Shown: one piece after another, positions 1 through 64,000 of the stretch
How positions within the stretch are numbered: position 1 is the first letter of the stretch
Layout of the letters: the number at the start of each line of letters is the position of its first letter
From: Malacoraja senta
Lineage: Eukaryota
Assembly: GCA_038087875.1 (NCBI GenBank)
Contig: CM075988.1
Span: 18,168,001-18,232,000, forward strand
Direction of reading: 5' to 3'
DNA: 64,000 bases
Made by a program: the position numbers and the translations under genes
Notes under the pieces: model-generated
The model's database searches: none
Seen by the model: only the letters and a program-made list of their open reading frames with translations
Told to the model about the DNA's origin: nothing

Positions 1-1589
1 ATTTTCTCGACTATTCTGGCCTCAGACGTGTCGGAGTGAGCTCAGGTCCCAGGTGTGAAATGGCCCTGGGATTCAGACACGGTGCAAGCCCTACCACAAC
101 TAGGGAGCAGTGCCTCTTTGATGACCTCTTTGATGACCCTCAGACTATCCTTGATCGGACTTTGCACTAAACGCATCATGTCCTCAAGTGATCTGTAACT
201 TACATTTACAGTGTAAATGTAATCATGCATTGTCTTTCTGCTGACTGGATAACACGCAACAAAAGCTTTTCACTGTACCTCGGTACACATGACAATAAAC
301 CAAACTGACTCCATCTTGGTGTAAATAAAGTAGGTGCTTTTTTAAAAGTCCCAGGGCGGGCAGGAGCACCGAGTGCCATGACCTGCCCCTGGTAGTGTTA
401 CCCCGCCAGTTGTACCTCCCACTCTATCATCTGCCACTCCATATGGACTGTTACCCATATAGTTGGTGCATCATGTTCAACGATGCACTGTCAAATGGTG
501 GAGAAGTAGATAACCATGGATACTTTTAACTAGACTGAAGTGTGAAATCCCATTAGGGAGAATCACGTCTTGCTGCATAGACACCCCCCCCCCCCCCAAG
601 AGGGGGATTTAATCAGCCAGCTATTACAGATACACTCGCTAAACCTAAAACTCTAGTGAAATTATTCAGATCACTTGGAGATTTGTGGCAGAAAAATACC
701 CTGAAGAAATAATTGACCCTCTTACAAATCCTAAGCATGGAGCATCTTGTGAGAGTCAGTGCTGGACTTTGTAGAAGAATGTTCCCGCTCTCGGGATTAG
801 CTCAGTATCGTAGGGTTCAGCTCGCTCAAGGTGCCAGGGGAAGGGCCTCAGCTGTTTACATCGGCTCCTCAATTGAAAAATACGTGGTCGGTATTATCTG
901 GTACAGAGAAGACGTTGGCTCAGAGATCCCAGCCATCCCTGGGCACGCCAGCACATCATTAGTCAAGAGTCAGGAGTGTTTTATTGTTATATGTCCCAGA
1001 CAGAACAATGACGTTCTTACTTGCGGCAGCACAACAGAATAAATAAACATAGTACTCTGTAAACAACATAATAAATGTAAAAAATGTTATATATAGAGAG
1101 AGAGAGAGAGAGAGACATTGAACTTTTTAACAATTATTTTTTGCTTGTGCACACACATGCATACATGCGTATTAAAAATAAGCAAACAATAATAGTGCAA
1201 AAAGACAAACCCAATGCCCCCAGGTCTATGTAGTTCAAAGCTTAATGGAGGTTAGGCCTACAGGTCATGTGATAGGAGCAGAATTAGGCCATTCGGCCCA
1301 TCAAGTCTACTCCACCATTCAATCACTGCTGATCTATATCTCTCTCCACAGAAGCTGGCTTTCATAAACATAGAAACATAGAAAATAGGTGCAGGAGTAG
1401 GCCACTCGGTCCTTCAAGGCAGCACCACCATTCAATATGATCATGGCTGATCATCCAAAATCAGAACCCTGTTCTGGCTATTCCCCCATATCCCTTGATT
1501 CCCTTAGCCCTCAGAGCTGAATCTAACTCTAGAATAAATTCTAGGAGTAGAAATAGGCCATTCGGCCCACCAGGTCTACTCGGTCATTC

Positions 1590-1848
1590 AATCATGGCTA
1601 ATCTATCAGCCGTCTGTGGCAATGAATTCCACAGATTCACCACCCTCTGACTAAAGAAATTCCTCCTCATCCCCTTTCTAAATGTACGTCCTTTTATTCT
1701 GAGGCTATGGCCTCTGGTCCTAGATGCTTCCACTGGTGGAAACATCCTCTCCACATCCACTCTATCCAGGACTTTCACTTTTCGGTAAGATTCAATGAGG
1801 TGCCCACTCATCCTTCTAAACTCCAGCGAGTACAGGCCCAGTGCCTTC
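1590..1848 (-). mobile_element. CR1 LINE ORF2 C-terminal fragment
   Basis: ORF 1584-1850 LGLYSLEFRR...TRGHSLRIKG...FFSQRVVNLWNSLPQ. Confidence 0.85.
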
Positions 1849-3139
1849 AAACGCAGTTTTTTGTTTTTTGTTTTTTGTTTATTTCAGATTTCCAGCACCT
1901 GCATTTTCTAATGTTATGTGAAAGTCAAGGATCAATGATGACTTATTTACTTGTATATTGTGCAGTTTCTGGTAAAACATGCAGCTTGTTCATCTTTGAG
2001 TTGAAACATAATTCTGATCTAATTATTGTGTTCCTTGGGCATACTTTGAAAGTACAAAGTACACGGCCAATAAATTATTCTTGTGAAGCAGCTTCTTCAT
2101 CAGTTCATAAGTTTACTGTATATGTTCTGGAACAGAATTAGGCCATTTGGCCCATCAAGTCTACTCCGACATTCAATCATGGCTGATCTATCTTTCCCTC
2201 TCAACCCCATTCTCCTGCCTTCTCCCCGTAACCCCTGACACCTGTACTAATCAAGAATCTGTCGACCTCCGCCTTAAATAATATCCATTGACGTTGCCTA
2301 CGCAGCCGTCTGTGGCAATGACCTCTCAGGTAATGATCTAGATTCCAGGTAAAGGTGTGGAGAGGAATCTCAGGTTAACTTGATGCCTTTAACTCCGTCT
2401 CCCTGCTAGTTTGTCAGAATAAATTAAACATGCCTGGGAGAAACGCAATGTGCGCCGAGGAAGGATTAACATATTTTGTTAATTGAAACAATTTTTTTCA
2501 ATAAAAAGGCTGTTCATTATTAAAATGAATGTAGCCAATGGTTACCAATTTACTTTTCAAATGCAAATTTTGCAGGTCAAATCGGCGAGGTCTGCAGAAA
2601 AGAGGATGAGAGAGGTTTCTACCTGATGCTGTTGTCTCACCCCTCAGGCTGGGGAAACATTCTCATGCAGAAAATGAGAGGAGTCTGGGTTGAGGCAATA
2701 ATAGGCTCGGTAATAGAGAGACACACACAATGGAAGGTTGAGGGGGGTCAGGATCAAAGCAGGGGAAGGAGATCTGGAGGGTTCGAATGAATGGAGATAA
2801 GGGCAGGGAGATGTGAAATTAGCAGTGGGAGAATTCAACATGTTAATCTGCACGGTAATGATAGGGAAGAGACGACACCAAAAATATCCGCGAGCATAAA
2901 TCTGAAATGTCAAAGAACGAGAGGCAGGTTTGCATTCACATAGCGCCTCCCACACAACACCTCACAGCAGATAAAGCACTTCAACTGTTTAGTCATTTCA
3001 GATGGAGAGAGGGACAAAGATAACATTCAATGGTTGTTTCATTATCATCTGTGCAGAGATACAGTGACAAGCTTGTCCTGCATGCTATCATACGACACAT
3101 GAGTAAAATAGATCCTCTCCTGGAACAGCATAAGGTCTG

Positions 3140-3332
3140 GGTAGACAAAAAATGTTGGAGAAACTCAGCGGGTGAGGCAGCATCCTATGGAGAGATATCA
3201 GTCTGAAGAAGGGTCTGGACCCAAAACGTCGCCAATTCCTTCTCTCCATAGATGCTGCCTCACCCGCTGAGTTTCTCCAGCATTTTTTGTCTACCTGAGT
3301 TTTTTCCAGCATCTGCAGTTCTTTCTTAAACA
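3140..3332. mobile_element. Fold-back Penelope-derived mini-element
   Basis: Inverted arms ggtagac.../...gtctacc around a CTGAAGA motif; same leader as 31278 in the opposite orientation. Confidence 0.75.
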
Positions 3333-3629
3333 TGTGGTCAGGTTGTCATACAGCATGGAAGCAGGCCCTTCAGCCCAATTGTCCATGCTGACCAAGATGC
3401 CCCTCCTACACCAGTCCCATCTGCCCAAACAGGCCGTTTGGCCCACTGGGCCCACACCAGCCACGGGAGAGGGAAACGAAAGGTAAGGCACACCAACACT
3501 AGTTCTATGTTATCCCACTTTCTCATCCACTTCCCACACACTGGGAACAATTTACAGAGGCCAATTAACCTATAAATGCCTTTGGGATGTAGGAGGGAAT
3601 CGGAGCATCTGGAGCAGGGGTGGGGAACC

Positions 3630-4010
3630 ATATAACCATATAACAATTACAGCACGGAAACAGGCCGTCTCGACCCTTCTAGTCCGTGCCGAACACGTAT
3701 TCTCCCCTAGTCCCATATACCTGCGCTCAGACCATAACCCTCCATTCCTTTCCCGTCCATATAACTATCCAATTTATTTTTAAATGATAAAAACGAACCT
3801 GCCTCCACCACCTTCACTGGAAGCTCATTCCACACAGCCACCACTCTGAGTAAAGAAGTACCCCCTCATGTTACCCCTAAACTTCTGTCCCTTAATTCTC
3901 AAGTCATGTCCCCTTGTTTGAATCTTCCCTACTCTCAGTAGGAAAAGCTTATCCACGTCAACTCTGTCTATCCCTCTCATCATTTTAAAGACCTCTATCA
4001 AGTCCCCCCT
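3630..4010 (-). mobile_element. CR1 LINE 3' fragment with (TTATATGG)n tail
   Basis: Minus strand encodes RGDLIEVFKMM...RGHDLRIKG-type sequence followed by a CR1-type 3' UTR. Confidence 0.8.
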
Positions 4011-4464
4011 TAACCTGTGGCCTTAAGGCCATTAAGTGCGGCCTTTTGAATGAATCCAAATTTTGTAGAACAAATCCTTTTATTTTTATTAATATGTTTT
4101 TGTTCGTCTTTTATTATTTTAATTTTAATCTTAAAATGAACGTATTTAAAATACCAAAGAGTAAAAGATTCAACGAAATAATCCTCCCCGACTGACGGCC
4201 ACAATTAAAACATCAGTAAGTCATGAGGGCTATTTTAACAAAATAATGTACATTTTGAAGTGTATCTGATTGAAGTATCTTGGATGCGGCCTTGTTAGAT
4301 TACAGCTAACTTAATGTGGCATTCCAACATGAAAAGGTTCCCCACCCCTGGTCTGGAGGATCAGGGAGAACGTGTCAACTCCACACAGACAGCACTTATG
4401 GTCAAGATCGAACCCGGGTCTTTGGCGCTGTGAGGCAGCGGCTCACGCTACCATCCTGAAAAGT

Positions 4465-5045
4465 CCGATCTTGTCCCAAGAAGATCAGCAGTTTCTTATT
4501 TCCTCGCTTTAAGGCCCGGTGTTGTGGTGGTACTGGATCGGTGAAGTAGGGGCCTGCCTGGCCCAGCGCGATGCCGTCGGCTCCTTCCACCGATGCTCCG
4601 TGCAGTTGCCGCAGGCTGCGCTCGATCCGCTCGCTCGCCTGCCTCCCGCGGCCGCCTCCGCCACGTGCCGTTCCATGACACGGAGAGGCGCGTACTGTAC
4701 AGGCTGCTCCTGCACACTCTGCACTTCCTCGCCCTTGTCTTCCGTCCGTGTTACCACCTGACGGCGGGAGTGGTCCTCAGTGGAGGTCTCTCTACAAGGG
4801 TGTTCTCCCCCTTTACATCGGGGACCTGGGGTGGAGAGTGTTGCACATGGCTGTGGCCTGTAGCAGGTACTTGAGCCGGTTCACGGACTCGCCAGCCCCC
4901 TGACTCTTCTGCGGCGAGGAGGAGACCGTGTTCCATTTGTACATGCAGTGAGAGGTTGCAGCCCCTGTTCGAGTATCTGAAGGGGCTGTTCCTCAAGTTT
5001 TAGCCCCACACTCATGATGTTTGGGCACCCGGTACAGAGGGGGGA
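4465..5045 (+). mobile_element. L1-Tx1-like LINE ORF2 C-terminal (zinc-finger region) fragment, degraded
   Basis: Frames read LYRLLLHTLHFLAL...PQWRSLYKGVLPLYIGDLGWRVLH...FCGEEETVFHLY...LQPLFEYLK, typical of the Tx1 C-terminal CCHC region; stops and frameshifts present. Confidence 0.75.
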
Positions 5046-6620
5046 AGGTCGGGAGGGAGGGGGGAGGGGGGGGGGGGGAGATCCGCTTCCGTGCGCCAAG
5101 GTTGCCGGATCAGGGGACGCTCCAGTACAACCAGAATGTAGATTGGTCATTGGACTATGGACTTTTTCTTTTTGTAAATGGAGCCAGATATGGCAACTTG
5201 TGCCTACGTGAGCTATGCAAAAATAATTCCTGAATTGTTAAGGATGAGCTCACAAGAGAGGAGGCTCTGGCTTGGGGAACGAGACGGCATGAATTACTGA
5301 TTCCACCACGGAGGATCACCATCAATATATCATCAAAGCAGGCCGCGCGGGTTTCAAAGGGTAAAATCTTGGATCTGAAACAGGCGTCCTAACTTAAATA
5401 ATGACAATTGCAATGGTCTGAGGATAGGGTTGGACTGAGAAAACAGAACAAAGATGAGATGGAACGTCAGCAGAGGCAGGTAAATCAGAAGGAGAGTTGC
5501 TGCCTTACACCCCAGAGACCCAATTAGCAGACAGTGCTGGGATTTCAGCCTCTTTATAATTTTATTAGTCAGAGAACATTGGACCTAGAACAGTACAGCC
5601 CTGGGACAGGCATATTGACTTACAATGTTCATGCTGAACTGTATAACTAATCTTCTCTACCTGCATGTGATCCACATCCCTCCATTCCCTGCATATCCAA
5701 TGTGCCTATCTAAAAGCATCTTGCACACACCACTATCATATCTGCCTCATCCAAAGATACTAGAGGAGCCTGTAGTATCTTTGGCCTCCACCACCACCCC
5801 TGGCTGCGTGTTCCAGGCACCCACCGCCCACTGTGTAAAATATCATCTTTAGTTAGTTTCTAAAGAAGTCCCTGCCCCCTGGTCTACTGCTAACCTTCTA
5901 GAGGCAAACATGGGCAAATGGGACTAGCTTAGGTGGGACATCTTGCTGGGCATGGATGAGTTGGACCAAAGGGCCTGTTTCTGTGTTGTGTGACTCTATG
6001 ACTAACATTTGCTCCCATTTATTTTGATAGAATTGTCCCATGTTCAAAGGAAAGTCAAGAATCAAGTATAAAAGTGGATCATAAAGTGAAATTGGACGAA
6101 TGAAGACCTTCCTGATCGAATGATTCCAACACTAACTCTCCCACGTGAGGCTCAGTGCAGCATCTCTTGAAGAACAGTGCTGGCAATCTATAGCCAGATG
6201 CCACCCTACGTGGAGGGGTTGGTGCTCCCGACGTTTGGTGCTGGAGGTTGTGTATTTGGGAAGCAATGGAGATGGATAAGCTCAAACAAATCTGACCATG
6301 CAAGATATCTCATCTAGAAGGCCATTTTTGAGTCAATACTTTAGGTGATGGGAACCGTTGATAACCTCTTCAGCCTTGCCCACAGGGATCGACTGTTTCT
6401 CTTCACGCCTTGGGCTGGGAAGTTATCCTTGTCCATCCATCTCTCGATGCCCAACCTTATCCATGGATAACATCGTCCTTTCCAGATGTCTTCTTAGTTT
6501 TAATTTAGTTTAGAGATACAAGTGGAAACATGCCCTTCGGCCTACTGAGTCTGTTCCAACCAGCGATCCCCTCTCCTTTCCTTCCTCTCTACATCTTAAA
6601 ATCTATTTGATCTCCAACTT

Positions 6621-6932
6621 TGGGGACGGCACGGTGGCACAGAGGTAGAATTGCTGCCTGACAGCGCGAGCGACCCAGGATGGATCCTGACCACTGGCAC
6701 TGTCTGTATGGAGGTTGTACGTTCCCCCTGTGACCGCGTGGGTTGGCTCCGGTTTCCTCACACGCTCCAAAGACGTACGGGTTAGTAGGTTAATTGGCTT
6801 CTGTAAATTGTAAATTGTTCATAGTGTGCCGGATAGAGCTAGTGTACGGGCCGATCGGTGGTCGGCGCGGAGTAGGTGGGCCGAAGGGCCGGTTTCCACG
6901 CTGTACTGTATGTCTAAAGTGTAAAGTCTAAA
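6621..6932 (+). mobile_element. HE1-type tRNA-derived V-SINE, full length
   Basis: ggcacggtggc A box, B box, V-domain ctccggtttcctc.cac.ctccaaagac, and CR1-like tail gggccgaagggcc.gtttcc. Confidence 0.85.
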
Positions 6933-7380
6933 CTACTTCCAGTTCTGATGAAACGTGAGCCCTTGCTTCTCTCTCCGATAATGCTGTCAAACGTGCTAAG
7001 TATGAGAGAATAGGTTACCGCAAAGAATTTAATATTAGTTATCCAATCTATTCCAAAAATGATTCACAGAAGATGACTTTACTGAACCCGACCATTTTCT
7101 GCCACTTATTTCACAAAGTATTTTCTCACTGTTTAAACAAGTAAGCGTCGGATTTTCTACTTCACATTCCATGCATGTTGAGATAGCTCGGCACCTGCTC
7201 CAGATTATTTTCTTAAACCCCCCTGTTATTTTCTTCATCTGAAACTTTTGCTGACACAAGAAACTGCAGATGCTGGAACCTTGAGCAGAAAAACAAAATG
7301 CTGGAGGCACTCAGCGGGTCAGGCATTATCCGCGGAGGGAATGGACAGCTGACGTTTCAGCTCAAGACCTGAGAGTGTGA

Positions 7381-7685
7381 CATGGTGGCGCAGTGGTGTA
7401 GTCGATGCCTTTACAGCGCCAGAGACCCGGGTTCGATCCTGACTACGGGTGCTTGTCTGTACGGAGTTTGTACCCTCTCCCCGTGACTGTGTGGGTTTTC
7501 TTCAAGATCTTTGGTTTCCTCCCCCACTCCAAAGACGTACAGATTTGTAGGTTAATTGGCTTGGTGTAAATGTAAAATTGTCCCTAGTGTGTGTAGGATA
7601 ATGTTAGTGTGTGGTGATCGCTGGTCGGTGTGGACTCGATGGGCCGAAGGGCCTGTTTCCATGCTGTATCTCTAAACTAAACTAA
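7381..7685 (+). mobile_element. HE1-type V-SINE
   Basis: Same motifs; (CTAAA)n tail. Confidence 0.85.
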
Positions 7686-8601
7686 TCGAAATTAAACCCT
7701 TCTTCGTAAATCCCAACCCAAAGAGTTGTCCGTCCATTATTGCATGAAACGTTATTAACGATATTCCCTTTATCTTGTATCTGTACACTGTCAATGGCCA
7801 GACTGTAATCATGTATTGTCTTTCAGCTGACTGGTTAGATTGTCACTGAGTTTCGTTTATTGTCACTCGGTACACGTGACAATAAACTAAACTCGTTCCC
7901 TCTAGAGATGCTGCCAGATGCGCTGAGTTCCACCATTACTTTGTTAATTTTGCTCAACTTTCCATTGCTTCTGCGCTGAAATTCTGGCATAGGCCAATGT
8001 CATTTTCTGGAGGAACTCAGCGGGCAGGGTGCATCAGTGGAGGAAATGGACAAATGATGTTTCAGATCACGTCCCTTCTTCAAACTTCTTCAAACATCGT
8101 CTATCCATTCCCTCCACATATGCTGTTTGACCTGCTGAGTTACTCTAGCACTTTGTGCTTTGCTCAAGACACCAGCACCTGTAGTTCCTTGTATCTCTTC
8201 TTCTTGTTACATAAGACCATAAGACATAGGCCCATCGAGCCTGCCCTGCCATTCAATCATGGCTGATCTATCCTCTCTCAACTCCATTCTCCTGCTTTCT
8301 CCCCGTAACCCCTGACTCCCTTACTAACCAAGAACCTGTCAAACTCCACTTTAAAAATACCCAATGACTTAGCCTCCACAGCCATGAGGGAGCGCTGCTC
8401 TCATGGAAGTGCTGAGCTACTCTGAAGGTGTGCTCTTCTTTGGAGGGTGGAGGCTGAGGGGTGACCTTATTGCGGTGTACGGATAAAGTGAACGCTCACA
8501 GTCTTTTTCTCAGGGTTAAAACTAGAGGGCATAGGTTTAAGATGAGAGGGGAGCGATTTAAGAAACTCAGGGGCAACATTCTCACTCAGAGGGTGGTTTG
8601 T

Positions 8602-9649
8602 CCTTTTCACAATGGCAGGCAGTGACTAGTGGGGTACCGCAAGGCTCAGTGCTGGGACCCCAGCTATTTACAATTTATATTAATGAACTGGATGAGGGAA
8701 TTGAAAGCAACATCTCCAAGTTTGCGGATGACACTAAGCTGGGGGGCAGTGTTAGCTGTGAGGAGGATGCTAGGAGACTGCAAGGTGACTTGGATAGGCT
8801 GGGTGAGTGGGCAAATGTTTGGTAGATGCAGTATAATGTGGATAAATGTGAGGTTATCCACTTTGGTGGCAAAAACGGGAAGGCAGACTATTATCTACAT
8901 GGTGGCCGATTAGGAAATGGGGAGATGCAGCGAGACCTGGTACACCAGTCATTGAAAGTAGGCATGCAGGTGCAGCAGACAGTGAAGAAAGCGAATGGTA
9001 TGTTGGCCTTCATAGCAAGAGGATTTGAGTATAGGAGCAGGGAGGTTCTACTGCAGTTGTACAGGGTCTTGGTGAGACCACACCTGGAGTATTGCGTACA
9101 GTTTTGGTCTCCAAATCTGAGGAAGGACATTATAGCCATAGAGGGAGTGCAGAGAAGGTTCACTAGACTGATTCCTGGGATGTCAGGACTTTCATATGAA
9201 GAAAGACTGGATAGACTTGGCTTATACTCGCTAGAATTTAGGAGATTGAGAAGGGATCTTATAGAAACGTACAAAATTCTTATGGGGTTGGACAGGCTAG
9301 ATGCAGGAAGATTGTTCCCGATGTTGGGGAAGTCCAGGACAAGGGGTCACAGCTTAAGGATAAGGGGGAAATCCTTTAAGACCGAGATGAGGAAAAACTT
9401 TTTCACACAGAGAGTGGTGAATCTCTGGAACTCTCTGCCACAGAGGGTAGTTGAGGCCAGTTCATTGGCTATATTTAAGAGGGAGTTAGACGTGGCCCTT
9501 GTGGCTAAAGGGATCAGGGGGTATGGAGAGAAGGCAGGTACGGGATACTGAGTTAGATGATCAGCCATGATCATATTGAATGGCGGTGCAGGCTCGAAGG
9601 GCCGAATGGCCTACTCCTGCACCTATTTTCTATGTATCTATGTATCTAT
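8602..9649 (+). mobile_element. 5'-truncated young CR1 (HER1-like) LINE, RT C-terminal half plus 3' UTR
   Basis: ORFs 8598-8825 ([10 protein letters not shown]...KFADDTKL) and 8826-9551 (RPHLEYCVQFWSP...) are in frame across one TAG. Ends in a (TATCTATG)n tail, with gtttgt duplicated at 8596-8601 and 9650-9655 inside an older CR1 fragment. Confidence 0.95.
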
Positions 9650-10408
9650 GTTTGTACCTGGAACGAGCTGCCAGAGGAAGCTATAGAAGAGGATTTTTAA
9701 AGAGACTTTTAAAGACATTTGGGCAGATATATGGATGAGGGGTTTAGAGGGCTATGGGACAAATGCACACAAATGGGACGAGCGCAGAAGCTTCAAAAGC
9801 TTATCACTGCACCTTGGTACAGGTGACAATAAACTAAAGGGAACTGAGAATGCCAAGTTGGTCAGCATTGACAACGTGGGCCGAAGGGCCTGGTTCCGTG
9901 ATGTACAGCTGGGTGACTGTGATTCTGAGAAGTTGATGTTTGCAGTTGGTGGATCGTTACTTTGAGAAGGGTCGGGGGTCATCCCGAGTGTCCTGGTCAG
10001 TTATTGGGAGAGGCTCACACTGCCAACTGTGGCCTTCACTGTGCACAGATCCCTGCCCTCCTGTGCGCGACAAGAGTTACTATATCTCAAAAAGCACATC
10101 AGTAGCTGGGGAGCGCTTTGGTAACATCTTGAGGTCATTAATGCAAAGCCTTCTTTCCATTGTCTGAAATACCTTTGTGATTACAGCAACGGCAATGCTT
10201 TTTCATTAAGTAGCCTTCAAAGACTCAGTAAACCATCAGAGCTATCATTACCTCCCTCAGGTCCCCTGACCCGAATGTGGAGGGAACGATGCTATGAACA
10301 TCAACGTAACAGATGATTCACATCGCATCTATTCTTCTGACACCCTTTCACGCTTTCATTGTTCTACAATGTTCGGTATTAACAGTAGCCCAACAGAAAG
10401 TGAGGATA

Positions 10409-10870
10409 AAGGATAGGCACAAAATGCTGGAGTAACTCAGCGGGACAGGCAGTATCTCTGGAGAGAAGGAATGGGTGATGTTTCGGGTCGAGACCCTTCT
10501 TCAGACTCAGAGTCAGGGGAGAGGGAGATGCAGAGATAAGGAAGGGTAAGGTGTGTAAAGGAGACATCAAAAGAGATGTAGATCAAGGCAAATGTGGAAA
10601 AGATCATTGCTAGCTGGGAGAAGTTGACAACGAAGCAAACAGATAACATTTTAATCAGGGAGACAGTCAGACAGGTCGGAGAACTCGGAAGGGGGAGAGA
10701 TGGAGAAAGAGGGAAAGTAAGGGTTACTTGAAATATTAGAGAAGTCAATATTCATACCGCTGGTGTGTAAGCTGCCCCAGCAAAATATGAGGTGCTGTTC
10801 CTCCAATTAGCGCTGGGCCTCACTCTGTCCGTGGAGGAGGCTCAGGACAGAAAGGTAAGTGTGGGAATGA
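10409..10870 (-). mobile_element. Penelope-like element 3' fragment (end of GIY-YIG ORF plus pLTR)
   Basis: Collinear with 18698-19100; includes EEQHLIF..G.L.P.GMNIDFSN-type coding remnant. Confidence 0.8.
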
Positions 10871-12427
10871 AGGTGTCACTGGAAGAACCTTGGAGGCTTG
10901 TTCCAAAGTCCAACAAAGGAGTGGGTGACCCGTGCTGTTTGTTGGGGGCATTCCCCAGTGCTGACGACAGCCCACTTAAAACAGACAGCTTCAAGAAACC
11001 TGGAATCTCAGCTATTCAACCACCGGGTGGCGCCAGCAATGGCTGCCTCGCCAACAGTCTGTCTGTCCTTTCCTTCTTTGTGTTTAAATAGTATGTGTTA
11101 AATGTACGTTTTTAGTTTTCTTGTTTTATGGTGGGGGGGGGGGGGGGGGTGGGGGGGGGGTGTTGGGGGGAACTTTTTCTAATCTTTTACCTAGACGGAG
11201 ATGCGATTTTTTTCCGAATCGTCGGCCTAACATTGAGTGTAACATGTCCGAGCTAACAACTAGTGTAGCTGGGACATATTGGCCGGTGTGGGCAAGTTGG
11301 GCCGAAGGGCCTGTTTCAACACTGTATGACTATAACTAAACTCACCCTACAAATCAAGCCAGCAAGCCCAGGTAACATCCTGGTGAATCTCTTCTGCTCC
11401 CAGTTGAATGAGCTCCCACGCCAGCTCAGTAGCTGGTGGTGGTTGGTTAGTGGTGACCACAGCACAGCCTGGATGGTTCAGGTCTCCCTCCACATCACTG
11501 CACAGCGGGTGCTTCTCAACCCCCAAATATTCACGCCTAATTTCATCCGTTCAGATGCAACGGGGCGGGTAGCTGCAAGCAGGCAAGCAGGTTGAGGAAC
11601 CAAGGTGCTCATACGCTGGCTCACCTCAATAACATCGAGACAAGTTTCAGTAGAAAATCAATCAGGGTGAAATAATGACCAAACTTCAGATGGTGAGACA
11701 TTTATACTGTTCTACATTTTAATACCAAGTCAGGAAGGTCCCTAAGAAAGTAATGCAATTTATATTATTAAATCAGCCTCTGTATTTTCCTCCATAGTTC
11801 ACCCAACCCTGATTTTAAGTTGGTTGTAGTTTCATTTCAGGCTCTATTACCTCATTATTATTTATACAATTTGTCTATCCTGCCTTCCATTGGGATAAAA
11901 ATGCATGATGGATTTGCAATTTAAAACTCGAGTGTTTTAATTAACTCAGCCACCTGTAATAAACAAACTGATCATTTTGAACAACGGGTGAGATTTCCAC
12001 CTGAACCAAAGGTGCAGATGTCCAATGGCCTTTTTTGTGTCAATTTATTTGACAACATTTAATTTCCCATTGAAAATGTCATTAGCTGTCCCCAGTATAA
12101 GTACGGCTCGCTCTGCCTAATACCAAGGCCCGTCCTGGCTCTCACACACGTATGATTAGCAAAAGGCATTTTTAATTGAATTCCGTGTCATGGCATTCAT
12201 TTTTTATTTCTTTCAATTTGCATTAAACATTTCTCAGCATTAATATATTTATCGCGCTCAATTAAGCCACAATGGGCATTCTGTGGCAAAGGGATACCAT
12301 TAACCAGCGGCAGATTGATTCGTAGAAATCATCAATGCACAACATGAGGGAGAACAGTGCCCAAGCCGGCGGAACCAGAGTCTGTGCATGAACCGTACAC
12401 TCCAGCTGTCTGTCGTTCGGCAGCTAG

Positions 12428-12712
12428 GTCGGCACGGTGGCACAGCGGTACAGCTGCTGCCTCACAGCGCCAGAGACCCGGGTTCGATCATGACTGTGGG
12501 TGCTGTCTGTACGGAGTTTGTACGTTCTCCCCGTGGCCTGCGTGGCTTTTCCCCGGGTGCTCCGGTTTCCTCCCACACTCCAGAGACGTACAGGTGTGTA
12601 GGTTAATTGGCCCTAGTGTGGAGGATCGTGTTTGTGTGCGAGGTGGTCGCTGGTTGGCGCGGATTCGGTAGCCCAGAGGGCCTGTTTTCTGCGCTGGATC
12701 TCTAGTTTAAAG
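12428..12712 (+). mobile_element. HE1-type V-SINE
   Basis: Same motifs. Confidence 0.85.
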
Positions 12713-12861
12713 TATAAAGCTTGTGGCGGTCCATGGTTGCACAGGCATTCACTGTCCTATCGTAATGTGGGATTGTGTCCCCACAACCCTCCACCCTGTA
12801 GCAGTTCTGCCAAGACAAGCTCCCTGGTTACTGCTGGGAGATAGTCCTTCCTGATTGCCCA

Positions 12862-13428
12862 GTCATATAGCACGGAAACAGGCCCTGTGATGCAACGCAT
12901 CCATGTCGACCAAGATGTCCCACCTAAGCTAGTCCCATTTTCCCATATTTTACCCATATCCCTCTAAACCTTTCCTATCCATGTACCTGTCCAAATGTCT
13001 TTTAATTATTGTTATTGGTATTGTGTTGGTCCACATGCTTGATCAATGGTGTTTTATCATTAATGTCATTATTATTCATGTTTAGTGTTTTCTGAGTCAT
13101 TCGTAACTGTCACTGTATGCCATGTTGTTACTTGTGGGCGGAGCACCAAGGCAAATTCCTTGTATGTGAATACTTGGCCAATTAACTTACTTACTTACTT
13201 GTTCCGGCCTCAACTACCTCCTCTGGCAGCTCGTTCCACACACCCACCACCGTCTGAGTGACAAAGTTGCCCCTTATGTTCCTATTAAGTCTCCCCCCTC
13301 TCACCTTAACCCCATGTCCTCTGGTTCTTGAATCCCCTACACTGGATAAAGATTCTGTGCATTCACCCTATCTATTCGCCTCATGGTTTTATACACCCCG
13401 ATAAGATCACCCCTCAGCCTCCTGCAAA
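12862..13428 (-). mobile_element. CR1 LINE 3' fragment, interrupted at ~13020-13200 by another LINE 3' tail ending (ACTT)n
   Basis: Shares ggaacgagctgccagaggaggtagttgagg and ggtacatggatagg motifs with other CR1 copies in the window. Confidence 0.75.
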
Positions 13429-15382
13429 GTTGCCACGTAACGGAAAGACATGGATGTGCGGGAAATAGAGGGATATAGGTGATGTGCAGGTAGATAACAA
13501 AAGGTCCTGGCCTTTGGCATAAGAACTAAGGGCCTGATCTTGTGCTGAGCTGTATGCTCTATGTTCCATCTGAACAACACTCATTACCAAAATGGGATCA
13601 TATTACAGTCGTTATTTTAAACTTCCAGGCATTTCTTTAAATTCCCCCAATGCCATGGATGGCTCAATTGTATTGTATAATCTTTCCGCAAACTGATTAG
13701 CAACCAAAGCTTTTCACTGAACCTCGCTACACGTGACAATAAACTAAACTAAACTAAATTATACATTACTCTGTCAATGATGGAAAAATTGCAAGGTAAT
13801 ACAAAGGAACTGCAGATGCTGGAAAATCCCAGGTACACAAAAGGTCTGAAGAAGGTCTGGTTTCGGCCCGAAACATTGCCTATTTCTTTCGCTCCATAGA
13901 TGCTGCTGCACCCGCTGAGTTTCTCCAGCATTTTTGTGTACCTGGGATTTTCCAGCATCTGCAGTTCCTTCTTAAACACTTTGTCTACTCCACTGCAAAA
14001 TCTCCTCAAGGTAAGACTACTTTGAAGAAGTTCTCCTCCTCCCTCCGGAGACAGTTTCACAACCTCCTCTCTAACTGCTCCCCCTCTGTGGAGTCTGAAG
14101 AAGGGTTTCGTGCCTATTTCCTTCGCTCCATAGATGCTGCTGCACCCGCTGAGTTTCTCCAGCATTTTTGTGTACCAAGGGAATACAAAGTGCTGGAGTA
14201 ACTCAGCAGGTCAGGCAGCATCTCGGGAGTACATGGATAGATGATGTCTGATCGGTCTAAAGAAGGGTCTCGACCCGAAATGGCACCTATATATGTTCTC
14301 CAGAGATGCTGCCTGACTGGCTGGGTTACTCCAGCAATTAACTAAACTGAGAGTGTAGGATGGAACTGCAGATGCTGGTTTACACTGAAGATGGGCGCAA
14401 AATGCTGGAGTAACTCAGCGGGACAGGCAGCATCTCTGGAGAGAAGGAATGGGTGACGAAGCCCAGAGATGCTGCCAGTTCCGCTGAGCAACTGGGAGAG
14501 TTTAAGCGATTCTTGTTCTTGGAGCTAGTGTGGGAGGCTGGTGGAGTGTTGAGGCAATGCTGAGCGACGTTGACAAGCCTGGGTCACACAGGGCCCGTGG
14601 GGCACACCATCGCCAGCGGAGCTGAGTGAAGGCTGGTCGAAGGGCCCGTTCCACCCTGCCAACAGCGCGACGTAGCCTCGGGTCACTGTCCCCGTGATGA
14701 AAGCTCTCGGGGGAGCTGGGCACAGATCTCCAGGGGGTTGACAGGCGTGAGACACGGATGCTGCTGGCAGGGAGCTGATGTTAATGAGAAGATCTTCTGA
14801 GCTGCGACAGTCGATGTCAACAAGCCTCGGGAGAAGAGAGGACGTATCAACGGAGTGTGGGAAGGATTGGAGACAGGGAGTTCTCGTCCTGAAGAGTTGT
14901 CTTCAGGGGATGGACACAAAAAGCTGGAGTAACTCAGCAGGACAGGCAGCATCTCTTGAGAGAAGGAATGGGTGACGTTTCAGGTCGAGACCCTTCTTCA
15001 GACTTCAGGGGATGTCTGCTGCCTTTAGTTAACCGGGAAACAAGGATACGTGTTTATTTATTTATTTTAGCCCTTTTCTCATTGATTGGATTTTCAGTGA
15101 AACTTAAACAGTATTGTGCAGTAGTGATGAAACTGAAGCAGAGATCCCTCCGTTATCAACACTGAACGACTGTCTCTGATCTGGGCTTCCAGCGAGAAAG
15201 GAACAAACCAACGTTCAATCTATATCTCCTCCACTTCGCATCATTGCCACAGACGGCAAGATACTTGGTTAGTAAGGACATCAAGAGTTATGGGAAGAAG
15301 GCAGGAGAATGGGGTTGAGAGGGAAAGATAGATCAGCCGTGATTGAATGGCAGAGTAGAAACAATGGGCCGAATGGCCAAGT

Positions 15383-15688
15383 TTTAGTTTCGTTTAATTT
15401 AGATACAGCGCGGAAACAGGCCCTTCGGCCCATCGAGTCCACACCGACCAACGATCCCCGCACATTAACACTATCCTATAAACAATGTTCATTTATTTCA
15501 AGCCAATTAACCTACAAACCTGCACTTCTTTTGGAGTGTGGGATGAAACCGAAGATCTCGGAGAAAACCCACGCAGGTCATGGGGAGAAAGTACAAACTC
15601 CATACAGACAGCTCCCGTGGTCAGGATCGAACCCGGGTCTCCGGCGCTGTAAGGCAGCAACTCTACCGCTGCGCAACCGTGCCGCCCT
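15383..15688 (-). mobile_element. HE1-type V-SINE
   Basis: Reverse complement of the same motifs. Confidence 0.85.
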
Positions 15689-15849
15689 TGACTTGTGGAC
15701 TTCTGATGGATGGAGTCAGGTCCTCGGCCTCACACAGGAGATCCGACCGCTGGGACAGCGACCTCTCGTCCCACCAGCAGATCCCCAGGGGAAGGTTGTT
15801 CCACTCAACGTCTGCACAGCAAATTACCCGTAAATGCCTGGCCTCGGAG

Positions 15850-16061
15850 TACATCTGGAGCACATCTGGAGCACATCTGTAGTACACCTGGAACACATCT
15901 GGAGCACATCTGGAGCACACCTGGACCACATCTGGACCACATCTGGAGCACATCTGGAGCACATCTGGAGTACACCTGGACCACATCTGGAGCACATATG
16001 GAGTACACCTGGAGCACATCTGGAGCACATCTGGAGTACACCTGGAGTACACCTGGAGCAC
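15850..16061. repeat. 11-bp minisatellite, 19 units, consensus CACATCTGGAG
   Basis: Units read directly from 15850 to 16058. Confidence 0.95.
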
Positions 16062-16979
16062 GGGTCCACGGTGGGAGCAGGGAGATTTATAATGAAACAT
16101 TACTGCGGCTGGCCAACCCAGGAAATGTGACAGGCAATTTGGGACATGTCAAAGCAAAAAATGCAGAAAAGCCACTCAGGGACTTTTGGTTTTTAACCTG
16201 TAAAGGTTTGAAATAATTATTTGCCGACCCAGATGACTCTCAGAGCAGTAATGCGTTGTTTTGACCCTTGCATGAGCAAGTGTGGCATTTCCCATCTCTT
16301 TACATCAGGGCATCAGTTCAAACTGTGCGGAGATCACTGCTGAAGACTGAAGCGTCACTTGGGAAACGGCGCTGTCTCTCAGCCGACACTCCAGCCTGCT
16401 CCCTGGGGAGCGTCAGTTCCAAGTCTCTGACTGGGTCTAATTGGGCATCCCGTGTGTTGACAGGGTGAGCCACACGCAGGGAATGTGAATGCCCAGGAAC
16501 TCGGAGAAGCACACAGCACTGTCACACGCATTGATCATACCTGGCCATGTCACCAAGTGTAAAAACAAATACAACTCCTCTAATTGGCAAACTTCACCAC
16601 AAGATCGGCGAATAGTTTGGAAACATAGAAAAATAGGTACAGGAGTAGGCCATTCGGCACTTCCCGATCCTATCCCGAGTGAAACAAAATGAATAAATGG
16701 AAATACAAATGGTAGGATAATCTATGTAGGAACTGCAGATGCTGGTTTTAGACCAACATAGACACATAAAGCTGGAGTAACTCAGCGGTTCAGGCAGCAT
16801 TTCTGGAGAAAAATAATAGGTGACGTTTTGAGTCAGGACTCGCTGAGTTACTGTTGTCCACTATAGTCCAGATGAAACATTCCAGGCATGGAGCATTTTG
16901 TCTTTATTTTCCCCAAGCTCTCAGTCTGATGAAAGAAAGGTGGAGCCCACAATGCTCCATTGTTGGCTGTGGAAGAGGT

Positions 16980-17257
16980 CACTGACCAGCGATCACCCTG
17001 GACACCAGCACTATCCCACACACTAGGGACAATTTACAATTGTTTTTACCGAAGCTTAATAACATACAAACCTGTACATCTTTAGAGTGTGGGCGGAAAC
17101 CGGAGCACCCGGAGAAAACCCACGCATTCATGGGGAGAACGTACAAATTCCACACAGAGAGTACCCGAGGATTGTGGACAGCAGCCGTAGTCAGGATCAA
17201 ACCCGGGTCTCTGGAGCTGTGAGGCAGCAACTCTACCGCTGCGCCACCGTGCCGCCA
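16980..17257 (-). mobile_element. HE1-type V-SINE
   Basis: Same motifs. Confidence 0.8.
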
Positions 17258-17820
17258 GCTTGGTGAATATTTACTGCAAAGCCTTGGGTCCAAAAAGATG
17301 CAACTCTACAAAATAACAACAGTTCACAAAACGAATACCCATCTCCTGCATTTTGCAAATGTGAAGAGAAGCCAAAATCTTGCAATCGGCTGCCAATTCA
17401 CAAATAAACAATTACCCTCAGGAAATATCAATCTACTAATTACATGTTGTGCCCTTGAGCAGAGATTCAACACATATCCATCAGGACTTCACATCGACAT
17501 CAGTGTTTTGGAGCCCAGTCCGTGTCTGGGACAGTTTGGCAGGAAGTTTGGAACAATGTTCCCTGCCAACATCTCAGCTGGGGTTCCACCATGACGGCTC
17601 CTCACCCCGCCTGTCACGCAATGCCAGGCCAGCAATGTCTGTGGATCTGGACGAGGGTAGAAGGGAAATAAACAGAATAGTTACAGCCGTGAAAGCAGAG
17701 ATGCTGGGTGGTGCAGTCCGAGAATGCAGGAAATGCTCAACTGGTTGGGCAGCGTCTGTGGAGAGACGGGGAACGTTTCAGGATGAAGAACTGAAATATT
17801 AGCCAGCTCTCTCTTCACAG

Positions 17821-18032
17821 AAGAAAGACAAATAATGCTGCAGTAACTCGGGGACAGGCAGTATCTCTGGAGAGAAGGAATGGGTGACACTTCAGGTCGA
17901 GACCCTTCTTCAGACTCGACACGAAACGTCACCCATTCCTTCTCTCCAGAGATGCTGCCTGTCCTGCTGAGTTACTCCAGCATTCTGTGTCTTTCTTTGG
18001 TGTAAACCAACACCTCCAGTTCATTCCGACGC
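17821..18032. mobile_element. Fold-back Penelope-derived mini-element (degenerate)
   Basis: Inverted pLTR arms. Confidence 0.65.
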
Positions 18033-18697
18033 ATTTCATCTCTCCCCACAGATGCTGCCTGACCAGTTGTGTGTTTCCTGCACGCTCTGCCTGTGTTGCA
18101 GATTCAGACCACCTTGTGAATCTGATAGAGAATGTGAATGTTGGTCATATTTAATGTGCTGCCTGCCCTATATTTCTCCACTCTCATCATGGCCAACATC
18201 TGAGTAGGGAGAAGCAGAGGTAAGACTTTAGCTCGATAATTTTCTGTGAGATTGTGACCACGTACTTCCAAATCATGTTTGGTCTTCTATCCCAGGTGGA
18301 CTTTGCCATGCTAACATACCCTCAATATTCTTCCAATATGTCCCACCTCATGTCTATCTGTGTTAAACCTTGTCAGGCAGACTCTTCACCTGTCCAGGGA
18401 TCTGGGCGTGTTATTCCTGAGAGTAATGAGGCAGATATGCACACCCGAATATCTGGGGGCGACACGGTGGCACAGCGGTAGAGTTGCTGCCTCACAGCGC
18501 CAGAGACACGGGCTCGATCCTGACTGCAGGCGCTGTTTGTACGGAGTTTCTACGTTCTCCCTGTGACTGTGTGAGTTTTCTCTGGGTGCACTGGTTTCCT
18601 CTCACACTCCAAGGTCATACAGGTCAAGGAAAAGTTGTTGTAATAAATGCAACCCTTTCATTCATCCAAGGTCAGAACCAAGCAGTTAAACATTCCT

Positions 18698-19400
18698 AAG
18701 ATAGACACAAAATGCTGGAGTAACTCAGCGGATCAGGCAGCAACTCTGGAGAAAAGGAATGGGTGATGTTTCGGGTCAAAACCTTTCTTCAGACTGAGAG
18801 TCAGGGGAGAGGGAAGCTAGAGGTATGAAAAGGTTCAGAACAAATCAGAGTCGCACCGATGGCCAAGGAAAGGTGGAGGCCGCAATGCTCCATTGTTGGC
18901 TGTGGAAGAGGTCATAACGAAGGGATATATGGATGGGAACAGTGGAACTGGCAGGATGACTAGGGTGGGGGTGGTGTGGAGAGAGAGGGAATGCAGGGTT
19001 ACTTGGACTTGAAGAAATTAAAATTCATATTTACAAAATATATGCTTGGGCCTCACCCTGACAGTGGAGGAGGCCCAGGACAGAAAGGTCAGTGTGGGAA
19101 TAGGAGGGGGAGTTAAAATGTTTGGCAACCGGGAGATGGCGTAAGCCAAGGTGGACTGAGCGTAGGTGTTCAGTGAAACAATCACTCAGTCTGCGCTTGG
19201 TCTCACCGATATATAGGAGCCCACACCGAGAACAATGAATACAGTAGACGAGGTTGGAGGGGATGCAGTTGAACCTCTGCCTCACCTGAAAGGACTGTCA
19301 GGGTACCTGGGTGGAGCTGAGGGTGGAGTCAAGGTGGGAGGTATAGGGACAGGGGGTTGCATCTCCTGCGTTTGCAGAGGAAGGTGCCTGGGGAGGTGGC
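18698..19400 (-). mobile_element. Penelope-like element 3' fragment: GIY-YIG endonuclease plus pseudo-LTR
   Basis: ORF 19031-19285 NLVYCIHCSRCGLLYIGETKRRL..F.EH...PVAKHFN is a PLE-type GIY-YIG domain. It is followed in the same sense by the gacacaaaatgctggagtaactcagc repeat and the CTGAAGA...GAAAC motif. Confidence 0.9.
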
Positions 19401-19923
19401 GGTTTGAGTATATACAACTCCTGATCATTGTACTGTAAAACAAATGGCATGCCTGCTCGGAGATAGTAGCTTGGATGTTGGTGTGTGCCAGGTGAGGTGA
19501 ACTGGAAGACTAACAGCCGATCACAATAATTAATGTGTGAACATGGTTGTTTCACCTCCCTGCTACCAGAGGGGAAGGTACTGCAGAGGAATATGCTGTA
19601 GTGATAGTGATGGCATGTGGCAGTGTTAGTGCGGGCAGGCGGGGGGTGACACAACAGGTCATCCGGACAGGCATTAGCTCCAGAAGCATTCTGATCCCAG
19701 CGTGTTGGTCATCGGCCTCCCTTCCTGCCTTTGAGACCAGCAGTGTGCATTCTAAATGTCTGGACATTATTAAGGAGCTCGCACTGATGCAGCGAAAATC
19801 AAAAATGCTGCTGGAAAACCGATATTTAAAAAAAAAAAAAAATCAGCAGATGAGATGACAGTTCCAGTCCAACACTTGGCCAGAAACGGGAAAGAGAAAA
19901 AGTAAGTTGGCTTTCGGTTCAAA

Positions 19924-20212
19924 GTTTAGTTAAGTTTAGTTTAGAGATACAGCTTGGAAACAGGCCCTTCGGCCCACTGGGTCCGCACCTACTAGCGATC
20001 CCCGCACACTAGCACTACCCTACACACCTGGGATAATTTACAACCTTTATCAAAGCCAGTAAGCCTATAAAACTGCACATCTTTAGAGTGTGGGAGGAAA
20101 CTGGAGCAACCCTACGCGGTCACGGGGAGAATGGACACAATCCGTACAGACAGCACCTGTAGACTGGATCGAAAGCGGGTCTCTGGCTATGTAAGGCAGC
20201 AAGTCTACTGCT
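19924..20212 (-). mobile_element. HE1-type V-SINE abutting the Tc1 fragment
   Basis: Same motifs. Confidence 0.8.
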
Positions 20213-20748
20213 CTGTGAAGAGTCCTGGTGGTTCCAATGTTCTTCCATTTAAGAATGACAGAGGCCACTGTGCTCTTCAGGACCTGCAATGCTGCAGAAA
20301 TTGTTTTATACCCTTCCTCAGATCTGTGTCTCGACACAATCCTGTCTCGGAGGCCTAAGGACAATTCCTTCATCTTCATGGCTTGCTTTTTGCTCTGACA
20401 TGCACTGTCAACTGTGGGTCCTTATATAGACAGGTGTGTGCCTTTCCAAATCATGTCCAATCAATTTAATTTACCACTGGTGGACTCCAATCAAGTTGTA
20501 GAAACATCTCAAGAATAATCAATGGAAACAGGATGAACCTGCTCAATTTTGAATGTCATAGCAAAGGGTCTGAATACTGATGTAAATATCAGTTACTTCT
20601 TTTTAATTACTAACAAATTTCTAAACATCTGTTTTTGCTTCTTCATTCAGGGGCATTGTGTGTAGATTGATGATTAAAAAACAATCCATTTTAAAATAAG
20701 GCTGTAACGTAACAACTTGTGGAAAAAGTGAAGGGGTCTGAATACTTC
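20210..20748 (-). mobile_element. Tc1-like DNA transposon 5' fragment (IR/DR arm plus N-terminal paired-like HTH of transposase)
   Basis: ORF from 20379: MKMKELSLGLRDRIVSRHRSEEGYKTISAALQVLKSTVASVILKWKNIGTTRTL. The direct repeat gggtctgaatact at 20566-20578 and 20734-20746 is as in IR/DR Tc1 ends. Confidence 0.88.
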
Positions 20749-22440
20749 CTGACTTCCAGCTAACCCACCAGCTCACACGTCTCTGGGACATGGGAGCTAA
20801 CTTGGTCATGAGCAGAACATGCAGACTCCACACAGACAGCACCCACGGTCAGGATTAAACCCAGGTCACCAACACAGTGAGGCAGCAGAGAAGGAAGAGT
20901 GACTATCATGACCCTAATGAGTACTTTGTAACGTGTCGGCGCCAGAAACGTGGCGACTCTGTGTACTTTGTGTATTGTATGCAAAAACAAATAATGTCAC
21001 TGTGCCTAAGTACACGTGACAATAAAGTATCATTGAACCATTGTCCCCAGTAAGTTCCGTTCACACCTTTCTCAGGCACGGCCAGGCAAATAATCACGAA
21101 TCTCAAGTGTCCTTTCAGTAACAACATTATTACAGCTGTTTGCATAAGGCTTAAAACTGAGAAAACAAACATTAGGTTTGGGGAATTGCTCTGCTCGCAC
21201 AGACTCTTGTTTATAAAAGGCCTGCTTTGTGAATGTGGCTGGGATCCTGTGTGCTGAAGCATTTTCACTACAGTGGTCCAAGAGCTCCTGCCCACAGTCA
21301 CACCAGGCTTTGGTGGGTAATGGACGCTGAGATCACCAGCCATTGTGGCGTAGCGGTAGAATAGCTGCCTCATGGCGCTAGAGACCCGGGTTAGATCCTG
21401 ACGATGGATGCTGTCGGTATGGAGTTTGTACGTTCTTCCCCGTGGCTACTCTTTGATGCCAGTGCCAGGCTGACTGCTTCCTGCTGTTCTAGTGGCCGTA
21501 GATTGGAGGAGTTCCCCAACTTGTGCATATTTCAGTCAGAGAAACATCCTTGCTTTCGGCACGTCCACAACTTAGAGAGTCCGCAATCCCTCTCGCAGTA
21601 GTTCCCATTGGGAGGATTGGAAGTCCCCAATCCCTCTCTCATCTCTAACACGATCCCATGTTTCAGCAAAGAATAATTCCATCTTCTGGAGGATAGACGT
21701 GACCCTTCTCAACCCGAAACGTCACCCACTCCTCTCCAGAGATGCTGGCTGTCCCGTTGAGCTACTCCAGCTTTTTGTGTCTATCTTCGGTTTAAACCAG
21801 CATCTGGTTCCTTCCTACACATTTCCATCTTCTCTCTACATATCTGAACATACATGTCCAGAATGGGAAGTAGGCCACTCGGCCCATCGAGCCCGCTCTG
21901 CCATTTGATTAGGTCATAAGTTCATAAGTCATAGGAGGGGAATTAGGCCATTCGGCCCATCGAGTCTATCCCGCCACTCGATCATGGCTGGATCTGAACC
22001 CCAGCTCACTATAAATTGGGAGGTCATTTAGGAGACTGGAACTGGAGAGGAGGAGGAGTTGTGGAAGGTACAATAACAATGTTTAAAAGACATTTGGACA
22101 GGTACATGGAAATTAAATGTTTAGAGGGATATGGGACAAGTGCAGACAAATGGGACTAGTTTAGAAGGGGCATCTTGGTTGTCCTGGACAAGTGGCGGCC
22201 ATGTAGCTACATCCAGTGAGGAGGTGTGCATCCCCGCCAACAACTAGCACACCTGAGTCCCTGCTCACAAAGAGTCATAGAGCTGTACAACATGGAAACA
22301 GGCCCTTCGGCCCACCTTCTCTACGCTGCCCTATTTCCTATTAGTTAAAGCTAACACCAAACTGCAAACCGCACAGAAACGTGATGAAGTTCAATTTCCA
22401 TTGAAACTCTCCCCCAACTCACTGCACTGGTTTATTTATG

Positions 22441-22730
22441 TTTTAGTTTAGATTAGTTTAGATATAGAGTGCGGCAACAGTCCCTTCGGCCCACTGAGTC
22501 TGCGCCGACCAGCGATCACCCTGCACTATCCCACACATTGGGGACAATTTACGATTTTTATTCAAGCCAACTAACATACAAACCTGCACTTCTTTGGAGC
22601 GTGGGGGGGAAACCGGAGCACCCGGAGGAAACACACACGGTCACAGGGAAACGTACAAACCCCGTACAGACAGTACCCATGGTCTCTGGCGCTCTAAGGC
22701 AGCAACTATACCGCTGCGCCACGGTGCCGC
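22441..22730 (-). mobile_element. HE1-type V-SINE
   Basis: Same motifs. Confidence 0.8.
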
Positions 22731-23790
22731 TCAAAGAGTTGTACTGATAAAGTTGCAGCTAGTTGTAATTTTTGGGTCTGTATCGTATCACTAAGGCAGG
22801 TCTGGGATTGAGTGGCCCAGCAGTAAATGCGGTTTCAGGGATCCAGCTGATATTTTCTGAAATTAATTCCGCAAGTCCGTGCAATGCCCACGAGCCAGGA
22901 TAGTCCGATCCACAAACATCAAAGTCGCTCTTGGGTCAGTCTCTTGCCTGGAGGTAGCCTTGGGCAATACAGCTAAAGGCTCTGGGCTAGTATCCTTCCC
23001 TTGTTAATCTCGCCACAGAATTCACCCTGAAGGAAGCCGGCAGCCTCTTTCAGTCAAGGCCGCTAACTCCCCTCCCAGATGGGGAGGTATGGGGAGAGAT
23101 ATCGCAGCATCGTTCATAGGGAGACTGCCTGCAGTATCTCCCCTCGAACCAGAGCCCTCCAAACTCTGCCTTGAACTACTTACACCAGCTTTACCTCTCT
23201 CTCCGTCCACTCCCCTACCCCAGTTTCACGGTTCTCCTGATTAATTTTACAGCTTGTATACCTCGTTGTCACCTTCACCGCAGCCAACAATGAACCATTG
23301 TACATTTCCTTGAACATCGTCTGCTTTGATCTGTCCTTTTCACACTGTTACATGCTCTTTGCACCCTTCCATGTCTCTAGTTTCCGTCTACCCCTGACTC
23401 CCAGTCTGAAGAAGGGTCTCGAAACATCACCCACTCCTTCTCTCCAGACATGCTGCCTGACCCGCTGAGTTACTCCAGCATTTTGTGTCTATTTTCTTCT
23501 GCAGAACATGGATTGTATCCGGGAGACCATCAAGGTTTTTTAATTCTCTAGGGAAATTTGATGAAATTATTCTGAAGGAGAGGTTCAGCGCAGAACTACA
23601 GGCAGAAGAACTACAGGCCGGAGGGATACCAATGTGAACGGTGGTACCAGGTCTCCTGGTCTCTGCAGCTTAGGTACTGGATACAGGATACTGGATACAG
23701 ACCAATCTTCCAACCTCCCTCCTCATGGACATTTATTGGACCTTTTCTCTGGAACAGTTATTATGCCTCAATGCTGAGAAACTGTGTTTA

Positions 23791-24210
23791 CATAGATACA
23801 TAGAAAATAGGTGCAGGAGTAGGCCATTCGGCCCTTCGAGCCTGCACCGCCATTCAATATGATCATGGCTGATCATCCAACTCAGTATCCCGTACCTGCC
23901 TTCTCTCCATACCCCCTGATCCCTTTAGCCACAAGGGCCACATCTAACTCCCTCTTAAATATAGCCAATGAACTGGCGTCAACTACCCTCTGTGGCAGAG
24001 AGTTCCAGAGATTCACCACTCTCTGTGTGAAAAAGTTTTTCCTCATCTCGGTCTTAAAGGATTTCCCCCTTATCCTTAAGCTGTGACCCCTTGTCCTGGA
24101 CTTCCCCAACATCGGGAACAATCTTCCTGCATCTAGCCTGTCCAACCCCATAAGAATTTTGTACGTTTCTATAAGATCCCCTCTCAATCTCCTAAATTCT
24201 AGCGAGTATA
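23791..24210 (-). mobile_element. 5'-truncated CR1 LINE 3' end, same young subfamily as 8602-9649
   Basis: ORF 23882-24187 is nearly identical to the C-terminus of ORF 8826-9551; same 3' UTR and tail. Confidence 0.95.
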
Positions 24211-24358
24211 GTTTAGTTTAGTTTAGTTTGGACACAAAATGCTGGGTTAACTCAGCAAAACAGGCAGCATCTCAGGGCAGAAGGAATGGGTGACGTTTCA
24301 GGTCGAGACCTTTCTTCAGACTGAGAGTCAGGGGAGGGGGAAAGTAGATGTGAGGTAT

Positions 24359-24664
24359 GTTTAGTTTAGAAATACACGGTGGAAACAGGCCCCTTCGACC
24401 CATCGAGTATGTGCCGACCAGCGATCCCCTTACACTAACTAGCATTATCCTACACACTAGGGCCAATTTTTCAATTTTACCGACGCTAAATTAACCTACA
24501 AACACGTACGTCTTTAGAATGTAGGAGGGCACTGGAGCAACCGGGGGCAAACCCACATGGTCACAGGGAGAACGCACAAACTCCGTATAGACAAGCACCC
24601 ATAGTCAGGATCGAACAGCAATCTCTGGCACAGTAAGGCAGCAACTGTACCGCTGTGCCACCCT
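24359..24664 (-). mobile_element. HE1-type V-SINE
   Basis: Same motifs. Confidence 0.8.
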
Positions 24665-26151
24665 GGACTCTACACTCTGGAGACCCAAGTAACACAATGT
24701 TTACAATTGAAAGCCAGCGCCTGCAGCTATAGAGTCATAGAGTGATACAGTGTGGAAACAGGCCATTCGGCCCAACTTGCCCACACCGGCCAACATGTCC
24801 CAGCTACACTAGTCCCACCTGCCCGCGTTTGGTCCATATCCCTCAAAACCTGTCCTATCCATGTACCTGTCTAACTGTTTCTTAAATGTTGGGATAGTCC
24901 GTACCCCAACCACCTCTTCTGGTAGTTTGTACCATACACCCACCATCCTTTGTGTCAAAATGTTACCCTTCAGATTTCTATTAAATCTTTTCCCCTTCAC
25001 CTTAAACCTATGTCTCCATTTTACTGCTCCACTGCAAAACATCCTCAAGGTATGCTTACCGTGAAGAAGTTCTTCTCTCTGCAATGGTATTTCTCTGAGA
25101 CCCTCTCTTGCTGCTCCTGCTCCATGATCTCTGCTGCTGCTCTCCTGTTTCTCCATCATGTTCAGACCCCGACTCGATTCAGACCTCTGTGCTAGCTCTC
25201 TCCTCCCACCACATCAGTCCGAAGAAGGGTCCCGACCCGAAACAACACCCAACCCTGCACTCCAGAGATGCTGCCTGACCCGCTGAGCTGCTCCAGCACT
25301 TTGTGTCTTTTTCTGCACTCTGGTATCTTTCTCTTTGCTCCACCTTTTGTACTTGTGCATGGCTTGACTGTATTCATGTCCAGTCTGATGTGATTTGACC
25401 AGATAGCATGCAAACAAAAGGCTTGGTACAACGTCACAATGACAAACTTAAACCTAAACCTGTTCTGTCCTTCCTTGGGCTGGTGGCTGATTTACTTCAG
25501 CGGCAATCCCTGCATCATGCCTATCCCATGGATTTCAGGGAATGATGGAATGTCACGGAGCAGGGAGGAGGCCATTCAGCCCATCGTGTTCACACCGGCC
25601 TTCGTGTTCCAACGCTGGCCCATTCCCTGCAGCTTTGCTCACCTCTGTCCCCCATACCCATTTGGGTGTGACATGCAAGGTGGGGCGGATGCAAGGCATG
25701 GATGTGTACATGGGACTGCAATGTTACAGCCATTACAGAAACATTGCTGAGGGAGGGAGCTTAATGTCCCGGGGTACACGCGCGTCGGCTGGGATAGTGG
25801 TGAAGGACGGAGTGGAGGAGGGGGTGGCATTACTGATGGTTTGTCCAGTGAGGTTTTGTGAGGGGAGCTGAGAAATAAAAGGGGGGGGGGGTGGTCACCA
25901 TGAAAGTGCCCGCAGTGAATGGAGAGGGACGTGGTGCACAGCCTGGAGGTGGTGGGGGAGTAACGCCCACCTCTCCCATAAACACACCAAGGACCAGATT
26001 GGTTTGAGTGCCATTGGAACAATTCTGGCGGTCACCTCATGAGATGTGAGGGCAGTGGGAAGAGGAGGGAGGGGGGTGTTGCTTAGTAATAAAACACTTG
26101 AAGTGATGAAGTTGTCCTAAGCCACATGTACACAGAGCCTTTCGATACAAA

Positions 26152-26510
26152 GAAGGTAGACACAAAATGCTGGAGCAACTCAGCGGGACAGGCAGCATCT
26201 CTGGAGAGAAGGAATGGGCGATGTCGAGACGCTTCTTCAGACTGAGAGTCAGGGGAGAGGAAGACCAGAGATATGGAAGGGTACGAAGACAAAGTAAGGT
26301 GTGAAAATGACAGATCAAAGCAGACGATGATCAAGGAAATGTAGAATGTTTCATTGTTGGCTGAGGAGAAGCTGACAACGAGGCATACAAACAGTATAAT
26401 TAATCAGGAGGACAGTGAAACTAATCGGAGAACTAGGGTGCGGGAGAGAGAGGGAAAGCAAGGGTTACTTGAAGTTAGAGAAATCAATATTTATACCGTT
26501 GGGTTGTAGG
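26152..26510 (-). mobile_element. Penelope-like pLTR/3' fragment
   Basis: Collinear with 10409-10770. Confidence 0.75.
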
Positions 26511-27254
26511 CATCTTGTGTTTATCTTTGGTGTAAACCAGCATCCGCAGTTCCTTCCAGCACCTTGCATTACAAAGTATTGTTTGTTCTAACAGGATCCG
26601 ACGTCAATGGTAATTAGAACTGTGGATTTAATGGAGAACACTGCGGTCCCTTGTCCAGGTTCATACCGCACTGTGCGATCACAATGTCCTGGAGACACCC
26701 CTGCCTTGCCCACACACTGCAGTTTGGATGCAATCAGCTGAGAAATGCCGCCCAGGTCAACAGCACGAGTTACATGGGTCAATGGGACTGGCTGCTGCTT
26801 CAATGCAGTTTAGTTTATTATTGTCATGTGTACCAAGGTACAGTGAAAAGCTTCTGCTTGCTTACTATCCAGTCAATGAAAAGACTATACATGATTACAA
26901 TCAAGCCTTCCAGTGTATAGATAAAGGATAAAGTGTATAACGTTTCGTGCAAGATAAAGTCTGATAATGTCAGATTAAAGAAAGTTCAGGGTCTCCCTGA
27001 GAGCGATGGGTGGTCAGGACCACACTAGCTGGTGAGAGGACCGTTCAGGTGCCTGATAACAGCTGGGAAGAAACTGACCCTGAATCTGGAGGTGTGCGTT
27101 TTCAAACTTCAAAGCAGGGTTGGAGATCAGATGCACAGCGTTAAGTTACTTGGTTTACCAGTCCAGGGTGAGAGATGCCTCACTACCGAACATCACACCA
27201 GAAGCCGGTCTGGCCACAAAACCGCTGCTGTCTCAGCCTGACATAATGCTCAGC

Positions 27255-27782
27255 GAAGATAAGACACAAACTGCTGGAGTAACTCAGCGGGACAGGCAGC
27301 ACCTCTGGAGAGAAGGAATGGGTGACGTTTCTGGTCAACCATGATCTCAGTGAATGGCGGTGCTGGCTCTAAGGGCCGAATGGCCTACTCCTGTACTTAT
27401 TATCTATTGTCTATTAACCCTTCATCAGACTGAGAGTTAGGGGAGAGCGAGATATAGAGATATGGAAGGTGTTTACTTATTCTGTTGTGCTGCAGCAAGT
27501 AAGAATGTCATTGTTCTATCTGGGACACATGATAATAAAACACTCTTGACTTGAAAAGGGGAGATCAAAGGGGGCGCAGATCAAGGGAAATGTAGAATGG
27601 ATCATGGTTAGCTGAGGGGAAGGTGACAACGAAGGGTACGATCAGTCAATTTTAATCAGGAGGAGGACAGTGAAACTAGTCAGACAACTAGGATGGGGGA
27701 AGGATGGAGAGAGGGGGAAAGCCAGGGTGACTTGAAGTTAGAGAAGTCAATATTCATGCCATTGGTTTGTAAGCTATCCAGC
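27255..27782 (-). mobile_element. Penelope-like pLTR/3' fragment interrupted by short CR1 and LINE tails
   Basis: Same pLTR motifs, with nested insertions at ~27340-27415 and ~27470-27553. Confidence 0.65.
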
Positions 27783-29086
27783 ACCTTTCCATTCAGCTGA
27801 AGATGTTTTTAAAAAACCTTTCAGAGGTGTAAAGGAACTAATAAGCAATTATAAATATTTAATTTTTTTAAAATTACTAATTGACTACAGCACTCCAATA
27901 TAAGTGAACATTTGCTCTGTAGTTTTAAAATAATCTGCAGTTATTTGGTATCAAGTTACGAACAGATGGCTGATGAGACACTGAATCAAGTTCTGAGTTT
28001 TTTTGGTAATAAACTATTTATCAGCCTTGTTAACAAACCCCCCAAATAACCATTTTGAAAACATCGAGAAAGATTGTTGAAAGCAATTGTATTGTGTAAA
28101 AAAAGAATACGTTTCAGATGTTGCTGGGTTATACTGAGCAATGCAGATCATGCGTGTTGCATATCTTTCATTCATTGTTCTTTATCTCTCGACATTACCG
28201 TCTATATCTCTCGTTTCCTTTATCCCTAACCAGTCTGAAGAAGGGTCTCGACCCGAAACGTCACCCATTTCCTTCTCTCCAGAGATGCTGCCTGTCCTAC
28301 TGTGGCTTTTTGTGTCTATCTTGTGTGTAGGAAGGAAGTGCAGATGCTGGTTTAAACTGAAGATAGTCACAAAATACTGGAATAACTCATCAGCATCTCT
28401 GGAAAATAGGAATAGATGACGTTTCGGTTCGAGGCCCTTCTTCAGACATGTTCTTGTCTTCTTCTGAAGAAGGTCTCGACCCGACCAGTCTGATCCCTGA
28501 CCAGTCTGAAGAAGGGTCTCGACCCGAAACGTCACCTATTCCTTTTCTCCAGAGTTGCTGCCTGACCCGCTGAAGTACTCCAGCTTTTTGAGTCTAATGC
28601 AGATCAGGTATTGTAGAAATGGAAACTGCAGGGTAAGATACTATTGTTTAAAATGAACACACTCGTGCATGCAATGTGCATGTAGAACACTGTCACCTTT
28701 TAACACTGACTAACCTGGCCCCATAGCAGAAGCGTCCACGTCGCGGGGCTGGAAACTGGAAGTATCCTGAGCTAATTCTGCTACTACCATCATCTATTGC
28801 GACAAGTAATGGCTTCCACTAATTGTCGCCGGAAGCTTGCGTCCTTTTCAGGACGGACGATGACAGTGAGGTCAACATTTGTAACAAGATGGACACGAAA
28901 AGAAGAAGTGACTTACGTTATCCAGGAAATACCAGAAGAAACCTATTGTCTACACTAGGTAATTCAGCAGGCTGTGATGGTGCATTGGGAGTGTTTATGG
29001 TCCCACCACTGAAACACAGACAGTATATCAAGAGACTGTTGTTTTCTATTTGTCAAACCCAGAAAAAACAATTAAAGACAAAGTTA

Positions 29087-29404
29087 TAGCCCTGTCCCAC
29101 TGTACGAGTTCATTCAAGAGCTCTCCCGAGTTAAAAAATAAATCAAACTCGTGGTAAGCACGTAGAATGTACGTAGCGGGTACGTCGGAGCTCGGGACGT
29201 CTCTTAGCGGCTCGTAACGCTAACGGCAGGTACTTAGGAAACGCGGGTAAGCTCGTGAAGACTCGTGAAGATTTTTCAACATGTTGAAAAATGTCCACGA
29301 GAGCCCCGAGTACCTACGAGCGGCCATTACCGTAAATCTCCGAGTTCGAATCAGGGCAAACTCGGGAGAACTCTTGAATGAACTCGTACAGTGGGACAGG
29401 GCTT
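29087..29404. mobile_element. Non-autonomous PIF/Harbinger-like DNA transposon (MITE)
   Basis: ~46-bp TIRs ((t/a)agccctgtcccactgtacgagttcattcaagag.tctcccgagtt); TTA duplicated at 29084-29086 and 29405-29407. Confidence 0.85.
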
Positions 29405-29548
29405 TTACACTCTGCCGCTGACAACAGTGATTATATTTTTGCCTGATCTTTTCTGGTCAGTTACTGGACAATGGTGTGACTGGCACTAGTGGGAGAGCCT
29501 AGGACCAGAGGGCGCAGCCGCTGAATAAAAGGACGTACCTTTAGAAAG

Positions 29549-30391
29549 TAAAGTAAAGTAAAGTAAGTTTATTTATATAGCACTTTTCAGTCGATTTCAA
29601 TCAAAAGCCAAAGTGCTTTACAGGGAAGACTATCCATACAAATAATAAAAAGAAGTAGAAAAAAATGAGACAACACACTATAAGAAATTCAACACGAACA
29701 TCCCCCCACAGTAGAATCTACACTCTCCACTGTGAGGGAAGGCACCAAAATGTCCAGTCCCTCCTCCTCCTCCTAGTCCACCCGAGGTCGGGGCCAGTTT
29801 GAGGCTACTGCAGCCAGTCGCCGCAACGGCAGCCCGATGATTATAGGCCCCACCCGCATCGGGTGGAAAAGTCCTCAGCAGCTTAGAAATGTCTGGAGCG
29901 GCCGCTCCTTCCCCGGAGACTGCGACGCCCGTGGACTTTAGGCCACGCCGGTTGGAGCTTCGACTCCGTGGTGTTTTCGATCCAGTGCCGCCTGCCCGCG
30001 GCGGAATGCCCTCAAACCGCAGACCGCAGACCGCGGCTGCTCGATGTTGGTGGTCGGCGGTCACAGCACTCCGGAGCAGCGACCCGGCAAGGCATCGCCC
30101 GCTCCTTGTTGGTGTCCCAGCGCTGTGCCGTCGAAGCTGTGGTCCCGGCAGGAACGCCGCTCCAGCCCGATGGAAGGCCGCATGGGGAGATCGGGGATGC
30201 GATTTGGAGGAAAACTGCATCTCCGACCAGGTAGGACTGGGGTTTAAAACAGTCCCCCCCCCCCACACACCACACACATAGAAAGAATAGACTCAAAAAA
30301 AAAATGTTTTAGACAATAAAAAAGTTAGAGGACGGACTGCAGGCAGGCAGCCATACAAACGGCGCCCACTCCTGCACATCCGCCATCTTTT
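29549..30391 (-). mobile_element. GC-rich non-coding retroposon with L2-like tail, inserted in a CR1 fragment
   Basis: Minus strand starts AAGATGGCGG and ends gtaaagcacttt...aaagtgctatataaataaac(TTTAC)n. The flanks rejoin as CR1 tttagaaag|gagatgaggaggaatttc. Confidence 0.7.
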
Positions 30392-30954
30392 ATATCCCGG
30401 GGGGGGGGGGGGTGGGGGCAGGGGGGGAGATGAGGAGGAATTTCTTTAGCAAGAGGGTGGTGAACCTGTGGAATTCATTGCCACAGATGGCTGTGGAGAC
30501 CAAATCTATTCCACCATGGCTGATCTATCTTTCCCTCTCCACCCCACTCTCCTGCATTCTCCCCATAACCGTTGATGCCCCTCCTAATTAAGATCCTATC
30601 AATCTCCGCTTTCAAATTACCCAAAGCCTTGCCGTCTGTGGCAATGAATTCCATAGATTTGCCAACCTCTGGCTTAAGAAATTCCTTCTCATCTCCTTTC
30701 TAAAGGTGTGTCCTCGTCTATACCTTTCCAGCTTGCAGGTGAAGAGATCAAATGAACATTCAGAACAAATCACATCCGGCGCCCATGACTCAAGAAAATA
30801 GAGCCCACAATGGTCCATTGTTGGCTGTGGGAGAGGTGTTAAAGAAGGGGTTACAAACAAGTTTAGATTGGTTTATTATTATTGTCACTTGTAATGAGAT
30901 CCAGTCAAGGAAAAGATTGTGTATGAGGGCAATCAAGCCGTCCACAGTGCAAGT

Positions 30955-31235
30955 CATCCTTTGTCTTGCTGACATTGAGGGAGAGGTTGTTGGCTTGGCA
31001 CCATCTTACAAGGTTCTCAATCTCCTTCCTGTCCTCCATCTCATCATCATCATTTGATATCCGGCCCACTATGGTGGTATCATCTGCAAACTTGGAAGTT
31101 GAGTTGGATTGGTATCGGCCTGCACAGTCGTAAGTGTATAAGGAGTATAGTAACGTGCCTGAGAATCCATCCTGGTAGGATATCAGTGTTGAGAATTGTC
31201 GTGGAGGATGATTTGTGCCCCTATCCTCACTGATT
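30955..31235 (-). mobile_element. Rex1/Babar-like LINE RT fragment
   Basis: Minus strand reads LLYSLYTYDC...KFADDTTIVGRI. Confidence 0.75.
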
Positions 31236-31277
31236 AACTGATTATTTTCTGAGCTCAGTCCACAGTCTGAAGAAAGG

Positions 31278-31464
31278 GGTTAAAGAAGGAACTGCAGATG
31301 CTGGAAAGTCAAAGGTAGACAAAAGTGCTGGAGAAACTCAGCGGGTGCAGCAGCATCTATGGAGCGAAGGAAATAGGCAACGTTTCGGCCCGAAACGTTG
31401 CCTATTTCCTTCGCTCCATAGATGCTGCTGCACCCGCTGAGTTTCTCCAGCACTTTTGTCTACC
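31278..31464. mobile_element. Fold-back (inverted pLTR) Penelope-derived mini-element with 13-bp TSD
   Basis: Perfect 75-bp arms 31314-31464 around one central base; gtctgaagaaagg at 31265-31277 and 31465-31477. Confidence 0.85.
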
Positions 31465-32254
31465 GTCTGAAGAAAGGTCTCGGGGAATCATCAGCTTCCA
31501 GAGTTGCTGCCTGACCCACTCCAGAGGTACTCCAGCATTTAGTGTCGATCATCGGTGCATATTTGTTCATCTCCTAGCAGAAAACACAAAGGAGGGATAA
31601 TATCCAGCACAAAAAACAAAAACAAAAATCACAGGAGAAGTTTAGAAAAAGGCTGTGACAGGTGATGATGGGTTTGGAGGCGTCTTTGCTTCGAGCCGAG
31701 GTCAGAGCCTCTTCAGATGAAAGGATTTGTAGACTGGGCTGTGCCGTCGCAAGTCGAGTGCCACAGGTACTTAACCGTGAATGAGATTAGAGTGCACGCC
31801 CGCTCCTCTGCTCTTTGATCATTGCCGCTTTGATTCCTGCACCGTACTTCAAAAGAAAATAAAAGACGTGGCAATGGATGTTTCCCAGTTTTTCCATACA
31901 TATGCAACACAACCCCCCCCCCCCCCCCCTCCGGTCACATGGCCCTCCTGGGGCTCTGGCCGAGTTTCCGGTGCAAAGTGTGAAACTTTCTGACTGGCAA
32001 GGAAGGGGCTCGGCTCAGGTAAACATTTTCCGCTCCGCTTCTGCAGCTCCTCGGATGGACGGCAAGCACCGTTCCCCAGGGAGAGGGAGAGTTCCCAGTC
32101 CCCGGAGTTTCAGCCAAACTGGAAGTGAGTGAAGCCTCTGTCAGACGATCTGCTGAGCTTGCTCCCTGGGGGTCCCACTCCCGACACCCTCATCCATACC
32201 CGGTGCCACGACGCCCACCTCCACCAAAAACCTTGAACGCAGAGTATCTTTGCA

Positions 32255-32602
32255 TTGAAACTTACCGAATAGTGAAAGGTCTGGATATAGTGGATGTGCA
32301 GAGGATGTTTCCAATAGTGGGTGGGTATAGGACCAGAGACCACAGCCTCAGAATAAAAGGACGTACCTTTAGAAAGGAGATGATGAGAAATGTCTTTATT
32401 TAGAAAGTAGTGAATCTGTGGAATTCATTCAGACGTCTGTGGAGGTCAAGTCAATGGATATTTTAAAGGCCGAGATTGGCAGATTCTTGATTAGTAGGGG
32501 TATCAGTGGATGTGGGGCGAAGGCGGGAGAATGGGGTTATGAGGGAGAGATAGATCAGCCACAATTGAATGGCGGGTTGGACTTGTTGGGTCGAGTGGCC
32601 TA
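32255..32602 (+). mobile_element. CR1 LINE 3' fragment
   Basis: IETYRIVKGLD...TRDHSLRIKGRTFRKEM followed by a CR1 3' UTR. Confidence 0.8.
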
Positions 32603-33655
32603 ATTTTTCTCCTCGAACTGTGGAATGACAGGAGGCTTCTCGAACGAACAAAGTTTTGGTTTTGCCGATGGAATTACCTTTAGGTTTAGAGATACAGTGC
32701 GATAAAAAAAGGCCCTTCAGCCCACCAAGACTGCGTCAACCAGCCATCACCCTGTATGCTAGCATTACCTTATACACGAGGGACAATTTACCAAAGCCAA
32801 TTAACCTGCAAACCTGTACGTGATTGGAGTGTGGGAGGAAACCGGGGCACCCGGAGAAAAACCCAAGCGGTCAGAGGGAGAACGTGCAAACTCCGTACAG
32901 ACAGCAACTATCGCTGCGCCACCATGCCACCCTTTAGGAATCTTAAGAAACAAAGATACCTTTTCTTATCTGCTCTGCCATGTTGCAGCATACTCACAGA
33001 TCGAGATCATTGCTCCATATCTACAGGGTAGGTTTGTTAATATTTTGGATTCAGCAATATGTGAGTCTTTGTGATCAGCCACGGGAATGATTCTGAAAAT
33101 AATTGTTGCTATTTTGATGCATATTAAACACCGAACAAATGCAGATCATGTCAACTTCAAACCATTTGTACATGGCTGTGAACGAGGCAGGCCTGCCGGC
33201 ACTGTACACGTGTCTTGTAAGATTTGACAGCAAGGATAATTTTTGATCCAATTGATCCAATAATGAGGCGCTGCACAAATCACAGGACGGAGAGTGTGGC
33301 TTTAATGTAAATGTGCATCAGCGGAGGCTTGGCACCAGTGTGTTTGCCTTCACAGATCTCTTGGGCAAGTGGAATAATTTCCAAATCAGCGTTGGACAAA
33401 ACCATTCCACATCTAACTGGCTGCCAGACGAAAGCTCCCCTCAAAGCCAGTGCTCAGAATGTGAACACGCTTTTTCTTTAGGCGAGAAATTTCAAAGGAA
33501 ACAGCCCTGGGCATAGTGTTTCAGAGAAATGAATGTGACTGCTTGACTATGAAGTGTTTAGCTTCCCCTGATAATGGGAGAAGTATGACACAAACACAAC
33601 TCTACGTCACTCAAAGCATCCGAACAGCCGGTTTATTCTCTTCAGGGCGATATCC

Positions 33656-33960
33656 AGTTTAGTTTAGTTTTGAAATGCAGCATGGAAACAGGCCCTTCGG
33701 CCCACCGAGTCCGTGCCGACCAGCGATCCCTGCATATTGACACTAGCCACACACACACACACCAGGGAAAATTTTAGATTTTTTAACCAGGCCAATTCAC
33801 CTACAAACCTGCATGTCTTTGGAGTGTGGGAGGAAACCGAAGATCCTGGAGAAAACCCACGCAGGTCACGGGGAGAACGTACAAACTCCGTACAGACAGC
33901 ACCCGTAGTCAGGATCGAACCCAGGTCTCTGGCGCTGTACGGTAGCAACTCTACTGTTGC
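33656..33960 (-). mobile_element. HE1-type V-SINE
   Basis: Same motifs. Confidence 0.8.
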
Positions 33961-35095
33961 CCAGAAGACAACAGACTTCTCGCCCTAAACCAACCCACGG
34001 ATGGCCAGGTGACTGGGTGAGCCTTCTGACACTGAGGCTGCACACGTGGATCACACGTCATTTAGTGATGTGCCGGAGAGTTTGTGACCCTTTCAGTAGA
34101 TGGTTGTGAATTTTCAGGAATAGCCTCCAATGCGGAGGGGTCAGAATCACTTGATAGGGACCAACCAAATTTTTGATTGACCCGCTGAGTTACTCCAGCA
34201 CTTTGTGTCTATCCTTAGTCCCAACAACATACTGAAATTACCCAGGAAAGCCTCACAGAGCACTAATTAGGCTTAACATTTGACACAATTTGACACGTTA
34301 TGGCAGATGGGAAAGGATTTGGTCAAAGACATAGGTTTGAAGGAATGCCTCAGGTGGTGGAGAGGCAGAGGCGTTTTGGCTGAGAATTCCACAGCTTGGG
34401 ATCTTTGCAGCTGATGACACGGCCGTCAAATGTAGACTATGAAAGTCCGAGATGAACACACGTGGAAATGGAGACTAAAGGACACAAAGTTCTGGAGTAA
34501 CTCAGTGCGCCAGGCGACACCTCTGGCGACCATGGATCAGTGACGTTTCGGGTCTCCCTTCTTTAGGCTCCAGTCTGAAGAAGGGTCGAGATCCGAAACG
34601 TCACCTATTGTGTCCTTTTGTGTATTAACCAGCATCTGGGGTTCTTTGTTTCTGTAAATGGAGACGCAAGGAACTGCAGATGCTGGAATCTTGAAGAAAG
34701 CACAAAAGTGCTGGAGAAACTCAGCAGGTCAGGGATCAGTCTGAATAAAGGGTCCATAGCCGAATGGTAGTCTGTCCATTTCCTCCATTTCCTGCTGAGT
34801 TCCTCCAGCACCTTATTTGTTGCAGAAGTGTTTGATACAACACAAACCTCGGGTAAACATTTGTGGAGGATGCAGAAGAGAAAGGAAGACCTTGGTGGCG
34901 CAACAGTACTCCACCGGCACCAAGTTACACAGTGCATGAGGAAGGTTCACCTTGGGTCTCAATATCGGAGCACATTCCATTGCCAGCAGTGACACGAGCT
35001 ACCTGCCGAGCCCAACACATCAAACCCCCACTGCAAACCGTCAGTGATAATTACACCGCAAAACCAATTCAGAAATTTGGAACATTTAACTTGTT

Positions 35096-35137
35096 TTTAT
35101 TAAGAAGTCAATAATGCTTCCGTAGTTTTTATTTATT
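35096..35137 (-). promoter_or_regulatory. Candidate polyadenylation signals (AATAAA on minus strand)
   Basis: TTTATT on the + strand at 35096-35101, 35128-35133 and 35132-35137, at the distal edge of the repeat-free UTR block. Confidence 0.5.
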
Positions 35138-37242
35138 TTTCCTGTAAAAATGGCATACATGAACTGATACAAAAAAAAAATGCGTGGGAACATGAGAGGT
35201 TCTATCAATACACAAAATTGCCCATGTACACTAGAAATAAGAAATGACCTAAGCAAACAGCCTTAGTGCCTAAAGATCAGACCTAATGTGCGTATAACAC
35301 AGCAATAATCTTCAACTTTTCCATTTTTTAAGACCAATTTTGCACAATACTTGTTTTGCACGTGACAAGACCCAATTATTCAAACTAACTCTATACAAAG
35401 TAATACATATTACAATTAAAACAGTGCACTGCATTTGAGAGAGAAAAGAAAAGGATTCACACAAACACAAAAAATAAAATCCATATACAACTAAAACTCT
35501 GAATTTGCCACGTTTTGTTTTAATGTGTGGGGGCATATTCTTTGCAGACAAGATGCAAAGAGCCAATCAGAACACATCTTCCTGAGACATGACGTATCTG
35601 TTTAATCTTCTTTTTGAGAAAATAACAAGACCTACTGTGGTACAAACTAAAGCTGAGAGCCAGAGAGGCGCAAATTACTGTGAATTACCGATAAACCAGA
35701 TTGAAAACAGCGACAAGACATATTAAATCACTTTTTTTTGAGTACATTATCACATTCCCTTCACTATTGTGGTCACCTCTCTCTTATACAGGGGACTGAG
35801 CATTTGCTATCAAGTATACTCTTTGTTTTATACTGAAGTAACTCAATCTCCCACTTAGTTTCCCTGGAACTCACTGAGGAACTTCAAGGGTTGCCAACTT
35901 TGCAACGCTTGTCCATTTTTTCCTAATCGTTCCTTCCTTTGCAAAATCCATTGGCAAACCTCACATTCCACGAGACACACCTAAAGACATGATAGTGTAT
36001 CGCGCATTGTAACATTGAATCTCAAACCAAAAGAAAATTAACTGAAAATGAACACTCTTCGGGTAAAGCTATGTCACATCAGAATTGGGCTGTGTACAGG
36101 CTGGAGATCGGGAGAACAGATTTTGCCTTGCATTGAAGGTAACCGCTCCAGTAGTTACGCCTACAATTGTTCTCGGAGGCTTTGAGGTTTTACCTCAGAG
36201 CTGAAACTGCAAAATGTCAGTTCCACGGAGGCAAACCTTTTGTTTTCTTTTTCTAAAGCAATAATGTGATGCCTCTTCAGAATCTGGCTTCCAAAGCTAA
36301 GTTAATGATTTGGGAAAGAAAATGTTTATGCCAAACACAAGGTGGTAATATATTTTAAGGCAACTTTCACTCTTTAAAGAGGCACTATCCCTTTATGACG
36401 ACAGACACAGACAGAATGGATGAATGAATGGATGAATGTAAAATGCAGGATATACACAGAACTTCCATTAAATACTACAGCCTCCTGTACAGCGTTTGAT
36501 CAATTTTAATTAAATCTTTAAATAGAATACGAATAGCATTTTACAATGGCACTAGGACAAACCACTTTCATCACTGGCTCGATAAAAAAACACTGCTGTT
36601 TAAAAAGAGATCTATGCACACAGTCCATGTAAGCAGTGGTTGTTTTGAAGAGGTTCTTAAATATAAACCATGCGATATGAACAAAGGGATATGCCTTTTT
36701 AAAACCATGCTAGTGTTTGTGAGCCGAAATTGTACCGTATGAATTATTTGCCGGGGCAGTGTACACGTTACTTAAAATGGGGCTCAGGGAGGTAGGGAGG
36801 TGGGGGGGGGGGGGGGGGGAGAGACCTCGCTGACAGGTTATTGTGAAAGCAGATAGTTTTCAAATATTTTTGGCAAACAAATTAGTGAGACGTAAGGCCA
36901 ATTGGGAAAGACGAGATGAGATCTTTTAAAAACAAGAGGTGTCTGGAACAAGGCGTGTTCCTGCTGTGATGACTCAGCACTGTCCACTCACTAAAAGGCA
37001 CAGACCTCCGTTGTCGGGTCTGATCGGGGTTTGCTGTTGACGTTCTGCCACTTGCTTGCTCAGAACACAGCCAGACAGGGTGAGGAACCCCCTACATCGC
37101 ACAGTCTACACAAGAGAATGAAATTAGCGTCAATCTCGCCACACAAAAACCCCACTTGCAGAAAAATACTCGCTCTGCGTTCCCCTCTGCGAAAATTGAA
37201 CTGCCGCACGCCTGCGCACCCCTCAGTCACAGAGCACAATGT

Positions 37243-37286
37243 TGTTTTTGTTTGTTTGTTTGTTTGTTTGTTTGTTTGTTTGTTTG
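37243..37286. repeat. (GTTT)n microsatellite in CADM1 3' UTR
   Basis: Direct reading. Confidence 0.9.
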
Positions 37287-37579
37287 AACGTGTAGAAGTG
37301 AAAGGGAGCCTCTCAGTCCAAATGGCAATTCAAAAGGCTGGAGCGTCTGCAGGGAAAACAAGGCACGACGTTTTCTGCAAATGAGAGAACTAAACTAAGT
37401 CCGAGCCTGGCTAGGCAGTAACAGAGGTGTCAAACTGTGGACCACTCTGATCAGCAATCAACTCCTGTCCCCATCCTAACCCCTAACCCCACTGGGGCAC
37501 GTCTCACATGCCCACCAAGTTACAAAAACCCAACCACACATCGTCAACAGTTGGACACCTCCATGTGGCTACACGTTAC

Positions 37580-37698
37580 TTAGATGAAATACTCTTTCTT
37601 TTCATCAGAGTTGTTCTGTCCGCCCTCTGCGTTGATAATGGCCGTGTCCGCGTCGGCTGCATCATCCGCACCTTTCGCCTCGTGCGTGAAGTATGTAC
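37580..37698 (-). CDS. CADM1: Cell adhesion molecule 1 (SynCAM1/Necl-2), terminal coding exon (cytoplasmic tail with PDZ-binding EYFI)
   Basis: Reverse complement reads tgttgcag|GT ACA TAC...TTC ATC TAA = (G)[38 protein letters not shown], essentially the known CADM1 C-terminus. The phase-1 acceptor matches the upstream exon. Confidence 0.97.
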
Positions 37699-37789
37699 CT
37701 GCAACACACACCCCGCAAAAGCCATGCATTAGTCAACTCTCTCCCCTGAGACCGGCGGCTCGCAGGACAACCGAGTCGTGCCCCTCACA

Positions 37790-37999
37790 TAGACGCAACA
37801 TGCTGGAGTAACTCAGCGGGACAGGCAGCATCACTGGGGAGAAGGAATGGGTGGGGTTTCGGGTCGAGAAACCTTCTTAGGGCTTCGACCCGAAACGTCA
37901 CCCATTCCTTCTCCCCAGAGATGCTGCCTGTCCTGCTGAGTTACTCCAGCATGTTTCTATCTTCGATTTAAACCAGCATCTGCAGTTCCTTCCTACACA
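37790..37999. mobile_element. Fold-back Penelope-derived mini-element in CADM1 last intron
   Basis: Inverted arms; degenerate direct repeats agtcgtgcccctcacat and agtcgtacacctctacat flank it. Confidence 0.75.
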
Positions 38000-38605
38000 A
38001 GTCGTACACCTCTACATTGGTGGGGAATCACTGGGGGGACGACGACAAAAGAGGAACGGGCGTGGGATACTTTGTAACTGTTTGCGCCCTTTATGTAGCG
38101 ACTCTGTGCATACCTTTGGTATGCAAAACAAAGAATATCGCTGTGACTTGTCACATGTGACAATAAAGTATCATTCATTCATTCACTCAGCTCAGTGCCT
38201 CTGTGTGGTGATTGTATAGAGGAGTAAAAATCACAAGGGCAATTGATAATTGACAAGAGACTTTTCCCCAGGGCAGGAGAATCAAGAACGGGAAGTGAAA
38301 GAACTAGAGGACAGTTTGGTTGTAATCATGTATAGTCTTCACTGGATTGCACAAATGCTTTTCACTGTACCTTGGCACATGTGACAATAATAAATAAAAT
38401 AAACTAAACTAAAATTGATTTCAGTGAGAGGGGAAATATTAAATAAGGAACCTGAGGGGCAACCTATCTCTTTCCATAAGCACCTGAAACTTGGAGAATT
38501 ATGGTCACTCTTCCCATAGTGTTCAGCACCAACACTTCCAACACCTGCCCAGTTTCATTTCTTACCATAAGGTTTGAGTGCTGCCCCAGCTCAAGCAGGA
38601 CTATC

Positions 38606-38903
38606 GGGACGACAGATGGCGCAATGGGCTAAGGGTTCGGCTGGCAACCGGAAGGTAGCCGGTTCGAATCCCGCTTGGAGTGCATACTGTCGTTGTGTCC
38701 TTGGGCAAGACACTTGGTCGGAGGGGCCGTAGGCGCAGATTAGCAGCCACGCTTCCGTCAGTCTGCCCTAGGGCAGCTGTGGCTACAGAAGTAGCTCACC
38801 ACCACCGAGTGTGACTGAGGAGTGAATGAATAATGCGATGTAAAGCGCCTTGAGTATTAGAAAGGCGCTATATAAATCCCATCCATTATTATCATTATTA
38901 TTA
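38606..38903 (+). mobile_element. tRNA-derived SINE resembling teleost AFC-type SINEs, with L2-like tail
   Basis: A box TGGCGCAATGG (38617-38627), B box GGTTCGAATCC (38661-38671), gtgtccttgggcaagacactt core, gggcagctgtggctaca motif, gtaaagcgc...gcgctatataaat stem-loop and an (ATT)n tail. Confidence 0.85.
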
Positions 38904-39524
38904 TCTACATATTGTTTCAAATAACTTTCCTAGATGCACTTAAATTCTGCCCCATCTGAGCCCCATCAATCCCGGACAATATTGGGAAAGTTAAAACCCC
39001 GCACTGCCGTAAGACCATTGTCTGCGATATGCACATCTGTTCCCGAGTCCTGTGGACCAGTGAGGGGACTAGTGGTACAACCCCAGCCAGCAGATCGCCC
39101 CTCCCTTACTCTGACACTCTACCCCTTCCGCCTCACTGGACGATCCCTCAGGATATCCAGCGCCAGAGACCCGGCCTCGATCCTGACAACGGCTGCTGTC
39201 TGTACAGAATTTGTACGTTCTCCCTGTGACTGCGTGGGTTTTCTCCGGGTGCTCCGGTTTCCTCCCACACTCCAAAGGCGTGCAGGTTTGTAGGTGAATT
39301 GGCTTCTGTAAATTGTCCCCTGTGTGTAGGATAGAGCCAGTGTATGGGTGATTGGTGGTCGGCGTGGACCTGGTGAGTTGAAGGGCCTGTTTCCATTCAG
39401 CATCTCTAAACTAAAAATATATATGAATAACTCATCCACATATCATGGAGAAGAAAAGCTACCTTTCAAAGTTTATGGGAAGTGTTTAAGAAATACTAAA
39501 TTTTTAAAATAAGTAATAAAAATC

Positions 39525-39755
39525 GAAGATAGACACAAAATGCTGGAGTAACACGGTGGGACAGGCAGCATCTCTGGAGAGAAGGAATGGGTGACGTTTC
39601 AGGTCGAGACCCTTCTTCAGATCAAAGAAGAAGGGTCTTGACCTGAAACGTCCCCCATTCCTTCTCCCCAGAGATGCTGCCTGTCCCACTGAGTTACTCC
39701 AGCATGTTGTGTCCATCTTCAGTGTAAACCAGCTTCTGCAGACCCTTCCTACACA
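39525..39755. mobile_element. Fold-back Penelope-derived mini-element in CADM1 last intron
   Basis: Inverted arms of roughly 95 bp; taataaaaa on both flanks (39514-39522 and 39756-39764). Confidence 0.75.
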
Positions 39756-40809
39756 TAATAAAAAACTAACGCAGAAACACAGACAGCAGCGAGGTTTTCA
39801 CCAAGGGCTAAAGTGCGGAGAACAAAGTGTGACAACGTTCGTCCAGCTGATGTCCCTTCACCTAGTGCTGGGCAGGCTGCTTCCCAGCTGCTGGTTGTCC
39901 AGACGCCAGCAAGTGAGATATTTGTACACACAGAATGTACCACACACCACTGCTGCTGACAGCAGCTAACTTGGCTGGGCTGAGCCGGGCCTCTGTGTGA
40001 GGGGATCTGTTCTTTATCTTTGCTGAGACGGAGATGGATGTGGCGTTAAACTATGGACGTCCCATCTCCCTCTCCTGTGATTTATGATGAGAGGTACCAC
40101 TGAAGAAGGGTCCCCACCTGAAACATCACCCATCCTTTTCCTCCAGAGATGCTTCAATCTCCCCTCTCCCCTGACTCTCAGTCTGAAGAAGGGTCTCGAC
40201 CCGAAATGTCGCCCATCCTTTTCCTTCAGAAATGCTGCCTGAGTTACTCCAGCACTTTGTGTCTATCTTCGGTATAAACCAACACCTGCACTTCCTTCCT
40301 ACACATGCTAAATGAATGCTGCTCCATTTTATCCACCAGCGGTTCATACAAGGGCATTTCAACACCATTCTAGTTTTCATTGCCGCTGGAGCTTGGGCCC
40401 ATGAAGGCTATCATGTGGGCTGCACAAGTCCATCTCAAAACACAGGGCTGCTGAGTCAGCATCCCAGCTACTATCCAAGCTAACAACTAAGTAACATCCC
40501 AAATGATATAGTTGTAACTATATACACTGCTCGAGCTTCCTCTGGCAGCTGATTCCAGATATGCACTACCCTCTTTGGGAAAAAAGTTGACCCTGAGCTC
40601 CCTCTTAAATCTCTCCCCTCTCACCCTCTGCTGATGCCCTCTAATTTTAGAATTCTCTACCCTTGGGAATAGGGTTTTTATCCATGCCCCTCATGATCTT
40701 GTAAACCTCAATAAGATCACCCCTCACGCTTCCAAGGAAGAAGTCCCAGCCCATCCGACCTCTTCCTTTAACTGCATGGTTGCAAGTCCAAGTAATATCC
40801 TGGTGAACA

Positions 40810-41047
40810 CAGAAGGTAGCCACAAAATGCTGGAGTAACTCAGCGGGTCAGGCAGCATCCCTGGAGAGAAGGAATGGATGACGTTTCGGGTCGAGACCCT
40901 TCTTCAGACTGATGTCAGAGGAGGGGACGGGACAAAGGTAGAATGTAGTCGTAGACAGTAAGACTGGTGGAAGAACTGGGAAGGGGAAGGGGTTGGAGAG
41001 AGAAAGCAAGGGCTGTCTGAAGTTAGAGAATTCGATGTCATACCGCT
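40810..41047 (-). mobile_element. Penelope-like pLTR fragment in CADM1 last intron
   Basis: Same pLTR motifs; intact hammerhead-like core at 40880-40909. Confidence 0.75.
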
Positions 41048-41281
41048 AACTAACTTCAGATAGCCCTGGCTTTCTCTCTTGGTACACGTGACAATAAACT
41101 AAACTCAAACTCATCGGTTGTGTGCTAACCAGTGGTTCTCAAGATCTCGATTCCCCTGCTCCGGGCGAAAGACACTGTGCGTCTGCCCAACCTAGTCCTC
41201 TCATGGTTTAGTACAGGTGAGTGGGAGCTGGAGGGGGAACGATTTGAGCCAGCACCGAGGCAGGCTGCCTTCATCCCTCAC

Positions 41282-41410
41282 CTTTGTGTCTGGCAAAGTA
41301 GCGTCCGAGTACAATCAGCAGGCACAGAATGGCAAAGACGACCACGGCCACCACCCCCCCGATGACGGCATGGTCCACCGAGCCTGGCACCTCCGTGCCC
41401 GCTCTCGAGT
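41282..41410 (-). CDS. CADM1: CADM1 transmembrane exon (129 nt, phase 1-1)
   Basis: caacag|AC TCG AGA...CAC AAA G|gtgagg translates (D)[42 protein letters not shown](G): the CADM1 TM helix and the start of the protein 4.1-binding motif. Confidence 0.97.
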
Positions 41411-44194
41411 CTGTTGGTTGGAAGCAAAGAAAATCTTCGTCAGAAAGTCTTTATATTATCAGAAGTGCCGACCGGGCGGGCTATGCAAAAATAACGTCAA
41501 TCACTACTTCCTTAGGAATAAAGAAACGCATTAAAAACTAACAATAAGCTATCTCCTCGTTGTACACAGTCCCGCACATTTGGAATTGACAAGTTGCTCC
41601 ATTTCACCAGTTTTATTGCTTTAGTTTGTCAAGACTGTGAATAATTTTGCACAGACTAAAGCAAGAAGCAACGCATACACGAATCATTGCGGACATTAAC
41701 TGCAGATGAGGAGAATGTAGTCAATTACCGACAGTACATGCACTAACTGCGTGGCATCTGTCAGTGTGTCCTGAGGAAAGGCTGTCCTTACTGATCGTCA
41801 ATAAGCAATAAAGGGCGTGAAGTGCGAGCAACATTGATGCAGTAACGGATGGAGTCTCATCTTTCCCCAGCGCGACCGTGTGGCCCTGGAAAAAGCACAC
41901 CCTTCAAATTCTGCACACCGCCATTCATCGTTCATTCGAGACACAAGAGACTGCAGATGCTGGAATCTTGAGCAAAACGCAAAGTGTTGGAGGAACTCAA
42001 CGCATCCACTCAGGCAGCATCCGTGGAGGGAAATGGATGGACATTGTTACGGTTGGGATCCTTCTTCAGACACAATGTCCCAAAATGGTTTCTGTCCGTT
42101 TAGTCTGAAGAAGTGTCCCGTCTCAAAATGTCCATCCAATCAGTCTAGTAAAGGGTCCCGATCTTTTTAATTTGGTTTAGTTTATTGTCTTGTGTACCAA
42201 GGTACAGTGGAAGCTTGTATATTGCACGCTATCCAGTCAGCGGAAAGACTATACATGATTACAATCAAGCTGCCCATTGTCTACAGGTACAGGATAAAGG
42301 GAATGGGTGCAAGTTTAAAAGAGTGGAGTGATTGTAATGAATGATTGCAGAACCGCTTCTGGGACCAGCACGCAGAGGGTCGCCTGTCTTGGGTGCCATT
42401 ATTCTGAAAAACTGTATGTCCTTCCACCAATGCTGCCTGACCCTCTGAGTTCCTCCAGCACTTTAGAGATAGAGCATGGAAACAGGCCATTCAGCCCAAC
42501 GGGTTCACACCAACCAGCCATCAACCTGTTGACCAGCACTATCCTACACACTAGGGATGATTTTTCTTACAATTTACCCAAGCCAATTAATCTGCGAACC
42601 TGCACGTCTTTGGAGTGTGGGAGGAAACCAGAGCACCTGGAGAAAACCCAGGCGGTCACAGGGAGAACTTGCAAACTCCGTACAGACAGCACCAGAGGCC
42701 AGTATTGAACCCGTGTCTCTGACGCTGCACAGCAGCAGCTCTACCGCTGCACCACTGGGCCGCACGTTGCGCTTTTTGCTCAACATTCATTTTTATGGGA
42801 TTGGAAAGGTAGCCTCCAACGATAACAATGGCGGGCACCATCCCAGCCTTGATGGAATGGCCTCGATCCAAGCTTGGGGCTTGCCTGATGAGCAGGAGGT
42901 GTAGAGCATCAGAATTCATCACTGCTGGCTTTAGATAGGGCCAATCTAATCGATAACCCAACAACTTGACTCAATCCTCACTGCAGCCTGGCGGCTGATT
43001 TCTCTGACACAGACACGATTAAAGCCCAGTAACAACATGGCTACACACGCACGATCCCATTGCAAACAGCGAGCGTTCCTCCGGTCTGGACGGACTTCCC
43101 TCAAACCCACTGATGATGAAGCACGATCACAAAACACCGCCTTGTCCAAGTCCTTTACTCTGCTCAAAACACGGCCGTAATAGATCTGTTGCAATATTCC
43201 AACTTCTAAATCATTGTAGCTCATACCGAGGAAGCTGTCAACTAAATCTTTCAGTGTGCAATGGTGCGCAGTCAATAATTTGATCCTGGGCTGGGCGCCG
43301 ATGGAAGTGACAGATATTAATTTAACCCAAAGATAAAATGTGCAAGTGTTCAACAACTAATTTTAAAGAAGATTTATATTGATCGGCCTGAAGATGCTGT
43401 CAGCGCTGATTCCAGTGCAGAGTCTTGGTGGGGCGTTATTGGTCAGCTGTAAAGAACTGCGACCACAGAGGAGGGGCTGCAATGAGGACAATATCTGAGT
43501 CATCACTTCCTGCACAATTTATACCTCCATCAATATTCCGCGCTAATTAACGGTAATCGATTTGGGCAGAATAACCTTTAGCCTCTGAGCGGAATAGACT
43601 GGGTAAACACACACAGAGTCTCTTGCCCAGAGTAGGGGAAATGAGAACCAGAGGACATAGGTTTAAGGTGAGGGGGTGGGGCAAGATTTAATAGGAGACC
43701 TCAGGGGTAACTGAGGCAACATCCTCGTAATTCTTCTCTGCACCCTTTCCAGCTTAACAATATCTTTCCTACGCCAGGTGACCAGAAATGCACACAATAC
43801 TCCACATGTGGCCTCACTAATGTATTGTACAACTGCAACCTAACTTCTCAACTTTACTATTCTCGATACTATGATTAATGAAGGCCAATGTGCCGAAAGC
43901 TTTCTTGTCCGCCCTATCAACCTACGCCACTTTCATGGAACAATGTACCTGCACTCCTAGGTCTGTGTAAGAAAGAACTGTTGGTTTAAATCGAAGGCAG
44001 ACAAAAAATGCTGGAGTATCTCAGCGGGTGAGGCAGCATCTCTGGAGAGAAGGAATGGCGACGTTTCGGGTCGAGACCCTTCTTCAGACTGCTCCTAGAC
44101 ACTCCTAGGTCCCTCTGTACTACGTCACTCCCCAGAGCCCTGCCATTCACTATATAGGTCCTACCCTGATTAGACTCACCAAAATGCAACACCT

Positions 44195-44545
44195 CGCGTA
44201 TGGTATGCTTGCCTCCATAAGGCAGGACATTGAACGTAAGAATTAGGAAGTCAAGAAGCAGCTCCATAGGACTTTGGTTAGGCCCCATTTTAAATATTGC
44301 ATGTAGCTCTGGTTGACCCATTTCAGGGAAGGACATTGAGGCTTTGGAGAGGGTGCAGAAGAGGTTTACCAGAATGCTGCATGGATTACAAGGTATTAGC
44401 TACTGGGAGAGGTTGGACAGACTTGGATTGTTCTCACTGGAACGCCGGAGGTTGCAGGGAAGCCTGGTAGAAGTATATAAAATTATGACAGGCATATTTA
44501 GGGCAGGCATGAGAACTTTTTTTCCCAGGGTGGAAAGACTAGAGA
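44195..44545 (+). mobile_element. Degraded CR1 LINE ORF2 fragment
   Basis: LERVQKRFTRML.GL...ERLDRLGLFSLERRRL. Confidence 0.8.
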
Positions 44546-44707
44546 CTTCACTATTAAACTTGTTCCAATGTTCTGGTCAGAATGGTGTTGGTCTCCCCCC
44601 AGCTAACGTTGTATACTATCACAATGAGGGCCTACCTTGGAATGCAGGAGGTTGAGGGGTGATCTTATAGAGGGGATTTGGGATGATCAGCCATGATCAT
44701 ATTGAAT

Positions 44708-44761
44708 GGGGTGGAAGATTGCAACCTTCACGTGGTCCGCCCTGTTTCGACTAATGCAATC
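44708..44761 (+). ncRNA. Minimal HDV-like (CPEB3-type) self-cleaving ribozyme motif, copy 1
   Basis: P1 GGGGTGG/CCGCCCT, P2 GATTGCA/TGCAATC, P3 ACC/GGT, L3 TTCACGT, GT, residual P4 TTCGA, J4/2 CTAA. Confidence 0.8.
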
Positions 44762-44848
44762 AACTCGACGTGCACAAACAGAAGATCAAATAGGACAAGT
44801 TGTCCAACAACTTTAGGCTGCGCACGCCACACGAAAGAAGAAGAAGAA
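44708..44848 (+). mobile_element. Ribozyme-headed short retroposon, copy 1 ((GAA)n tail)
   Basis: Flanked by direct repeat gatcatattgaat(gg) at 44695-44709 and 44849-44863; interrupts a CR1 3' UTR; homologous to 48604-48732. Confidence 0.85.
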
Positions 44849-45334
44849 GATCATATTGAATGGCTCAAAGGACTGAATGGCCTACTCCTGCACCTATTTT
44901 CTATGTGGTTAGAAAACCCAATGAGGGAACAAAATAGGGTAAATGCAGTCTTTTACCCAGGGGGTAAATTTGTTGATTCTGGATTTGTACATATTTTTTC
45001 TCATTGACTGACTGTGTTTGGTTCTGGTATCTGTTCATCATTAGTTCTTCATAAATAAGCAAAATAACATTGTTATGTGCTATTAAAGTTGCCAGGGGTA
45101 AACGGGATGAACAAGGTTGGGAACGCCTGGGTGAGAGGGTTCAAGAACCAGAGGACATAGGTTCTGTCGTATCGTATTTGAGGTGAGATGGGAAAGAACT
45201 TGTGGGGCAACTTGTTCACACAGAGGGTGGTGGGTATGTGGAACGAGCGGCCAGAGGAGATGGTCAAGGCAGGCACTATAACAACACTTTAAAGACATTT
45301 GGACAGGTGCATGGGTTGGAAAGGTTTAGAGGGA

Positions 45335-45516
45335 ATGTTTAAGAAGGAACTGCAGATGCTGGAAAATCAGAGGTAGACCAAAATGCTGGAGAAACTCAGG
45401 GGGTGAGGCAGCATCTATGGAGGAAATAGGCAACGTTTCAGTTTGAAACGTTGCCTATTTCTTTGCTCCATAGATGCTGCCTCACCCGTTGAGTTTCTCC
45501 AGCATTTTTGCCTACC
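45335..45516. mobile_element. Fold-back Penelope-derived mini-element with 15-bp TSD
   Basis: Imperfect inverted arms; aaaggtttagaggga at 45320-45334 and 45517-45531; splits a CR1 fragment. Confidence 0.85.
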
Positions 45517-48500
45517 AAAGGTTTAGAGGGATATGGGCCAAACGCGAGGCTAGTTTAGATAGGGCATCTTTGGTCGGCATGGATCGTTGAGTTGAAGGGC
45601 CTGTTTCCATCTCAACCTCAACCCCGTGTTCCCCTGTATCTCCAACAGCCATCTTCAGAGAGGCTGGTAGAGGTGATGGAAACGGATTCCTGGCCATGTA
45701 CCATGTACAGGTAATGTAGGCAGTATTGATGACATTTTCCTGCACGCTGGTTGTGCTCTGAAGGATGTGTAAGAGGGCAGCAACCATTTCAACACTGAAA
45801 TACGAAAGCTCCTTATTCTAGATATGTGATATGTCTGAATAGTTATTCTTTATGTTCTACACTGAAGCTGGATGAAGCATCTTTTGTAATAACATTACAC
45901 TGGATCGTGGTGAAGCACTACTTATTGTACGGAAACTAGCTCTGATTTCTTCAATTGACACAACACTGCAGCAAATAAATAGCTAACAATCACCGCTTTC
46001 CATTGTTCTGTTCTTTAATTAAATGAAGAAAGTCAGTTACAATTCTCCTCCCTATTGGCAGATTTATGCCTCACTGCACTGCTTTGACGACCTCATGACT
46101 TCTAATCAACCTGAATCAAAGACCAGAACCCTTGGTATGGAATATTAATCTGCTCACACACTACAACCTTATGAGCTCAATGACTTCGGGGGAAAAGCAG
46201 AGTTTCAAACGTATCTCTGCATTTGCATTATTTTCACGGAGAGAAACATCTAATTCCGCCCAAGTCTTATTTGGAATTTATTTTAGACTTTGGAGATACA
46301 GTGTGAAAACAGGTCTTTCGGCCCACCGGGTCCATGCTGACCAGTAATCACTCAGTAAGTGCATCAGCACTATCCTACACAAACACTAAGGACCATTTAC
46401 AGTATTATTACTGAAGCCAATTAATGTACGAACCTGCCCGTCTTTGGGATGTGGGAGGAAACCCGGAGAAAACCGACAGCATCCATAGTCAGGATCAAAC
46501 CCGGGTCTCCGGCACTGGCAGGCAGCAACTCTACCGCTGCACCGCTGTGCCACCCCACTTCCACGTACCATGGCAGAGGGATTTTTATAGCGATCGAATC
46601 AGACAGCTGAAGACACTCCCGTTCCCAAAGCCAGTGAAAGGTGGTTCCAACACTACTCTCCCTCCTGATGGAACTGCAGATAGCAGGCGGCATATCGTTC
46701 GAGTTGCTGCCTTACAGCGCCAGAGACCCCGGGTTCAGTCCTGGCTACGGCTGTACTCTGTCTGTACGGAGTTTGTACGTTCTCCCCGGGTTTCGGTTTC
46801 CTCCCACACTCCAAAGACATACAGGTTTGGTATGAATGTAAAAACCGTAAAAAGTGTAGGATAGTTGTTAATGTGTGGGGGTCGCTGGTCGGCATTGGAC
46901 TTGGTGGGCCGAAGGGCCTGTTTCCTTTTTTAATTTTTTAATTTATTTATTTAATATTTTAATTTTATTTGAAGTACAATCATATGGCACCAAAGTGCCT
47001 AATATATATTGACATCATACATTTTATGTACAGTTTAAAAAAAAAATTATAATGAAAAAGAAAAAGAGAGAATAAATAATAAAAGATAGAAAAACGTACG
47101 ATATATAGTGTGTGAGAAAGAAAAAAGAGTGAAAGAAGAAAAGTGAAGAAAAGAAGGTAGGGCCTGTTTCCGAGCTGTATCTCTAAGCTAAACTAAAGCA
47201 GACAGTGCTGCTGCAGTTTAATGTGAGACCTGGGTTCCTTCCTGACCAAGGCACCGTCCACCTGTAACTCCCCCCCACCCCCCCCCCTCCATATCTATGT
47301 GGGTTTACCCTGGATGTTCTGGGTTCCACCCACATCCCAAAGGTGTGCAGGGGGGATGGGGGAGTTGGTGTGTGGGAGGACAGGTGACACGGGGAACGTG
47401 GATCACTCTGATATAACCAGCGCTGCCCAACACTCTCCCCCTGTGATCTCCACATACCTGACCTCTTCAGTGACCAAAGACCCATCAGCTCTTACTTGGA
47501 ATGTACTCTATAACCAGGGTACACTATAAGTGCCGTTGCCAGAGAACTCCTCACCCCGAGTGAGGAACGTCCTTGTCTCTGTCTTCACAGAGGTTCTCCG
47601 ATGGCCACACTCGGAGAGATGGAGCCACCTTCTCAACACTGTCCCATCAACATGGGCTACCTCACTCACACCCCTCTTCCATCTTTCACCCCGCAGCAAT
47701 CTGTCTGAAGAAGGTTCCAACAGACAATAGACAATAGACAATAGGTGCAGTAGGCCATTCGGCCCTTCGAGCCAGCACCGCCATTCAATGTGATCATGGC
47801 TGATCATCCCCAATCAGTACCCCGTTCCTGCCTTCTCCCCATATCCCCTGACTCCGCTATCTTTAAGAGCCCTATCTTGCTCTCTCTTGAAAGTATCCCT
47901 GTCCCTACCTGAAATGACGCCTGTCCATGTTCTCCGGAGATGCTTCCTGACCCGCCGAGTTACTCCAGCATTTTGTGCCGTTCTTTGGAAGTGTAGCAAA
48001 TTGGATTTGGAATGCGTGTGGATGATTTTTTTTGAAGAAGGAGGTTTACTATTTGACACATTAATTTGGAGGCAATGCAACCCAGGGAGCATTGTACTTG
48101 ACCAGTGTGGAGGGTGATGTTAGCAAGAGACGGACATCGAGACCACAGTGGATGGCCGCTGCAGCTATGGAACTATCTGTTCATGTTCTACGCCACCCTC
48201 CTGCAACTTACCCAATAGGGAAATTAACCATCTGGCCAATGGAAATACGTTCTTTAAATCTGGTGGAAATCTAATAAAACTATAAATTATTAAAATGATA
48301 AACGAATGCTTTAGTCGGGAAGCCAGCTGCTAATGCACCGTTGCTGAGGGCAAGGTGCTGTAATTAAAGGGGGAATAGCTCTCTCATCACAGGCTGGGCA
48401 GGGAGCGAGGGCTTTCATTGTGGTCTCAATATCTGACACGTCATTCTCTGCCCAGGAGTCTGTACACAAAACTGGGACCGAAGGCTTTGGCTGCCTACAA

Positions 48501-48603
48501 AGACTAGGTGGTGATGCCTGACAATGGCGGAGTTGGGGCAACGAGAATCAGAAGGCACAAGTTTTTGGTGAAGGGGGAAAGATCTTATAGAAATCTGAGG
48601 GGT

Positions 48604-48657
48604 GGGGTGGGAGATTGCAACCTTCACGTGGTCCACCCTGTTTCGACGAATGCAATC
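48604..48657 (+). ncRNA. Minimal HDV-like (CPEB3-type) self-cleaving ribozyme motif, copy 2
   Basis: P1 GGGGTGG/CCACCCT (G1.U wobble), P2 GATTGCA/TGCAATC, P3 ACC/GGT, L3 TTCACGT, GT, residual P4, J4/2 CGAA with the putative catalytic C at 48647. Confidence 0.85.
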
Positions 48658-48732
48658 AACATGGCGTGCACAATCAAATAGAACAAGTTGTCCTACAACT
48701 TTAGGCTGTGCACCCCATACGCAAGAAGAAGA
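48604..48732 (+). mobile_element. Ribozyme-headed short retroposon, copy 2 ((GAA)n tail)
   Basis: Flanked by agaaatctgaggggt (48589-48603) and aggaatctgaagggt (48733-48747); interrupts a CR1 fragment. Confidence 0.85.
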
Positions 48733-49834
48733 AGGAATCTGAAGGGTAACTCTTTCATGCAAAGGGTGGTGGGTGTATGGAACGAGCTGCCGGAGGAGGT
48801 AGTTGAGTCAGGGTCTATCACAACGTTTAAGAAGCAATTAGACAGGTACATGGATAGGACAGGTTTAGAGGGACATGGGCCAAATGCATGCAAGTGGGAC
48901 TGGTGTAGATAGGATGTGTTGGTCGGTATGGGCAAGTTGGGCCAAAGTGTTTGTTTCCTTGTTCTATGCTTCTAATACAGTTCAGAACAATGCCAATTAA
49001 ACAACTAGCCATTTAAGCCTACAAACATGTATGTCTTTGGAGTGTGGGAGGAAACTGGAGCACCTGGAGAAAACCCACATGGTCACAGGGAGAATGTACA
49101 AACTCCGTACAGACAGCACCTGCAGTAAGGATCGAACCTGACCCTCTGGCGCTGTAACGCAGCAAATCTACTGCTGCACCTCGGGTGGGGTGAGGATTGC
49201 TGCCAGTACTTAGTTCGATGAGGAATCTTAAAAGGTATCTGCAGCTGATATAACCGTGCGATTTGTAGCCCACTTTCCATGCAAAGTTGCTTACACTGAG
49301 TAATATTTCTCACATGATCCAAGGGCTCCTGCAGAACCGGCCGGCCGCTGTGACAATCTGTCTGTGGGTGGGTGGGAGCCGGTGGGTGGGGAAGGAAGCA
49401 GTGTGACTCTTATTCCAACCCACCTCGCTTGCTGGCAGCAATCCACAAAGGTGCTGTCAGTCGCAGGCCCAGCAACACGGGCATGAAGAGCAGGGCCGGC
49501 CCTCTTTGGGAACAGGCGCTACACCAGGCGAAACCTGCTCACACACTCAGAAAGATCCAAAGGACATCCTCCGTCCACCCTGGGAAAAAGACTGTCGCCA
49601 GTCACCTCATCATAAACTTGTATACCTCCATCATTTGGACAGGTACGTGGAAAGGAAAGGTAGCACAATGGTGCAGCGGTAGAGTTGCTGCCTCACAGAA
49701 CCAGACACCCGAGTTCTGTCCTGGTCACGGGTGCTGACGGTGTGGATTTTGCATGTTCTCCCTGTGACAGGGTGGGTTTCCTCCGGGTGCTCCGGTTTCC
49801 TCCCAAAGACATGCAGGTTTGTAAGTTACTTGCT

Positions 49835-50090
49835 CAACTGAACCATCCTACCAACAACTAGAGAGCTGTCCTCAACTACTATCTACCTCATTGGAGACCT
49901 TTGGGCTATCTTTGATCAGACGTTACTGGACTTTATCTTGCACTAAACGTTATTTTCCTTATTCCCTTTATGATGTATCTGTATACTGTGGATGGCTTGA
50001 TTGTAATCATGTATTGTCTTTCCACTGACTGGCTAGCATGCAACAAAAGCTTTCCGCCATACCTCGGTACACATGACAATAAACTAAACT
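49835..50090 (+). mobile_element. LINE 3' tail repeat (probably Rex1/Babar type); similar copies near 85-310, 7745-7893, 13655-13755, 26807-26960(-), 42172-42300(-), 62250-62395
   Basis: Recurrent gtaatcatgtattgtctttcc.ctgactgg...ttcactgtacctcggtacacatgacaataaactaaact. Confidence 0.65.
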
Positions 50091-50771
50091 GTAAATTGCT
50101 CCCAAATGTGAAGTGAGTGGATGAGAAAGTAGGATAGAAACATAGAAAATAGGTGTAGGAGTAGGCCATTCGGCCCTACGGGCCAGCACCACCATTCAAT
50201 ATGATCGTGGCTGATCATCCAAAATCAGTATCCCGTTCCTGCTTCCTCCCCATATCCCTTGATTCCGCTAGCCCGAAGAGCTAAATCTAACTCTCTCTTG
50301 AAAACATCCAGTGAATTGGCCTCCGCTGCCTTCTGTGACAGAGAATGCCACAGATTCACAACTCTCTGGGTGAAAAGGTATTTCCTCATCTCAGTCCTAA
50401 ATGGCCGTCCCCTTATTCTTAACATAGAACTGGTGTGAACGGATGATCGATGGTCGGCATGGTGGGCCGATGGGCCTATTTCTGTGCTGTATCTCTAAAC
50501 TACATCAAGGGGCAGGTTGTGTGAGGGAATAAAGGCCTGCGGGGAAATAAGAAAGAGAATCCGACTAATGGGATTGCTCTGCTAGATCCATGGGCTGAAT
50601 GGCCTCTTCTAGTGTCAAAACAGTGGAGAATGGAGCAAAGTCTGGAGTCTGGTGGATTTGCATCCAGATCCCTTCTCTGGAGGAGGCTGGTGAGGCGGAT
50701 GACAACTAACATTCCATGTCACCATTAATGATACCAGCTTAGTTTAGTTTAATTTAACTTAGAGATACAGC

Positions 50772-51485
50772 TGCAGTGGCTGCCTCGCCAACAGTCTGTC
50801 TGTCCTTTCTTCTTTCTGTTATTTTTAGTATGTGTTAAAAAGTATGTTATTAGTGTTCCTTGGTTTGTTTTATGTGGGGGGGTGGGGAGGGGGGATTGGG
50901 GGAAAACTTATTTTCAATCTCTTACCTCGATAGAGATGCGATTTTATCCCGTATCATATATCTCTCCCCACTGCAGCCTAACATCGCGGAGTTGGTGGCC
51001 TTTCCTGGAGACCGACCCTGCGCTCCAAGTCTGCGGGAATTTAACATTGCGGAGCTTGCGATCCCTTTGCCGGGGATTGAAGTACCAACCGCGGGGCCTG
51101 TGGACTTTAACGCCGTGAGGCCCGCGGTCTCTGGTAAGAAGAGGCCGACTCGGGAGCTCCATGCCGTGGTGAGAGTTTCAACCGCCCCAACGCGGGAGTT
51201 TCGATCACCCCGACGGGGGCATCGATCGTCGGCTGCGGGGGCTTTGATCGCCCCGACTGCGGATGGTTTGACTGCCCCAACCACGGGAGAACAAGAGGAA
51301 GTAGATTGAACTTTATTGCCTTCCATCACAGTGAGGAATGTGGAATCCACTGTGATGGATGTTCATGTTAACTTTTATATGGATGTGTGTCTTGTTGCTT
51401 TTCACTTAGTATGGCTGTATGGTAACTCAAATTTCACTGTACCTTAATTGGTACATGTGACTATAAACTGACCTTGAACCTTGAA
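50772..51485 (+). mobile_element. GC-rich non-coding retroposon related to 29549-30391 but with a Rex1-like tail, inserted in an HE1 SINE; 5' fragment also at ~11020-11250
   Basis: Shared tggctgcct...cagtc, G-tract, tacct...gagatgc and tgccttcc.tcacagtg modules; tail ttcactgtacc...gtacatgtgactataaac. Confidence 0.65.
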
Positions 51486-52759
51486 ACAAACAGGCCTTCG
51501 GCCAGCGATTCCTGCACACTGACACTATCCTACACACACCAGGGACAATTTACAATTTTACCAAAGCCAATTAACCTACAAACCTGTACGTCTTTGGAGT
51601 GTGGGAGGAAACCGGAGCACCTGGAGAAGACCCACGCAGGTCACGGGGAGAACGTACAAACTCCGTGCAGACAGCGCCCCGTCAGGATCGAACCCGAGTC
51701 CCTCGCGCTGAAGGACATCAACATTACCGCTGCGCCACCCTGCTGTACCAGCTCCTTAATTCGAAGGCACAGAAAGGATGAGGGAAGCAGGGGGCCCTTG
51801 CTCTCTGCACCAGCTAACCCTCTCACACGCCCCAGATGATCAGTGGGGAACGTGGGGCAAGTCCTGGCCCATGAACCATGGGCACGGCTCAACGCTCCGA
51901 GCTCTCTCCATCAGCCTTCTGTTTCCTTCTGAAACTCTGCATCCACAACAGATTCAGCTTCATTACATTCCATGTACTGATGTGGGCTGTGACCTTGGTA
52001 TTGAGCTGTTTGCTTTAGTTCAGGCAGGCTCAGGATCGGGTATATATCAATGCATCATTGAGTGTTTAAGATTCTGCCGCGTGTTACTCAAACTGTCTGA
52101 AAGCCACGGGTTCAGGCAAACTGCAAGCCAGATGCACCCGTGTTGGCGATATTCGGAGATGGCCTTTGTTCAGTGACTGACTCCATACTGTCTTCCACAA
52201 CGTACAAAAAACATTGAAGCTGTGAGTGTCTACGCCGTGCTGGAGAACTGTGGAGCAACCGATCTCCAGCAAACCGAGCAGAACACTAGGCAGAGAGCTG
52301 TGGATGGCCTTCCCTCTCTGAATGGACCGATTGTTTGATAGGCGCTGCATGGAAACTGGCCCACCAAGTCCACGCTGACCATCGATCACCTGTTCACACT
52401 TGGTCTCTGTTATCCCACCGTCTCATCCACTCCCTGCACACGAGGGGTCAAACCCGCACGTCTTCGGGTCGTGGGAGGAAATCTATGCGGCCTCAGAGAG
52501 AACGTGCAAACTTCACACAGACAGAATCCAAGGTCAGGATCGAGCTTGGGTCTCTGCCGCTGTGAGGCAGCAGCTCTACCCGCTGCGCCACTGTGCCGCC
52601 CTTTACTTTGCTTAAAATGAAAGGCGGCTCATTGAAACTGATAATATCTGTTTATCATACATTCATGAATAAGGTGCTTCAGCCCCCGACAGGAGCAACA
52701 GCTGCCAGGCCAGGGGAGTGGGGAGTAGGGGGCCACAAACTCCCCCCGAGGATGTTATG

Positions 52760-53196
52760 TTGCCAAGTGTCGAGGGCCTGAGCTACAGAGAGAGGTTGTG
52801 CAGGCTAGGACTCTATTCCTTGGATTGCTGGACGATGAGGGATGATCTTGTAGAGGTGTAAAAATCATGAGAGGAACAGATTGGGTAAACGCATGGAGTA
52901 TCTGGCCCAGAGTAGGGAAATCGAGAACCAGAGGACATGGGTTTAAGGTGAGGGGAGAAGATTTAATAGGAACCTGAGGGGTGACTTTTTTACACTAAGG
53001 ATGGAATGAGCTGCCTGAGGAGGTAAGTTGAAGCAGGTACTTGCAACGTTTCAGAAACATTCAGATGGCTACATGGCGAGGATAGGTTTAGAGGGATATG
53101 GGCCAAACGCAGGGAGGTGGGAGTAGTGTAGGGATATGTTGGTCGACGTGGGCAAGTTGGGCTGAAGGGCCTGTTTCCACGCTGTATGACTCTATG
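52760..53196 (+). mobile_element. Degraded CR1 LINE 3' fragment
   Basis: GLSYRERL.RLGLYSL... and the CR1 3' UTR ending gctgtatgactctatga. Confidence 0.75.
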
Positions 53197-54604
53197 AGTC
53201 TGTGAGTAAGTCGGCAGCACAGTCTGTCAACTCTCTCCACCAGAGCTTGGCAACAAGATGACGCAGACCAGCTCCCAAGCTTCAATAAATAAGCTTGTTT
53301 TTTTTGTCAAGGATTTAATTCACACTTTGCAAATGTGAATTTCACACCCTGTGCAAAATTCCTTTTGGTTTTCTGTGCAATTAACAGTCATTTTTGTTTC
53401 GTCTAGAAACAGAAGTACTGATTTTCCCCTACCCCAATATACTGGACAACTGGGTGAAATAGGCCCACCACGCTGACCATCGATCGCCCGTTCCACACTA
53501 GTTCCATGTTAACCCACTTGCTCACCCACTCCATGCACACTAACAGCTAATATACGGAGGGCCAGTTATGCCTCAAACTCGCACGTCCTCGGGACGCGGG
53601 AGGAAACCAGAGTACCCGGAGGAAACCCACGCGGTCCCAGGGAGAACTTGCAAACTCCACACAGAGATTAACGGAAGTTCAGAAGCATTTAGATATCACT
53701 GAAGGGGTGACTAGGGAACTCGTCCCTTCATCCGGACTGAAATGGCCGCCTTGGTTCCAACTCGCAGGATATTTGGGAATCTTGGGGAGATGGGAGGATG
53801 GGAAGTTTCCTATCATTCACACTTGCGACAGTCTGCATTTGGCACGGGCTGTTTGTCAAAGAGCTTTTGTTCCTTCTGCTCTTGCCTGGGAGGCTCAGAG
53901 AGTGCCGCAGACACTGCAGTTCGTCAGCACCTCCACCAAGCCAACAGAAGTTCTAGGAGCAGAATTAGGCCATTCGGCCCATCAAGTCTACTCTACCATT
54001 TAATCATGGCAGATCTATTTTTCTCTCTCAACCCCATTCTCCTGCCTTCTCCCCATAACCCCTGACAACCATACTAATTAAGAATCTATCAACCTCCACC
54101 TTAAAAATATCCATTCACTTGGCCTCCACAGCTGTCTATGGCAATGAATTTCACAGATTCACCACCCTCTGACTAACGAAATTCATGTTCATAAGATAGG
54201 AGCAGAATTAGGCAATTTGGCCCATCAAGTTGACCGCTACTCAATCATGGCTGATCTATCTCCCCCTCCTACTGGCCTCCAGAGCCTTCCTCCTCATCTC
54301 CTTTCTAAAGGAATGTCCTTTTATTCTGAGGCTATGGCCTCTGGTCCTGACTCTCCATTCTAGACCATCCTCTCCATATTCACCCTATCCAGGGCATTCA
54401 CTGTACGACCATTGTCCCTGTTATGCAGTACTTATTCCACAAGCGTTCCCTGATGCAGGAGTTGGGCCCAGTGAACATCACAGGCCTCATCCTCACCCGA
54501 TGCGTCTTCACAATGGAGGCGGCACCCAGCTACCAACGTCCTCACCCAACATGACACAAACCTGGCACATTTTCTGATCTATGTTTCATCTTGTGATGAA
54601 ACAG

Positions 54605-55680
54605 TCTGCATTGCTGGCTTCACAGCTTGGCTTGGCAACAGCCCTCCCCAAGACTGTAAAGGGGCTGTCCCACTTGGGCGACCTAATTGGAGAGTTTAGA
54701 AAAGTTTAGGAGAGTGTGAAGAAATGTCATGTAGAAGACCTCCTTCGACTATGTAGAAGACATCCTTCGATTATGTTGAAGACTAGCTTCGATTAGCTAC
54801 CGCTAACTTCAGGAAAATTGGACACCAAATAGTGGAGAGTGAAGACGACCTCATTCGATCTCCTTCGAAACCCTTCGACTATGATGAAGACTATCTACGA
54901 CTACCTTACACTACCTTTGATTACCCACAACTAACATGCCGACCTACTACACCCTACTATGACTAAACCTACGAGTAAAAAAAGTATCGATTTTTTCCAT
55001 GGCGACCTTTTTTACTCGCGGGCATTTTTCAGCATGTTGAAAAATACGCCGCGACTTAGCTGAGGCCTCGAGTACGCGGGGACTACTCTCGAGCATGAAG
55101 GAGAGTTACAAAGACCTCCTAGGACCTCGTGTCGACCATGCTGCGAGTATGAGTCGAGGGCAAACTCGCCAGAACTAGTGGATTAGGTCGCCCAAGTGGG
55201 ACAGCCCTTTAAGAATGTGCAGCAAGTTGTGGCTGTAGTCCCAGTCCATCATACAGACCAGACTCCCCACCATTGACTCCATCTACACTTCACGCTGCGT
55301 CGGGAAAGCAGCCAACATAATCAAGGACCATTTATACCCCGGTCATTCCCTCTTCTCTATTCTCCAGTCAGGTAGAAGATACAGAAGCTTGAGAGCATGT
55401 AGCTGTTATCGGGCTACTGAATGTAGACCTGATCTTCCAACCTACCTCTTTGCAGTTCTTGCATTCTAAAAAATCTCCACTTTCTCTGAAACTGCGATGA
55501 TTTTATTTCTCGGGTTGTACTTTTTCTCTGTGACTGTAATGTTATAACGCTGTAACACTCTGTTCCGCACTCTGGTATATTGCTCTCTGCACTAGCGCGT
55601 GGCTTGATGTATATAGTATGATTAGATAGCACACAAACAAAGCCTTTCACTGCATCTCAGTACACATGACAATAATAAAC
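54605..55680 (+). mobile_element. Rex1/Babar-like LINE 3' fragment (host of the MITE)
   Basis: LPTIDSIYTSRCVGKAANIIKD...PGHSLFSILQSGRRYRSL, plus a 3' tail ttcactg...gtacacatgacaataa. Confidence 0.7.
54660..55209. mobile_element. Non-autonomous PIF/Harbinger-like DNA transposon (MITE)
   Basis: TIRs a(g/a)gggctgtcccacttgggcgacctaat; TAA duplicated. Removing the element and one TAA restores the reading frame of the flanking LINE (AWLGNSPPQDCKNVQQVV). Confidence 0.88.
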
Positions 55681-56404
55681 CAATGGCAATAAAAAGACAC
55701 TTTATGCAGGACGGCTTAAAATTTCATGGTGTCAAAGGGAAATACAGTATGGAGATAGGCCATTCGGCCCACTGAGGCCGTGACAATCACCAAACACCTC
55801 TCTTATAACTCTAATAACTAATCTCATAACTCTAACACTCCAACCACTTTAATCTCCCCACATTCTTTGGCATTAACTCGGACCCTTGCTGCACTGAGGT
55901 ACATTGTGCACAGGTTAGCAAGGGTGAAGATTGCTACTTTCCAGACTCTTGATTTCCAAGTCTTAAGTAACTGGCATTTTCACCACGGCCATTAGTGGCT
56001 ATTTCAACTACTCATGATTTGCTTTGTTAGTCTCATCAATGTATTGATGCACAGAATGCAGACAATTAGATGCAGACCCCAGCGTCCATGCCAGAGGCGT
56101 CAGGCTGCTGCACTCCGTGTCTGAAACCCTCCTCCCTCCAACTGTGCCAAGCCACACCATGCATCACACTTACTGGGCATCAATATGTCCCCTGGTTCCT
56201 AAACGGTCTTTATCATAACAAGTCAAATAACATTCACTTCAGGCCTCAATTTTCCAGTTTTTAAGGACCACTATGACCCTATGACACTGGGAGATGGGCC
56301 CTGTGGCCACATTAACTCCTTGCACCCTCCCCTGGACTACAGTTACTCACCACTTGCGGGCACCCAGCCACAGCTCAACTGACTGGATCGCCAACAGTGT
56401 TGAG

Positions 56405-56700
56405 TTGAGTTTTGAAATACAGCACAGAAACAGGCCCTTCGGCCCACTGACCAGCGATCCCCGCACATTAACACTGCCCTACACACACCAGGGACAATTT
56501 TTTATATTTCTATACCAAGCCAATTTACCTACAAACCTGTACGTCTTTGGAGTGTGAGAGGAAACCCAAGATCTCGGAGAAAACCCACGCAGGTCACGGG
56601 AAGAACGTACAAACTCCGTACGGACCAGCACCCGTGGCCAGGATTGAACCCGGGTCTCTGGCGCCGTATGGCAGCAACTCTACCGCTGCGCCACCGTGCG
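56405..56700 (-). mobile_element. HE1-type V-SINE (further copies near 32680, 39158, 42463, 46280, 46700, 49005, 49660, 51485, 52340, 53455, 59290, 61585, 62822)
   Basis: Same motifs; more than 20 copies or fragments in the window. Confidence 0.8.
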
Positions 56701-58523
56701 CTAATAAATGCAAGGCATCTTTTTTTGTCCAACTCCTAGAAAGAAGCTCATTCCCCCTTGGCCAGGCGTTGCTGAACATTTACATGAATTCCCAGAATCT
56801 CAACTTTATTACGGAGACATCTTGTTATCAGATCTCCCTGCATATGGAAATACAGCAAATTAATTAGTCTCTAGATCCCAGTCCAAATAAAATGTATTTA
56901 AATTAGAACCTCACCTGACGTGAAGCTACAAGGAGTCTCTGTTCTGATCAGTGGAATAGCAACAACATTAGTAAGCAGCAAAATTATGCACAGATTAGAA
57001 GGGGTTAAAAACACAGACCAATCTCCCAGAGACACACCAACAATAGACGGCACAGCTGTGGAGCAATAACACATGCAGCACCTGCATTAAAATAACATGC
57101 TTCTTCCAAAAATAACCAACAGTCGTGGCAAAGCAAGCCTTAGAGTGGGGGATTCTGTTCTGCTCCCCGTCCCATTGCGGGAAGGGGGAGTGTTGGTGTT
57201 GAATGGCCAGGTCAGCACTGCAGGTTCCAGTCCCGACCCTCCTACCACCAGTTAAAGGCAGCAGCTTACCGCTGCCGCTGCGGCCTTGACCTGCAGCAAC
57301 TGCAAGGGACGTACCTTTACAATGGAGGCGTGGTGGAATTTCTTTCGCCAGAGGGCAGTGAATCTGTGGAATTCGTTGCCATGGGGGGCCGCGGACGGCT
57401 GAGTCATTGGGTATTTTTGAAGCGGAGATTGATGGGTTCTTCAATGGGGGGGCGTCAAAGGTTACGGGGACAAGGTGGGAAAATGGGGCTGAGAGGGAAA
57501 GATAGATTAGCCATGATCGAATGGCGGAGTAGACTTGATGGGCCGAATGGCCTAATAGTGGTCTTACGACTTATGAACATGATCGCTACCAAAGTTATTA
57601 GCCATGTGATCAAAAAATTATTTATCTATAAAATTATCTAGCTTAAAGCTAAATTATTTTAAGAAAATAAATATTGTTAAGAAGGAACAGGTGACTTTGA
57701 TTCCTGGTTTGATGAATCCAATTGTGCCAATATTTATACGTCACCACTCATTATCAACCACCCTCTACTCTCACCGTCTGATGTTCCCCAATAACCAAAG
57801 GCATGATGAACGGGTAAGGTGCACGTTCGTGACATTGGCTCATTGTTTGCTGTGACCTGCGCTCCCATTATTAAATAGCTCATCTCCAAAAATAAGTTGA
57901 TTCTGAAGTCCTGAAAGTCCCCCCTGGGTTCGATTAAGTCTCAGCTCTCCAGGCTGGGCCAAATTTCGTTTCAGTTTTAAAAGAAAACGGTGGGATTTAC
58001 TTTGGGTAATTAACCTCCCAGTTTAATCAACAGTAATTTCAGTGTATTTTAGGGCTGGATATTGTCCACCCTATCGCTAGAGATTCACTCCTACCTCCAC
58101 TAGAGTGGGGAGCCAGATTTCAGAGGTGGAGCATAAAGTACAGTCGAACTTCGCCCAGCAGAGGGACGGAGGGAGGATATCAATGATATTACTGGGGTCA
58201 CCTTTCCCACAAGGGGCCAAGTTGGACTTACCTTTCTCCTTCTCATTTTCCCTCAAGCAACAAGTTTCATGGTGGATCTTAATAGTTTGGTTCCCATGTT
58301 TGAGTTTAGGTCAAGAGTTTAGTTTATTGTCACGTGTACTGAGGTGCAGGAAAAGGCTTTTGTAGTGTGCTAACCAGTTAGCGGGAAGACAGAATGGGCG
58401 GGTCAGCTTAGTGACGGGGCAGACCCCCAGCTCCTTGCCTTTGGCTGGCGGCTGTCAGGACGTTGGATATCACCCAACTCCACATGGCCACCATGAAGCA
58501 GAAACCCATGACCATTAAATGTC

Positions 58524-58705
58524 TAGGAACTGCAGATGCTGGTTTACACCGAAGATAAGACATAAAAAGCTGGAGTAACTCAGCGGGTCAGGCAGCATCT
58601 CTGGAGAAAAGGAATAGGTGACATTTCGGGTCGAGACCCTTCTTCAGACTGATAAGTGTCTCGACCCGAAATGTCACCCATTCCTTCTCTTTTGCGTCTA
58701 TCTTC
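58524..58705. mobile_element. Fold-back Penelope-derived mini-element (partial second arm)
   Basis: Inverted arms; ttaaatgtc on both flanks. Confidence 0.65.
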
Positions 58706-59900
58706 ATTGTTAAATGTCCGCAGGGTTTTCAGGATGGGGGGTGGGTGGGTGGGAAGGGGACGATGGTTTGGGACCATTGGTCTCACCGGATGGAATCTGC
58801 CTGTCCCCACGGTGCAGTATGAGTGAGAGACTCTGGGAGTCAGCCTGCACATTGGGGGAAAGTGTCGGACCGCCTTTGCCAGGCAGTGTCACACCTCTCC
58901 AATGGCAGCCTTGTCGCTGCAGCCCGGAGCATGGTCCAAGGCTGCAGGTAGGAACGGAGCTCTTCAGCCCCAGTAACTGGAGCCAGTTATCAACAGCTGA
59001 TGGGAGGGCACTACTGGGCAGTAGAAGGAGGAAGACCCCTCATTCTGGCCACCTCAGGCACCAGTGAGAAAGGTCCCTCTGAGGCAGCGATATACTTGGA
59101 GTGAGTCTTTCCTCGTGTTGGAATGCTCTATAGGCCAGGAGAAGTTTATTTCAGAAAGAACTGCAGAAGCTGGTTTACACCGAGGATAGACACAAAATGC
59201 TGGGGTAACTCAATGGGCCGGGCAGCATCTCTGGAGAGAAGGAATGGGTGACGTTTTGGGTCGAGACCCTTTTTCGTGCCCTTTTAGCTTAATTTTGTTT
59301 AGTTTAGAGATACAGCGTGGAAATAAGCCCTTTGGCCCACCTTTTCTACCCTATACACTAGGGACAATTTACAAAGGTTAATTAACCTACAAACCTACAC
59401 TGCTTTGGAATGTGGGAGGAAAATGGAGTACCCGGAGAAAACCCACACAGTCACTGGGAGAAACGGAGAAACTCCCTGGAGACAGCACCCGAGGTCAGGA
59501 TCGAACCCAGGTCACTGGCGCTGTCAGGCTGCAACTCTACCGCTGTGCCGCCCTTGAAGCTGGATGGGTCTGTGGTACAGGGGCCATCTCTCCCTTCATG
59601 GTGTAGGAAGGAACTGCAGATGCTGGTTTAAACCGCAGATAAGACACAAAAAGCTGGAGTAACCAAGCGGGTCAGGCAGCATCGCTGGAGAAAAGGAACA
59701 GGTGACTTTTCGGGTCGAGACCCTTCTTCGGAAAGGGTTCATGGTACCAGTCAACCTGACCCTTGTGGAACCGGGCAGGACGTCCAGGGTTTGGGGTAGA
59801 GTTTGGACTACAACCCCCCCCCCCCCTCCCCCCGCACCCCGCTCCCGAGCCTTGCCTTGCCATGAAAACAAAGTTGAAATAAAAGTCAAGTTGTACCAAC

Positions 59901-59933
59901 CGTGGGTTGATGGCTCTGCTGTCGGCGATGTAG
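59901..59933 (-). CDS. CADM1: CADM1 33-nt alternative stalk exon (mammalian exon 9 equivalent)
   Basis: tcccttgtgtag|CT ACA TCG CCG ACA GCA GAG CCA TCA ACC CAC G|gttggt = (A)TSPTAEPSTH. Same length and phase as mammalian DTTATTEPAVH, with similar sequence. Confidence 0.85.
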
Positions 59934-61382
59934 CTACACAAGGGAACAGATGGTTTGAGGAAGGATACGACAGGTGGAGCAGCATGCACAGGGCGGGAAA
60001 AATGGAATAGAAATGTGAAGAAGCATCCAAGAAATTCCATGACAACAAGCAACAATTAGATTGTTAAAAAACTCCAAACAAGTGAGGGTGGGGACGAGAG
60101 GGGTTGGGTTCACCTTAAGCTGTAAATTATAAAGAAACCAGTGAATGATCACCTGATCATAAGACCCAGTCACATGGTACACCAAATTGCAGTTGTCAAG
60201 GGAACAATGATTAATAATGATTGCAACAATTACATTAAAAAACAGCGGAAAAGCACAAACAGCATCACATTGCTCCTTGCTCCGGCGTTCCGTTAAAATT
60301 TGGTTCTCAGGGAAAGAGAGGGTGAGGATCTAAGGCCATTTCCTCCGCGCCCATCTTAGTCAGTCAGTGTTGCATTTCGCTTGGCGTCTTTAATGGCAAG
60401 AACCCACAGACTCGTGGACACCACCAATAGCTCCGATTGAGGCCAGGTTGTGTGGCCGGTTATAGTGCGTGACTTACAAGAGATCGGCCTTTGTTCAATA
60501 GCAATTTTATGGGAGGAAATTGCCAGGAAAGGGTCCCTAGAAGGCGAGAACCATGTTTCAACAATATTTCATCTCAGCTGATAAAATGAGAGTGAAAAAC
60601 ATTTAATAAACACTTTCATAAATAGTAATTAACAGCTCGTCGAGAGGGCGGTTCCAAGTCTAGCGTTGCTGACTCTCACCAACGAAGGAGGGGCCAGTTT
60701 GGGCCACTGCCTTCTCTCGAGACATCTCCTTTGTGTTCAGCAAGATGTGCGTTTTTATCACTACTTGTTTTTATATATAAAAGCTGAAGATTCCGATGTG
60801 TAATTGCTCCCAATTGACTTATCGACACCTGGCCCAAGCTGAGCGCTACACATTACACTTGGTAATATACACGCCTGCCTCTCAATTTATTAATACGCTT
60901 AAAGAAATGTGCTTTACATCAGGGGGGGGGGGGGGAAACCAGTCATTCCGATGCTCCTGTGAACAATAACAAATTGGATTTTAAATTCAAAACGGCAGAT
61001 GCTGAGTCAAGTCTATTATAGCCGGCTGCTCAGGTATGCCTTCGAGGATTACAAATTGATGGAAGAGTTACTCAACATTGAGTTGGCTCTGAGGGCCGGT
61101 ATAGATTTAAGCTCACAAATAAATTGCTCTTCTAAAATTAGGTGAGAGGTCACTTCTTGCCAGTTGCAGCTTCACGCGGTAAAGATCCCAATTAGCTTTA
61201 TTGGCTAAATCTAATGAATGCGGGCACGGTCCAAGACAAATAACATCTTCGGAAGTATCCCGGGGGGGTAGGAATGTCCTGCTCTTCCTGCTTGGACTTT
61301 TGCTGCCTTGCTTTGGCTGGCAGTAAGATAGGGAAACACACACCGATTACAGAGATTACTGTAGGTAAATGGCACACAGGAA

Positions 61383-61575
61383 TGTGTGTGTGCGTGTGTG
61401 TGTGCGCATGTGTATGTGTGTGTGCGTGTGCATGCCTGTGTGTGTGTCTGTGCGTGTGCATATCTGTGTGCCCGCGTCTATATGTGTATGCATGTGTGTG
61501 TGTGCGCGTGTATGTGTGTGCGTATGTGTGCGCGCGTGTATTTGTGTTTGTACACACACTTGTGTTTGTGTACAT
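61383..61575. repeat. Degenerate (TG)n / alternating purine-pyrimidine tract
   Basis: Direct reading. Confidence 0.9.
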
Positions 61576-64000
61576 GCTTGATTGAAAGATACAGCATGGA
61601 AGCAGGCCCTTCAGTCCACACCAACCATCAATCACATTTTCACTAGTTCCACCATTTTCCCATCCACGCCCTGCACACTGGGGACAATTTTAGAAGCCGA
61701 TTAACCTACAAACCCATCCATCCGTCTCTGGGATGTGGGAGGAAACCGGAGCACCCAGAGGAGTCCTATGGAGTCACAGGGAGAATGTGCAAACTGCGTA
61801 CAGAGAGCACCCCCGCAGGTCAGGATTGAACTCTGGCGTTGTGGCAGCAGCTCTACCAGATGCGCCACCGTGCTGCCAGGTGTGTCTTGGGTCGGAGTGT
61901 GTGCATCCACAAAAGACAGGGTGTGCCAAGGTGCTTGCATTTAAGAAATAGTACAGATGTACCAATGAAAGAGTGAAGGGGGAGATGTGTGTTGCTGTGT
62001 GTCTGTGTGCGAGAAGTAGTGTAACAGAATGAGAGTGAGAAAGATTGTGTGGGTGAGTGTGACTGAGTTGTGAAATACGGGGTCCAGCATCAAGCAATGC
62101 CCCTGGTTACAGGTTAAGATGGCGCCCACCCCATGTGACTATTTGCGAGCTAGCCACAGAAGCAGATCTAGTCACATACTACAATCGCTCCACACTTTTA
62201 AATCTCTCCTCCTTCAGCAACATTCCTTACTTTAACTACGATCTTCTTAAACTAAACGCTATTCCCTTATCATCTATCTTTACACTGTAAATGGCTCGAA
62301 TGTAATCATGTGTTGTCTTTCCGCTGACTGGTTAGCACGCAACAAAAGCTTTTCACTGTACCTCGGAACACGTGGCAATAAACTAAACTGAACTGAGATT
62401 CCTTCAGGATGGGTTGAGGGGGTGATCAGGTGCCTGTGTGTACCACTACCTCAGTGTGATTGTAATCCTTGTTGTAGTTGCCTCCACATCACTAACATAC
62501 ACATCATATGTTAGTGACCCAGCCATTTGCTCTCCAGTACCCATAGATGCATCGAGGCATTCCGTAACTCATAACGATTTTGTTCATCAACATTACTGAA
62601 TGATAAATGGACACGAACAGCCTGCAATAATGCTTTGTGTGTTTGACAGAATCCAAATTACATTGGATTGGACTCTTCAAGAGAGAGAACACTTGGCACT
62701 TTTATGGTTCTGCTGTTTAATGAGACATTTGCAGTTTGATGACTTCTGCTGTGAGATAACAACGTGATAATACTAAACGCATTAGGGGCTGAAGTTGGTT
62801 AGTTTGCTCTTGAAGTGGAAGTTTGGTTTAGTTTAGTTTAGAGATACGGCGTGGAAACAGGCCCTTCGGCCCATCCAGTCTGCGCCGACCAGTAATTCCC
62901 GCACACACATAACACTATCCTAAAACAGACAAGGGGCAATGTACCATTTAAAAAAAATCTAAGCCAATTAACCTACAAACTTGTACATCATTGGGGTGTG
63001 GGAGGAAACCGGATCACCAGGAGAAAACCCACGCAGTTCACGGGGAGAACGTACAAACTCTGTAAAGACAGCACCCAGTAGATTTTAACAGCATTTAGAA
63101 AGAATGTAATTGTTGCCACAGATATAACGGAGAAAACTGAGGCTTCAGTCAGGATTTAAGGACATGATCTAATTTATGGGGCGTGCACCCATTTAGCATT
63201 CACATTTTCATAACCAGTCTGACGACTTTGACAGCTGTACTTACTGGATTGGATCGACTTCATGAATCCTTCTTCACCAGACATGGACAGAGATTAAATT
63301 TGACATTTGGATTTGATCCAGAGACAATTTAAACATTTTAAATGGAATGGCAATTGTGCGTGGGTACGGATGGAATATTTTAAAAGTTGAACACACAGCA
63401 GGAGCTGCCTCATTGTAATTGCCCTGGGTGGAGAGTGACTCACTAACTCAATGGAGAACTGCTCAAAATGCCTCAGGATGGAGTTTTGTCTGCCACTTCT
63501 CCATTAGTACGGGTGTCAGCGGTACCGGGGCCAAGGCAGGAGAACGGGGTTGGGAGGAAAAGATCGATCAGCCATGCACTTGATCAAGTCGAGATGATGG
63601 GCCGAATGGCCTCTTCTGCTCCTAGAACTTATGAACATTAACTTGCCCAAGGGTAGACAACAACGGGAGTTGAACCGTTCAAGAAACTTCAGAACCACTG
63701 CTTGCATCTGTGCATGTTGGTGTTGAAATTCCCGACCAAAAACAGAAAACACACTGCAAATACTCAACAGGTCAGGCGGCATCTGTGGAGCAGTGGAATT
63801 AAAATCCTGAAGCATTAGTACGGAGATTGGTCTCCCGTTGGGTTGTGAAATGTACATTGCAATAATATGTGCGATGTACGTCTCACGTCCAGTTTAGCCA
63901 AACTCTGATGGAAAGTTAGCCCCCGTTAGCCACTCTGCAGAGGTTGGAGATGAACTGTGTCCCTCAGTGCCCACACCGTTCCTGGCCTGGTGAGAATGTC

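What the first reader, a model, noticed from the sequence alone, without database searches (positions are those of the whole stretch)
44708..44848. Second copy defines a ribozyme-headed, promoter-less SINE-like family (ribozyme + ~80 nt + (GAA)n, 13-15-bp TSD)
Seen in sequence: two independent insertions, in different CR1 host sites and with different TSDs, start at the same nucleotide (ribozyme G1) and end in (GAA)n. Differences within the ribozyme preserve the fold: P1 T-A versus T.G, J1/2 GA versus AA, J4/2 CGAA versus CTAA with the C kept. No tRNA-type head is evident. Inference: a non-autonomous element released from read-through transcripts by self-cleavage and mobilised by a partner LINE. 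The partner is plausibly RTE-clade given the TSD length and GAA tail, analogous to R2 SIDEs. I do not know of this family being described in chondrichthyans. Both copies lie in a CADM1 intron antisense to the gene, as expected if sense copies that cut pre-mRNA are selected against, though n=2.
Basis: partly seen in the sequence, partly recalled or inferred. Interest (0 to 1): 0.85.

Follow-up and report, generated by a model that had tools for sequence, protein, structure and literature searches.

The report
Ribozyme-headed short retroposon family, LINE partner found
This 141-base repeat is one of well over a thousand near-identical copies of a small mobile element that begins with an HDV-like self-cleaving-ribozyme fold, and the same genome holds a LINE that could copy it; the kind is known, but the ribozymes closely resemble the mammalian CPEB3 ribozyme.

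Summary
Window 44708-44849 and 48604-48734 are two insertions of one family (85.6% identical). Each has its own target-site duplication, starts at the same G and ends in (GAA)n.

Genome-wide, the first 28 nt occur 1,382 times exactly and a 3' 28-mer 667 times, so copies are not randomly 5'-truncated. All 29 flanked copies whose 5' junction I read, plus 4 bystander copies, have unrelated upstream flanks. TSDs are 9-15 bp.

The first 54 nt fit a P4-less HDV-like double pseudoknot. Across 14 ribozymes from six element families, P1/P2/P3 are 94.8% paired and 12 of 17 pairs show compensatory changes (0 of 500 shuffles reach this).

I found a plausible partner. It is a ~3.14-kb single-ORF endonuclease plus reverse-transcriptase LINE, RTE-like by architecture. 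It has its own 5' ribozyme and the same ACACGAAA(GAA)n terminus.

A third, different ribozyme-headed family lies at window 28717-28908.

LINE 5' ribozymes and ORF-less LINE derivatives are already in print, so this is a new member of a known kind.

The LINE ribozymes score up to 64 bits on Rfam's mammalian CPEB3 model. This suggests a retrotransposon origin for that ribozyme.

Self-cleavage, promoter-lessness, the CADM1 location and orientation selection were not tested.

The parts
44696..44707 (.). Upstream target-site duplication of copy A (ATCATATTGAAT)
   Evidence: The same 12-mer recurs at 44850-44861. Reads from paralogous host repeats join 44709 to 44862 without the element.
44708..44761 (+). 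HDV-like ribozyme head without P4. P1 is 44708-14 with 44737-43. P2 is 44717-23 with 44755-61. P3 is 44724-26 with 44734-36. L3 is TTCACGT at 44727-33. J4/2 is CTAA at 44751-54, with the presumed catalytic C at 44751.
   Evidence: Parse: P1 7/7, P2 7/7 and P3 3/3 paired. Covariation. The custom model R1 scores it 53.7 bits, but it was in the training set. Rfam RF02682 gives 16 bits, sub-threshold, starting at 44708.
44762..44826 (+). Family-specific body with no detectable similarity to the partner LINE
   Evidence: blastn against LINE L061 matches only the last ~20 nt of the element. The body diverges 11-22% between subfamilies, against 4-7% for the ribozyme.
44827..44849 (+). 3' terminal motif CCACACGAAA plus (GAA)4G, shared with the LINE 3' end
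   Evidence: LINE L061 ends ...AGACACGAAAAGAAGAAGAAG. Alignment; blastn.
44850..44861 (.). Downstream target-site duplication of copy A
48590..48603 (.). Upstream TSD of copy B (GAAATCTGAGGGGT)
   Evidence: It matches 48735-48747 apart from an extra A near its start and one G/A difference.
48604..48734 (+). Copy B, from an older subfamily. The ribozyme is 48604-48657 with J4/2 CGAA. The tail is CATACGCAA(GAA)n at 48716-48734.
48735..48747 (.). Downstream TSD of copy B
28717..28908 (+). A different ribozyme-headed family ('famC'). The ribozyme, which has a P4, is 28717-28782. The unrelated body follows. The tail is GGACACGAAAAGAAGAAG at 28891-28908. The imperfect TSD is TGACTAACCT at 28707-16 and TGACTTACGT at 28909-18.
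   Evidence: Rfam CPEB3_ribozyme gives 43.4 bits against a cut-off of 35. The genome search gave 2,073 candidates; 40 of 40 scored are 96-100% identical and near full-length. Junctions.

Best explanation
Window 44708-44849 is a young copy of a ~140-nt non-autonomous non-LTR retroposon. It has three modules.
1. A 54-nt HDV-like ribozyme fold without P4 (a nested double pseudoknot).
2. A ~65-nt family-specific body.
3. The terminal motif CACACGAAA followed by (GAA)n.

**Proposed cycle.**
- The element is transcribed within longer transcripts (inferred).
- The ribozyme cuts immediately 5' of G1, so the RNA begins at the first nucleotide of the element. This is inferred from the fold and from the exact 5' ends of genomic copies.
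- The reverse transcriptase of an RTE-like LINE recognises the shared 3' terminus and repeats. This is inferred from the shared terminus.
- The LINE copies the RNA into a nicked target by target-primed reverse transcription, leaving 9-15-bp duplications (shown).

**The proposed partner.** It is present in the same genome and is ~3.14 kb. It has its own 5' HDV/CPEB3-like ribozyme, one endonuclease plus reverse-transcriptase ORF, and the terminus GACACGAAAA(GAA)n.

At least two further short families (famC, G5) use the same design with different ribozyme helices and bodies.
For: **Abundance and youth.**
- The 141-mer gave 2,106 first-look candidates. 40 of the 40 scored full matches are 98-100% identical and cover at least 138 of 141 nt.
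- There are 1,382 exact matches to the first 28 nt, against 0 for the reversed control.

**Exact 5' end.**
- 27 of 28 scored loci start GGGGTGG directly after a TSD; one lacks 1 G.
- L029's central copy does the same.
- 4 of 4 bystander copies in 325 kb of held DNA, and all 3 window copies, reach G1 within 2 nt.
- The 5' 28-mer is twice as frequent as a 3' 28-mer, 1,382 against 667.

**Fold.**
- Across 14 ribozymes from six families, 94.8% of P1/P2/P3 cells are paired. Shuffles give 76.2% and slid controls 43-52%.
- 12 of 17 pairs change on both sides; 0 of 500 shuffles reach this.
- Compared with the LINE ribozyme, famA has P2 and P3 largely replaced with compensation: GATTGCA/TGCAATC and ACC/GGT, against GGTAGAA/TTCTACC and GCG/CGC.
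- L3 (TTCACGT), the G after P1 and the C-N-A-A junction are kept.

**Selection on the head.** Between subfamilies the ribozyme differs by 4-7% and the body by 11-22%.

**Partner LINE.**
- L061 has the TSD ACAGAACAAAA.
- Its ribozyme scores 63.8 bits on RF00622.
- Its 940-codon open frame carries Exo_endo_phos and RVT_1 domains.
- It ends ...GACACGAAAAGAAGAAGAAG.
- Copies are 95-98% identical.

**Distant LINE relatives.**
- Relatives from metagenome contigs (32-52% amino-acid identity) carry HDV-like ribozyme candidates just upstream of the ORF in 10 of the 19 loci scanned with both models. These are L087/88/89, L137, L101, L115, L098, L096, L122 and L084. Five of them score weakly: 14-25 bits on my model, or 31 bits against a cut-off of 44 on Rfam.
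- In L122 and L084, 12-bp TSDs bracket an element that starts exactly at the predicted G1. These end ...ACGAAAGAACA and ...GACACGAGA(TAA)n.
Against: - No cleavage assay was done.
- Rfam's own models do not reach threshold on famA (16 bits). The 53.7-bit score comes from my model, which was trained on it.
- A P4-less variant could be slow or inactive.
- In the G5 family the first pair of P1 would be G-C rather than G.U.
- Similarity of famA to the LINE found is limited to the ribozyme core and about 20 terminal nt with one difference. Another, unsampled LINE subfamily could therefore be the true partner.
- The 40 best hits are biased towards full-length copies by ranking. The unbiased sample is small (7 copies).
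Confidence: 0.82

Rival explanations
1. The conserved ~54-70-nt head is mainly an internal promoter. This is the 'LINE promoter' idea proposed for mollusc LP-SINEs. The precise 5' end would then be a transcription start site, and the ribozyme-like fold would be secondary or inactive.
For: - PMC4758252 (section 10 read) interprets a ~70-bp LINE-derived SINE head as a promoter.
- The L1Tc Pr77 element is reported to be both a promoter and a ribozyme (PMC3383444, abstract and passages).
- A defined 5' end alone cannot tell a start site from a cleavage site.
Against: - A DNA promoter does not predict compensatory base-pair changes in three helices that cross as a pseudoknot.
- It also does not predict conservation of the C-N-A-A junction and L3 while helices are swapped wholesale.
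- No promoter evidence was obtained.
- A dual role is not excluded.
Confidence: 0.1
2. The head is an inactive relic of a LINE 5' end. It is retained only because short RNAs are copied full-length. Mobilisation depends solely on the 3' terminus.
For: - famA lacks P4 and misses Rfam thresholds.
- Individual old copies carry disruptive changes. For example, L078b has lost J4/2 and P2'.
Against: - The head is 2-4 times more conserved than the body between subfamilies.
- Helices co-vary rather than decay.
- Three unrelated bodies (famA, famC, G5) each keep a ribozyme head that starts at G1.
Confidence: 0.06
3. It is an ordinary pol III SINE whose head derives from tRNA, 5S or 7SL.
For: It is short, abundant, has TSDs and ends in a simple-repeat tail.
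Against: - ARAGORN finds no tRNA in any of the three elements.
- Rfam finds no small-RNA family there at gathering or E<=10. The only hits are an HDV-type ribozyme and two chance archaeal snoRNA models.
Confidence: 0.02

Closest known systems
HDV-like ribozymes at the 5' ends of RTE and other non-LTR retrotransposons (Ruminski et al. 2011 JBC). The paper is not held. I know it only through citations in PMC5786205, PMC3774820 and PMC7761336.
   Same: A double-pseudoknot ribozyme whose cleavage site is the first nucleotide of the element, upstream of a single APE+RT ORF. The LINE found here (L061) fits this.
   Different: The finding is a 140-nt ORF-less element. Its ribozyme lacks P4. I could not compare sequences with the published RTE ribozymes.
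Bipartite ORF-less non-autonomous LINEs of the RTE clade, such as RTESINE2 and WALLSI3 (Kojima 2018, PMC5786205, section 23 read)
   Same: Short, ORF-less and LINE-mobilised, retaining the extreme 5' end of a LINE. That paper already suggests the 5' ribozyme explains why the 5' end is kept.
   Different: Those are 5' plus 3' parts of one LINE joined by internal deletion. famA shares only the ribozyme architecture and ~20 terminal nt with the LINE found, and has an unrelated body.
R2 SIDEs (Eickbush and Eickbush 2012, PMC3414825, abstract seen) and NARTc/L1Tc (PMC3383444, abstract and passages)
   Same: Non-autonomous derivatives that keep the partner's 5' HDV-like ribozyme and 3' recognition sequence.
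   Different: SIDEs are rDNA site-specific. NARTc is trypanosomatid and belongs to the ingi clade. famA is dispersed, with variable targets and over 1,300 copies in an animal genome.
LP-SINEs of molluscs (Matetovici et al. 2016, PMC4758252, section 10 read)
   Same: TSD-flanked SINE-like elements with a ~70-bp head shared with LINE 5' ends (including a turtle RTE), a variable body and 3' tandem repeats.
   Different: There the head is interpreted as a promoter and no ribozyme fold is claimed. I could not see their sequences because figures are not held, so identity of the heads is untested.
Mammalian CPEB3 ribozyme (Rfam RF00622)
   Same: Same fold. The LINE ribozymes match its model at up to 64.2 bits. 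L087 is identical to the model consensus at 35 of the first 37 nt from G1 and at 9 consecutive nt at the 3' end.
   Different: By Rfam's description and my recollection, CPEB3's ribozyme is a single-copy intronic element conserved in mammals. These are repeated 5' heads of mobile elements. famA itself does not hit the CPEB3 model.

Membership tests
HDV-like self-cleaving ribozyme | Nested double pseudoknot: P1 and P2 cross, and P3 lies inside P1 | tested here: met
   famA pairs 7/7 in P1, 7/7 in P2 and 3/3 in P3. Across 14 sequences 94.8% of cells are paired, 12 of 17 pairs are compensatory and 0 of 500 shuffles reach this.
HDV-like self-cleaving ribozyme | Catalytic C in J4/2 followed by purines, and G1.U wobble closing P1 at the cleavage site | tested here: met
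   J4/2 is C-N-A-A in 13 of the 14 aligned sequences (L044 reads TGAA), and the two A's are invariant. In famA the C is at 44751. famA pairs G1 with T (44708/44743). The role of the C is recalled from HDV literature.
HDV-like self-cleaving ribozyme | P4 helix | tested here: not met
   In famA and G5 a 7-nt linker (GTTTCGA / GTTTYCA) replaces P4. From recollection, P4-less 'minimal' HDV-like ribozymes are described as active. I did not check this in a paper here.
HDV-like self-cleaving ribozyme | Self-cleavage 5' of G1 giving a 5'-OH product | not testable with these tools
   Only indirect support: genomic copies begin at G1.
Rfam RF00622 CPEB3_ribozyme | Score at or above the gathering cut-off (35 bits) | tested here: not met
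   famA has no hit. The cut-off is met by famC (43.4 bits), the LINE (63.8-64.2 bits) and L087 (55.6 bits).
SINE in the strict sense | Head derived from tRNA, 5S or 7SL with an internal pol III promoter | tested here: not met
   ARAGORN and Rfam find none.
Bipartite non-autonomous LINE | Consists of the 5' and 3' parts of its autonomous LINE | tested here: inconclusive
   The ribozyme architecture and about 20 terminal nt are shared. The body and helices differ from the one LINE subfamily sampled.
LINE-mobilised retroposon (TPRT) | Variable-length TSDs, a 3' simple-repeat tail and dispersed targets | tested here: met
   The script found TSDs of 9-15 bp in 27 of 28 loci. Tails are (GAA)3 to more than (GAA)20.
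RTE clade (partner LINE) | Single ORF with N-terminal APE endonuclease and RT, no ORF1, ~3.2 kb, short UTRs | tested here: met
   L061 has a ribozyme and then a 940-codon open frame whose first ATG lies 30 nt after the ribozyme. Pfam finds Exo_endo_phos and RVT_1. The element is 3,136 nt. The definition of the clade is recalled.
RTE clade (partner LINE) | Phylogenetic placement of the RT among named RTE elements | not tested
   Homologues at 46-87% identity carry no clade names. No named RTE reference was available.

The most novel reading that the evidence does not exclude
The mammalian CPEB3 intronic ribozyme is an exapted 5' head of this RTE-like LINE lineage, or of one of its short ribozyme-headed derivatives.

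**Evidence that the match is by descent, not convergence.**
- LINE 5' ribozymes from this genome and from an unrelated metagenome contig match Rfam's mammalian CPEB3 model at 56-64 bits.
- They share the same P1, P2 and P3 sequences, although these helices covary freely in sister families. famA has largely different P2 and P3 and does not hit the model.
- 35 of the first 37 nt from G1 are identical in L087.

**Literature.** In the held library, searches found no paper that states this. The key papers (Webb 2009, Ruminski 2011) were not readable.
Probability: 0.5. Interest if true: 0.8.

Novelty: new member of a known kind. Interest (0 to 1): 0.62.

Why it matters
**A defined system.**
- The genome holds thousands of HDV-like ribozyme folds that arrived as the heads of small retroposons.
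- A matching LINE is also present.
- One can therefore test whether self-cleavage, rather than a promoter, defines the 5' end of a high-copy mobile element.

**Testing selection.** Because the element would cut any transcript that carries it in sense, it offers a way to test selection on intronic orientation.

**The CPEB3 question.** The near-identity of the LINE ribozymes to the mammalian CPEB3 ribozyme makes its origin directly testable. By extension, the proposed cellular origin of the HDV ribozyme becomes testable too.

Tried and rejected
**RNA 5' ends.**
- I laid one raw polyA RNA-seq run (X24) and three contig runs on 44600-44950.
- The element is covered at depth about 160 falling to 66 (first mate on +) and 105 falling to 30 (first mate on -).
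- No begin/end pile-up was listed.
- The flanking host repeat is 1,300-3,400 deep, so the tool's threshold of one fifth of neighbouring depth could not be reached at G1.
- Whether the library is stranded is unknown, so I draw nothing from the strand ratios.

**The T before G1 in famC.** It looked like part of the element or a target preference. It is an artefact: my query started at that T and only the top-scoring hits were shown.

**Internal-deletion origin.** The bodies of famA, famC and G5 do not match the LINE.

**Gene context.** The window has 415 stop-to-stop frames of 60 codons or more. I did not pursue CADM1 exons, because n=3 could not test orientation bias anyway.

**Earlier notes of this scan.** Nothing found.

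**Papers.** Ruminski 2011 and Webb 2009 are not held. bioRxiv supplements are closed, and I did not open any PMC supplements.

Full report
**1. The observation**

The region reads as described.
- From 44708 the sequence runs GGGGTGGAAGATTGCAACCTTCACGTGG... and ends ...CCACACGAAA(GAA)4G at 44849.
- It is bracketed by ATCATATTGAAT at 44696-44707 and 44850-44861.
- blastn of the 141-mer against the window finds exactly one other copy, 48604-48734: 85.6% identity over 139 nt, E 4.5e-43. All other hits have E of 3.5.
- That second copy has its own duplication, GAAATCTGAGGGGT / GAATCTGAAGGGT.

**2. A large, young family with an exact 5' end**

The genome is held as 1.94 Gb in 6,182 contigs, but cannot be downloaded.

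*Abundance.*
- The 141-mer gave 2,106 first-look candidates.
- 40 of the 40 scored full matches are 98-100% identical and cover at least 138 of 141 nt.
- That list is ranked by score, so it favours full-length copies.

*Junctions in the fetched loci.*
- 27 start GGGGTGG immediately after a TSD of 9-15 bp.
- L025 lacks one G.
- L007 has 8 extra G between its TSD and G1.
- L017 and L018 are one insertion in a duplicated segment.
- L029's central copy also starts at G1.

*Two checks that do not depend on the ranking.*
- In 325 kb of own-genome DNA fetched for other reasons, 4 bystander famA-type copies plus the 3 window elements all reach G1 within 2 nt. The bystanders have TSDs.
- Whole-genome exact counts are 1,382 for the first 28 nt and 667 for a 28-mer near the 3' end. 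Reversed-pattern controls give 0.

Random 5' truncation would give the opposite ratio. The excess of heads fits their slower divergence, described next.

**3. The head has the HDV-like fold**

*Rfam results.*
- Rfam does not call famA at threshold. The best hit is RF02682 at 16 bits against a cut-off of 44, starting exactly at 44708.
- Rfam's single gathering-level hit in the window is a CPEB3_ribozyme match at 28705-28782, 43.4 bits.
- That hit heads a different element (famC, G1 at 28717), which ends GGACACGAAAAGAAGAAG at 28908.
- famC gave 2,073 genomic candidates; 40 of 40 scored are 96-100% identical.

*Many ribozyme heads in the genome.*
- Running RF00622 on the genome gave 51 matches among 59 scored candidates. 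39 are over the cut-off, and the best is 64.2 bits.
- The 30 fetched loci fall into five groups that all begin at the ribozyme's first G.

*Parsing the ribozymes.*

| Family | P1 | P2 | P3 |
|---|---|---|---|
| LINE | GGGGATC/GATCCCT | GGTAGAA/TTCTACC | GCG/CGC |
| G3 | GGGGGCC/GGTCTCT | AGCAGGA/TCCTGCT | GTG/CGT |
| G5 | GGGGTC/GGCCCC | GGAAAGA/TCTTTCC | GCG/CGC |
| famC | GGCCCC/GGGGCT | AGCAGAA/TTCTGCT | GCG/CGC |
| famA | GGGGTGG/CCGCCCT | GATTGCA/TGCAATC | ACC/GGT |

- L3 stays TTCACGT in most families. It is TCCACGT in famC, TTCTCGT in G3 and TTCACAT in one G4 copy.
- The G after P1 is invariant, and the C-N-A-A junction is kept in 13 of the 14 aligned sequences.

*Formal test on 14 sequences (alignment A3; counts).*
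- 94.8% of cells are paired, against 76.2% in shuffles and 43-52% when partners are slid.
- 12 of 17 pairs change on both sides.
- 0 of 500 shuffles reach the observed values on four of five measures, and 5 of 500 on the fifth.

In famA and G5 a 7-nt linker replaces P4.

*Conservation.* Between famA subfamilies the ribozyme differs by 4-7% and the body by 11-22%. The one clear subfamily difference in the head is CTAA against CGAA in J4/2.

I infer that master copies are selected to keep the fold. Catalysis itself is untested.

**4. The partner LINE**

Group 1 of the CPEB3-like hits continues into a long ORF. I fetched three copies.

*L061 in full.*
- TSD ACAGAACAAAA on both sides.
- Ribozyme at L061:113-185.
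- An open frame of 940 codons, whose first ATG lies 30 nt after the ribozyme, with Exo_endo_phos and RVT_1 domains.
- A 3' end reading ...CAAAGACACGAAAAGAAGAAGAAG.
- 3,136 nt in all.

The open frames in the three copies are 940, 1,014 and 876 codons. In L061 a stop precedes a C-terminal region that relatives encode.

*Copy numbers and age.*
- Copies are 95-98% identical.
- The 3' 247 nt gave 221 candidates, with 40 scored at 98-100%.
- Only 11 sites match the 28-nt head with at most 1 mismatch.
- So the LINE is mostly 5'-truncated, while its short dependants are full-length and over 100-fold more numerous.

*What the short elements share with the LINE.* Only the ribozyme core and the last 12-20 nt.
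- famC: 17 of 17 nt identical.
- famA: about 20 nt with one difference.

I call the LINE RTE-like from its architecture. The clade definition is recalled, and I built no tree.

**5. The design is conserved in distant relatives**

- Protein homologues at 46-87% identity occur in amphioxus, sea urchins, teleosts, Anolis, insects and crustaceans.
- A scan of metagenome contigs with an alignment of 16 proteins returned 80 loci.
- I scanned 19 loci that have 5' flank with Rfam, and 31 loci with a model built from A3.
- HDV-like candidates lie on the ORF strand just upstream of the ORF in these ten:

| Loci | Model | Score (bits) |
|---|---|---|
| L087, L088, L089 | RF00622 | 55.6 |
| L137, L101 | R1 | 27 |
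| L115 | R1 | 24.8 |
| L098 | R1 | 18.9 |
| L096 | R1 | 17 |
| L122 | R1 | 14.4 |
| L084 | RF02682 | 30.9 |

- The scores below about 25 bits are weak and were checked only by eye.
- L101 and L137 carry famA's P3, ACC/GGT.
- In L122 and L084, 12-bp direct repeats bracket an element that starts at the predicted G1. These end ...ACGAAAGAACA and ...GACACGAGA(TAA)n.

So the 5' ribozyme and the ACACGA-type terminus are lineage features.

**6. How it most likely works**

- *Shown:* structure, copy number, exact 5' ends, TSDs, shared terminus and covariation.
- *Inferred:* read-through transcription, self-cleavage at G1, recognition of the 3' terminus by the LINE protein and target-primed reverse transcription.
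- How the RNA 3' end is made is unknown.
- A promoter role for the head is not excluded (see the rival explanations).

**7. RNA data**

Reads were laid once.
- Element-like RNA is present in a polyA RNA-seq run of a coded organism.
- The host repeat around this copy is so deeply covered that a start pile-up at G1 could not have been flagged.
- Contig runs of another coded organism show many unrelated sequences abutting 44707/44708. This places the same 5' boundary in that organism.
- Reads joining 44709 to 44862 come from paralogous host repeats that lack the insertion.

**8. What is known**

- HDV-like ribozymes at RTE 5' ends: Ruminski 2011, seen only as cited.
- ORF-less bipartite RTE derivatives, with the ribozyme suggested as the reason the 5' end is retained: PMC5786205, section 23.
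- R2 SIDEs: PMC3414825, abstract.
- NARTc: PMC3383444.
- Mollusc 'LP-SINEs' with a ~70-bp LINE-derived head read as a promoter: PMC4758252, section 10. One search found no follow-up.

The mechanism and the kind are therefore in print. This family, its scale in this genome, the P4-less head and the head-body-tail design with an unrelated body are additions. I could not check Dfam or Repbase.

**9. The CPEB3 link**

- The LINE heads match Rfam's mammalian CPEB3 model far above its cut-off.
- In L061, 18 consecutive nt (AGAAGCGUUCACGUCGCG) and 10 consecutive nt (UGCGAAUUCU) equal the consensus.
- In L087, 35 of the first 37 nt from G1 and the last 9 nt do.
- famA has the same fold with different helices and does not hit the model. 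The match therefore reflects shared sequence, not only shared fold.
- Common descent is the simplest reading. Given how widespread the LINE is, an origin of the CPEB3 ribozyme from such an element seems likelier than the reverse.
- Searches found no paper in the held library that says so. The most relevant papers were not readable.

**10. Verdict**

The element is a new member of a known kind. The selection idea, the gene context and catalysis remain untested.

Noticed in passing
window 28717-28908: A second, unrelated ribozyme-headed family (famC). Its ribozyme, which has a P4, passes Rfam's CPEB3 cut-off (43.4 bits). The element ends GGACACGAAAAGAAGAAG and has about 2,000 or more near-identical genomic candidates.
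   Followed up: yes
L051, L053, L057-L060 (own genome): A further ~175-nt family (G5) with a P4-less ribozyme head, a tail reading ...GGACTCGATAAGAAG, and 11-12-bp TSDs. Groups G2-G4 are older ribozyme-headed elements with other bodies. One of them (L044) ends in an A-rich tail.
   Followed up: partly
L033, L038, L049 (own genome): LINE heads (the ribozyme plus 25-180 nt) followed by unrelated sequence. These may be internal-deletion derivatives or may be interrupted by other insertions.
   Followed up: no
L062 (reverse strand) and L061:3000-3250: The LINE reading frame appears to stay open through the terminal ACACGAAAAGAAGAAG. The conserved 3' terminus may therefore be coding (...RHEKKK) as well as a recognition site. 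L061 has a stop about 70 codons earlier.
   Followed up: no
L007 (own genome), 5' junction: Eight extra G residues lie between the TSD and G1 of a famA copy.
   Followed up: no
L022 (own genome): A young famA copy is inserted into an older famA copy in the opposite orientation. The flanks are the reverse complement of the old-subfamily tail, and one search lists the partial matches.
   Followed up: no
window 44640-44707 and 44850-44910; L020, L026, L007: Three of the 30 famA loci (L001, which is copy A itself, L020 and L026) sit in the same stretch (…GATCAGCCATGAT…ATTGAATGG…) of one very abundant host repeat, and L007 lies just upstream of that stretch. This could be target preference or simply the repeat's abundance.
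   Followed up: no
window 38609-38683: ARAGORN calls a tRNA-Ala (GGC)-like sequence. It may be a tRNA gene or the head of a tRNA-derived SINE.
   Followed up: no
window 44720-44849 (run X24): Over the element, reads whose first mate lies on + outnumber those on - by about 1.5-2.3 to 1. The flanking host repeat shows the reverse, about 0.4 to 1. Whether the library is stranded is unknown.
   Followed up: no

What the first reader, a model, noticed from the sequence alone, without database searches (positions are those of the whole stretch)
48604..48657. Complete minimal HDV-like ribozyme with a CPEB3-type core at the 5' end of a short retroposon
Seen in sequence: GGGGTGG GA GATTGCA ACC TTCACGT GGT CCACCCT GT TTCGA CGAA TGCAATC. 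This gives the nested double pseudoknot: P1 48604-10/48633-39 with a G1.U wobble, P2 48613-19/48651-57, P3 48620-22/48630-32, L3 UUCACGU and J4/2 CGAA. Established knowledge: this is the HDV-family fold. As I recall them, L3 UUCACGU, the GU after P1 (single-bp P1.1) and J4/2 CGAA are the core of the mammalian CPEB3 ribozyme. HDV-like ribozymes process the 5' ends of R2, RTE and other non-LTR elements. Inference: P4 is nearly deleted, giving a 54-nt ribozyme, and cleavage 5' of G48604 would produce exactly the element's 5' end.
Basis: partly seen in the sequence, partly recalled or inferred. Interest (0 to 1): 0.9.

Follow-up and report, generated by a model that had tools for sequence, protein, structure and literature searches.

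The report
Self-cutting head of a tiny retroposon
The flagged 54 bases are the head of a very short, very abundant jumping element and fold like a stripped-down hepatitis-delta-type self-cutting RNA whose cut site is exactly where the element begins; cutting itself has not been tested.

Summary
Window 48604-48657 has P1 (7 bp, G1.U), P2 (7 bp), P3 (3 bp), L3 UUCACGU, GU and CGAA exactly as described. These core motifs equal the Rfam CPEB3 consensus.

It is the first 54 nt of a ~132-145-nt non-coding retroposon, here called family A. The ribozyme is followed by a long 3' hairpin and a (GAA)n tail. A flexible 33-mer of it occurs 5,192 times in this 1.94-Gb genome. Target-site duplications put the 5' end at G1, the predicted cleavage site, within 2 nt in 42 of 47 copies.

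A second retroposon family in the window (family B, 28717) has the same design with a full P4. It passes Rfam's CPEB3 threshold (43.4 bits).

Copies decay neutrally and show no compensatory changes. The common variants sit only at positions the fold tolerates.

No parent LINE and no RNA evidence were found. Catalysis is inferred.

This is a new variant of a known kind: a P4-less HDV-like ribozyme heading a high-copy non-autonomous retroposon. It also gives CPEB3-like ribozyme sequences outside the CPEB3 gene.

The parts
48592..48603 (+). left target-site duplication (AATCTGAGGGGT) of the flagged copy
   Evidence: 12-nt repeat, 1 mismatch with 48736-48747; it ends directly before G48604
48604..48657 (+). 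minimal HDV-like ribozyme. P1 48604-10/48633-39; J1/2 48611-12; P2 48613-19/48651-57; P3 48620-22/48630-32; L3 48623-29; G48640 (P1.1 partner of C48625) and U48641; P4 remnant 48642-46; J4/2 48647-50 with the presumed catalytic C48647. Predicted cut is 5' of G48604.
   Evidence: weak end-to-end Rfam alignment to HDV-F-prausnitzii over exactly these bases
48658..48722 (+). 3' domain of the retroposon: a long hairpin (outer stem ATGGCGTGCACA / TGTGCAC(C)CCAT, inner stem AAGTTGT-CCT-ACAACTT). It is the presumed recognition structure for a reverse transcriptase supplied in trans.
   Evidence: (fold of the consensus-identical copy L051). This copy belongs to a variant lacking an 11-nt duplication present in the majority.
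48723..48735 (+). (GAA)n-type tail (AAGAAGAAGAAGG)
   Evidence: tails of 2-10 GAA units in other copies
48736..48747 (+). right target-site duplication (AATCTGAAGGGT)
44696..44863 (+). second family-A copy. Left duplication 44696-44707 (up to 14 nt if the first two G are counted), ribozyme 44708-44761 (G8A, U5.G32, J4/2 CUAA), body and (GAA)n to 44849, right duplication 44850-44863.
28707..28918 (+). family-B retroposon. Left duplication 28707-16, CPEB3-like ribozyme with full P4 28717-28783, body, (GAA)n tail ending 28908, right duplication 28909-18.
   Evidence: (RF00622, 43.4 bits, threshold 35)

Best explanation
Window 48604-48735 is one copy of a non-autonomous non-LTR retroposon ('family A', 132-145 nt, no ORF, no Pol III head). 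It consists only of a 54-nt P4-less HDV-like ribozyme with a CPEB3-type core, a 3' hairpin and a (GAA)n tail.

Proposed mechanism:
1. A copy lying inside any transcribed region is co-transcribed.
2. The ribozyme folds into the double pseudoknot. C44 (window 48647) acts as general acid and cuts 5' of G1.
3. The released RNA therefore starts exactly at G1 and carries the whole ribozyme.
4. The 3' hairpin and (GAA)n tail recruit a LINE reverse transcriptase in trans.
5. Target-primed reverse transcription to the RNA's 5' end gives a full-length copy with a 9-15-bp target-site duplication. That copy can act as a source wherever it is transcribed again.

Shown: the fold-compatible sequence, the family, its copy number, the duplications and the 5' end at G1. 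Inferred: self-cleavage, co-transcription and the trans-acting LINE.
For: Sequence and pairings. The core letters are identical to the Rfam CPEB3 consensus: L3 7 of 7, CCCU-GU, CGAA.

Family size: the exact 22-mer occurs 4,645 times and a flexible 33-mer 5,192 times. All 30 best hits of the 3' half carry the ribozyme upstream.

5' end: of 56 copies examined, 47 gave a flanking direct repeat (at least 9 nt in 44). Its upstream copy ends within 2 nt of G1 in 42 of 47, and at offset 0 or +1 in 30 of 47.

No tRNA-like head.

Independent parallel: family B has the same layout (ribozyme first, (GAA)n tail, duplications starting at its G1). Its ribozyme passes Rfam's curated CPEB3 threshold. Between A and B, 10 of 16 comparable base pairs differ on both sides and all 16 still pair, while L3 and J4/2 stay (parse, compared by eye).

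Variation: in 100 listed of 5,192 copies (hand tally), the variants well above the 5-9% CpG-decay background are G32A (32; U5.G to U5-A), G45U (28; the N of CNAA) and G42A (16; P4 remnant). The same three positions are the only ribozyme positions varying in at least 5% of contig depth in four public runs.

Literature: P4 is dispensable in known minimal HDV-like ribozymes (PMC10879173, passage read). LINE-derived non-autonomous elements keeping a 5' ribozyme are known (PMC5786205 and PMC6765202, passages read).
Against: No cleavage assay and no RNA data. No run on record as RNA holds the element.

Rfam does not recognise it. There is no CPEB3 or HDV hit at E up to 10 except HDV-F-prausnitzii at 15.9 bits, E 0.53, threshold 44.

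Within the family there is no covariation: 0 pairs changed on both sides, and observed values equal the shuffles.

The catalytic C and L3 CpG decay in copies at the same rate as other CpGs (C44T 5, C24T 9, G25A 6 of 100), so copies give no sign of selection. The three common variants all falling at tolerated sites is weak evidence. Among the 8 possible CpG transitions I judge 5 tolerated, and two of the three common variants (G32A, G42A) are such transitions; picking three at random would land on tolerated sites about 18% of the time (my arithmetic), and the third variant, G45U, is a transversion outside that set.

No parent or partner LINE was found.

The P4 remnant could also pair G37-C44 and U38-A43 around a UUCG loop, which would sequester the catalytic C.
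Confidence: 0.8

Rival explanations
1. The fold is a relic. The element descends from a ribozyme-bearing LINE, but the P4-less version no longer cleaves (or cleaves poorly). The 5' end at G1 is made another way, for example by a nuclease or by trans-cleavage.
For: P4 is reduced to 5 nt. Rfam models do not accept it. A competing G37-C44/U38-A43 mini-hairpin is possible (sequence).
Against: Every one of the thousands of copies has the P4-less form, and young copies 97-100% identical to the consensus start at G1. So the amplifying RNA itself was P4-less and began at G1. Minimal HDV-like ribozymes without P4 are described as a class (PMC10879173).
Confidence: 0.1
2. The 5' end at G1 is a transcription start from an internal promoter (Pol III or Pol II), as in ordinary SINEs or the L1Tc Pr77 element. 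The ribozyme-like pairing is secondary or serves another role, such as protein binding.
For: Most SINEs start at their own transcription start. L1Tc combines promoter and ribozyme in the same 77 nt (PMC3383444, abstract seen in the listing). GTTTCGAC at positions 37-44 differs by one letter from the first seven letters of the recalled B-box consensus.
Against: ARAGORN finds no tRNA-like structure, and I see no A box. The match to the HDV/CPEB3 core is far beyond chance. Family B, with an Rfam-significant ribozyme, begins at the same structural position.
Confidence: 0.07
3. Chance resemblance: a repeat that merely happens to fit the HDV descriptor.
For: Structure-only descriptors give background hits: 17 others in 355 kb and 2-9 in shuffles.
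Against: With the CPEB3-type L3 there are 0 other hits. Here P1 and P2 are 7 bp each. L3, GU and CGAA are identical to CPEB3. The motif sits exactly at the element's 5' end.
Confidence: 0.02

Closest known systems
Bipartite non-autonomous LINEs / SIDEs (short internally deleted elements of R2; also RTE and Ingi derivatives such as NARTc)
   Same: No ORF. They keep the parent's 5' end with its HDV-like ribozyme and the 3' end needed for reverse transcription, and are mobilised in trans (PMC5786205 passage; PMC6765202 passage; PMC3414825 abstract).
   Different: No parent LINE sharing either end could be found here. Insertion is not site-specific: the duplicated target sequences are unrelated to each other. 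The element is far shorter (about 140 nt), the ribozyme lacks P4, and there are thousands of copies in a 1.94-Gb genome.
Minimal HDV-like ribozymes (drz-Mtgn, theta ribozymes of gut phages)
   Same: Double-pseudoknot HDV fold without the P4 domain, about 50-60 nt (PMC10879173 passage).
   Different: Those come from metagenomes and phages, some next to tRNAs, and their origin was stated as undetermined. This one heads a eukaryotic retroposon and carries the CPEB3-type L3, J1/4 and J4/2 letters.
Mammalian CPEB3 ribozyme (Rfam RF00622)
   Same: Family A shares L3 UUCACGU, the outer P1 pairs GGGG/CCCU, the GU after P1 and J4/2 CGAA with the RF00622 consensus. Family B shares 21 of 22 consecutive letters across P2-P3-L3-P3' and the last 9 letters (AAUUCUGCU), and scores 43.4 bits against a threshold of 35.
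   Different: CPEB3 is a single intronic copy with an 18-nt P4, reported only in mammals (PMC8233481 passage). These are multi-copy retroposon heads. Family A gets no RF00622 hit at E up to 10.
HDV-like ribozymes at the 5' end of autonomous non-LTR elements (R2, RTE, Baggins, L1Tc)
   Same: Co-transcript processing that defines the element's 5' end (PMC6765202 passage).
   Different: Those elements encode their own reverse transcriptase and their ribozymes have P4.

Membership tests
HDV-like self-cleaving ribozymes | P1 helix beginning at the cleavage-site G with a G.U wobble at its base | tested here: met
   GGGGUGG/CCACCCU, G1.U36. 95.2% of cells paired in 49 distinct copies.
HDV-like self-cleaving ribozymes | P2 pseudoknot, whose 3' strand follows J4/2 | tested here: met
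   GAUUGCA/UGCAAUC, 7 bp. 97.4% of cells paired.
HDV-like self-cleaving ribozymes | 3-bp P3 closing a 7-nt L3, and P1.1 between L3 and the G after P1 | tested here: met
   ACC/GGU, L3 UUCACGU. C22-G37 can pair in 46 of 48 cells.
HDV-like self-cleaving ribozymes | Catalytic C at the start of J4/2 (C-N-A-A) | tested here: met
   C48647 in CGAA. The family shows CGAA, CUAA and CAAA with C kept in 94 of 100 listed copies (hand tally). Its catalytic role is not testable here.
HDV-like self-cleaving ribozymes | P4 helix | tested here: not met
   Only UUCGA lies between GU and CGAA. This fits the minimal subclass that lacks P4.
HDV-like self-cleaving ribozymes | Covariation supporting the helices | tested here: inconclusive
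   Within family A there are 0 compensatory pairs. Between A and B, 10 of 16 comparable pairs change on both sides and still pair, but homology of A and B is not established.
HDV-like self-cleaving ribozymes | Site-specific Mg2+-dependent self-cleavage | not testable with these tools
   No assay and no RNA data. No RNA holder was listed.
Rfam CPEB3_ribozyme (RF00622) | Score at or above the gathering threshold (35 bits) | tested here: not met
   No hit at 48604 with gathering or E up to 10. Family B at 28705-28782 does pass, at 43.4 bits.
Rfam CPEB3_ribozyme (RF00622) | Single conserved copy in a CPEB3 intron of mammals | tested here: not met
   Thousands of dispersed copies with target-site duplications.
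Non-LTR, LINE-dependent non-autonomous retroposon | Dispersed copies, target-site duplications, 3' simple-repeat tail, no ORF | tested here: met
Bipartite non-autonomous LINE / SIDE | A parent LINE sharing the 5' and 3' ends | tested here: inconclusive
   Exact-pattern searches for either end in a different context found no LINE. A diverged or rare parent would be missed.
Pol III (tRNA-derived) SINE | tRNA-like head with A and B boxes | tested here: not met
   ARAGORN found 0 genes in 44600-48800.

The most novel reading that the evidence does not exclude
Families A and B are living members of the retroposon-ribozyme lineage from which the mammalian CPEB3 ribozyme was exapted. The CPEB3 consensus reads like a mosaic of the two: A's outer P1, L3, GU and CGAA, and B's P2 and P3 letter for letter. 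If so, the CPEB3 ribozyme began as the head of a small LINE-dependent retroposon that landed in the CPEB3 intron. These families would supply the outgroup that ancestral reconstructions lacked.
Probability: 0.3. Interest if true: 0.85.

Novelty: new variant of a known kind. Interest (0 to 1): 0.6.

Why it matters
HDV-like ribozymes at retrotransposon 5' ends are established. This case is different in three ways.

1. The ribozyme is the P4-less minimal form. That form was described from metagenomes and phages, with its origin stated as undetermined.
2. The element is close to the smallest design that could still work: a self-cutting head, a hairpin and a tail. It needs no promoter of its own, yet reached over 5,000 copies.
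3. Its core, and even more that of its neighbour family B, is CPEB3-like at the sequence level. [quoted passage not shown]

If cleavage is confirmed, this gives a natural 54-nt HDV-type ribozyme. It also gives a testable route for the origin of the CPEB3 ribozyme.

Tried and rejected
RNA evidence. The look-up of sequencing runs listed no holder on record as RNA. The four runs laid were contigs, probably DNA, and showed no start or end signal. This says nothing about expression.

Parent or partner LINE. I ran exact patterns for each end of A and B with the family's own neighbouring bases excluded.
- The 3' hairpin start of A gave 26 hits, mostly a composite repeat and not a LINE.
- The last 22 nt of A gave 2 hits.
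- The last 31 nt of B gave 0 hits.
- B's P2-P3 with another P1 gave 1 hit.
- The shared tail motif ACGMAA(GAA)n in another context gave 7 hits against 3 in the control.
- A's ribozyme followed by something other than AAC gave 2 hits.
- A's P3/L3 with another P2 gave 11 hits, all A-like.
- A Pfam RVT_1 search gave 159,857 candidates. The one top hit I fetched is an L1-like element with a poly(A) tail, so not the partner.

Other checks.
- Rfam: no CPEB3 or HDV_ribozyme hit on A.
- Within-family covariation: none.
- tRNA-like head: none.
- Earlier findings of this scan: nothing for this genome or sequence. The word search returned only unrelated phage, fungal and archaeal-virus cases.

Papers. 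Ruminski 2011, Webb and Luptak 2011 and Webb 2009 are not held. What I say about them is recalled or taken from citing papers. Searches for such elements in print found no vertebrate retroposon with a minimal or CPEB3-type HDV-like head. Repbase and Dfam could not be consulted.

I considered that L040 might be a LINE carrying B's ribozyme. It is a B copy interrupted by another repeat.

Full report
**Observation.** A descriptor script parses them as follows:
- P1 GGGGTGG/CCACCCT, with G1.U36
- J1/2 GA
- P2 GATTGCA/TGCAATC
- P3 ACC/GGT
- L3 TTCACGT
- GT, then a 5-nt stretch TTCGA where P4 should be
- J4/2 CGAA

ViennaRNA's minimum-free-energy fold of the 54-mer is exactly P1+P3. Its z-score is meaningless here because the P2 pseudoknot is not modelled. 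The RF00622 consensus printed shows GCG-UUCACGU-CGC, CCCCU-GU and CUG-CGAA-UUCUGCU.

The same descriptor with a CPEB3-type L3 hit nothing in 355 kb of held sequence (both strands) except this family (43-45 hits) and one other family (10 hits). With any L3 it gives 17 unrelated hits, and 2-9 in shuffles. Chance is excluded.

**What it belongs to.** The 54-mer recurs in the window at 44708-44761 and throughout the window's own 1.94-Gb genome.
- A 77-nt query gave at least 40 matches of 90-100% identity.
- The exact 22-mer GATTGCAACCTTCACGTGGTCC occurs 4,645 times.
- A 33-mer with the four CpG sites left free occurs 5,192 times.
- All 30 best matches to the 3' half carry the ribozyme directly upstream, so this is one short unit. 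I call it family A.

Family A has three parts: the ribozyme (1-54); a long hairpin (about 59-125: a 12-bp outer stem and an inner AAGUUGU-CCU-ACAACUU stem); and ACGCAA followed by 2-10 GAA units.

I examined 56 copies for flanking direct repeats.
- 47 had one (at least 9 nt in 44).
- The upstream repeat ends within 2 nt of G1 in 42 of 47, and at offset 0 or +1 in 30 of 47.
- Offsets above 0 are what a target that happens to continue with G would give.

For the flagged copy the duplication is 48592-48603 / 48736-48747, with 1 mismatch. For the second copy it is 44696-44707 / 44850-44863. The element therefore begins at the predicted cleavage site. ARAGORN sees no tRNA-like head.

**A parallel family.** Rfam's only gathering-level hit in the window is CPEB3_ribozyme at 28705-28782 (43.4 bits, threshold 35, E 2.4e-8). 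It is not a gene feature. It is the head of a second retroposon, family B, of about 195 nt.
- It gave 1,842 first-look candidates. Its exact 26-mer occurs 311 times.
- It also has a (GAA)n tail and target-site duplications that begin at G28717.
- B has a full P4.
- B shares 21 of 22 consecutive letters (P2-P3-L3-P3') and the last 9 letters with the mammalian consensus.

A and B have the same architecture with different helices. Of 16 comparable pairs, 10 differ on both sides, 1 differs on one side and 5 are identical, and all 16 pair (parse, compared by eye). L3 is UUCACGU in A and UCCACGU in B. J4/2 is CNAA in both. This is the best structural support available, though A and B may not be homologous.

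**Variation among copies.** In 52 aligned copies (49 distinct), 95.6% of cells pair, against 21-45% in slid registers. No pair changes on both sides, and every measure equals its shuffles. That is expected, because inserted copies are dead on arrival.

I tallied by hand the 100 copies listed of 5,192.
- CpG transitions lie at a 5-9% background at every site, including the catalytic C and L3: C44T 5, C41T 5, C31T 6, C24T 9, G25A 6.
- Three variants are far commoner: G32A (32; turns U5.G into U5-A), G45U (28; the free position of CNAA, and the letter family B has) and G42A (16; in the P4 remnant).
- The same three positions are the only ribozyme positions varying in at least 5% of contig depth in four public runs of other coded organisms.

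So the variants that spread through source copies sit where the fold tolerates them. With so few sites this is suggestive only.

**Mobilisation.** I could not find the reverse-transcriptase donor. Exact patterns for either end of A or B in a foreign context found no LINE. The highest-scoring RT family is an L1-like element with a poly(A) tail, which does not fit a (GAA)n tail. The layout matches what Kojima calls bipartite non-autonomous LINEs. These keep the parent's 5' end, possibly because of a 5' ribozyme, and are known for RTE, Ingi and R2 (PMC5786205, passage). It also matches R2 SIDEs (PMC6765202, passage).

**RNA evidence.** None. No run on record as RNA holds the element, and the runs laid were contigs.

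**Comparison with print.**
- Minimal HDV-like ribozymes lacking P4 were described from metagenomes and phages, with origin undetermined (PMC10879173).
- My seven literature searches found no description of a retroposon headed by a minimal or CPEB3-type ribozyme in a vertebrate-sized genome.
- Key subscription papers were not held, and Repbase and Dfam could not be checked.

**Verdict.** The most likely mechanism is co-transcription, self-cleavage 5' of G1, and trans-mobilisation through the 3' hairpin and (GAA)n tail (confidence 0.8). Catalysis and the partner remain inferred. It is a new variant of a known kind. The boldest reading still open is that these families are relatives of the ancestor of the mammalian CPEB3 ribozyme.

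Noticed in passing
window 28707-28918 (+): Family-B retroposon whose head is a full-P4 HDV-like ribozyme passing Rfam's CPEB3_ribozyme threshold (43.4 bits). Its P2, P3 and 3' strand are letter-identical to the mammalian consensus. The exact 26-mer occurs 311 times in the genome. It has a (GAA)n tail and target-site duplications.
   Followed up: partly
L074-L092 (for example L081:1290-1560, L084:1380-1560, oriented as): A multi-copy composite repeat. It holds an internally deleted, 3'-truncated family-A fragment (positions about 1-29 joined to about 59-103), preceded by one or two about 130-nt tandem units that each contain a degenerate copy of the ribozyme's 5' half. Kilobases of C/T-rich low-complexity sequence follow. 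Its origin is unexplained.
   Followed up: partly
L096 (G000:C9:26874300-26881300, minus strand): L1-like LINE with an uninterrupted 1271-aa ORF2, an upstream ORF1-like frame and a poly(A) tail. Many hits in the RVT_1 table show the same 1271-aa open frame, suggesting recent activity.
   Followed up: partly
window 45340-45500: A long near-perfect inverted repeat (about 70-nt arms around GTTTCAGTTTGAAAC), seen while reading the flank of the second family-A copy. It looks like a hairpin or MITE-like repeat. Similar words recur in several loci.
   Followed up: no
window 48749-48960 and 49020-49190: The flagged copy lies between pieces of other abundant interspersed repeats (for example GGTGTATGGAACGAGCTGCCGGAGGAGG...). 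The same repeats flank many family-A and family-B copies in the fetched loci.
   Followed up: no
L058 and L060; L069 and L070; L032 and L033; L036 and L037; L038 and L039: Pairs of loci with identical flanks on different contigs or places. These are segmental duplications or assembly duplicates, so copy counts slightly overstate independent insertions.
   Followed up: no
one search run table: Near-identical 31-mers of family A are held by 24 runs of 13 studies under at least ten coded organism labels (A-J). The family is therefore shared by several related species.
   Followed up: partly
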